Shown here one piece after another: positions 1 to 39,165 of a stretch of DNA of 39,165 bases. Each line of letters starts with the position of its first letter. Position 1 is the first letter of the stretch. The translations under genes and the position numbers were made by a program. The stretch is taken from positions 1 to 39,165 of the forward strand of contig JBDRWI010000016.1 of NCBI GenBank assembly GCA_039802265.1. The letters run 5' to 3'. The notes under the pieces are model-generated. The model ran no database searches. It was given only the letters and a program-made list of their open reading frames with translations, and was not told where the DNA came from. The stretch comes from a candidate division WOR-3 bacterium (GTDB taxonomy: Bacteria > Hydrothermota > Tepidihabitantia > SM23-42 > JAOAFX01).

Positions 1-330
1 AATGATAAATCGGAGCAGATTGATGCACTCATTGATTATGTTGCGGGCGTGAATCCCGAGATTCCCTTGCATTTCTCCCGCTATTATCCAAACTACAAAT
101 ATACCAAACCACCAACGCCGACAGATATTCTCTTTGATGCCTATGAAAAGGCAAGGAAAAAATTAAAATATGTATATCTCGGAAATGTGCCGGGTGAGGA
201 TGGTTCCAATACCTATTGTCCAAAATGTGGCGCACTATTGATTGAAAGAATGTATTTCAAGGCGTTGATCAAAAATTTAAAAGGTTCTAATTGTGCAAAA
301 TGCGGAGAGAAGATAAATATTATTTTATGA
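1..330 (+). CDS. amrS: AmmeMemoRadiSam system radical SAM enzyme, C-terminal part (5' truncated by window)
   Basis: Frame is open from base 1 (NDKSEQIDALIDYVAGVNPEIPLHFSRYYP). PLHFSRYYP, YVYLGNV, TYCPKCG and CxxCG motifs match the AmrS C-terminus. Confidence 0.85.
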   Translation, partial: NDKSEQIDALIDYVAGVNPEIPLHFSRYYPNYKYTKPPTPTDILFDAYEKARKKLKYVYLGNVPGEDGSNTYCPKCGALLIERMYFKALIKNLKGSNCAKCGEKINIIL

Positions 331-341
331 AAAATTTTTAT

Positions 342-401
342 ATCTGCATATATCCGTGTCAAAATCTGCGCTCATCTGCGTGTTTTGCCATTATGGCAAA
401 A
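342..401 (+). repeat. Four ATCYGYR heptamers (10/12/10 spacing) followed by a hairpin; copy 1
   Basis: ATCTGCA 342, ATCCGTG 352, ATCTGCG 364, ATCTGCG 374; then TTTTGCCA-tta-TGGCAAAA at 383-401. Confidence 0.7.
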
Positions 402-413
402 AGGGGGTGATTG

Positions 414-677
414 ATGGCAGCGAAGAGAAAATTACCAACAATTATCTCGGGGATAATCATTGGTGGGATAATCGGCTCGGCATTATCCCATTTTCTTGGT
501 AGTCTTTTTCCACCCGGACCGGTAAAAGGATTTTTCTTTAATGCCTTAAAGATTGGTTTTTCAACCGTCCATATAAATCTTGGATTTATCGCCCTTTCCT
601 TCGGACTCTTTTTTAATATTACAATCTTAACAATTGTCTTTGTATTTCTGATGATTTACCTGTTGTATAAACTTTAA
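414..677 (+). CDS. DUF4321-like small membrane protein
   Basis: Two hydrophobic segments with GGIIGS and INLGFIALSFG patterns. RBS AGGGGGTG precedes TTG411/ATG414. Confidence 0.7.
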   Translation: MAAKRKLPTIISGIIIGGIIGSALSHFLGSLFPPGPVKGFFFNALKIGFSTVHINLGFIALSFGLFFNITILTIVFVFLMIYLLYKL

Positions 678-728
678 TATTTACTACATTTTCTATTTTG
701 TCATCAACATGGGTTTTTAAAAATTTAT

Positions 729-760
729 AAAAAGGGTGGGATGCCTGCGGGCATCCCACC
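729..760 (-). terminator. Intrinsic terminator of the protease operon
   Basis: Perfect 11-bp stem GGTGGGATGCC/GGCATCCCACC (735-760) with a 4-nt loop, followed by CTTTTT on the minus strand, 6 nt after the S8 stop. Confidence 0.85.
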
Positions 761-766
761 AAAAAT

Positions 767-3700
767 TTACTTCAATAAGATTATCTTCCGGGTATCAACA
801 AATTCTTCTGCGGTCATTCGGCAAAAATAAATCCCTGCCGCAAGTGCTTTACCCTTATCATCCCTGCCATCCCAGTGAATACTATAATATCCGGGTTCTT
901 TTTCTTCATCCACGAGTGTCCGTTCAACCTGCCCGAGACAATTATAAATTTTTATATACAGATTGGTTTTTTTGGGAATTGCATAATCAATGCGAATTAT
1001 TCCTTTTCCTGGATTAGGCATGGGTTGAGCCAGATGATAGACCATAGGTATCGAGGCTATCTCTTCAATCCCTACCGGTCGAATATCACCATTAATCAAG
1101 GTGAATGTCCGGTAGAACCAGCCACCCCAGTTGTTTGCACCATCCCTGCCCCGCACAAAGAGGGAACAGATGCGCACCGTATTTGGAGTATAGGTGAGTC
1201 TAATGTTACCTATTACCTCTTCTGCGACTTCATCCCAGGAACCATCCGAGGCCTGCATCCCTGCCTCGCCACTCGATGAATTTGGACTTTTAACAATATA
1301 ACTCGCAGCGCTAATCGTTGAAAATCCAGCATCGGAATCGCTAACCACTGCAGTAAATGTCAGGATGGTATCACTTGGCGAAACAAATTTGGGATTATTG
1401 GCAACGTTAATTGAGTTTGCGAGTATCTTCGGACCGATGTTGTCATTGCCGGGAATCGCAATTCGGAAATTGGCGGTTTGGGCAAAACCTTTTAAAGATG
1501 GATAGACATTTTTGTCATTGACCATCACCCGAACACGATATTTATTACCATTGGGCAAGGCACTTATATTCCATGAGTAAGGCGAGGTGAGATTGGTTCC
1601 GTAAGCAATTAAATTCCATATTGAACCACCGTCTGACGAATATTCAATCCAGGTGGTATCAACCTGGGTACCACCATAAGTAGTTGCACTCCAGGCAATG
1701 GTTACCGGGCTGGACGTATATACTTCACCCCCGCTGGGTGAGGATATTGTCACATCCGGGTGGTCATGTCCGATGAGCCAGATGAATTGATTATTAAGAA
1801 TAGCCGGAAGTTTTGTAGTATCCATCTGTGTGATAGAAAATCCATTATAAATTGTGCGCGTCTTATAACCACCCCAGATGCCATCACCAATTGTACCATG
1901 ATTGTTGCCCGATTCCCATTTCACGCCAACCCTGCCCCCATTTGTTGCATTCCAGCGCCAGACTACTGATGAGGCTCCGCCCGGATCCCAACCATTAGGT
2001 GGCGTGGGCACGACATCAAATGAATCACCCGCAGCACCAGTCCGATGGGGAGTATAGCTCACCGGGTTTTCAGCATACGGTCCACTTATCGGATCACCAC
2101 TCACACCATAAATATTAAAAGTCCCGGTACTTGTGAGATCTGCTTTGTATCTTGCCTGCAGGTAATTCTTGCACCAGGTGGTATCGTATGATTTATTGGA
2201 ACTATACTGCCAGGAGTGCCACAAAACTTCATGGGATGCGAATGCGATTCTTCCACCACGCTCTTCATATTTTTTGATTGTTTCCTGCTGGGCTTGTAGA
2301 AACGGTGGATATTCATCTTCAAAAACAACATATACTGCTTTGGCATTTTTCATCACTTCCCGGCTGGGTGTGTAACCATTATAATCTGAGGTTTGCCAGA
2401 AATTATAAGTCCAGCCTCCTTGTTCAACTGCTTTGTTGAATTTTTCTTTTAACTGAGGAAGTGCCATACCACCGCCTGTTCCGTCGTCTTTACCGTTGGC
2501 GAGGATAACCAAGATATCTTGGGAGATTACATTGCTACTTGATGTCTTAAATCTATAATGCTGCCCGCCATTGTTATCACGGACGATATGACCCCTGAAG
2601 TCCTTTGATTCAACATCATAATAATAAATGGTATTTGTGCTGAGCCCGGAGAGCAGGACACGATGGAATAAATGGTATAGTGTATCAATATTTACGACCA
2701 GATTGAGATTTGAAGGATTCGTCCCATAATAAACCTTTGAGGTAGAGTTTTCGTTTGTATTCCAGCAGATCTCCGCTGAATTACCTTTAATATTCTCACA
2801 ATGGACATCCGAGATCAGAAAATACCAGGCATCAACCGCCGCCCAGATTGTGGAGATATAGGTGGGATTATTATCTGTGTAAGAAACATATATCGTATCA
2901 CCCTGACAGACAGATAATTTACCATCACCATGGACTGGTCCACGGAAGAGCAGGGGCATTTCCCCCTTGAAGACATAGGAACTTTCGGCAAGTTCAACAC
3001 ACCGTAATGTCTCGGGTTGGGTTTCCAGATATTTACTCCTGAACACCACCACTACGGTATCACGGACGCCAGCGTTACCAAAATTTTTATCTTCCACCCT
3101 GACCCTGATGGTATCGACAAAAAAGTCGTTGGCGCGGTAAACAGTTTTATTTGTGGTTATAACGCCTGCTTCAGAGGTCCCGGAATATGCGATAACCAGA
3201 GCAAAGGGCTGTGGACCGCAGGGCACATTTCTCCCTTCAACCCGCACCAGCCAATTTCCTGCGGCTGGTGAATTAACCTTTACACATTCTTCAACATTGA
3301 GTGTATCCCGAACTGAAGGATTTGCCACGGATTGACCGCTTGAATATTGATTTCCCCGATAGTATGTTCCTGATGGATTCTGAACATACAAATCAAGGTC
3401 ATTTACAATCTGCTTCAAGACCGCAGGATTGCCAGGATAATCAGTCCAGACCAGAGTTATCTTTAAATTCGCTGCGCCCGAAGGGATATAAAAATAATAG
3501 TCTTTTCTTTCGCCGGTTAAAATGCCGATGGTATCATCAACAAGTAATAATTTGCGCGTATCACCAGCAAAATAGAGTGCCGAGTCAAGGTCAATTCGTC
3601 CCCAGCCGACGTTACTATCCGGCACAGTATACCCAGTGATATTCGGGTCAGCACAATTGATCAATATTGCCTTTATCACTGCGGCACTTATATATGACCA

Positions 3701-5353
3701 ACCGTTGGCTGGGATTCTTTTTCCGGACGGATACCACCCTTCTCTTAAATACTGCCTTATTAAAGCCCCCGCACCAGTTGCCCCTGGTGCCGCCATGCTT
3801 GTACCTGACATGGTTTGGTAACCTGAAGTTCCTGAACCTGCTGAATAAATACCATCAGCCGGTGCCAAAACTGTGGGTTTGATTCTTCCATCCTGAGTGG
3901 GACCACGGCTTGTTGATGAGAAATACGAACGACAGGCAGTGCTGTTTAAAGTGCCACCAACCGCTACGCAGCTTTTGGCACTGGCGGGAGAGGCTATCGT
4001 GCGTGCACCGGAACTACCTTGATTCCCCGCGGCATAAAAGAGGAGAAAATCTTTATGTGACCACATAAACTGGTCAACATTGTAAGCCATGATTGTATAA
4101 TATCCCATTGCATCTGCACCCCATGAATTTGTGCTCAAATATGCCCTTATCCCATGGCTCTGGTAATATTTATTGTATGGACGGATGTAGAGATTGTTGA
4201 GATCGGGGAATCTTTGGATAGTGTTATTTGAGTTATCACCACAATCATTGTGATAGATCCGTGCCATTTTGGCAATGCCATCATTAAAACTTGTGCCCAA
4301 TGTAGTATCGTTGCCCGCCGCAGTGCAGGCGGTATGAGTTCCATGCCAGGAAGCACCAGAACCATCACCAAACTGTATTGATGAAGGTGCCCCTGAATCA
4401 TAGGCAACAATTTTATTATGATTCGGATATACACCCCAGGTGGTTATGGCATCGCTACCCGCACGATGTTGATAATGCTCGGTGTTAATACCAGAATCAC
4501 AATGATTGATTATTTCACCCTGGCCCATTATGCCCATTGCCCAGACCCGGCGATAAGTATTATCAGAACCACTCGGAGCCGTAGAAAGCCAGCCGCATTG
4601 AATTACCCACTGGCATTGTTGATTAAATAACACTGGTTGAAGATAAGGTTCAATCCAGCAGATTTCTTTGATATGAGCGAGTTTATCCAGGTCTTTCTTC
4701 GCCACTTGGCATAAAATCATTTTATTTATTCCGTTATTAGATATCTCAAATTCACCTTTCGTGGTGATTGAATTTATCTGTTCAACGACGGAATTTATCT
4801 CAGCATCATTGAATAGCAGGATTACTACTTTGCCTTGATTACGAATGCAGTCGAAGAGTGGTGAAATTTTATATGCGGGCTGGTAAACACCCAACCAGTT
4901 CACTGAAGGGTTTGCGAGAATAACATCTTTTTGCCTTCTCTCTTTCAGGGAAATAACGAAACCGTAATTGGGGATATAAAAATGAACTTTTACACCCTGG
5001 GCTTCAAGCCAATCTTTTTCCGGACCATAAACAGGACCCGAAAATTGGACGATATAATAACCTGTTTCATCATCCCGATATTGGACTTTTAATTCTGATG
5101 GTAAGTCGGGCTCACCAGTTTTGCCCAGTAATCTGGTATCAAATGAAATGCCATTGGCAAAGGAAATCTTTGTCGCATCTCCATAGGTCTCGGGAATAAA
5201 TCGCGTCTTCCCAACATTTGAGAAGACTGGAGTAATACCTGCATGTGCCAGGTCGCATATTGCCGTAGAACTTTCATATTGCATCTCGCTTGCAAAAATT
5301 ACCCTGGCGAAGATTATCGCTAAGATTATTAAGGTCTTATTGAACTCGTGCAT
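767..5353 (-). CDS. Secreted S8 serine peptidase (Kp43-like) with FN3/Ig modules and a C-terminal FlgD-Ig/T9SS-type sorting domain
   Basis: Signal peptide; catalytic motifs HCDSG, HGTHTA, AAGN and SGTSMAAP; LKITLVWTD and NDLDL P-domain motifs; tail LAAGIYFCRM...RKIILLK; RBS AGGAGG. Confidence 0.92.
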   Translation of the reverse strand: MHEFNKTLIILAIIFARVIFASEMQYESSTAICDLAHAGITPVFSNVGKTRFIPETYGDATKISFANGISFDTRLLGKTGEPDLPSELKVQYRDDETGYYIVQFSGPVYGPEKDWLEAQGVKVHFYIPNYGFVISLKERRQKDVILANPSVNWLGVYQPAYKISPLFDCIRNQGKVVILLFNDAEINSVVEQINSITTKGEFEISNNGINKMILCQVAKKDLDKLAHIKEICWIEPYLQPVLFNQQCQWVIQCGWLSTAPSGSDNTYRRVWAMGIMGQGEIINHCDSGINTEHYQHRAGSDAITTWGVYPNHNKIVAYDSGAPSSIQFGDGSGASWHGTHTACTAAGNDTTLGTSFNDGIAKMARIYHNDCGDNSNNTIQRFPDLNNLYIRPYNKYYQSHGIRAYLSTNSWGADAMGYYTIMAYNVDQFMWSHKDFLLFYAAGNQGSSGARTIASPASAKSCVAVGGTLNSTACRSYFSSTSRGPTQDGRIKPTVLAPADGIYSAGSGTSGYQTMSGTSMAAPGATGAGALIRQYLREGWYPSGKRIPANGWSYISAAVIKAILINCADPNITGYTVPDSNVGWGRIDLDSALYFAGDTRKLLLVDDTIGILTGERKDYYFYIPSGAANLKITLVWTDYPGNPAVLKQIVNDLDLYVQNPSGTYYRGNQYSSGQSVANPSVRDTLNVEECVKVNSPAAGNWLVRVEGRNVPCGPQPFALVIAYSGTSEAGVITTNKTVYRANDFFVDTIRVRVEDKNFGNAGVRDTVVVVFRSKYLETQPETLRCVELAESSYVFKGEMPLLFRGPVHGDGKLSVCQGDTIYVSYTDNNPTYISTIWAAVDAWYFLISDVHCENIKGNSAEICWNTNENSTSKVYYGTNPSNLNLVVNIDTLYHLFHRVLLSGLSTNTIYYYDVESKDFRGHIVRDNNGGQHYRFKTSSSNVISQDILVILANGKDDGTGGGMALPQLKEKFNKAVEQGGWTYNFWQTSDYNGYTPSREVMKNAKAVYVVFEDEYPPFLQAQQETIKKYEERGGRIAFASHEVLWHSWQYSSNKSYDTTWCKNYLQARYKADLTSTGTFNIYGVSGDPISGPYAENPVSYTPHRTGAAGDSFDVVPTPPNGWDPGGASSVVWRWNATNGGRVGVKWESGNNHGTIGDGIWGGYKTRTIYNGFSITQMDTTKLPAILNNQFIWLIGHDHPDVTISSPSGGEVYTSSPVTIAWSATTYGGTQVDTTWIEYSSDGGSIWNLIAYGTNLTSPYSWNISALPNGNKYRVRVMVNDKNVYPSLKGFAQTANFRIAIPGNDNIGPKILANSINVANNPKFVSPSDTILTFTAVVSDSDAGFSTISAASYIVKSPNSSSGEAGMQASDGSWDEVAEEVIGNIRLTYTPNTVRICSLFVRGRDGANNWGGWFYRTFTLINGDIRPVGIEEIASIPMVYHLAQPMPNPGKGIIRIDYAIPKKTNLYIKIYNCLGQVERTLVDEEKEPGYYSIHWDGRDDKGKALAAGIYFCRMTAEEFVDTRKIILLK

Positions 5354-5376
5354 ATTAACCTCCTACAATACAAAAT

Positions 5377-8300
5377 TTATCGGATGACAATAAGTTTATA
5401 AACTTTTGATTTTTCTTGGTTGTTTGTTTCCACTTTTGCAAAATAAATACCGCTGGCAAGTTTTGGCAGAGTAAATTGGAGGATGCCACTTCCATTAACA
5501 TCATTCCATCTATCTTCGGCAATCCTTCGTCCACTTACATCGTAGATAGATACCGTAATATCGCCATTATAGTTATTATAACTGAGATTTAATTTCCCAT
5601 TGGTAACATTGGGGAAAATATTGAATTGCTGGGCAATACTAATGTCCTTTTTTGTTTCATCTACATTTACCAGCCAGTTCCAGTAGCGATTATATGCAGT
5701 ATCCACATTTGCCTGGAGGTCGGCTAAATCGGTGCCGCCAGATAATGCAAACGCCACCGAATACACCCCTCCTGGGGCAAGGGTAAATGGGCCAACCGAG
5801 TTGCATGTTGACCAGTCCTTGGGGGTGGTTCCTGATGAATTCTGGATCGTCCGATTCATAAATTTAAACTGAAAACTATCGGGTAAGCCGCCGTACGGAG
5901 CGATATAAGTTTCATTTTTGATGATGACTAAATTCCGGGCAGGTGTTGAACGGGGCGGGTCAAGCACGGCAACTCCCATATATGGAGATGAAGAATTGTA
6001 ATACATATAGGTCAAATTCCGTGAAGTCTCGGAGTTTCCATAATTACTTGAATAAGTGCCAATATCCCAGTCCACAAATAATGCTGCATACATATCGCTC
6101 AAGGTAGTGCTACCAGCATTTTTCAGGATAAATCTCATTATCACAAAATCATTGGCTGTAGAATCGTTCCAAACCCAGGAATACTGTTCACATATCAATC
6201 CTTTCTTCTGCGGATGGCCAGAATCACTATAACAGGCAGTAGCATATTCATCAAAACCCCAGGGACCCGGTTCATACATCCGACATCTTCCAGGCGGAAA
6301 ACTCATAGTCTTCCAATCTTGATCATCAATATTATTTGTCTCTACATACTGGTCAACACAGTAAGTCTTGCTATTACCTGCAGCAAATGAGCCATAACTC
6401 AGACGATTCGGTCCCATAGTCCCGGGATATTTAAACCCAACTCCCCCAACCTGTTCTGAGCTCATAAATCCGAGTGCTCCGTAGCGGGTGACAGTAAAGC
6501 GGAAATTCCCACAATCGTGCGTGACATAATCAAGTCCGGGGACTCCTACTGTAAATTTGAAACTCTGTGACCAAGAATAACCACCATCCACAGTGATATA
6601 AAGGGTAAAAGTTATTTCGGTCCCGTCCGGGGTATTTACGGCCGCGGTCATTTTGAATGGGTCGGCGCTATTATTTGCCTGCCCACCAGGAGGAATGGTT
6701 CCAAAAGACGAAAGTGAATCGCTAATCGTTACATAAGAACCATTAGCAGTCGCACGCAACTTGGCATTGACATTTCCCGCGTTTATATTACCATCGTTGA
6801 CCAAGGTTATGGTAAGTTGCGCATATTCGCCCTGTTCCCATATTCCATTGTTATTCTGGTCGGCTAAATTTTTATTCAAAATATAAACAAATGGTTCATT
6901 TCCTGGTTTGATACGCACCCGCATCTCTGGATCACCAAAAAGGGTCAATTCCAGTCCACTATAATGCCAGGGCTCCCCGCTCCAGATCAGGTTGCGGAAA
7001 TGATTTAATGATAAAGCATGGGCAGCGCCAATATTAAAAGTATCATGATGGAGCATTGAATAGAAACAGGTATCCAGTCGCTCAGAAGGTCCCAGATTAG
7101 GTGGATCTGCCCAGCCATACCTTGTATTCATTATTGTTGCCACACAACCGTAATTATTGCGGGTGATCAATGCCTCGGCAAAACAGTCGTCGAATTCGTC
7201 AAAATCTCCGGAATAACAGGCGATAGAATTTAGAACAGTGGGCATTGTATTATTAAGATAATTAATATCTGAGATTACCAAAACTGGTGAACCGGATTCA
7301 TTATAGGTGCCATTCTGGTCCCCATGGGCAGCGATATGCACTAAGTTGTAGTTTTCATTTATCGCGTTTCTTGTTGCCGGAGAATACTGGTCTTCAAGTC
7401 TTGTGATCGTCCAGTTAGTGGGAAACATACTGGCAATTTCGTTATTAACGACCCGCCCATGATATTGCGCCATTGAAAATAGCATCACCGAGGGTAATAA
7501 TAATTTTTGATAGGTTAAAGAGAATGTACTGTAGGTATACACCGAATCCTTGCGCAAGAAATAATTTATCTCGGTGGTATTATCAACCGGCGGTCTGCCC
7601 ACATATATATCACAATAACCATCAACACCATCGGTCAGTTCACCATAAAGATGGTCACCATCACCATCCCAGGTTCCATCTAAATCAGCATAATAGTAAT
7701 CCGAGGCAATATAGTAGGTTGAATCACCATAATTGTTAAGGATATCCCTTTCCGGAACGATATTATTATCACCGCCCAGTACCGCGAAGATAAGCCCTTG
7801 ATTGGTGAAATAATCTTTAAGAAAGTTTCTTATCTTTTCCGGATTGTCATATCCGGAATAATTTGTATATATCCAATCGGTTGTCACCACCTGCGCCTGA
7901 TAACCGGCAGCAATCTTCCAGTTTACAAGTTTTTGCCATGCAGATTGAAGGCTGGAATTTGTTATTATTACATAGTTACAGGCCTGTGCCGGCTCGGGTT
8001 TGGTTGGTGGGGCAAACCTCTCAACATCGGACCGATTGACCACCAAAGCCTTAACATTCTGTCCAAAGATCTTTTTTTGTTTTTCGGTGAGGGCGATTAA
8101 TTGATGCACACCTTCTTGGTATTTTATCTTTAATGTAATTTCTGTAGTCAGAATGAGTTTCTTCGCGGCTGGGATATATTTTATTGGGTTCAATAAAATT
8201 CCGGCAATTCTATATCCACTCATTAAACCTGAGGAGAAGAAAACAAAATCTTTTTCTGGATAGGGAAGCGGTGAATTGTAGACTTCAGGAATTGGCTCGA

Positions 8301-8637
8301 CAAATGGAATTTCTTTTTTCGTTGAAATCGGTCTTGGGGACTGGGTGGGACAGATATGATAGGTTCCAGGCAGTTCCTTGGTGCTTTTAGATAAGACTTC
8401 AACGCCTATTATCTCGGCATCGGCAGGTATTACAAAATGGGCGATGATAAATGGAATTAAGGGTTTTCCTACTTCGGTACCGGCGTCAGCCCCACCTTTT
8501 ATATTTATTACATCATAACCATGGTATTTGGTGAAACTGATATCCGTTGGCGAAAAGTTAAAGGTATGGTGAATCGTTCCTGATTGAAGGCAAAAAGGCA
8601 AGAAGATCACCGATAGTAAAATAGCTTGGTATTTCAT
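5377..8637 (-). CDS. C25 family (gingipain-like) cysteine peptidase with propeptide and T9SS-type sorting domain
   Basis: Propeptide GKPLIP; IRNFLK, VLGGD, ASDYYYADLDG, VGR, catalytic His (AHG) and Cys (SIACYSG), LFGDP; tail LASGIYF...KLIVIR; RBS GGGAGG. Confidence 0.92.
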   Translation of the reverse strand: MKYQAILLSVIFLPFCLQSGTIHHTFNFSPTDISFTKYHGYDVINIKGGADAGTEVGKPLIPFIIAHFVIPADAEIIGVEVLSKSTKELPGTYHICPTQSPRPISTKKEIPFVEPIPEVYNSPLPYPEKDFVFFSSGLMSGYRIAGILLNPIKYIPAAKKLILTTEITLKIKYQEGVHQLIALTEKQKKIFGQNVKALVVNRSDVERFAPPTKPEPAQACNYVIITNSSLQSAWQKLVNWKIAAGYQAQVVTTDWIYTNYSGYDNPEKIRNFLKDYFTNQGLIFAVLGGDNNIVPERDILNNYGDSTYYIASDYYYADLDGTWDGDGDHLYGELTDGVDGYCDIYVGRPPVDNTTEINYFLRKDSVYTYSTFSLTYQKLLLPSVMLFSMAQYHGRVVNNEIASMFPTNWTITRLEDQYSPATRNAINENYNLVHIAAHGDQNGTYNESGSPVLVISDINYLNNTMPTVLNSIACYSGDFDEFDDCFAEALITRNNYGCVATIMNTRYGWADPPNLGPSERLDTCFYSMLHHDTFNIGAAHALSLNHFRNLIWSGEPWHYSGLELTLFGDPEMRVRIKPGNEPFVYILNKNLADQNNNGIWEQGEYAQLTITLVNDGNINAGNVNAKLRATANGSYVTISDSLSSFGTIPPGGQANNSADPFKMTAAVNTPDGTEITFTLYITVDGGYSWSQSFKFTVGVPGLDYVTHDCGNFRFTVTRYGALGFMSSEQVGGVGFKYPGTMGPNRLSYGSFAAGNSKTYCVDQYVETNNIDDQDWKTMSFPPGRCRMYEPGPWGFDEYATACYSDSGHPQKKGLICEQYSWVWNDSTANDFVIMRFILKNAGSTTLSDMYAALFVDWDIGTYSSNYGNSETSRNLTYMYYNSSSPYMGVAVLDPPRSTPARNLVIIKNETYIAPYGGLPDSFQFKFMNRTIQNSSGTTPKDWSTCNSVGPFTLAPGGVYSVAFALSGGTDLADLQANVDTAYNRYWNWLVNVDETKKDISIAQQFNIFPNVTNGKLNLSYNNYNGDITVSIYDVSGRRIAEDRWNDVNGSGILQFTLPKLASGIYFAKVETNNQEKSKVYKLIVIR

Positions 8638-8682
8638 TTTACCCTCCCATTTTATTTATTTTTCTCAAATCGTTTGTACATA

Positions 8683-10653
8683 TTATTTAATGATCACTAA
8701 TCTCTTCACTGTTGCACCGTCTGGGGTTTGGATATAAATAAAGTAAATTCCCTCGGGTAGGGTTATTTTATTATTGAAAAGGTATCTTCCGCTCGGTCTT
8801 GTTTCTCTTATTATTTCTGTTAGCAATCTTCCTGAGGCATCGTATATCAACGCTCTGATATCCCCTGAATTTTTAAGATTTCCCCAAAGGATAAAATCGC
8901 CTCTTGAAGGATTAGGAGAAATATGAACATCGGGATCCGCCATCTTTATCGGTCGGTGTTCAAGGATACCAAATGTCTCATCAGGGAAAGACAACCTGGG
9001 ATCGGCTTCATTGTTGCTTGGATAATAACGCATCCAAACGATCGCCGGGAACCATTGATTGTGAGTGTTATTCCAGAACGTGGTCATATCCATCTGATAC
9101 CAGGTATATGGCCGCCCATAATCAGAGGATGTTGTTAGGGTGTCGATAATACTTGTCCCCACCCTTTCAAAATTATTGGGATTGGTGTTATATAAATTGC
9201 TAAGGGCTATGGAATCATTCAGACACCGTAATGCAAAAGGAATGTAGTAAGTGTTGCCATTGTGGTCTTTGTAATAGGCAAGATGGTAATGATCAGGACC
9301 AGCATTATTTCCAGCATATTCTCCATCACAGGTGATGACGGGCGTTTTGGTCATAAGTGCATCACCATCAACCAGTTTTGAAATAAAACCCATACCATTT
9401 GCCATTCGGAATAATATCCGGACATTATAATCCGTTGCGGTCCAGGGATAGCCGAAAGCGACAACAACGCTTGCCTGATTATAGTTGTGCGAAGCGGCTA
9501 CATCAATATTATCAATATCAGACGTATGTACATATTCAGTTTCAGTCCAGCTGCCTGGCAAGCCCGAGATACTTTCCAGAATTACTAATGAATTGTTCGA
9601 TTTTCGAGCAACAAAGACAAATTTATCAGTTGATTGAGATGCCGCGCCCTGGGCACCTTTGGGTATCGCCCAGATGTTGGTTGTCCATGGCGATGTATAA
9701 ACAGTCGACCAGGTCTCTCCAAAATCCGTTGACTGAGCAATCACCACATTTCCCGTGGTATAATTGTGATAAATGCAACAAAGGCGATGGTCGGACCAGA
9801 CATGTTCTACGCTGAGATGGGGCTGGTTACATTCGTCACTCGATGTTTCCACACTAAAGATGTTGGTTGCCGAAGGATCATTTAAATCAGTAAAACGTCG
9901 AATCCAGATATTGCCGGACATTGATGAACTACTAATTGCATACGATTCATACAGATACTGATTAATGGGGTCAATTGCTACATCAAAAACATGGCGGTCG
10001 GCAGTCGCAGAACCATGTGAGTGCCATCTTTCCCAATTATTCCCACAGTCAGTTGAGCGCCAGAGAAATATCGTATCCTCACCCGTCCCCGAAGTTTGAT
10101 TGCTTGCGGCAACAAAGATATAATTATTAAAAGTGGCGACCGAAGGGGTAACATGGTCCAGAACACTCAAGTCTACAAGACCTAATGACCAACCGGTTCC
10201 CTGGTTATCGTCATCCCGCTTAGAATAGTCAAATTTAACTGGATGTATCTGGGTTTCTTCATAATGGATCTTTGGTAAATTTTTCTCTCTTGTAATATAT
10301 TGCAGAAAATTTTCTGCTTCATTCATAAGGTAAACCAATTCTGCATAATTCCAATCTGTTGGTTGAGATTTAAATTCTTGCCAGAGTTTTTGGAGTCTTA
10401 TTCTATATCCAACATATGCATTCTCCTCGGCGGAAAAAACATCGGGAGGTAATTGAGGTAAAAGATTATTTAGTCTATCTTCAAGATTTAAGATTATTGT
10501 TTGTTTATCAGAACCTGACATATCTTTCCATTTCTGCGCCAGCGCCGCTTTTTCAGCGGTCCAGCCATTAGGGACAAATATAATTTTATCATCGGTCTCC
10601 AACGCAAATAATAGTGTTGCTAATATTGTTACTACCCATATAATATTTTTCAT
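8683..10653 (-). CDS. Secreted BNR/Asp-box beta-propeller protein with T9SS-type sorting domain
   Basis: Signal peptide; Asp-boxes RSTDCGNNW and QSTDFGETW; tail SPNPSRG...YDASGR...LPEGIYF...KRLVIIK; RBS AAGGAG. Confidence 0.8.
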   Translation of the reverse strand: MKNIIWVVTILATLLFALETDDKIIFVPNGWTAEKAALAQKWKDMSGSDKQTIILNLEDRLNNLLPQLPPDVFSAEENAYVGYRIRLQKLWQEFKSQPTDWNYAELVYLMNEAENFLQYITREKNLPKIHYEETQIHPVKFDYSKRDDDNQGTGWSLGLVDLSVLDHVTPSVATFNNYIFVAASNQTSGTGEDTIFLWRSTDCGNNWERWHSHGSATADRHVFDVAIDPINQYLYESYAISSSSMSGNIWIRRFTDLNDPSATNIFSVETSSDECNQPHLSVEHVWSDHRLCCIYHNYTTGNVVIAQSTDFGETWSTVYTSPWTTNIWAIPKGAQGAASQSTDKFVFVARKSNNSLVILESISGLPGSWTETEYVHTSDIDNIDVAASHNYNQASVVVAFGYPWTATDYNVRILFRMANGMGFISKLVDGDALMTKTPVITCDGEYAGNNAGPDHYHLAYYKDHNGNTYYIPFALRCLNDSIALSNLYNTNPNNFERVGTSIIDTLTTSSDYGRPYTWYQMDMTTFWNNTHNQWFPAIVWMRYYPSNNEADPRLSFPDETFGILEHRPIKMADPDVHISPNPSRGDFILWGNLKNSGDIRALIYDASGRLLTEIIRETRPSGRYLFNNKITLPEGIYFIYIQTPDGATVKRLVIIK

Positions 10654-10837
10654 ATTTTTTTCTCCTTTCTTTTTAAAAGCAATTTGGACCTTTAGTTAAT
10701 TTTCAAAAAAAATTATCACCCCCTTTTCACTTACTTTAATTGCCAGTAATATTATATAAATAAACTGCGTATAGAATCTTGCCCCTGGGCTTAAAAACTT
10801 AAGGATTTTCAATGATTTTTGCTGAAATATAGTGTAC

Positions 10838-10866
10838 TTGACAAAATGATATTTTTTTGGTATTAT
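10838..10866 (+). promoter_or_regulatory. Sigma70-type promoter of the HTH-TPR-BTAD regulator
   Basis: TTGACA-17 nt-TATTAT with an extended -10 TG. Confidence 0.6.
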
Positions 10867-10882
10867 TTTCCATAAAATTGCA

Positions 10883-13144
10883 ATGAAGAAAAACTTTGAG
10901 GTAATCCTGAATGCCCTTGATGAACTTCAGGAAAAAAAAGATTTCAAATTCATCTCAAGCAAGTACAACATTCATCACACCACCCTGTGGAGATGGACAA
11001 AAAAATTCTATAAAAAAGATTTTTTTTATCGACGGCCATGGAAAGATATTTCTGAATTAATTGAAGAAAGAATTGTTAGTATAAAAGAAGCCAAACCGGA
11101 TATCACACTCGCCCAAGCCCAAAGTGAATTAAACAATCATGGTATTAAAATTTCAACCAAGATAATTTATAATATCTGGAAGGATTATGGACTGATAAGG
11201 CAGAATCCCCGAACCCCCTTTTCTTTTTTTGCTCCAGAAACAGCCGAGGCAAAATATAATCTAACATATGTCCAGATATTACTCAAAAATGGGCATTCTT
11301 CAGACAATTTAAAGAAATGTGCCGAGATAATCAATCGGTTGCCGGCATTTCCTGCTGATTATAAGGATATCCTCAGAGAAATACCCGATGAGTTGCTGAC
11401 AACGAAAAGAAAACTGGATAAATTGATTACGCAATTTTTGAAAATTCCCCTTCAGGATTTCTATGAACATATTAAAAATTTAAGAATCCAACTGGAAAGG
11501 GAAGGATTGTTTTATTCTGCGATAAAAGCTGTACTTTTAGAACTGGCAGCTTTGACTCGTTTGAGATATCCTCGGGAAATTTTGAATCTTCTCTCTCATC
11601 TTAAAAAAATTAAAGGCAATTTAAGAGATCCCGTGCTTGATTTCCAGTTGAAATTTTTTGAAGCCTCTGCTTATTGTGAGATTTTACAGATTGGCGAAGC
11701 GCAGAAGATAGCAAAGGAGATGCGGCAGATAATGGCAAAAAAGAAGTACCCATTCTATTATGAAACTTATGGTGAATTGATGACCTTCATGAGCAATTAT
11801 CGCCACGCTACTCGATATTTTATAAAAACATTGGAATGGACCACGAATAGAATAGACCAAAATCGATTATATTACAAAATTTCTATATGTCTCACTTTAA
11901 ATGGTCGATACCGGGAGGCGCTAAAATATCTTAGTAAAGCAAAGATTGATGAGAAAAACAAATATTTTGCCCATTACCTGATAGCACGTGCCCTGATAAA
12001 TTTTGGTTTGGGACGGATAGAAGAAAGTCTGGCAAAATGTGAACAGAGTTTGAGACAGGCAGAGAAAGAGCAGCTCATTGGAACATTATATTCGACGATA
12101 TCTTGCTATGCCACAATTCACTGTGCGCTGGGCGAAAAAACCCATGCCGAACGCATCATTAAAAATTATCTACCAATCCTTGCAAAATACGGGCAGAAAA
12201 GAGAAATAGAAGTTTTAAGCCATTTAATTTCAATTGATAAAGAATCGCCAGGCTCCGAACTGCCGACATTACAATTGATACATTTGCTCAAACGTGCACG
12301 GCAAAGTTTAAAAATAAAAGATTATCGCCAGTTATTTATCTATGCGCAAAGATACGGCCTGGTAGGTTTTCTCCAGCGTTGTTTATTCTTTATACCCGAA
12401 TTGGTTCTCAATGTTCTTAATCATGGCAAGAAGCCCGATTTACCTCAGGCTTTACTTCAAATGCCGGTTTTTAATCCTGAAATGCCCAGTTACCGAATAA
12501 ATTTCTTGGGCGAAGTCGTTATCTACAAGAATCAAACCTATCTAAAGGTAAATCTCACACCCAAAGAGAAGGCATTTTTTATTTTTTTGAGTCAAAAGAT
12601 ACCCGAACCCGAAAGGGCAATAGCAATAGATGAAATATTCAATTACTTCTGGCCCAAGAAAGATAAATTAACAGGACGTTTAGCCCGTTTTCTAACCGAT
12701 TTTAAAAAGAAAATAAAATTGCCCAAACATCTCTTGGTAGCAAGGGACGGCCACTTAATAAATAATGGATTTTATATCACAAATGATTACGGTGAATTTA
12801 TCTCAATCATTACCCGTGCCAAGGCCTTGAACCGGGCTAAAGAATGGATCTTTGCCCGCAATGAATACCTCCGGGCATTTAAATTATGGCGGGGTGAGCC
12901 ACTCAAAAAGAATTTTGACAACTGGTCGGTGGATATGAGATTTAGAATTTTAACCCAAATTGAAGATGAAGCGGTTTCATTTGCGAAGATTTGTCTGGAA
13001 CATGACGACAAATACGGCGCATGCCGAATTTTACAAAAGATTCTAAGGATTATTCCTGATGCGGAAGAGGCAAAACGCCTTTTAGATTTATCTAAAAAAT
13101 CAAATGAAAAACCCGAGGCACCCAAAGGGCACCCCGGGATCTGA
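10883..13144 (+). CDS. Putative transcriptional regulator: N-terminal transposase-type HTH, central TPRs, C-terminal SARP-like wHTH/BTAD
   Basis: KYNIHHTTLWRW...GIKISTKIIYNIWKDYGL; TPR-like GRYREALKYL and GRIEESLAKC; YRINFLG...LTPKEKAFF...FWP...AFKLWRGEP...DNW. Confidence 0.75.
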   Translation: MKKNFEVILNALDELQEKKDFKFISSKYNIHHTTLWRWTKKFYKKDFFYRRPWKDISELIEERIVSIKEAKPDITLAQAQSELNNHGIKISTKIIYNIWKDYGLIRQNPRTPFSFFAPETAEAKYNLTYVQILLKNGHSSDNLKKCAEIINRLPAFPADYKDILREIPDELLTTKRKLDKLITQFLKIPLQDFYEHIKNLRIQLEREGLFYSAIKAVLLELAALTRLRYPREILNLLSHLKKIKGNLRDPVLDFQLKFFEASAYCEILQIGEAQKIAKEMRQIMAKKKYPFYYETYGELMTFMSNYRHATRYFIKTLEWTTNRIDQNRLYYKISICLTLNGRYREALKYLSKAKIDEKNKYFAHYLIARALINFGLGRIEESLAKCEQSLRQAEKEQLIGTLYSTISCYATIHCALGEKTHAERIIKNYLPILAKYGQKREIEVLSHLISIDKESPGSELPTLQLIHLLKRARQSLKIKDYRQLFIYAQRYGLVGFLQRCLFFIPELVLNVLNHGKKPDLPQALLQMPVFNPEMPSYRINFLGEVVIYKNQTYLKVNLTPKEKAFFIFLSQKIPEPERAIAIDEIFNYFWPKKDKLTGRLARFLTDFKKKIKLPKHLLVARDGHLINNGFYITNDYGEFISIITRAKALNRAKEWIFARNEYLRAFKLWRGEPLKKNFDNWSVDMRFRILTQIEDEAVSFAKICLEHDDKYGACRILQKILRIIPDAEEAKRLLDLSKKSNEKPEAPKGHPGI
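13107..13138 (-). terminator. Intrinsic terminator of the pseudo-S8/MshEN operon, overlapping the regulator's 3' end
   Basis: Minus strand CCCGGGGTGCCC-TTT-GGGTGCCTCGGG-TTTTT. The G-U wobble pairs form only on the minus-strand RNA. Confidence 0.75.
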
Positions 13145-13167
13145 AAGGGGGATTCTCTAAAGGTATT

Positions 13168-13386
13168 TTAAAGGCGATTTGTCTTTAAATCTCTTTGCAG
13201 ACTCAATGCCCGATTCAAATCTGCCTCGGTGATATAACCCAGCTCAACCATTATTTCACCCAATGGTTTACCCTTTCCGCTGTATTTATTCATCTGCACC
13301 CACCGTGCCTCATTTACCTGTTCATGGGTAATAACCCCCAATGTGATTAAAATTTCACCGATAAATGGATGCGCACCCATTTTCAC
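13168..13386 (-). CDS. Stand-alone MshEN-like (T2SSE_N, c-di-GMP-binding type) protein
   Basis: Tandem motifs IGEILITLGVITHEQVNEARWVQ and LGEIMVELGYITEADLNRALSLQ. GTGA overlap with the upstream stop; alternative ATG at 13380. Confidence 0.8.
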   Translation of the reverse strand: MKMGAHPFIGEILITLGVITHEQVNEARWVQMNKYSGKGKPLGEIMVELGYITEADLNRALSLQRDLKTNRL

Positions 13387-16142
13387 TCAATCAACACTGC
13401 TTTCTTTACACAAATTACGCCTTTGTAATTCAGATGGACAAAATAGACACCGGAAGGCAGCCTGCGACCGTGATTATCCAAACCATTCCAGATAACTTCG
13501 AAAGCCTCACCATTTTTCTTAATTTCGTGATTAAATTTTCTCACCACCCTTCCTGCCACATCATAGATTTTCAACGAGATATCATTTTTAGTTCTGTTAT
13601 AATTGTAATTTTCATCCGGGATGTATAATGTAATCTTAAGGGATTTATTAAAGATATTCGATGCCAGTCTCAATTCGGGTCGCACAGGATTAAAAATAAA
13701 AGATTGATTTTCTTCAATACCAATCTGACTATTGGGTGCCCAGGTTGTGAATCGCAAGGCAAAACTATCGCTAATAGGCGGAACACCACAAGGAAAATTT
13801 GGCACCAATTTTACCCGGTAATATACTCCTGATGTGCCAGTACTATTTTCAATACCAACCTGATAAGAGGCCTGACCGAAAGAGTCGGTATGATAGAATC
13901 GGTAATAGCAGTATATATCACCATCACCGGTGGGTGTCGGGTAATATGCTGGGTCGTGTAGGACAATCTGAAAACTATAGTGGGTATCTGGCAGAGTATA
14001 TAACGGCATTTTAAACCACTCTACGATAAACCGATGACTTGGCTGGTCGTAATAGTAATAAACATCTGCCGGATGATTAGGATAGTTGGGCCAAAGGAAA
14101 CCGTGATTCAACGCTGCAATAAAATTATTCGGTAAGTTGGGAGTGGGTATGCCATTTATAAGACCATATGGAACTGCGACGGAATCCATTACGATAAATC
14201 CATTGTCATGCACCATAATTCGGTTGTAATTTACGCCATAAAATTTGAATGTAAACGGTAGGTGAACACATTTAGGGTCTTCATTTTGGGGATCCAACGA
14301 TATTCCCTGATGCTCATTCTGAGTAGTATCAATCGCAAACCACTCAAATACCGGCCTCAATTCTGGATATGGACCAGTCGACCAGTAGCAATAATAGCGT
14401 CCATCATTGGGTACTGGGTTTCCCACTGGAAATTCAATAACTTTTGTCCAGGATGTCTCGGCACATGTGATAAAAAACACAAATCGTGCAGTATCGCCAC
14501 CTAAATAATTAGGTGAAACATATAGTGCAAACCGATCACTGGTATTCTGCACCGAATCACCCACATTGATATTACCAAAATTGGCAGTAGAATCTAAAAT
14601 CATTATCCAGGGATCGCCCGTCCGTAATTTGGCTGAGACATTCGTGGCATCAAATACACCGTTGTTTTTTAGATAACAAACAATCTGGGCGTTTTCTCCA
14701 GGGTCAAGTTTCTCGTTTCCATTATTGTCACCCACTACACGGGGTTTTGTGATGATTAGATTCGGTTGGTTGGGTGATGGTGAATTCTGTAAAGCGCGCC
14801 AGATATTTAATATTCCCCAGCCCCACTTATTGTTGGGTATATTGCCCGCCCAATATGCTCCGTCACAATTGAAACAAAGGAGATGATATAATTGTTGGGG
14901 TGTGTAATTTGGATTTCTTTCAAGCAAAAGAGCTGCTGCACCAACGACATGTGACAAGGGCGGAACATTCCCTAATTTATATCCACCATTCTTCCACGCT
15001 GAATACACATTTCCCCATGGTGCGAGGAGGTCCGGTTTTAAAAAGTTCCAGGTGGGATAAAACCAGAAAGAAGGGTCATTTATCGGCGGTATATTCGGAG
15101 ATGGTCCAACATTTTGATTAGCAATATTGAGACTATCAACGTAGCCAACGCCAATTACTATTGGATAACTCGCTGGTGCTGAAAAAGTTCCAGATATTGT
15201 AGGAATTCCTACATCACAGACTGATAATATACCCAGATCTTTCATGAAAGACACTATATTCCACCAGTGTATATTATTTTGTGTTCCAACGTATGCAAAC
15301 TCAATATCAAGCAATCTTATATCAATCCCCATTTGTTTAAGATCCGCCATATACTGTAAGCACTCATCAGTTGATGAATAAGTATAACTACCCGATGTAT
15401 CAATACATTTCGTCGGAATAAACTTTGCATTATAGGCAATACCGATATCATTACCAGAAGGTCCTGGACCATCGCCCCCGCAGATTATGCCAGTTAAGAA
15501 TGTACCCCAATAATCATCGTAAGGAACTGATTGCCCATTCACTGCATCATACCAGTAAGGCGCCAGCCATTTGCCTGCAAGTGCTGGATGTTGAACCATT
15601 ACGCCACTGCCAACAACTCCGATAATGACATCTCTTCCACTGTATCCTGCCGCCCAGCAAGAATCTGCCTGTATCCTTCTTAAATTCCAACCAATATCCA
15701 CATTATCTATATCCGAGTTATCCAATCGCACATTACTTTCCTCAATTGTTTGAGGTTCAAAGGAACATTTCATTTTGACATTCGAAGAGATAAACCAGAT
15801 ATCATTCCGTTTGGCTAATTCTTTGATCACATCCTTTGTCGCCTTCAAATGGAGACCATTAAAAACCCAGAATTGCCGAACAATTTCCGCCTTACTTTCG
15901 GGCAATGATTTCAGGTAATCCACCAAGGCACTCTGTGAGTTAAAAGCAATAACCTTTGCCTGATTACATTTTTCCTGCGGGGTTAAATTGTCGTTCTCAC
16001 TAAATGGATATTCCGTATTCATATGAACGATCACAAAAATCTTTTCATCCGGTCTTGCTCTATCCATAACATCCTTCAGGTCTGAGGTAATCTTCCCCGG
16101 CACCTGGGGTAACAGGAAAAATAATATTAATAAATAGTGCAT
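13383..16142 (-). CDS. S8 (bacillopeptidase F-like) homologue lacking catalytic residues, with prodomain, Ig module and T9SS-type tail
   Basis: S8 scaffold motifs WNLRRIQADSCW, GYSGRDV, APASYP, KPDLLAP, HVVGAAALL and NNKWGWG are present. D/H/S motifs are replaced by VVGSG, WGTF and GNVPPLSH. RBS AAGGAGG. Confidence 0.85.
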   Translation of the reverse strand: MHYLLILFFLLPQVPGKITSDLKDVMDRARPDEKIFVIVHMNTEYPFSENDNLTPQEKCNQAKVIAFNSQSALVDYLKSLPESKAEIVRQFWVFNGLHLKATKDVIKELAKRNDIWFISSNVKMKCSFEPQTIEESNVRLDNSDIDNVDIGWNLRRIQADSCWAAGYSGRDVIIGVVGSGVMVQHPALAGKWLAPYWYDAVNGQSVPYDDYWGTFLTGIICGGDGPGPSGNDIGIAYNAKFIPTKCIDTSGSYTYSSTDECLQYMADLKQMGIDIRLLDIEFAYVGTQNNIHWWNIVSFMKDLGILSVCDVGIPTISGTFSAPASYPIVIGVGYVDSLNIANQNVGPSPNIPPINDPSFWFYPTWNFLKPDLLAPWGNVYSAWKNGGYKLGNVPPLSHVVGAAALLLERNPNYTPQQLYHLLCFNCDGAYWAGNIPNNKWGWGILNIWRALQNSPSPNQPNLIITKPRVVGDNNGNEKLDPGENAQIVCYLKNNGVFDATNVSAKLRTGDPWIMILDSTANFGNINVGDSVQNTSDRFALYVSPNYLGGDTARFVFFITCAETSWTKVIEFPVGNPVPNDGRYYCYWSTGPYPELRPVFEWFAIDTTQNEHQGISLDPQNEDPKCVHLPFTFKFYGVNYNRIMVHDNGFIVMDSVAVPYGLINGIPTPNLPNNFIAALNHGFLWPNYPNHPADVYYYYDQPSHRFIVEWFKMPLYTLPDTHYSFQIVLHDPAYYPTPTGDGDIYCYYRFYHTDSFGQASYQVGIENSTGTSGVYYRVKLVPNFPCGVPPISDSFALRFTTWAPNSQIGIEENQSFIFNPVRPELRLASNIFNKSLKITLYIPDENYNYNRTKNDISLKIYDVAGRVVRKFNHEIKKNGEAFEVIWNGLDNHGRRLPSGVYFVHLNYKGVICVKKAVLIE

Positions 16143-16352
16143 AAAACCTCCTTTAGCAGAAATATTTTATCATAAAATTGTCATATATTTGATCAAAATG
16201 TCCTAAAAAACATATGAAATTGCGTGGGTTTTTTTCTTTTTTTACTGACTTTGGGAAAAAATAAAATTTTTATACCATTTTTTCTTAAAAATGCAATAAC
16301 AAATGGTTTTCCAATGAAGGGTACCTATCATAAAGACTTATGGTAGGAAGGT

Positions 16353-17873
16353 TTAGTTAACTACAATTAACTTGCCAAATTTTATACCTTTCTTTGCTGT
16401 TTCAATCTTATAGAAATAAATCCCTCCAGGTAAGTTATTCAGTCTTTTGCCGATCTTTCTGCCCAAAGGATCATACAATGTAAGTATACCATCGACTCGG
16501 TCTTCATATCGGCAATCATTTGCTAAAATCGTCGGTATAAAGAAACCAGCAGGATGATCTACATCTTTATCCTCAGTTATACCTACCAATATTTCTTTAA
16601 ATCCTTCCTGGATCTGCCAGCCAGGATTATTTAATCCACGCCATTCATAGGCACCAACATCCCAGTAACTTCCATAAGGCCTGGATAAAAGATTAAAATC
16701 ATGCTCCGGTGCGCCATAAGATTGTGTCCCGGTGTTAAGCAGTGTAGCATTAGATTTTGGGTAAAGATTGATAACGCCCGGTGTTGGGACTGGATTTATA
16801 AATTCCTGGCTCGGATGATTACCCAATGTTGAACCTGTGACCTGGGATTGACCATAATGCCGATTATAGGCTACATAACCCGGACCAATACCATCTGGAG
16901 CCTGAATTGCACTCGCGGTTATGGTATCCTGATAACAGGCATTATTGATGCAGACCATTTCTCCGGTCGCAATATTCCAGTCATCAAGCCTGAGGCAGGT
17001 TGTATTGCAGTGATATATTGTATTATTACGGATATATAAATCATTCATCCCCCAGCCGCTGTAGTTTCTAACATTTATTCCATAATCACAACTGAATATG
17101 ACATTATTGTCAATATTGGTCTGACCAACCGCAAAGATTCCCTCAGGTGTATTCCAGATTGCATTTCTGCGTACAATATTGTTATCACTTGCTGAACTCT
17201 GGTCAGTCTTATACAAAACAATCCCTGCCTCATCACAGTTATATACAACATTATCCTGAATGATATTCAGATATGTGCCACGCTTGAATTGTATCCCTTT
17301 ATGGGGATGGCAATCGTGTATCCAGTTCAGTTCTACAAGACAATGATGCACCGGAGACAAGCCATCATGATTTCCGATATAAAGACCTTCGCCCACATCT
17401 GAGATATCATGGATATGGCAGTGCCGGATTGTCAGGTAAGTAAAAGATTCTCCTGCAGGATTGGCACTTATCCCGACACCAGTGAGATCATGGATATGTA
17501 AGTTTTCCATTAAAATATGGTCGCTCGTGGTTCTGAATTTTATCCCATCAATCCCTGAACCTGCATAAGAATTTGTGATTTCAATTCCTCTAAGTTCAAC
17601 ATAATGACAATTATAGATATCAATAACATTATCATAGTTGACGCCATTGATAATCACACCGCTGGAATAAGGTTGTATCACAATCCAGTCATTTTCGGTT
17701 CCATATCGGTCTGCAATATTCCAGTTCATAGCATATGTTCCAGGCATTATCAGTAGTGTATCACCAGCCTGCAATTGATTGGTATATGACTGTATTTCAC
17801 CCGGAGTATCTGCAATATAGGTTGTGGCAAAGACAAAGCAGAGTAGAAAACACAGAAAAATTATCCGTACCAT
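16353..17873 (-). CDS. Secreted right-handed beta-helix (pectin lyase-like) protein with a short T9SS-type tail
   Basis: LQAGDTLLIMPGTY, repeated xNxIHD/xNxIY turns, GEGLYIG, DVGAYE; tail YDPLGR...LPGGIYF...KLIVVN. Confidence 0.85.
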   Translation of the reverse strand: MVRIIFLCFLLCFVFATTYIADTPGEIQSYTNQLQAGDTLLIMPGTYAMNWNIADRYGTENDWIVIQPYSSGVIINGVNYDNVIDIYNCHYVELRGIEITNSYAGSGIDGIKFRTTSDHILMENLHIHDLTGVGISANPAGESFTYLTIRHCHIHDISDVGEGLYIGNHDGLSPVHHCLVELNWIHDCHPHKGIQFKRGTYLNIIQDNVVYNCDEAGIVLYKTDQSSASDNNIVRRNAIWNTPEGIFAVGQTNIDNNVIFSCDYGINVRNYSGWGMNDLYIRNNTIYHCNTTCLRLDDWNIATGEMVCINNACYQDTITASAIQAPDGIGPGYVAYNRHYGQSQVTGSTLGNHPSQEFINPVPTPGVINLYPKSNATLLNTGTQSYGAPEHDFNLLSRPYGSYWDVGAYEWRGLNNPGWQIQEGFKEILVGITEDKDVDHPAGFFIPTILANDCRYEDRVDGILTLYDPLGRKIGKRLNNLPGGIYFYKIETAKKGIKFGKLIVVN

Positions 17874-17895
17874 TCTTCCTCCTTAATTCTTTTTT

Positions 17896-17924
17896 ATTTT
17901 AACTCAACACCGTATCATTGTCAA
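17896..17924 (-). promoter_or_regulatory. Sigma70-type promoter of the beta-helix gene
   Basis: TTGACA-17 nt-TAAAAT on the minus strand, then RBS AAGGAGG. Confidence 0.65.
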
Positions 17925-18019
17925 GCCTTAATTTTTTATGAATTTATTTAATTATTCTCCAGTGCTGTCACCAATTAAAATTTCCACACAAATATTGACA
18001 TTACCCAACTTTATCATTC

Positions 18020-18048
18020 TTGACAATCCATTTATATCCCAATATAAT
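18020..18048 (+). promoter_or_regulatory. Consensus sigma70 promoter of the Ig-like gene
   Basis: TTGACA-17 nt-TATAAT; RBS GGAGG at 18061. Confidence 0.75.
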
Positions 18049-18070
18049 ATTCCGCTATTAGGAGGTTTTT

Positions 18071-19084
18071 ATGAAGAAAGTTTTATTGTTTCTCTTTATA
18101 TTCCTTTCTTATGCCCAGCATCAGACTGAATCGGAGAAAGAATTTAATGTCCACATTAGATTCAATAAACAAATGGATACTACCTCGGTTCGAGAAAACA
18201 TAGAGGTAATGAATTTGAATTTTGGAAATATTGTAGAAATAAAAAAAGTCGTCTGGACTGATGACTGTACCAACATTTTTATAGTCTTATTTGACCCGAG
18301 TGTTTTTAATGATACAAGCGGGTTGAATTACTCGTGCAAATACAAAGTTACTATAAGAGGTAGTGCAAAGGATATAAACGGATTCTTGCTCGATGGCAAT
18401 CGAAATGGAATAAGTGAAGGAACGCCGATTGATGATTACAGTTTCACATTTACCACAAGAAAAGCACATTTAAAATCATACTTTTCTTCACACACATTTC
18501 CTTCTAATATTACATCGACTCCCAACACTATACAGCCATTGATATTTTATAGCACTCTAACAAACAGAGAAAAACACCGTGATTTCAATATAGAACTTTC
18601 AGTTGAATCATCGGGTGCAGGTAGTTGCTCGCTCTTAACAAAGAGTATCTTTTTGCCTCCAGATACAATATTAAGGTTTCCTACTCTAACGGTAGAATAT
18701 TGGGGTGATTTTCAGGTCTATGTCTATGCAAAATGCTTTTCGGGTACATTATGCTTATCAGAAGATACCGTTGAACTTTCTTTCAGATTAGAAAGGGAGA
18801 TATCTGATTCTGTCGCAAAGATTACCGAACCTAATATTTTAATACCGACTATTATTTTGAATCACGGTACCAGATTTTGTTTGAATATGAAACTTGCAGA
18901 GATTGATGAGGGAAGGATAGAAATATATGACCAGATAGGCAGGTGCCTTGAGAGATTTGTTGTTAAAAAAGGGGAAGGTAATATTCTACTTTACTCTGAA
19001 AGATTTCCAAGCGGGGTTTATTTTGTTAGAATAATAACAAAAGAATCAACATCTGTAAAAAAAGTTGTTATCCTGCGCCATTAG
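18071..19084 (+). CDS. Secreted Ig-like (Big_5/SbsA-type) domain protein with T9SS-type tail
   Basis: IRFNKQMD...YKVTI...AKDING..LDGNRNG...DYSFTFTT; tail YDQIGR...FPSGVYF...KKVVILRH. Confidence 0.75.
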   Translation: MKKVLLFLFIFLSYAQHQTESEKEFNVHIRFNKQMDTTSVRENIEVMNLNFGNIVEIKKVVWTDDCTNIFIVLFDPSVFNDTSGLNYSCKYKVTIRGSAKDINGFLLDGNRNGISEGTPIDDYSFTFTTRKAHLKSYFSSHTFPSNITSTPNTIQPLIFYSTLTNREKHRDFNIELSVESSGAGSCSLLTKSIFLPPDTILRFPTLTVEYWGDFQVYVYAKCFSGTLCLSEDTVELSFRLEREISDSVAKITEPNILIPTIILNHGTRFCLNMKLAEIDEGRIEIYDQIGRCLERFVVKKGEGNILLYSERFPSGVYFVRIITKESTSVKKVVILRH

Positions 19085-19453
19085 AATAGAGGTTACCTAT
19101 GCACACGGTGGCAAGATATGGGAATAATGTGTATGTGGTATAAAAGTTTACACTTTCCAACCTGTCTGAAAAATGTAAACTTTTGAAAAATAATAACGGT
19201 GTGTTTTAAAAATGGCATTTCTATCAATTTTAAAAATTGGGTGAAAAATCGTGAAGGTTTATGTTATCAAAATGGTGCGGATGTAGGCCAGGCTTGCATC
19301 CGGAAGAGGTGCGTTTTGGGTATTGACAAAAAAAACATGAGTATAATAAGGTATAATTGGAATGGATTGGGGATGGTGGATGGGAGATATGAGCGAAAGG
19401 ATAACGAGAAGGATTCGTGAAACGTTTACCGTGAACCGTGTAGTGAAAAAATT

Positions 19454-19525
19454 GGAGACAGGGAGACCTGAAGATGGGGATAAGGGGAGATGAAGAACCG
19501 ATGAATGGAAGAAACGAAGAAAAGA
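19454..19525 (+). repeat. Degenerate purine-rich octamer tandem repeat (9 units)
   Basis: GGAGACAG GGAGACCT GAAGATGG GGATAAGG GGAGATGA AGAACCGA TGAATGGA AGAAACGA AGAAAAGA. Confidence 0.55.
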
Positions 19526-19638
19526 AAGATGCAGGAGTTGCAGGATCGCTTCGCTTGCAGTATCATCCGCCACTTTGTTTGGCGGATTCGCAGGAAATGG
19601 CGGATTCCTTTGGAGTAGGGAATTTATTCCCGTATTGT

Positions 19639-19696
19639 TTCCGCGTCAATCCGTGTCGTCATCCGTGTCTATCTGTGGTTTTTGCATTGCAAAAAC
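19639..19696 (+). repeat. Four (A/T)TCYGYG heptamers (10/12/10 spacing) followed by a palindrome; copy 2
   Basis: TTCCGCG 19639, ATCCGTG 19649, ATCCGTG 19661, ATCTGTG 19671; then GTTTTTGCA-t-TGCAAAAAC at 19678-19696. Confidence 0.7.
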
Positions 19697-19709
19697 AGGA
19701 GGTATAAAA

Positions 19710-20348
19710 ATGGGTAGGATTATCTTTTTTGCAATACTCGTCGCTGGGTTGTGTTTTGGGCAGGTGCGCGACATAGATGTTGTTAAAAATAGAATTGAAG
19801 TAAAACGTTTTATAAAAAACTCCTTTGGAATAGCAATAGGAAGAAAACAATACTTTGGTGCTGTTGACCCATTCCAACCCAAGGAAGTTTTTACTATATA
19901 TGGTGTATGGGGAAATCGAAATATCTATAAAGGATGGGGCATAAACTTTTGTTATAACTATTGGCCTGCTTATTATTTATGTCCTGAAATTTCTCATTTT
20001 AATGAACAGCTTTTTTATAGAGAACATACATTGGCTTTGGATATGGATTATAAACACAGATTTGAAGTTGAGGGTTTTTACTTAATGAGTGGGGTGGGGA
20101 TAGTTTTTAATTATCTCACCCAACAAATATCCGATGAGCTTGGTTGCAGAATCTACCACCATTGGGGATTCTCAACACTATTAAGCATTAGATTGGACTG
20201 GTGTTTCAAAGACTACGGTTTTCCGGTTTCTTTAGGGTGCTATTGGGGATATATCCCTGGGATATTTGGCATAATTGATGTTCTTGACGGAGCTAAATCT
20301 ACTCTCCACTCATTAAATGTTGGTCTAACGCTTGGTTATACATTCTAA
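19710..20348 (+). CDS. Small outer-membrane beta-barrel protein
   Basis: ATG at 19710 follows RBS AGGAGG. Signal peptide MGRIIFFAILVAGLCFG, amphipathic strands and C-terminal beta-signal LNVGLTLGYTF. Confidence 0.7.
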   Translation: MGRIIFFAILVAGLCFGQVRDIDVVKNRIEVKRFIKNSFGIAIGRKQYFGAVDPFQPKEVFTIYGVWGNRNIYKGWGINFCYNYWPAYYLCPEISHFNEQLFYREHTLALDMDYKHRFEVEGFYLMSGVGIVFNYLTQQISDELGCRIYHHWGFSTLLSIRLDWCFKDYGFPVSLGCYWGYIPGIFGIIDVLDGAKSTLHSLNVGLTLGYTF

Positions 20349-20359
20349 GGAGGTATGCA

Positions 20360-23300
20360 ATGAGATTCATTGAATTTATTAAGTTTTTGCTTTTTTCTCT
20401 CTATATTGGGATGGTCCAATTTCTACTTGGACTGCCTGTTGATTCTATATGGAACAAGTTTACATCAAAGTATGGGGAAAACTTTGTTGTTCATTGGAAT
20501 GATAGAACCATCACGCCTCATAAACTCTATGGCCAAGGCATAATACTAAAACCAACTGGCTTTACTAAAAGCAGCGAAGTAATTGAGAGTGTAAATAGTT
20601 TTATAGAAGCAAACTCTTATCTTTTCAATATTGATGTTAAGGATTTAAAAATAGACCGTGTTGACTCATTAAGGCAAGAAGAATATTATCTTATATAGGC
20701 AGTATTATCATACTCTTCCTGTGCTTGGAAACGGAGCTGTGTTTACTGTCACTAAAGGCGGAGAAATAATTAGCTTGGGGATTGATTGTCAACCTGACAT
20801 GAATGTTGCCTTAGAATCTAAGGTCTCCAAAGAATCAGCAATAAATATCGCGGAGCAAAGGCTTGAAACCACAGGAGCGGTGCAAGTGCACACAGCAACT
20901 TTGTGCATTTGCCCTTTAGAAATGGACAGCGTAATAAGTTACTACTTAGTGTGGGATATTTCAATCGCTTGCTCAAATGAAATAGTGGGTTCCAGAAATA
21001 GCAAGAGAATCCTAATTGATGCCGTCACTGGTAAAATTTTGAAAGAATTTGATTTGATTTTTCATGGTAATTGGACTATTGATGGGCATGTGATGGGGGT
21101 AATCCGACCGGAATATCGTTATGATTCGCCAGATTGTCGGCTTTTTCCTTTTGAAAAACTTATTATAACATTGGATCCGGGATATTATCATATTTTCTAT
21201 ACGAATGCCGTCGGTTACTATTATGACCAAGGATACACTTCGCAATCAACAAATCAATTAGAAATTAAACTTGCCGGGTTTTTTATTTCAGAAATGTGGA
21301 AAAAATGGTTTGATGCTATTCCACCGTGGATACATAATGCACCAATTGCTTCTCATTTCTATACATTTCCCAGTGCCGGAAGTCGCCATTATGATTATAT
21401 CTGGTCTGAGAGCCAAGGCTCACAAGAGGAAGAAGCAATCAATGCTTATTGGCACACAACGAGAATTAGTAAGATAATAATGGATGAACCTTTTTGGTAT
21501 TATGGTGCTGGTTATCCAATTAAAGTTTGGGTAAGTGAATATGACGGCGAATCACCATATTATAACCCATCTACCGAAGAATTATGGTTTACACGCTATT
21601 ATAATTATCATTGGGCATTATCAAGTGACTGCATTTCTCACGAGTATGGCCATCATATTATTTGGAATGTCTATGGGAAAGATTTTATTGGTGGGACAAA
21701 TCCTACTTCTCAGAGTCGCGCGATGGAAGAAGGTTTTGCAGATTATTTAGCTTGCACAATAAACGATGATTGCCTATCTGGTGAGGATGTGCCAATCCCG
21801 GGCAGTTTACCAAGAAATTTAGATAATCAACTTATGTATCCTTATAACATGATTAATGAAGCCCATCATGATGGTCAGATCATCGCTGGTGCTGTGTGGG
21901 ATCTTAGAACTTATTTAGGTAAATATAGGGGAGATTACTTATTTTTAAAGGCGCTGCGTATTGTTCCTCAACCTGTTGATTTCTTCGAGTATTTAGAAAA
22001 CACACTCATTGCTGATGATGACAATGCCAATTTATCGGATGGAACTCCACACGACCCGGAGATTTTACATGCCTTTAAAAACCATGGAATTACGCTAACT
22101 GATTATCTTCCGCATCCATATAATCTTCATTCCACGCTTATAGAGGCTGACAAGATTTATTTAGAATGGGATCGCATTCCTTATGGTGAAGATGGATTTA
22201 TTGTACAGCGCTGGACTCAGGAAACGGGGTGGATAGATTTACCACCCACACCCTATTTGTGGTGTCACGATGAGAATTTGCAGCCAGCAAAAACCTATCA
22301 ATATAGGGTCGTAGCTTATAAAGGCTCTTTACGCTCTGGACCATCAAATACAATTACAGTTCAAACGATTTGGGCACCCTACGACCTTTTTGCAAATCCT
22401 GTGGTTTATGAAGGCGTGCAGATCTATTGGACTGATGATTTGCCAGACGAGGAGGGGTTTAAAATTGAAAAGAAGATTGGCACTGGAAGTTATTCAGTGG
22501 TTCACACCACTGGACCAAATGAGACATCCTGGTATGATGATGATATTGAAAACTATTCTGGTCAACAGGTCAGATATCGGGTAAGGGCATTTACGGGCAA
22601 TTACATCTCTGATACTTCAAATTCGGTTGTCATCCCATCGGCCCCCGGCATCTTTACGGATAGCCTCAAAGCGATTGGCAATCATGTTCACAATGCGGGA
22701 TACTTCAACTGTCGTAGTTTAAGGCGAGCAAATGATGGAGCCTGCCATTTGGTATTGGTTCATCATGGCAGAATATGGTATACAAAATCAACCAACAATG
22801 GCACAACCTGGCAATTAGCCATTCCACTTACTGAGCAAAATCCATCTACGCCCTCCTTGGCAATTAACTCATACAATCATCCCTGTTTTGTGTGGGATGA
22901 GACTAACGCACAGGGCAATCATATGCTTACATACGCATATCAGGATATTTCCGGAAATATCCATAAGTTCGCACTATTGACAAAACCTAATAGGTTATAC
23001 CCTTCAATCGCAATAAGCCCTTCGGATTTGGTTTATATCGCTTATGTTGAAGATTCAACTTATAGTGCCGGTAAAGTGAAGCGAGTGGAATTTAATTATG
23101 ATAATCCTGTGGCTTCAAATCCTGTGGTATATAATACTGCTGGCCCCCAGGGTATTTCAATAACCACCGACCCGCTGGGAAATCCCCATCTTGTTTGGAT
23201 ACACCGTTATATGGGCCACTCAATAAAATATGCAGGTCCCGATGGAAGCATAGAGACCGTAGGCGGCGGTGATGCACCTGATATTATTGCGAGTTCCGTG

Positions 23301-25504
23301 AATAATGTGCGTGTAGTTTGGGCTTCAAGCGGTGAAATATATTACAGGGAGCGCACCAATTCTGGGTGGGGGAATAGTATAATAGTAACTCAAGACCCTG
23401 CAGTGGGGAATAATGTGTATTTTCCAAGAATAACCCATAATAATGCTGTGCTTTTTAAAGGAACTTTTACACCTGAACCAGGTAATATTTTTGGTGTGCA
23501 ACCGAGTGTGTTTTCTACGCTTGCTACTCTTCTTACTGCAAACACGCGCTATTACGATGCGGTGCCATTGCCGGGTGGGACTACCCCAACAGTATTGTTG
23601 GCTACTCAGCGGAATACCTCAGTTACTGGATTATACAAAATCGCATTTCTTATTAAACCAATACCTTTAAGACTACCGCATTATTGGGATATCATATATT
23701 CTTTACCATCTGGCCCACCTGTAGAATTCACGGCTTATAACAATTCAAGGCGGTTGATTCGGGATGCGAGTGGAGTTTTGCATCTGGCATTTACGAGCGG
23801 GAATAATATCTATCATACTTTCTTACAGGATACGAGCTGGGCAGAGCCGGAGTTCGTTGCCCAGGGGATGTATCCGTCATTATTATCGGGTGATGGCAAT
23901 CTCTATTCTATCTATGCCCACAATGAACCATACCCTGCATTCCTTGAGGAGTTGAGATTCGCAAAGAGGGATGCAACTGGCTGGACAGTCTCTGATTTTC
24001 CAGTTGCCCATACCTATAACTCATTCTTATGGGGGATTGGTGCACCTTCATTTGCAATAAAAGATACAATCGGCTATTTTACCTTTGAGTCAATCTTTGG
24101 ACCACAATTCCATCCACTCCCTGATAGTGGTTATGTGATAATGATGATTCTACGTCAGGGTCAGGCACTGGTCTATGGCAAATTCTCGCTCAATCATCCG
24201 GAAAACTTCCAGTATCAAATAATTGACTCATATTCATTCCCCATCATTCCTGTTGATACATTTAGGTATCGTGAGATAGTGAAGGATTCATTGGTTTCTC
24301 CATCAATTGCGGTTGATAATGATGGTGTGGTGCATATCTTATGGGAGGGGAGGGGTGATTCATTGAGGTATTATCGGATTGTAGATACGGTAATTACCAG
24401 AGAGTTCTATCCAGGCAATGGGATTGATTATCCATTTATTACAATGCGTGAGGACCAGATTGACTACTTCTGGTGCGATGCGGAGAGTATAAAGTATCGT
24501 TATGGCTGGACCGGGACAGAAAATTTGAGCGAGACCCAGACTGTGGCAAGTTGTGAGAGTCCGATTTCAAGTTGACAGTATTTGACCTGGACGAAGAAAG
24601 AGAATGGCTTATCCCATCTATACTATGGTGCAATTCCGGCAAGTGGCACAATAAATCCGATAGAAGTCAACTATTCTACAGATTTGATTTCTTATCCCCA
24701 GATTCTATTCAACCCAAAGCCTCCATCAATTGACCTGGTCTGGACCGAATACAGTGAGATATTGATTCAACAGGCTTGATTTACTATCTCAATCTGCCCC
24801 TCACCGAGGTTGCACCAATTTATGCCTTTGATATGGGAACTGAGACCCCGGTGCCGATTTGTGTGCAGAGGGATGGATACAAGGTGCTTGGAATAGAAGA
24901 CTATAAGACAATAGACTATGATTCTACGGAGTTGATATATCATCTCACCCTCCATTCACCACATACAAAATATAAGATTCGCTGGGTCTGGTATCATGAA
25001 GAAGGAAACAAGATACACCTACAGTTCAATATTGATGATATCTTTCACCATAATAAATGGGTAAAACCAGGAGAAAAAATAATAGAAGAATCCTGGATTC
25101 CTGATGCCTGTATTCATGATAATGAGATTACGATAAAAGTAAAACTCTTAAATGGCACGATTGCAGTCCTTTCAGGATTTGAGATTTATGCTGAAGAGGT
25201 TGGTGGTGGCGGACCACAGGGTGAAGAGGCACAGATTGCAAAACCCTTCTTCTTTGACAGAATCTATCCCAATCCGACAAAAGGGATGATAAGACTCAGA
25301 TTCAATTCACCAGATGCGAGAAGGGTTACAATCCGAGTTTATGATGTAACAGGAAGGCTAGTACATAAACAAGAGATAAGAAAATCAAGGATTGGGATGA
25401 ATGAGGTCTTGATAAGGGCTGAGGGTTTTGCAGCCGGTGTCTATTTTGTTAGGCTTGAGACAGAGGGATTTGATAAGGTTGAGAAGGCGATTCTTCTCAG
25501 ATAG
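20360..25504 (+). pseudogene. Disrupted large secreted M4/M36-like zinc metalloprotease (FTP/PepSY, FN3, beta-propellers, T9SS tail)
   Basis: Four collinear ORF fragments. FTP motif YRQYYHTLPVLG spans a frameshift at ~20695. Other motifs: IDAVTG, HEYGH, MEEGFADY, EAHHDGQIIAGAVWDLR. In-frame TGA at 24573 and AT duplication at 24759-24762. Tail YPNP...AAGVYF...KAILLR. Confidence 0.8.
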
Positions 25505-25540
25505 GGGTTAGCGGGTTTTTCTCCTGATGTCGCTTGCCGG

Positions 25541-27985
25541 TCAATGCGCCTCTGCCCAATTCTTGCCGTTTCCAATTTTAACCTCTATCGGGACATCAAG
25601 TCTAACAACATTCTCCATTGCCTCTTTGATTATAGAATTTGCCTCATCAATTCGGTCGTCTTCTATCTCATACAATAACTCATCGTGAATGGATAATAAG
25701 AGTCCGCTCTTAAACCCTGCATCGGTCAATCTCTTTTCTACTTCAATCATTGCCAGTTTGATTATGTCCGCGGCAGTGCCCTGAATCGGTGTATTTATCG
25801 CCGCCCTTTTTGCGGCCTCTTTTAATGTATGATTATCTGAGTTGATTTCCAGCAGGGGCCGCTTCCTTCCAAATAGTGTCTCGGTAAAACCATTTTTTTC
25901 GGCAAGCTCAATTGCCTGTCTTCTCCACTGGTCAACATCCGGATAGAGTGCATAATATGTCTGGATAAATTGCATTGCCTCTTCTTTTGGTATATCAAGC
26001 CCCTGGGCAAGACCATATTCACTCATACCATAAATAAGACCGTAGTTCACAACCTTTGCCATTCTTCTCTGTTGTTCTGACACCTTACTTTCTGGAATAT
26101 TAAAGACGAGGGACGCGGTATGATTGTGAATATCCCGATTTTCCTTAAATGCCTTAACCAAATTTTTATCCTTTGTAATATGTGCCAGGATTCTCAATTC
26201 AATCTGTGAATAGTCGGCAGAGACAAGAGAAAAACCTTTTTCAGCAACAAAACCCTGGCGCAACCTCTTCCCGAGTTCAGTTCTAATCGGAATATTCTGG
26301 ATATTGGGATTTGAAGATGAAAGTCGTCCGGTTGCGGTGCCCGTTTGATTGAAGGTTGTATGAATCCGACTATTCTGGGCAAGGTTAATCAAAGGTTCAA
26401 TGTATGTTGAAGATACCTTCGCCAGTTCCCGATATCTCAAAATTTCCCCGGGTAATTGGTGCTTCAAACTCAATTGCTGTAAAACTTCAACATCGGTTGA
26501 ATAATGGGTTTTCCCTTTCTTAATAGGTGTGAGTTTCAAATCTTCAAATAAAACTTGAGAAAGTTGCTGGGGTGAGTTTATATTGAATCGCCGTCCGGCA
26601 ATCTTATAAATCTTTTCGCCAAGTTCAATCATCTCTTTTTCAATTTTGCGACTCAATTCTTTTAAATAGGGAATATCAATTCTTATCCCCCTTTTTTCCA
26701 TCCGGGCAAGGACATAGATAAGCGGTTCTTCAATTTTTTTATAAAGTTCCATCTCCTTCAATTCTTCAAGTCGCTCTTTGAGTGGGGTATATAATCTAAA
26801 AGAAAGATTACTTATCAACTCTGGTGTTGGTTCAAGATAAATATTCAAATACTTCAGGGCAATATCTTCTAATTTATATGATTTTGAATTCGGGTCAATA
26901 AGCCAGGCGACAACTCCAATATCAAAAATCGGTGGGCTAATCTTGAAATTTTTTACAAGTTCCTTAAGGTCATAGCCGATTTTTATAATATTCGGGTCAT
27001 TCAGTCTTTCTCTTATTGCCTCATAAGAAAATTTATAGATTGTCTTGGCGTCATTGGCGAGGTAAAATTCATGATTAAATTGACCAATTCCAATCCTTGA
27101 TTCAAAACTAACTTTTGGAGTATCAGCCCCATCTACTACACTTATTTCCAACTTGCTCTTTTTCGCAAACTCCTTAAGGAGCGAGTGGAATTCAAGATCC
27201 GCAAGAATCGGGATAAGTCTATTAAGTTCTGGTTCTTTAATTGCTAAATCTTCTAATCTTACCTCAATTGGCACATTACAATCAAGGGTGGTGAGTTTTA
27301 GTGAGAGCATCACCAATTCTTCTTGTTTGGCAAGCCTTTTGTCATTTTTAACTGCCTCAGCGAGATTGGGATATTTTTTAAGAATCTCTATTGCCCTTTG
27401 TGGTCCAATACCTGGCACACCCGGGATATTGTCAATTGTATCACCAGCGAGTGCCAGATATTCTCGGATTCTTGAGGGTGGGATGCCAAATTTTTCTATT
27501 ACCCTGTCGGTATCATATACTACATCACGATATGCATCATAGATATAAATACTGCCACCAACCAACTGGAGCAGGTCTTTATCCGAACTGACAATATAAA
27601 TCTCTCCATAATCTTTTAATTTCAATGCCAGAGTTGCCAGAACATCATCGGCCTCATAACCTTCAATCTCATAGCAGGGAATCCCTAAGTATCGGGCAAT
27701 TTCTTTCACCTTCGCTATCTGGAATGGAATATCTTTTGGGGCGGGTGGTCGGGTTGCCTTATATTCCTTGAATATCCGGTCCCTGAATGTTTCACCCGGA
27801 GCATCAAACGAAAGACATATTCTATCTGCTGTTAATTTCTTTTTTACCTTTTCTATGGTATTCAAAAAACCAAATATTCCGGAGGTATTCTCACCCCGAG
27901 AATTCCGCAAGGGATTTTTTATAAATGCATAATAGGAGCGAAAGATTATGGAATGGGCATCAAATAACAGAAATCTTACTGCCAT
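25541..27985 (-). CDS. polA: DNA polymerase I
   Basis: 5'-3' exonuclease (FRSYYA, YEADD, GDTIDNIPGVPGIG); TATGRLSS, ADYSQIELR, AKVVNYGLIYG, IHDEL. ATG at 27985 preferred over TTG at 27991. Confidence 0.97.
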   Translation of the reverse strand: MAVRFLLFDAHSIIFRSYYAFIKNPLRNSRGENTSGIFGFLNTIEKVKKKLTADRICLSFDAPGETFRDRIFKEYKATRPPAPKDIPFQIAKVKEIARYLGIPCYEIEGYEADDVLATLALKLKDYGEIYIVSSDKDLLQLVGGSIYIYDAYRDVVYDTDRVIEKFGIPPSRIREYLALAGDTIDNIPGVPGIGPQRAIEILKKYPNLAEAVKNDKRLAKQEELVMLSLKLTTLDCNVPIEVRLEDLAIKEPELNRLIPILADLEFHSLLKEFAKKSKLEISVVDGADTPKVSFESRIGIGQFNHEFYLANDAKTIYKFSYEAIRERLNDPNIIKIGYDLKELVKNFKISPPIFDIGVVAWLIDPNSKSYKLEDIALKYLNIYLEPTPELISNLSFRLYTPLKERLEELKEMELYKKIEEPLIYVLARMEKRGIRIDIPYLKELSRKIEKEMIELGEKIYKIAGRRFNINSPQQLSQVLFEDLKLTPIKKGKTHYSTDVEVLQQLSLKHQLPGEILRYRELAKVSSTYIEPLINLAQNSRIHTTFNQTGTATGRLSSSNPNIQNIPIRTELGKRLRQGFVAEKGFSLVSADYSQIELRILAHITKDKNLVKAFKENRDIHNHTASLVFNIPESKVSEQQRRMAKVVNYGLIYGMSEYGLAQGLDIPKEEAMQFIQTYYALYPDVDQWRRQAIELAEKNGFTETLFGRKRPLLEINSDNHTLKEAAKRAAINTPIQGTAADIIKLAMIEVEKRLTDAGFKSGLLLSIHDELLYEIEDDRIDEANSIIKEAMENVVRLDVPIEVKIGNGKNWAEAH

Positions 27986-27990
27986 ATTCA

Positions 27991-28018
27991 ATTATATTCA
28001 ATCTTTCCTTAAAGGCAA
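27991..28018 (-). promoter_or_regulatory. polA promoter (leaderless type)
   Basis: TTGCCT-16 nt-TATAAT-5 nt-ATG, with no SD sequence. Confidence 0.65.
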
Positions 28019-28026
28019 GTAAATGG

Positions 28027-28054
28027 TTGACATTTTAATGGTTTTGGATAAACT
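28027..28054 (+). promoter_or_regulatory. Promoter of the TonB-dependent receptor
   Basis: TTGACA-16 nt-TAAACT; RBS GGGAGG. Confidence 0.55.
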
Positions 28055-28072
28055 TATTATAGGGAGGTAAAG

Positions 28073-30865
28073 ATGAAAAGGCTTGTGCTTTTTCTACTGA
28101 TGACTGTTTCTTTTATCTTCTCCAGCGGTAGTGGTAGAATTCAAGGACGGGTGATTGATGAATCCAATGGAGAGCCACTGATTGGTGTAAATATTGTAAT
28201 TGAGGGAACTGAACTTGGGGCGGCAACCGACGAGAATGGCTATTACCTTGTACCATTTGTGCCCGTGGGTGTATATGAGGTAACTGCCTCCTACATTGGC
28301 TATAATACCATAACCCAGAAGAATGTCATTGTTACATCCAATCAGACGACCAATCTCAATTTCAAACTCGCACCGAGCGCAATCATTATGGAACCAGTGG
28401 TGGTGATTGCAGAAAAACCAATGGTAATAAGGACCTCAACCCAGACCACTCACACCTCCACTGCTGAGGAAATCAGTAAGTTACCCATCTCCCAGATCAA
28501 TCAGATTGTAACACTCCAGGCGGGTGTTTCAACGAGTGAATTGGGAACACACATAAGAGGGGGCAGAAGCACGGAAATCGCTTACTATGTTGATGGGATT
28601 CTTACCAAGACACCCCACTATGGACAACAGGCATTGCAGATAAACAAGGAGGCAGTAGAAGAGATAGGCGTTATTACCGGTGGCTTTGATGCGGAATATG
28701 GCGAGGCACTCTCAGGAGTAATAAATATTGTCACCAGAGAAGGAGGAGAAAAGACAAGTGGCAATTTCCGTTATACGACCGATGAGGTCTTCCGTACCGA
28801 TAAATTAAATTTTGGCTACAACCAGTACGAATTGAGCCTGGGTGGAGGTCTACTCACCAAATCCCGTTTCCGGTATTTTCTCTCCGGAGAGGCATTATTT
28901 ACCGATGCCCATCAAGAGGCAAAATACAAAGTTCCATCTCCAAGGTTTGATTACAAGGCGCAGGGGAAGTTATCTTATCGCCTTCCCAATGCCAAAGGGA
29001 AAGTAATTGCCTCAGGATTTTACCAGCGGGAAATGTTTCAGTATTACAGTGATATATGGGGTGAATTGAGTATGATTTACCATCTTGACCACCGGGCGGC
29101 GGAACTCCGCAAAGGGTACCTGGGGACCATTACCTTCAACTATATGCCAACGAAAAGCCAGGTGATCGAGGCAAAATTGGGTTATACCAAAAACACCAGA
29201 TTCTATGCGGTGCGGGATTTAGAAAAAGAGAAAGAGGCGAATCGCCAATGGTATGAGGATTTTATATTCAAGGCAAATCACTTTCCTGAAATTCTCTTTG
29301 ACCTGCCCGATACCGCAATCAAACACTATCTCGTTGATTCACTGAGTGATACATTGATGCCCTATCACTATCAGGAATTTGAACGATACAGCGCCCGGAG
29401 TCTGAGGAAGAATCCCTTTGGCGCACTGGGATTCTTCTATACTGTAGGCGATGACCGAATCTGGCGCTATTTCTTCAATCGCGATTATCAGATTAATTTC
29501 TCCTTTACCAATGCCTTTGGTAAGGTGCACGAATTCAAGACTGGACTGGATGTAATCTTCCAGAATGTAGGTTGGTTTGATAATAATCTTCCCTTTTACT
29601 CTATTCCCTTCTGGGATATGTATAACAAAAATCCTATAAAGGGTGCATTTTATATTCAGGATCGGATGGATTTTGAAGGGATTATTACCCGAACGGGCAT
29701 AAGGCTCGATTATCTTGACTCAAAGGCAAGTGGATTGAAGAATCCATCTGATATTACAGATACCACACTCATTGAGGCTACGCCGAAGTTAAGACTATCG
29801 CCCAGACTTGGTTTTTCAATGCCAATCACCGAGCGTTCAAAATTCCGTTTCAACTATGGCCATTTCTATCAGACCCCAACTGCCCATGACTTATACCGCT
29901 CTACCGAGCCCGAGGTGGTCTGGTTGCTCTTAAGGCGCTATAATTCGGTTGTGGGCAATCCAAATCTAACTGTGGAGAAGACGATTGCCTATGAGATTGG
30001 TTATGAAAATCAAATTTCCGACATCATTGGCTTCGGGATAATCGCCTATTATAAAGATATCTACGACCTGATTCAGACCCAGCGAATTGTTGCCATGCCG
30101 TTTCCCTACTATCAGGTGCGAAATCTTGATTATGGTAACGTGAAGGGTATGGAATTTACAATAAAGAAGAAGATGGCTGGTTTCTGGTCGTTTGACCTCT
30201 CCTATACCTTACAATTTGCCAAGGGAACTGCCTCCTCGGCCTGGCAGAATTACTACAATATCTACCAGAATCCGCCCAATCCAATCACTGGAGAATATCC
30301 TCTACCCAAGATTGATTACTGGCTTGATTTTGACGAAAGACATATCATCAATTCCACATTGGGATTTGAGACCCCCGCTGAATTTATGATTCTACCCCTG
30401 CGTAATCTATTCAGCGACTTTATAATCTCTTACCATTCAGGATTCCCTTATACACCAACCGATACCAAGGGTAATAAATTGGGCGATGACAATTCAGCCC
30501 GTATGCCCGGTTATATCAATGTTGATGCCAATATTACAAAGAGTTTTTCCCTGGCGGGCGTCAATCTTTCTCTATTCACCAATCTGTATAATCTATTCAA
30601 CACCGAACAGATAACATCGGTTTATAGCACGACTGGTGAGCCAGAAACCGATGGTCAGGAGAATTCAATTCTGATTTCACAGTTCTCAACAATACCCATA
30701 ACAAGCAGTTACTACACACCCCAGGCAGACTACAATCACGATGGATTAAATTCGTCAGTTGAATTGTGGAGTGAATATATCAAGGCAAGGCGTTTTTATT
30801 ATAATAATCCATTCCATTGGAAACCTGGATTCAGAATGCGGGTTGGCCTGGCGATAAGACTTTAA
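28073..30865 (+). CDS. TonB-dependent receptor with N-terminal carboxypeptidase-regulatory-like domain
   Basis: GRIQGRVID..GEPLIGVNI..GAATDENG; plug motifs HIRGGRS..YYVDG and TGGFDAEYG...SGVINIVT; barrel motifs SPRLG, YGHFYQTP, GNPNL, NLFN. Confidence 0.92.
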   Translation: MKRLVLFLLMTVSFIFSSGSGRIQGRVIDESNGEPLIGVNIVIEGTELGAATDENGYYLVPFVPVGVYEVTASYIGYNTITQKNVIVTSNQTTNLNFKLAPSAIIMEPVVVIAEKPMVIRTSTQTTHTSTAEEISKLPISQINQIVTLQAGVSTSELGTHIRGGRSTEIAYYVDGILTKTPHYGQQALQINKEAVEEIGVITGGFDAEYGEALSGVINIVTREGGEKTSGNFRYTTDEVFRTDKLNFGYNQYELSLGGGLLTKSRFRYFLSGEALFTDAHQEAKYKVPSPRFDYKAQGKLSYRLPNAKGKVIASGFYQREMFQYYSDIWGELSMIYHLDHRAAELRKGYLGTITFNYMPTKSQVIEAKLGYTKNTRFYAVRDLEKEKEANRQWYEDFIFKANHFPEILFDLPDTAIKHYLVDSLSDTLMPYHYQEFERYSARSLRKNPFGALGFFYTVGDDRIWRYFFNRDYQINFSFTNAFGKVHEFKTGLDVIFQNVGWFDNNLPFYSIPFWDMYNKNPIKGAFYIQDRMDFEGIITRTGIRLDYLDSKASGLKNPSDITDTTLIEATPKLRLSPRLGFSMPITERSKFRFNYGHFYQTPTAHDLYRSTEPEVVWLLLRRYNSVVGNPNLTVEKTIAYEIGYENQISDIIGFGIIAYYKDIYDLIQTQRIVAMPFPYYQVRNLDYGNVKGMEFTIKKKMAGFWSFDLSYTLQFAKGTASSAWQNYYNIYQNPPNPITGEYPLPKIDYWLDFDERHIINSTLGFETPAEFMILPLRNLFSDFIISYHSGFPYTPTDTKGNKLGDDNSARMPGYINVDANITKSFSLAGVNLSLFTNLYNLFNTEQITSVYSTTGEPETDGQENSILISQFSTIPITSSYYTPQADYNHDGLNSSVELWSEYIKARRFYYNNPFHWKPGFRMRVGLAIRL

Positions 30866-30869
30866 AGGC

Positions 30870-30897
30870 TTGACAATCCTTTAATTATGCATATAAT
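30870..30897 (+). promoter_or_regulatory. HU promoter
   Basis: TTGACA-16 nt-TATAAT. Confidence 0.7.
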
Positions 30898-30943
30898 TCA
30901 GTATATGGTCAAAAAGGAATTAAGAGGAAGGAGGTGAAAAAAA

Positions 30944-31216
30944 ATGACTAAAGGGCAACTTGTGGATGCAATTGCAAAAAAGGCAAAGATATCAAAAAAA
31001 GCGGCAAATGTCGCGCTTAACACATTCATTGAGTCGGTTATCGCCGCCCTGAAAAAAGGGGATAAAGTTTCTCTCGTTGGATTTGGTACCTTCTCAGTCG
31101 CCAAGAGGAAGGCAAGGACCGCCAAGAATCTCCAGACTGGTGAGCTCATAAAGGTCCCAGCCCGCAGGGTTCCGAAATTCAAGGCCGGCGGCGAACTGAA
31201 ACGCGCAGTAAAATAA
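30944..31216 (+). CDS. hup: DNA-binding protein HU
   Basis: VSLVGFGTF...RKARTAKNLQTGE...VPKFKAG; RBS GGAGG. Confidence 0.95.
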   Translation: MTKGQLVDAIAKKAKISKKAANVALNTFIESVIAALKKGDKVSLVGFGTFSVAKRKARTAKNLQTGELIKVPARRVPKFKAGGELKRAVK

Positions 31217-31222
31217 CTCAAT

Positions 31223-31258
31223 AAAAACTTTGGGGATGGCATCTGCCATCCCCAAAGT
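31223..31258. terminator. Strong hairpin after HU (U-tract lies on the minus strand)
   Basis: Perfect inverted repeat ACTTTGGGGATGGCA/TGCCATCCCCAAAGT at 31227-31258. It is followed by A-run on plus and TTTT on minus. Confidence 0.7.
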
Positions 31259-31375
31259 AAAAAATAAGCTCGCTTTACTCGCTAACCTGTAGATCAACAC
31301 GCGGGTGGTCATCTACCCAATAGATCTCAGAAATTTGGTTAGTTCGTTTCAAAGAATTTTCCATTGAATATTTTT

Positions 31376-31406
31376 TTGTATAGGAATTTGAAAAATTCCT
31401 ATACAA
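31376..31406. promoter_or_regulatory. Perfect 14-bp inverted repeat, operator-like
   Basis: TTGTATAGGAATTT-gaa-AAATTCCTATACAA. Confidence 0.5.
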
Positions 31407-31441
31407 TGGTAATGAAATTTTTCATTATAGTTAAAAAAACC

Positions 31442-31543
31442 ACAAGATATTCAGGGGAGGATGATATGAAAATGGTCTCCGCACAAAGAGACGGTTTGCT
31501 ATATAGCGGGGGTTTTCAGGGGGTATCCCCCTGAATATCTTGT
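31442..31543. other. 102-bp element bounded by 16-bp inverted repeats (candidate structured RNA or MITE-like unit)
   Basis: ACAAGATATTCAGGGG at 31442-31457 and CCCCTGAATATCTTGT at 31528-31543; competing hairpin TTCAGGGGG-tat-CCCCCTGAA at 31515-31535. Confidence 0.5.
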
Positions 31544-31634
31544 ATTAACTGTTAATCTAAAAAAGAACTGCGTTATAATCGCTTTCTCTTTTTGTCATTA
31601 TGAACGAAGTCTGGGTTCGTTTTTGTGAAGATTA

Positions 31635-32969
31635 CTAACTTTCCTCTTTGATTCCGTATTCTTTTATCTTTAATCTCAATGTATTGCGGTGAATCCCGAG
31701 GCGCTGGGCAGCAAGTGATATATTCCACTTTGTCTTATGGAGAATTCTTACGATATGTTCCTTTTCCACCTCAGCCAGACTTTCTGCCTCGGTAAGGATT
31801 GCACTCTCCTCCGATTTTAATAAAATGTCTTTTGCCTCAATCCATTCACTCCTGGTGAGAACCATAGCCCGCTGGATAACATTCTCCAATTCCCGCACAT
31901 TACCGGGCCAGTGATACCGCATCATTTTATTTAATGCCTCCCGGGAAATTCCTTCTATCTTCTTTCCAATTTTTGTGGTGTATTTTTTAAGAAAAAACTC
32001 AGCCAGTGGCTTGATATCTTCTTTTCTCTCCCTCAAAGGGGGCAATTCAATCGTTATTACATTCAACCGATAAAAGAGATCTTCACGGAAGGTACCATTC
32101 TGTATTTTTTTCTTTAAGTCCTGATTTGTAGCACAGATCAACCTTACATCTACCTTTATCGGTAAATTACTACCAAGTCTTTCAAATGTAAATTCCTGTA
32201 AAACCCGAAGCAGTTTGACCTGGACAATTATTGGTAAATCGCCGATTTCATCAAGAAAGAGCGTACCCTGATTTGCCATCTCAAATTTTCCAATCTTTCT
32301 CTTCTCGGCTCCCGAGAACGCTCCGCGTTCATAACCGAAAAGTTCACTCTCAATCAGGGTCTCGGGTAATGCTGCACAGGAAATCGGGACAAAGCGATTA
32401 TTCTTCCTCAAACTTGATTCGTGAATCAGCCGGGCGATCAACTCTTTACCCGTGCCTGATTCTCCGAGAATCAAAACCGGCGCATCAGCCCGCGCAACTC
32501 GCGGAATGAGTTCAACAATCTCCTTCATCCTTGGACTTTCCGCAATAAATGAGTCAAAATTAAATCTTTCTCTTACCTCCTGCTTCAGGTCTTCAATCTC
32601 CTGTTTGGTTATTTGTTCTTCTTTAATCTTGTTGATAAATAGTTCCAATTCCTCAAGATTTATTGGTTTGTTGAGGTAGTCATAGGCACCCAACTTCATC
32701 GCCCGCACTGCGGATTCCACCGTGCCGAATCCGGTGAGGATAATAAAATAGGTCTGCGGGTCTATCTCCTTCATCTTCTGCATTGTCTCAATCCCATCAA
32801 TCTCAGGCATCTTCAAATCCAAAATTGCCAGGTCAAAGCCCATCTTGCGGTTCAATTCAATTGCCTCTTTACCACTTGCCGCGGTGGTAACCGTAAAGCC
32901 TTTATTTCTTAAAAATCCAGCCAGAAGCAGGCGCTGTGATTCTTCATCGTCACAGACGAGGATATGCAT
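31635..32969 (-). CDS. Sigma-54-dependent response regulator (NtrC/AtoC family)
   Basis: REC domain (CDDE, DLKMP), GESGTGKE, GAFSGA, LFLDEIG, FREDLFYRLNV, WPGNVRELEN, Fis-type HTH. Confidence 0.95.
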   Translation of the reverse strand: MHILVCDDEESQRLLLAGFLRNKGFTVTTAASGKEAIELNRKMGFDLAILDLKMPEIDGIETMQKMKEIDPQTYFIILTGFGTVESAVRAMKLGAYDYLNKPINLEELELFINKIKEEQITKQEIEDLKQEVRERFNFDSFIAESPRMKEIVELIPRVARADAPVLILGESGTGKELIARLIHESSLRKNNRFVPISCAALPETLIESELFGYERGAFSGAEKRKIGKFEMANQGTLFLDEIGDLPIIVQVKLLRVLQEFTFERLGSNLPIKVDVRLICATNQDLKKKIQNGTFREDLFYRLNVITIELPPLRERKEDIKPLAEFFLKKYTTKIGKKIEGISREALNKMMRYHWPGNVRELENVIQRAMVLTRSEWIEAKDILLKSEESAILTEAESLAEVEKEHIVRILHKTKWNISLAAQRLGIHRNTLRLKIKEYGIKEES

Positions 32970-32974
32970 AGGTA

Positions 32975-33002
32975 ATTATATTGCATCGCCCGGGAAAATC
33001 AA
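32975..33002 (-). promoter_or_regulatory. Response regulator promoter (leaderless type)
   Basis: TTGATT-16 nt-TATAAT-5 nt-ATG. Confidence 0.65.
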
Positions 33003-33014
33003 GATATGAATTTT

Positions 33015-33791
33015 TTATCTTAACAAGACCTGCGGGATTTGTTTCTTAGGATGCATGACTATTTCTACATCAGTTTGATATACTTCTTTGATTATTTCTC
33101 TCTTGATAATTTCCACCGGCTGTCCTTGAGCATAAATACGGCCCTGGTTCATTAAAATAAGATGCTGACAGTATAAACTTGCCAAATTCAAATCGTGATT
33201 TACTACAATCACCGTTATTCCCTGAGCGGATAGTTTCTTTAATATTTCCATAATGATAAGTTGATGGTGCAGGTCAAGATGGCTCGTTGGCTCATCAAGC
33301 AGTAGGATTTCTGGTTTTTGTGCCAGGGCACGGGCAATCACGACCCGCTGCCTTTCGCCCGCGGAGAGCGCAAGAATTGGTCGTTTTTGTAATTTATTGA
33401 TGGCAGTGTATTCAATCGCCTCCTGAATCGCCTTTTTATCCTCAGGACCGAATGCCTGGAATGGTTTGGTATGGGGATATCTACCCATTGCGACAATGTC
33501 CTCAACCCGATAATTCAGGGAGAAAGAAGTCTCCTGTGAAACAAAGGCAATCTTTCTTGCCCTTTGTAGCGAGGATATTTCTCTTAAACTCTTCCCCAGG
33601 ATAATGATTTCGCCCTCATAATTCTTCAGTATCCCGGCAATGATTTTTAAAAATGTTGACTTACCTGCGCCATTGGGACCGATGATACCAAAGAATTTTT
33701 TCTCTTCAAAGGCACAAAAGAGATTATGGAGAACCCGGCTCAAGTTATAGCCGAAACTCAAATTTTTTACCTCAATAATATTTTGGGGCAT
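33015..33791 (-). CDS. Cobalamin/iron-siderophore ABC transporter ATP-binding protein
   Basis: GPNGAGKST, LSAGERQRV, LLLDEPTSHLD, HDLNLA. Confidence 0.93.
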   Translation of the reverse strand: MPQNIIEVKNLSFGYNLSRVLHNLFCAFEEKKFFGIIGPNGAGKSTFLKIIAGILKNYEGEIIILGKSLREISSLQRARKIAFVSQETSFSLNYRVEDIVAMGRYPHTKPFQAFGPEDKKAIQEAIEYTAINKLQKRPILALSAGERQRVVIARALAQKPEILLLDEPTSHLDLHHQLIIMEILKKLSAQGITVIVVNHDLNLASLYCQHLILMNQGRIYAQGQPVEIIKREIIKEVYQTDVEIVMHPKKQIPQVLLR

Positions 33792-33806
33792 ATATTTAAT
33801 TCGGTT

Positions 33807-34715
33807 CTATTTGTTAATATAAAGATAGATAAAGAATGGCACACCCACCAGGGATGTTACAACCCCCACGGGCAATTCATAGACCGTTATTGTTCTCGCT
33901 ACCGTATCGGCAAGAAGTAAAAATATTGCCCCTAATAGGAATGAGGTAGGAAGGTTGTAAAGATGTTTTGGACCAAATAGAATTCTTGAGATATGGGGAA
34001 TAACCAATCCGACAAAGCCAATCGCACCCACCAGGGAAACGACTAAGCCAACCAATAGTGTATTAATGACAAAGATCGTAAGGGAGAACCTCTGCACATC
34101 AACCCCGAGTCCGGAAGCAGTATCTGTTCCAGTAGATATAATATCAAATTCCCGGTAGAATGTAAATAGATAGGCAGTAAGAATCAGGGATAAAACAATT
34201 ATGCCGGTAATCAAAAGACGATTCTGCGGGGTAATTATTATTCCCAGATAGCCCATTAAGAGGTAAAGGACCTCATAAAGCTCTTTCTTACCCATTACCA
34301 TAATAATCATAACTAAAGAAGAGCAGAGAAAACTCATAACCACACCCGCCAGGATCAGGCGGTCACGCAATAACCCCCCTTCAATTCGGGCGATTGTATA
34401 GACGAAAAGACCGGTACCCAGGGCACCGAGGAAGGCGAACAGGGGATTTAGTGTATTAAACAAAACCAAACCAATTGAGGCACCCAGTGCCGCTCCTGAG
34501 GCTGAACCCAAAGTGTAAGGCTCCACCAGGGGATTGCCAAAAAGACCTTGAAGCACATTTCCCGTGAAGGCGAGAATCCCGCCTGCAAAAACTCCAATAA
34601 TAATCCTTGAAAACCTGAGCTGTAAGACCTCCGGAGTTAAACCACCAGGGCCGACTAATATTCCTATACCAATTGCCAGCCCCAGCAAGATAATAATCAA
34701 TAAGATTCTATTCAA
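33807..34715 (-). CDS. FecCD/BtuC family ABC permease
   Basis: QGLFGNPLVEPYTLG..SGA, IGFVGLVIPH, ELPVGVVT..G.PFF. Confidence 0.93.
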   Translation of the reverse strand: MNRILLIIILLGLAIGIGILVGPGGLTPEVLQLRFSRIIIGVFAGGILAFTGNVLQGLFGNPLVEPYTLGSASGAALGASIGLVLFNTLNPLFAFLGALGTGLFVYTIARIEGGLLRDRLILAGVVMSFLCSSLVMIIMVMGKKELYEVLYLLMGYLGIIITPQNRLLITGIIVLSLILTAYLFTFYREFDIISTGTDTASGLGVDVQRFSLTIFVINTLLVGLVVSLVGAIGFVGLVIPHISRILFGPKHLYNLPTSFLLGAIFLLLADTVARTITVYELPVGVVTSLVGVPFFIYLYINK

Positions 34716-35535
34716 AGATTTTCTTCAATTCATTAAATCCCAACACCAATCTTGGTCCGGGTCTTAATAACCAATCCTGATTCAGTTCTGTGTAGACTCT
34801 TTTGTTTTTTATGGCTGAGACCCCATCCCAGCCGATTCTCTCGTTAATCTCACCTGGATGGAGAATAATAATTATCTCCGGATTTCTTTTTATCACCTGT
34901 TCCTGGGAAATAACCGGATAGTCCCTCCTTAAATCGGCAAAGATATTCTCACCCCCGGCCGCCGCTATCAATTCATTCAGGAAGGAATTTGCACCGATTG
35001 TAATCAATGGATTGGGGGAGAGTTCAATATAGACCCTTTTCTTATTCCGGTTTATGGGTTTGATATTTGCCTTCATAAACTCTACGATTGAATCTGCCTC
35101 TCTTTCTCTTTTGATAATTCTGCCCAGATGGATTATTTCAGTATAGATCTCATTCATTGATTGGGGTGAACTGACAAAGGTTTTTATTCCCATCTTTTCA
35201 AGTGCCTCCTTAATTCGGCGCTGCTCCGGGAGATTCAAGATAACAAGGTTCGGCTTTTGGCTGATGATTCGTTCTAATGAGGGATTAGAAAAATCGCCTA
35301 CTTTATTTATCTTTTTTGCCTCGGGTGGATAATCACAATAGGTTGTAACGCCAACAAGATAGCTCTGGGCGTTTAGGGCAAAGAGCACCTCGGTCATTGC
35401 CGGAGAAAGAGAGACGATTCGAAAATCAGGCTGGGTTATTGACTCATGGCAAGCAAGAGAAAGAATGAACAAAAGAACGAGTAAGTCTCTTCGGAAAAAT
35501 TTCCCTATAAAGAACGAAAGTATGTTCGGGACCAT
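34708..35535 (-). CDS. BtuF-like helical-backbone substrate-binding lipoprotein
   Basis: RIVSLSPAMTE, VGVTTYCDYP, AGGENIF, LRPGPRL; lipobox-like LSLAC. Confidence 0.9.
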   Translation of the reverse strand: MVPNILSFFIGKFFRRDLLVLLFILSLACHESITQPDFRIVSLSPAMTEVLFALNAQSYLVGVTTYCDYPPEAKKINKVGDFSNPSLERIISQKPNLVILNLPEQRRIKEALEKMGIKTFVSSPQSMNEIYTEIIHLGRIIKREREADSIVEFMKANIKPINRNKKRVYIELSPNPLITIGANSFLNELIAAAGGENIFADLRRDYPVISQEQVIKRNPEIIIILHPGEINERIGWDGVSAIKNKRVYTELNQDWLLRPGPRLVLGFNELKKIFE

Positions 35536-35548
35536 TCCCTTCTTGACA

Positions 35549-36256
35549 TCACCAGAAGATGCAGCCCTTTAATTTCTTTTTGCCCTCTTTTATTAACTCT
35601 TCTTTCTTCTCTTTTATCTCCTTTTCTGCCTTTTCTCTCAGGGCATCAAGTGCCTTACCCCGGTCAAGGAATTCTTTATATTTATCCGCAAATTTCTGAA
35701 TTTCTTCTATCGGTAACTTCTCAACCAGCGGTTTTAATTCGCCCTTACTAATCTTTGATTTGAAATTCTTATCAAGCAAAATTTCCTTCGCCCCTTCCAC
35801 CAGACTCTTTACACTTATCTTTCCCGCAAAGACACTGAATGAACTTGTTCCATCCTTTTCTACACTGGTCTTAAATATTGTGCCTCTGATATATGCCTGC
35901 GCTGCATCGGTCCTCAACTCAAATTCATCGCCCTTGTTCATTTTTGTGACCTTTGTAATGATTTCACCGATTGAGGCAAAAATTCTTTGAAACACCCCTT
36001 TCTGGGTTGTCTCTTTTCTTTCAATCTTGATACTTGAGTTGGGTTCGAGCCGGACCAGTGAGTAATGTGAAAATTGAATCTCACAGACCGATTCCGAATA
36101 GGTGGTGACGATGTCATTAACCAGAAGGGTGGCATTTAATACGCCTGAATACCTTTTGCCTTCTCTTTCAATTATTACGGTTCCCGAAATGTAAGAAATT
36201 TTTGCTGGGATATCCGCCGTGATTAAAGATAAGAAAAGAATTGGTATTATGCCCAT
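35549..36256 (-). CDS. FecR domain-containing exported protein
   Basis: ISYISGTV, VRLEPNSSI, AYIRGTIF and VFAGKISV motifs; charged helical tail; RBS GGAGG/GGGGG. Confidence 0.85.
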   Translation of the reverse strand: MGIIPILFLSLITADIPAKISYISGTVIIEREGKRYSGVLNATLLVNDIVTTYSESVCEIQFSHYSLVRLEPNSSIKIERKETTQKGVFQRIFASIGEIITKVTKMNKGDEFELRTDAAQAYIRGTIFKTSVEKDGTSSFSVFAGKISVKSLVEGAKEILLDKNFKSKISKGELKPLVEKLPIEEIQKFADKYKEFLDRGKALDALREKAEKEIKEKKEELIKEGKKKLKGCIFW

Positions 36257-36274
36257 TTTAACCCCCTTTCCTCC

Positions 36275-36829
36275 CTATTCACTCTGGATTACCCTTTTAT
36301 AATGGAACATCTGTAATAAGATTAAAGGCAATCCAATAAAAAATCCATAGAGTAAAAGAAAATATGAATCATAGCCCAATGCCATGGAAAATATTAATAG
36401 GGCAATGCTTAAATAAAACCTTGTGACTGCCTGATGCATTTCGCCTTTTATTTTGAAACTGGTTTCACGCAGGTGAATAGAATAACCGAGTATAAGGATG
36501 CCGGTCATTGGAACAAACGGCGTATTGCTGATGCGATATTGATGCCACCAGACGATTGTCGTAATACCAAAGACAAATGCCGAATAGAAAAATAGTGCAA
36601 ACAATCCCCTTAAGAGATAATTATGTGCCTCAGGGGGCAAGGAATTGGGTTGAAAGAATAGTTTCTTCTGGTAATACTCTTTGCATAACCAGGTAATCAA
36701 AACCATTGTATAGAAATAAGAAAACAGGAAATTTCTATAGGGACTCAGACAATTGTAAAAGAATAGAGCGGAGTAAAGTAGAATAAATATAATCCAGGCT
36801 AGGCGTTTATAATTTATCTTGAATTTCAT
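36275..36829 (-). CDS. Hypothetical integral membrane protein
   Basis: About six hydrophobic segments. ATG at 36829 (MKFKINY) directly follows the upstream TAA, suggesting translational coupling. Confidence 0.7.
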   Translation of the reverse strand: MKFKINYKRLAWIIFILLYSALFFYNCLSPYRNFLFSYFYTMVLITWLCKEYYQKKLFFQPNSLPPEAHNYLLRGLFALFFYSAFVFGITTIVWWHQYRISNTPFVPMTGILILGYSIHLRETSFKIKGEMHQAVTRFYLSIALLIFSMALGYDSYFLLLYGFFIGLPLILLQMFHYKRVIQSE

Positions 36830-36830
36830 T

Positions 36831-37775
36831 TTAATAAAAAAGCAGATCAAAAAGATACTCGCCGTCGGCATCCGGTAGGCAGGCAGTGTTCTTCTTTTTC
36901 ACCGTACCGTAAATTAAATATTTATTATCCAAGGCAATCTTTTTGACTTCTTCCTTATTTAATTCGTGTATTTTAAATTTCTTTTCACAGGCTACATTCT
37001 TTAAAAACTCCTCAATTGATACCGAATCTTTTATTATCTCATTCTTTATCGTCCCTTCTGGATAGAGGACTACATTTGCGCCTTTCTTTCGCAAAATCTC
37101 GGAAAATACAAAATCAGTTAAATTTTTACCTTCAAGACTGACCTTCTTTGATAGAGTGCTATTCAATAGCCTATAAAAGTTTTTTATTCTATGAACTGCC
37201 ACACTGTCTGGTTTTATCTCAAGCCTCTTGGCGGTTGTATCCTGTAAAATTCTCTCTTTGATAATAAAACTTATGAGGGCGGGTGGGAAGGAAAGTGTCT
37301 TATTATCAACAACCCAGAGCACATCGCATCTCTCTTTCACCAATGCCAGTTTGGTCTGTTCGGCAATTGTCAGGGAATCCTTATTCTTACTGAAGATTCC
37401 GAATCTAATACCTTCGTAATTCTTTATTCCATAACCTAAATTCAATGGAACAGAAAAGAAGTTGTACCCATAAACCGGATAATTGGTAATCAAGTAATCC
37501 AGGGCGAATTCGTTTAATAACTGATAGAATCCAAGACGCTGAAAAATCTGAGGCATAAATGGGGTGTCATAATTCAAATATCCTACCTTTAGTCCCTTAG
37601 CATCCTTCACCCCGGCAAGAAGTGGGATTTCGTTCTGAATATCTTTATAGAGAGAGGCGAGATAGACGACTTCAATCTTTGTTGTCTTCACCACCGGCCG
37701 TTTTGGGCAGTTAAGGGTGAGAAAGAGAATAGTCATAAAGGAGAGGAATTTGAAAATGTCAATTTCAGTCTTCAT
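36831..37775 (-). CDS. Lipoprotein, degenerate 5'-nucleotidase-like
   Basis: Lipobox-like LTLNC; remnant motifs LNEFALDYLITN, EGIRFGIF, CDVLWVV and NVVLYPEGTIK...VSIEEF. Confidence 0.55.
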   Translation of the reverse strand: MKTEIDIFKFLSFMTILFLTLNCPKRPVVKTTKIEVVYLASLYKDIQNEIPLLAGVKDAKGLKVGYLNYDTPFMPQIFQRLGFYQLLNEFALDYLITNYPVYGYNFFSVPLNLGYGIKNYEGIRFGIFSKNKDSLTIAEQTKLALVKERCDVLWVVDNKTLSFPPALISFIIKERILQDTTAKRLEIKPDSVAVHRIKNFYRLLNSTLSKKVSLEGKNLTDFVFSEILRKKGANVVLYPEGTIKNEIIKDSVSIEEFLKNVACEKKFKIHELNKEEVKKIALDNKYLIYGTVKKKNTACLPDADGEYLFDLLFY

Positions 37776-37780
37776 ACTTT

Positions 37781-37808
37781 ATTATAGCGATTCGTTAACA
37801 ATTGTCAA
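37781..37808 (-). promoter_or_regulatory. Consensus promoter (leaderless type) of the lipoprotein-FecR-btu operon
   Basis: TTGACA-16 nt-TATAAT-5 nt-ATG. Confidence 0.75.
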
Positions 37809-38037
37809 CATCCTGTGCCGAATGGCTCAAGAATTCTTCCACATATTCCTGAGCCAGATGAAGGTCGTTTTCATCAACCAGGACTTCACCCCAGCCACCT
37901 TCCATTACTTTTGGTAGACCATCAAGCCAGGTAGTTTCAAATCTCTTGATTAGTGCGTCAATCTTGCGACTTATTAACATCTCTCTGATAGTAATCGCTG
38001 TAAATTCGTCAGGTGCAAGAAATACCCTTTTGAGCAT
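37795..38037 (-). CDS. DUF2007-like small protein
   Basis: 80 aa; pattern A..IR.ML....I and GEVLV.E.D...A. Confidence 0.7.
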   Translation of the reverse strand: MLKRVFLAPDEFTAITIREMLISRKIDALIKRFETTWLDGLPKVMEGGWGEVLVDENDLHLAQEYVEEFLSHSAQDVDNC

Positions 38038-38043
38038 TATACC

Positions 38044-38071
38044 ATTATAAAGAAAAAATAATTGAAGTCAA
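38044..38071 (-). promoter_or_regulatory. DUF2007 promoter (leaderless type)
   Basis: TTGACT-16 nt-TATAAT-6 nt-ATG. Confidence 0.7.
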
Positions 38072-38083
38072 CTCATTTAATTC

Positions 38084-38111
38084 TTGATTTTTTAATTTTT
38101 TTTGATATAAT
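38084..38111 (+). promoter_or_regulatory. atp operon promoter
   Basis: TTGATT-16 nt-TATAAT with TGn extension, 8 nt before the ATG; no SD sequence. Confidence 0.65.
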
Positions 38112-38119
38112 CTTAAACT

Positions 38120-38920
38120 ATGCATATATCCATTGCTGCTGAAGAGTTATTCAGGATAGGAAACTTCCCGGTAACAAATTCTCTTATCGTTACTTATCTT
38201 ACAATTCTATTATTTGTAATCATCATCATTCTGGTGAAAAGGCGTATCATTCCGGTTGGTATTCAGAATGTCGTGGAATATATAATGGAATATTTTTATA
38301 ACCTTGTCTGTGAGGTCTTTGGTAGCGAAGAAAAAGGCAGGAAGTTCTTCCCTCTGGTGATGACGATATTTTTGTTTGTTTTGATAATAAACTGGTTCGG
38401 ACTCTTACCCGGTGTTGGTTCTATCGGATTTTACCGGGAGGTTCCGGCTCATGCAGAGCAGATTGAACAAAAGGGCAATACAGGTGAGGAATCCCATTCT
38501 CCTGAGATTAAAGAACACAGGGAATTCGTGCCTCTATTTAGGGGTGCTTCTGCAGACCTTAATACGACCCTTGCCCTGGCATTGATATCGGTGATATTTA
38601 CTCAGATTTATAGCATTCAGGTTCTGGGATTTAAGGGATTCCTGAAAAGGTTCATTAAGTTAAAAAATCCAATTATGTTCTTTGTCGGGATACTGGAATT
38701 GATTGCGGAGATTGCAAAGATAATTTCATTCTCTTTTCGTCTCTTTGGAAATATATTTGCAGGTGAGGTCCTTTTGACCGTGATGTTATTTTTATTGCCT
38801 TTTGTCGTGCCTTTGCCCTTTCTCGCCCTTGAGATTTTTGTGGGTTTGATTCAGGCAATAATATTTTCTTTTTTGACTTTATTTTTTATAAAAATTGCAA
38901 CTACTGAAGAGGAACATTGA
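38120..38920 (+). CDS. atpB: F0F1 ATP synthase subunit a
   Basis: QNVVE, NWFGLLPG, ADLNTTLALA, SFSFRLFGNIFAGE, IQAIIF. Confidence 0.97.
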   Translation: MHISIAAEELFRIGNFPVTNSLIVTYLTILLFVIIIILVKRRIIPVGIQNVVEYIMEYFYNLVCEVFGSEEKGRKFFPLVMTIFLFVLIINWFGLLPGVGSIGFYREVPAHAEQIEQKGNTGEESHSPEIKEHREFVPLFRGASADLNTTLALALISVIFTQIYSIQVLGFKGFLKRFIKLKNPIMFFVGILELIAEIAKIISFSFRLFGNIFAGEVLLTVMLFLLPFVVPLPFLALEIFVGLIQAIIFSFLTLFFIKIATTEEEH

Positions 38921-38921
38921 G

Positions 38922-39165
<244 letters not shown>

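Follow-up and report, generated by a model that had tools for sequence, protein, structure and literature searches.

A transposase-type head and a predicted SARP tail in an apparently undescribed regulator family of candidate division WOR-3 bacteria

The open reading frame at 10883-13144 (plus strand) of the window, the whole 39,165-nucleotide stretch of WOR-3 DNA analysed here, encodes a 753-residue protein, and the evidence supports placing it in an apparently undescribed regulator family that couples a DNA-binding head of the transposase type to a second DNA-binding module, a predicted SARP tail. What is new is that bases at the regulator start site co-vary with residues of the head in collinear order and that this is replicated in held-out copies. 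From these sequence patterns the protein is probably a locally acting, two-handed regulator, whose tail would activate the facing cargo promoter and whose head would repress its own gene. The initial annotation had proposed a possibly undescribed activator family with two DNA-binding domains, and the head and tail described below sustain that proposal; the family likely activates genes for cargo that carries a T9SS-type C-terminal sorting domain (CTD).

Architecture of the regulator

An AlphaFold model built with a 150-row alignment (pLDDT 94.8, pTM 0.91) has two three-helix bundles (residues 5-43 and 58-101), a solenoid (121-513), a winged helix-turn-helix (HTH) domain (536-634) and five further helices (635-741). 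Pfam matches of the lone sequence are weak (HTH_32, E 0.011; TPR_12, E 4e-6; BTAD, E 0.07), and a family alignment was therefore built. The order of an IS481-type tandem HTH, a TPR-type solenoid and a C-terminal winged HTH plus BTAD, which the initial annotation had largely read from the sequence, is confirmed, the SARP character of the tail being predicted from the model.

The bipartite head (10883-11197, plus strand) consists of a first HTH at residues 5-43, a linker, and a second HTH at residues 58-101. Residues 16-107 match the 284-position NCBIfam IS481 model NF033577 at model positions 11-110 (E 2e-6). Scored against the model cut-off of 224 bits, the protein reaches 24 bits and covers model positions 11-115 only. 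No catalytic DDE or RNase H domain was found after it, in keeping with the initial annotation; the protein is helical from residue 105 to the winged HTH, and the model has no strands in 121-513. When 67 heads of the family were scanned, all 67 matched IS481 (best E 4e-19), 66 matched IS630 and 65 matched IS3, which bears out the proposed resemblance to transposase tandem HTHs. The sole non-family match to a head profile in the same genome is an intact IS481-type transposase (C31), with an N-terminus that is collinear with the head across both HTHs and the linker (hhalign, 96%). Fold matches to the whole head are weak, led by Tc3 (Z 7.0) and TnsB (Z 6.8), and the Foldseek matches are all weak as well (PAX8, PAX5, PAX6, TnsB and SETMAR at E 0.07-0.13; E 0.07-0.65 with Mos1 and Mu included). 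A search for other head-bearing proteins gave 77 matches that by length, Pfam content and names are apparently family members or fragments, long proteins crowding the search.

The all-helical TPR-type solenoid (11243-12421, plus strand; residues 121-513, most variable at 271-390) is presumed to be a sensor or a spacer. TPR_12 is also matched by 14 of 18 homologues, in line with the TPRs annotated initially. There is no P-loop NTPase in the fold model, and Walker A-like patterns turn up by chance in four family sequences out of 150, with no common position, so the reported absence of a Walker A motif stands.

The tail comprises an OmpR-type winged HTH (12488-12784, plus strand; residues 536-634) with a predicted recognition helix at residues 596-610 and matches to the CssR and PhoP DNA-binding domains (Z ~9), and a shortened BTAD (12785-13105, plus strand; residues 635-741). 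A BTAD is weakly indicated by sequence (13.9 bits against a Pfam cut-off of 22.1, profile positions 2-93 of 146, and E <0.001 in only one of 18 homologues), and a PDB sequence search with the SARP part returned only CadC (E 0.017). The predicted fold is clear: the tail aligns with AfsR at Z 16.6 (rmsd 3.3, 210 residues aligned; Foldseek TMt 0.67) and with EmbR at Z 15.1 over residues 536-745, and these two outscore all other rows. The same genome also encodes a TPR-wHTH-BTAD protein without such a head, to which residues 375-741 are homologous (97%, E 7e-11), and the nearest Atlas clusters are of this TPR-wHTH-BTAD type (scores ~0.9).

The regulator would work like a SARP, yet it falls outside strict definitions of SARPs, IS481 transposases, RRNPP regulators and MalT. 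It resembles AfsR and EmbR in that an OmpR-type winged HTH precedes a BTAD and in that the putative family site is placed 8 bp upstream of the -10 where the -35 is poor. In contrast to those proteins, the module is C-terminal rather than N-terminal (residues 536-741 of 753), the BTAD has five helices rather than the seven of AfsR, there is no ATPase, a second DNA-binding domain lies at the N-terminus, and the hosts are WOR-3 bacteria rather than actinomycetes. MalT-like TPR-wHTH-BTAD proteins, annotated as 'BTAD domain-containing putative transcriptional regulator', share the TPR solenoid and the C-terminal SARP module but lack the IS481-type head. The head shares two HTHs and a basic linker with the N-terminal domains of IS481, IS630 and IS3 transposases and with paired-type domains (Tc3, TnsB, PAX, SETMAR); unlike IS481-type transposases, the regulator has no catalytic domain, and its putative site is the start of its own gene, with no match to IS ends found.

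The divergent cargo genes

The genes facing the regulator are all on the minus strand: a first cargo gene (8683-10653) coding for 656 residues with weak BNR-type repeats and a CTD, and two probable operon members coding for a C25 peptidase with a CTD (5377-8637) and an S8 subtilase with a CTD (767-5353). The BNR-C25-S8 reading of the initial annotation thus holds, with CTD matches in all three genes and weak BNR matches. Among 81 rows of the first set the upstream open reading frame is divergent in 77, on the same strand in three (two small and spurious, one recR) and absent in one, and 43 of the 47 complete divergent partners have a CTD (hand count). A divergent partner is present in all 57 further copies held out from this set, with a CTD in 42 of 47 complete ones, and in four of the five exceptions the next gene has one. 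By comparison, CTDs occur in 199 of 1759 genes (~11%) and 28 of 334 divergent slots (8%), scored at E 0.001 for the genome and at E 0.01 for the partners. With up to 11 copies per genome, the anticipated association of paralogues with CTD genes is therefore present. The proposal that the family is dedicated to secreted protease loci is not supported: the cargo is mostly CTD-tagged and predicted to be secreted, but S8 or C25 proteases make up just 11 of 60 first partners and beta-propeller types 28 (hand count; 60 scanned of about 70).

Homologues of the T9SS components PorV and SprA score above cut-off; a search for PorP gave no match and its control was likewise blank. A position weight matrix (PWM) of the cargo promoter is not enriched among the 85 CTD genes within 655 operon-first genes (p 0.06-0.13, direction negative), and on this sequence measure the action of the regulator looks local. 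A term search of two papers on WOR-3 bacteria returned no mention of secretion, T9SS, peptidases or regulators, and supplementary genome tables could name these genes.

The bidirectional promoter region

Promoter features were compared in 67 sequences, the 70 first-set copies minus three near-duplicates, one of them with a short flank only. The regulator has a near-consensus sigma70 promoter (10838-10866, plus strand) with its -35 at 10838-10843, a 17-bp spacer, its -10 at 10861-10866 and a very short leader. The -35 is perfect in 60 of 67 copies, leaders mostly extend 5-23 bases from the -10, and a ribosome-binding site was found in none of the 67. Over the predicted start site lies a family-specific TTTCC element (10867-10882, plus strand), the putative operator of the head; among the 67 copies, 52 have TTTCC downstream of the regulator -10, as compared to 10 of 518 promoter-like sites. 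The two promoters are arranged back to back, with about 82 bp between the cargo -10 and the regulator -35.

The cargo -10 (TATAAT at 10751-10756, minus strand) is where the initial annotation had placed it, and by inspection it has no -35 match at 17-18 bp, so that no usable -35 is present; in 57 of 67 copies the -35 retains at most three of six consensus bases. A SARP-type box, ACGCA, lies 9 bp above this -10 (10766-10770, minus strand), whereas the family consensus is ACAYA, spaced at 8 bp. With the cargo -10 picked without regard to the box, ACAYA lies exactly 8 bp above it in 55 of 117 family promoters; other spacings from 4 to 13 bp give 0-5 and the background is 7 of 3789 genomic TATAAT sites. 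For AfsR, a promoter whose -35 is suboptimal has a B site 8 bp upstream of its -10, with helix 3 in the major groove (PMC11301090). One strong half-site is seen here, with weak conservation one turn upstream, as opposed to the direct repeat of AfsR. Judged from these patterns, it is likely that the SARP module binds the box and activates the cargo promoter.

The copy in the window is a long-branch variant of the family. A PWM made without sites from its own genome ranks the four cargo promoters of that genome 1, 3, 49 and 485 of 655, with 485 being the window copy, which departs from consensus in its box (ACGCA at 9 bp), in its recognition helix (G598, R599, R602 and D606) and in having P52 with a shortened element. 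Its specificity may have shifted, or its function may be weakening. An Rfam scan of the window returned nothing.

A degenerate, AT-cored 21-bp motif (10796-10816) sits between the two promoters. Its information content is 8.65 as opposed to 6.05 in shuffled sequence, it ends 20-23 bp from the -35 in 46 of 67 copies, and 39 of 67 copies score above the 95th percentile of the null in leave-one-out analysis. Its profile faintly resembles that of the start-site element (r 0.34, next best 0.17). Co-variation with head residues was not seen (18% of the top 50 pairs fall in the head against a background of 14%), nor was a match to IS481 element ends at 30 loci (best scores -1 to 9). We also asked whether the cargo box or the middle motif could be what remains of an IS481 left end and rejected this, the middle motif being unmatched to the ends at the 30 IS loci; the IS481 element of the same genome has no clear left end, and no conserved right end is seen by eye in 70 downstream flanks of family copies.

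Co-variation of residues and bases

A scan of 330 DNA traits against 1138 residue traits gives six top associations that reduce to three pairs: R77 with start-site position +1, P52 with +8, and R598 with the box. Of 741 residue positions, 598, which lies in the predicted recognition helix, shows the best co-variation with base 4 of the box (C or T; p 3e-10, next 7e-6); it is Arg in 27 of 29 copies with C and not Arg in 21 of 23 with T. The pair recurs in held-out copies (p 0.002) and is weak under tree control (3.6 same and 0.1 opposite, p 0.125; held-out 2.4 and 1.2).

In the head, G at +1 goes with R77, and T or C at +8 with H or P at residue 52. For positions +1 to +16 the top residue lies in the head at 8 of 15 positions, as against 14 of 109 elsewhere, and the best head residues are ordered HTH2-linker-HTH1 along the DNA (Spearman -0.85); positions beyond +9 are often within the coding region. 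A bipartite domain gives a footprint in such an order in Tc3 and paired geometry, and by this analogy the order is the one expected. The held-out set consisted of 50 of 63 copies found (three duplicates, three with short flanks and seven with weak promoter calls were dropped), all kin of the first set at 31-97% identity and so not independent of it. In a pre-specified comparison, R77 is associated with G at +1 in these 50 copies (17 of 17 G versus 2 of 33 non-G; p 2e-11). The pairs H52/T+8, K93/T+4, N54/G+7 and R33/C+16 hold too, and K37/G+13 failed in the held-out copies (p 0.33).

Counted as phylogenetically independent pairs, R77 gives 6.2 same and 0 opposite (held-out 5.2 and 0), and H or P52 gives 6 of 6 with leaderless starts removed. 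The held-out head pairs run almost all in one direction (5.2/0, 1.9/0, 2.2/0, 3.3/0 and 5.7/1), with no median p below 0.05 in these independent-pairs tests, and after selection, pairs regarded as spurious (K440, E641) pass the independent-pairs test too. The co-variation links the head to the start site of the regulator's own gene and not to the cargo promoter, a revision of the first reading; it is likely that the head binds the start-site element, and the co-variation of start-site bases with head residues points to autorepression.

Family distribution and evolution

A homologue search returned 18 proteins, from WOR-3 wherever a taxon is stated, and a profile search returned 192 clusters at 50% identity (E ≤1e-30), with members labelled 'transposase' or 'helix-turn-helix protein' in the databases. 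The genome itself has four copies, 30-36% identical to the 10883-13144 copy, and three genomes searched with the tail have 10, 11 and 7. With only four candidates scored per genome, 50 of 271 genomes of the phylum have a match at E ≤1e-50, including 38 of the 48 from the same order (hand count). One copy was found in each of two genomes with other phylum labels, in both cases on a short contig that may have been binned wrongly.

Tandem cargo-regulator units are present at four loci (L047, L055, L057 and L081), and some paralogues share downstream flanks. The BTAD is more similar among paralogues of one genome than across genomes (protein 0.71 versus 0.56, synonymous codons 0.53 versus 0.47), whereas the head and solenoid differ little (0.32 within versus 0.31 between genomes; 96 and 909 pairs). 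Either gene conversion of the 3' end or adaptation to the polymerase of the host is suggested by this pattern. A whole 9.3-kb contig of G119, a genome from a different genus, is 97% identical to window positions 8725-17925, while core genes are 64-76% identical, reflecting either a recent transfer or a binning error.

A proposed mode of action and its alternatives

We propose that the C-terminal SARP module occupies the box, 8 bp upstream of the -10 of the divergent cargo promoter, and brings in RNA polymerase at a promoter that has no -35, while the head binds the regulator's own start site and, lying across the start of a near-consensus promoter, would repress the gene. Autorepression would act as negative feedback that holds a strong promoter at low output. 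The variable TPR solenoid would gate the SARP module on a ligand, probably a breakdown product of the cargo's target. We consider gating by some cytoplasmic ligand probable, and a peptide specifically an unlikely ligand. The family likely originated by fusion of an IS481-type N-terminus with a TPR-wHTH-BTAD protein of the MalT-like kind, and likely spread by duplication of cargo-plus-regulator units.

A peptide was what the initial annotation had in mind, and an RRNPP-like quorum sensor, in which a re-imported peptide binds the TPRs and turns on protease operons, has some appeal: the order of HTH then TPR superhelix is that of NprR, PlcR, RopB and Rap, the window operon contains C25 and S8 proteases, the solenoid aligns with NprR (Z 11.9), phage Rap (11.7) and PlcR (11.0), and RopB controls the secreted protease SpeB (PMC4794775). 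The Z values, however, tie with that of MalT domain III (11.1) and at 11-12 lie below 13, a score that chance alone can produce between helical repeats. PMC4794775 gives as RRNPP markers an Asn in the concave TPR groove and an adjacent small peptide gene. No Asn in the TPR stretch 251-460 is conserved above 43% across the family (N151, conserved at 96%, precedes it), small open reading frames with a ribosome site occur in 11 of 58 downstream flanks with none in common, and the upstream region carries promoters only and no peptide gene; with two HTHs, a SARP tail and proteases as a minority of first partners, an RRNPP-like role is quite improbable and the peptide-sensing claim is not borne out. 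A solenoid that receives no signal, serving as a spacer or oligomerisation arm in a constitutive, autorepressed activator that sets cargo output, is a little less improbable. Conservation is lowest in the TPR stretch (column identity 0.34-0.38 versus 0.6-0.68 in the BTAD), which has few conserved polar residues, and no recurring partner sensor gene lies near family copies, nor any recurrent peptide gene; yet every full-length copy retains some 400 residues here with hardly any change in length, the presence in one genome of as many as 11 diverged paralogues, each with its own cargo, fits different inputs better, and related TPR-SARP and MalT proteins are ligand-gated.

The middle motif raises the question of where the head binds. 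It could be an upstream anchor centred near -62 of the cargo promoter, bound by the head so as to tether a single SARP module, with no autorepression; the motif is real and fixed in place, its length suits a bipartite domain, its profile has the faint likeness to the start-site element, and a single SARP half-site is what is seen. We give this only a slim chance, since the motif does not co-vary with the head whereas the start-site element does so strongly, although both sites could serve. Less probable still, and largely refuted, is that these loci are still-mobile, non-autonomous IS481 derivatives activating any gene beside their landing site. The IS481-type head, the many copies, the tandem units, the patchy range and the 9.2-kb stretch with the locus at 97% identity in another genus are all compatible with mobility, but paralogues are only ~30-36% identical, the middle motif is unlike IS481 ends, no conserved right end is seen, and CTD partners at 43/47 and 42/47 are set against 8% expected. 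Our preference thus stays with the ligand-gated, autorepressed local activator.

Implications

Eukaryotes are well known to have host transcription factors that took over the DNA-binding head of a transposase (PAX, SETMAR), and the regulator family would parallel in bacteria the transposase-type PAX factors of animals. The head of Sleeping Beauty is itself termed a paired domain (PMC11754664). A transposon protein turned bacterial transcription factor is represented by the TnpB-derived repressor TldR (10.1101/2023.11.30.569447); TldR is RNA-guided and derives from an accessory nuclease, unlike the present case of a transposase's own DNA-binding head fused to an activator. A literature search with limited coverage of subscription journals found no description of the family and no bacterial case of a head-SARP fusion.

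We tentatively regard the family as a bacterial counterpart of PAX, in which a domesticated transposase paired-type domain may have given rise to a large transcription factor family of self-contained feedback switches, in each of which the head would repress its own gene, the tail would activate the facing cargo gene and the middle would read a variable signal. Cargo-plus-switch units would be duplicated and would move between genera, and within one genome the ends that contact the polymerase would be kept alike, and the family would yield a residue-to-base code for the IS481-type domain. It gives testable predictions at the level of single bases for how an IS481-type head reads DNA and how a C-terminal SARP module acts on a single half-site. 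If ligands are found, the union of autorepressor and activator in one gene, together with its 82-bp bidirectional promoter, could make a compact synthetic switch. For the barely cultured WOR-3 bacteria, the regulator offers a first handle on the control of CTD-tagged secretion, to which about 11% of genes (199/1759) belong.

Secretion genes and the regulator neighbourhood

A T9SS/FlgD-type CTD is found at the end of 199 of the 1759 called genes across the whole genome from which the window derives (G000), about 11%, and homologues of both PorV and SprA are present. A search of G000 for PorP gave no match and the control search was likewise blank; a term search of two WOR-3 papers found no mention of secretion. 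Within the window, a small leftwards-transcribed ORF (13168-13386), convergent with the regulator gene and directly following the adjoining S8 gene (13383-16142), contains an MshEN-type c-di-GMP-binding motif, of which a 51-aa part matches NF053729 (E 4e-8) at 33 bits, below the cut-off of 38 bits.

Mobile elements and possible rearrangements

An intact IS481-type transposase gene is located on G000 contig C31 (20590-21801; L086), with a recognisable right end and no clear left inverted repeat, and a fragment is also present on C74. The same genome encodes a MalT-like TPR-wHTH-BTAD regulator lacking both the head and an ATPase (C3:19514-21655; L087), which is likely a sister architecture of the headed family. 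We note that an IS91-family transposase gene (L001:7023-8243) adjoins the cargo gene of another regulator copy, the C83 paralogue. The window also contains a hairpin-rich repeat of about 175 bp (31367-31543) with 37 additional blastn matches in the genome, many at 95-99% identity; it is multi-copy in genomes G125, G117 and G121, has no match in an Rfam search, and is MITE-like.

Isolated C-terminal regulator fragments (L042:2323-2487, L081:3942-4127, L083:1378-1545, L084:852-1301 and L080:5409-5948) are possibly recombination scars at the conserved 3' end of the regulator gene. Short tandem repeats with 7-9 bp units lie directly 3' of the regulator stop codon at loci L006, L009, L011, L016, L044 and L077, across several genomes of this family. 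The exceptional loci with either an AIM24 gene opposite the regulator or recR preceding it (L025:622-1299 and L076:1441-2028) still keep a box-like site, and may reflect cargo loss.

Finally, window positions 8725-17925 are 97% identical to the whole of the 9.3-kb contig C81 (L178) in G119, a genome of a different genus whose core genes are 64-76% identical, and this stretch is either a recently transferred cargo island or a product of misbinning.
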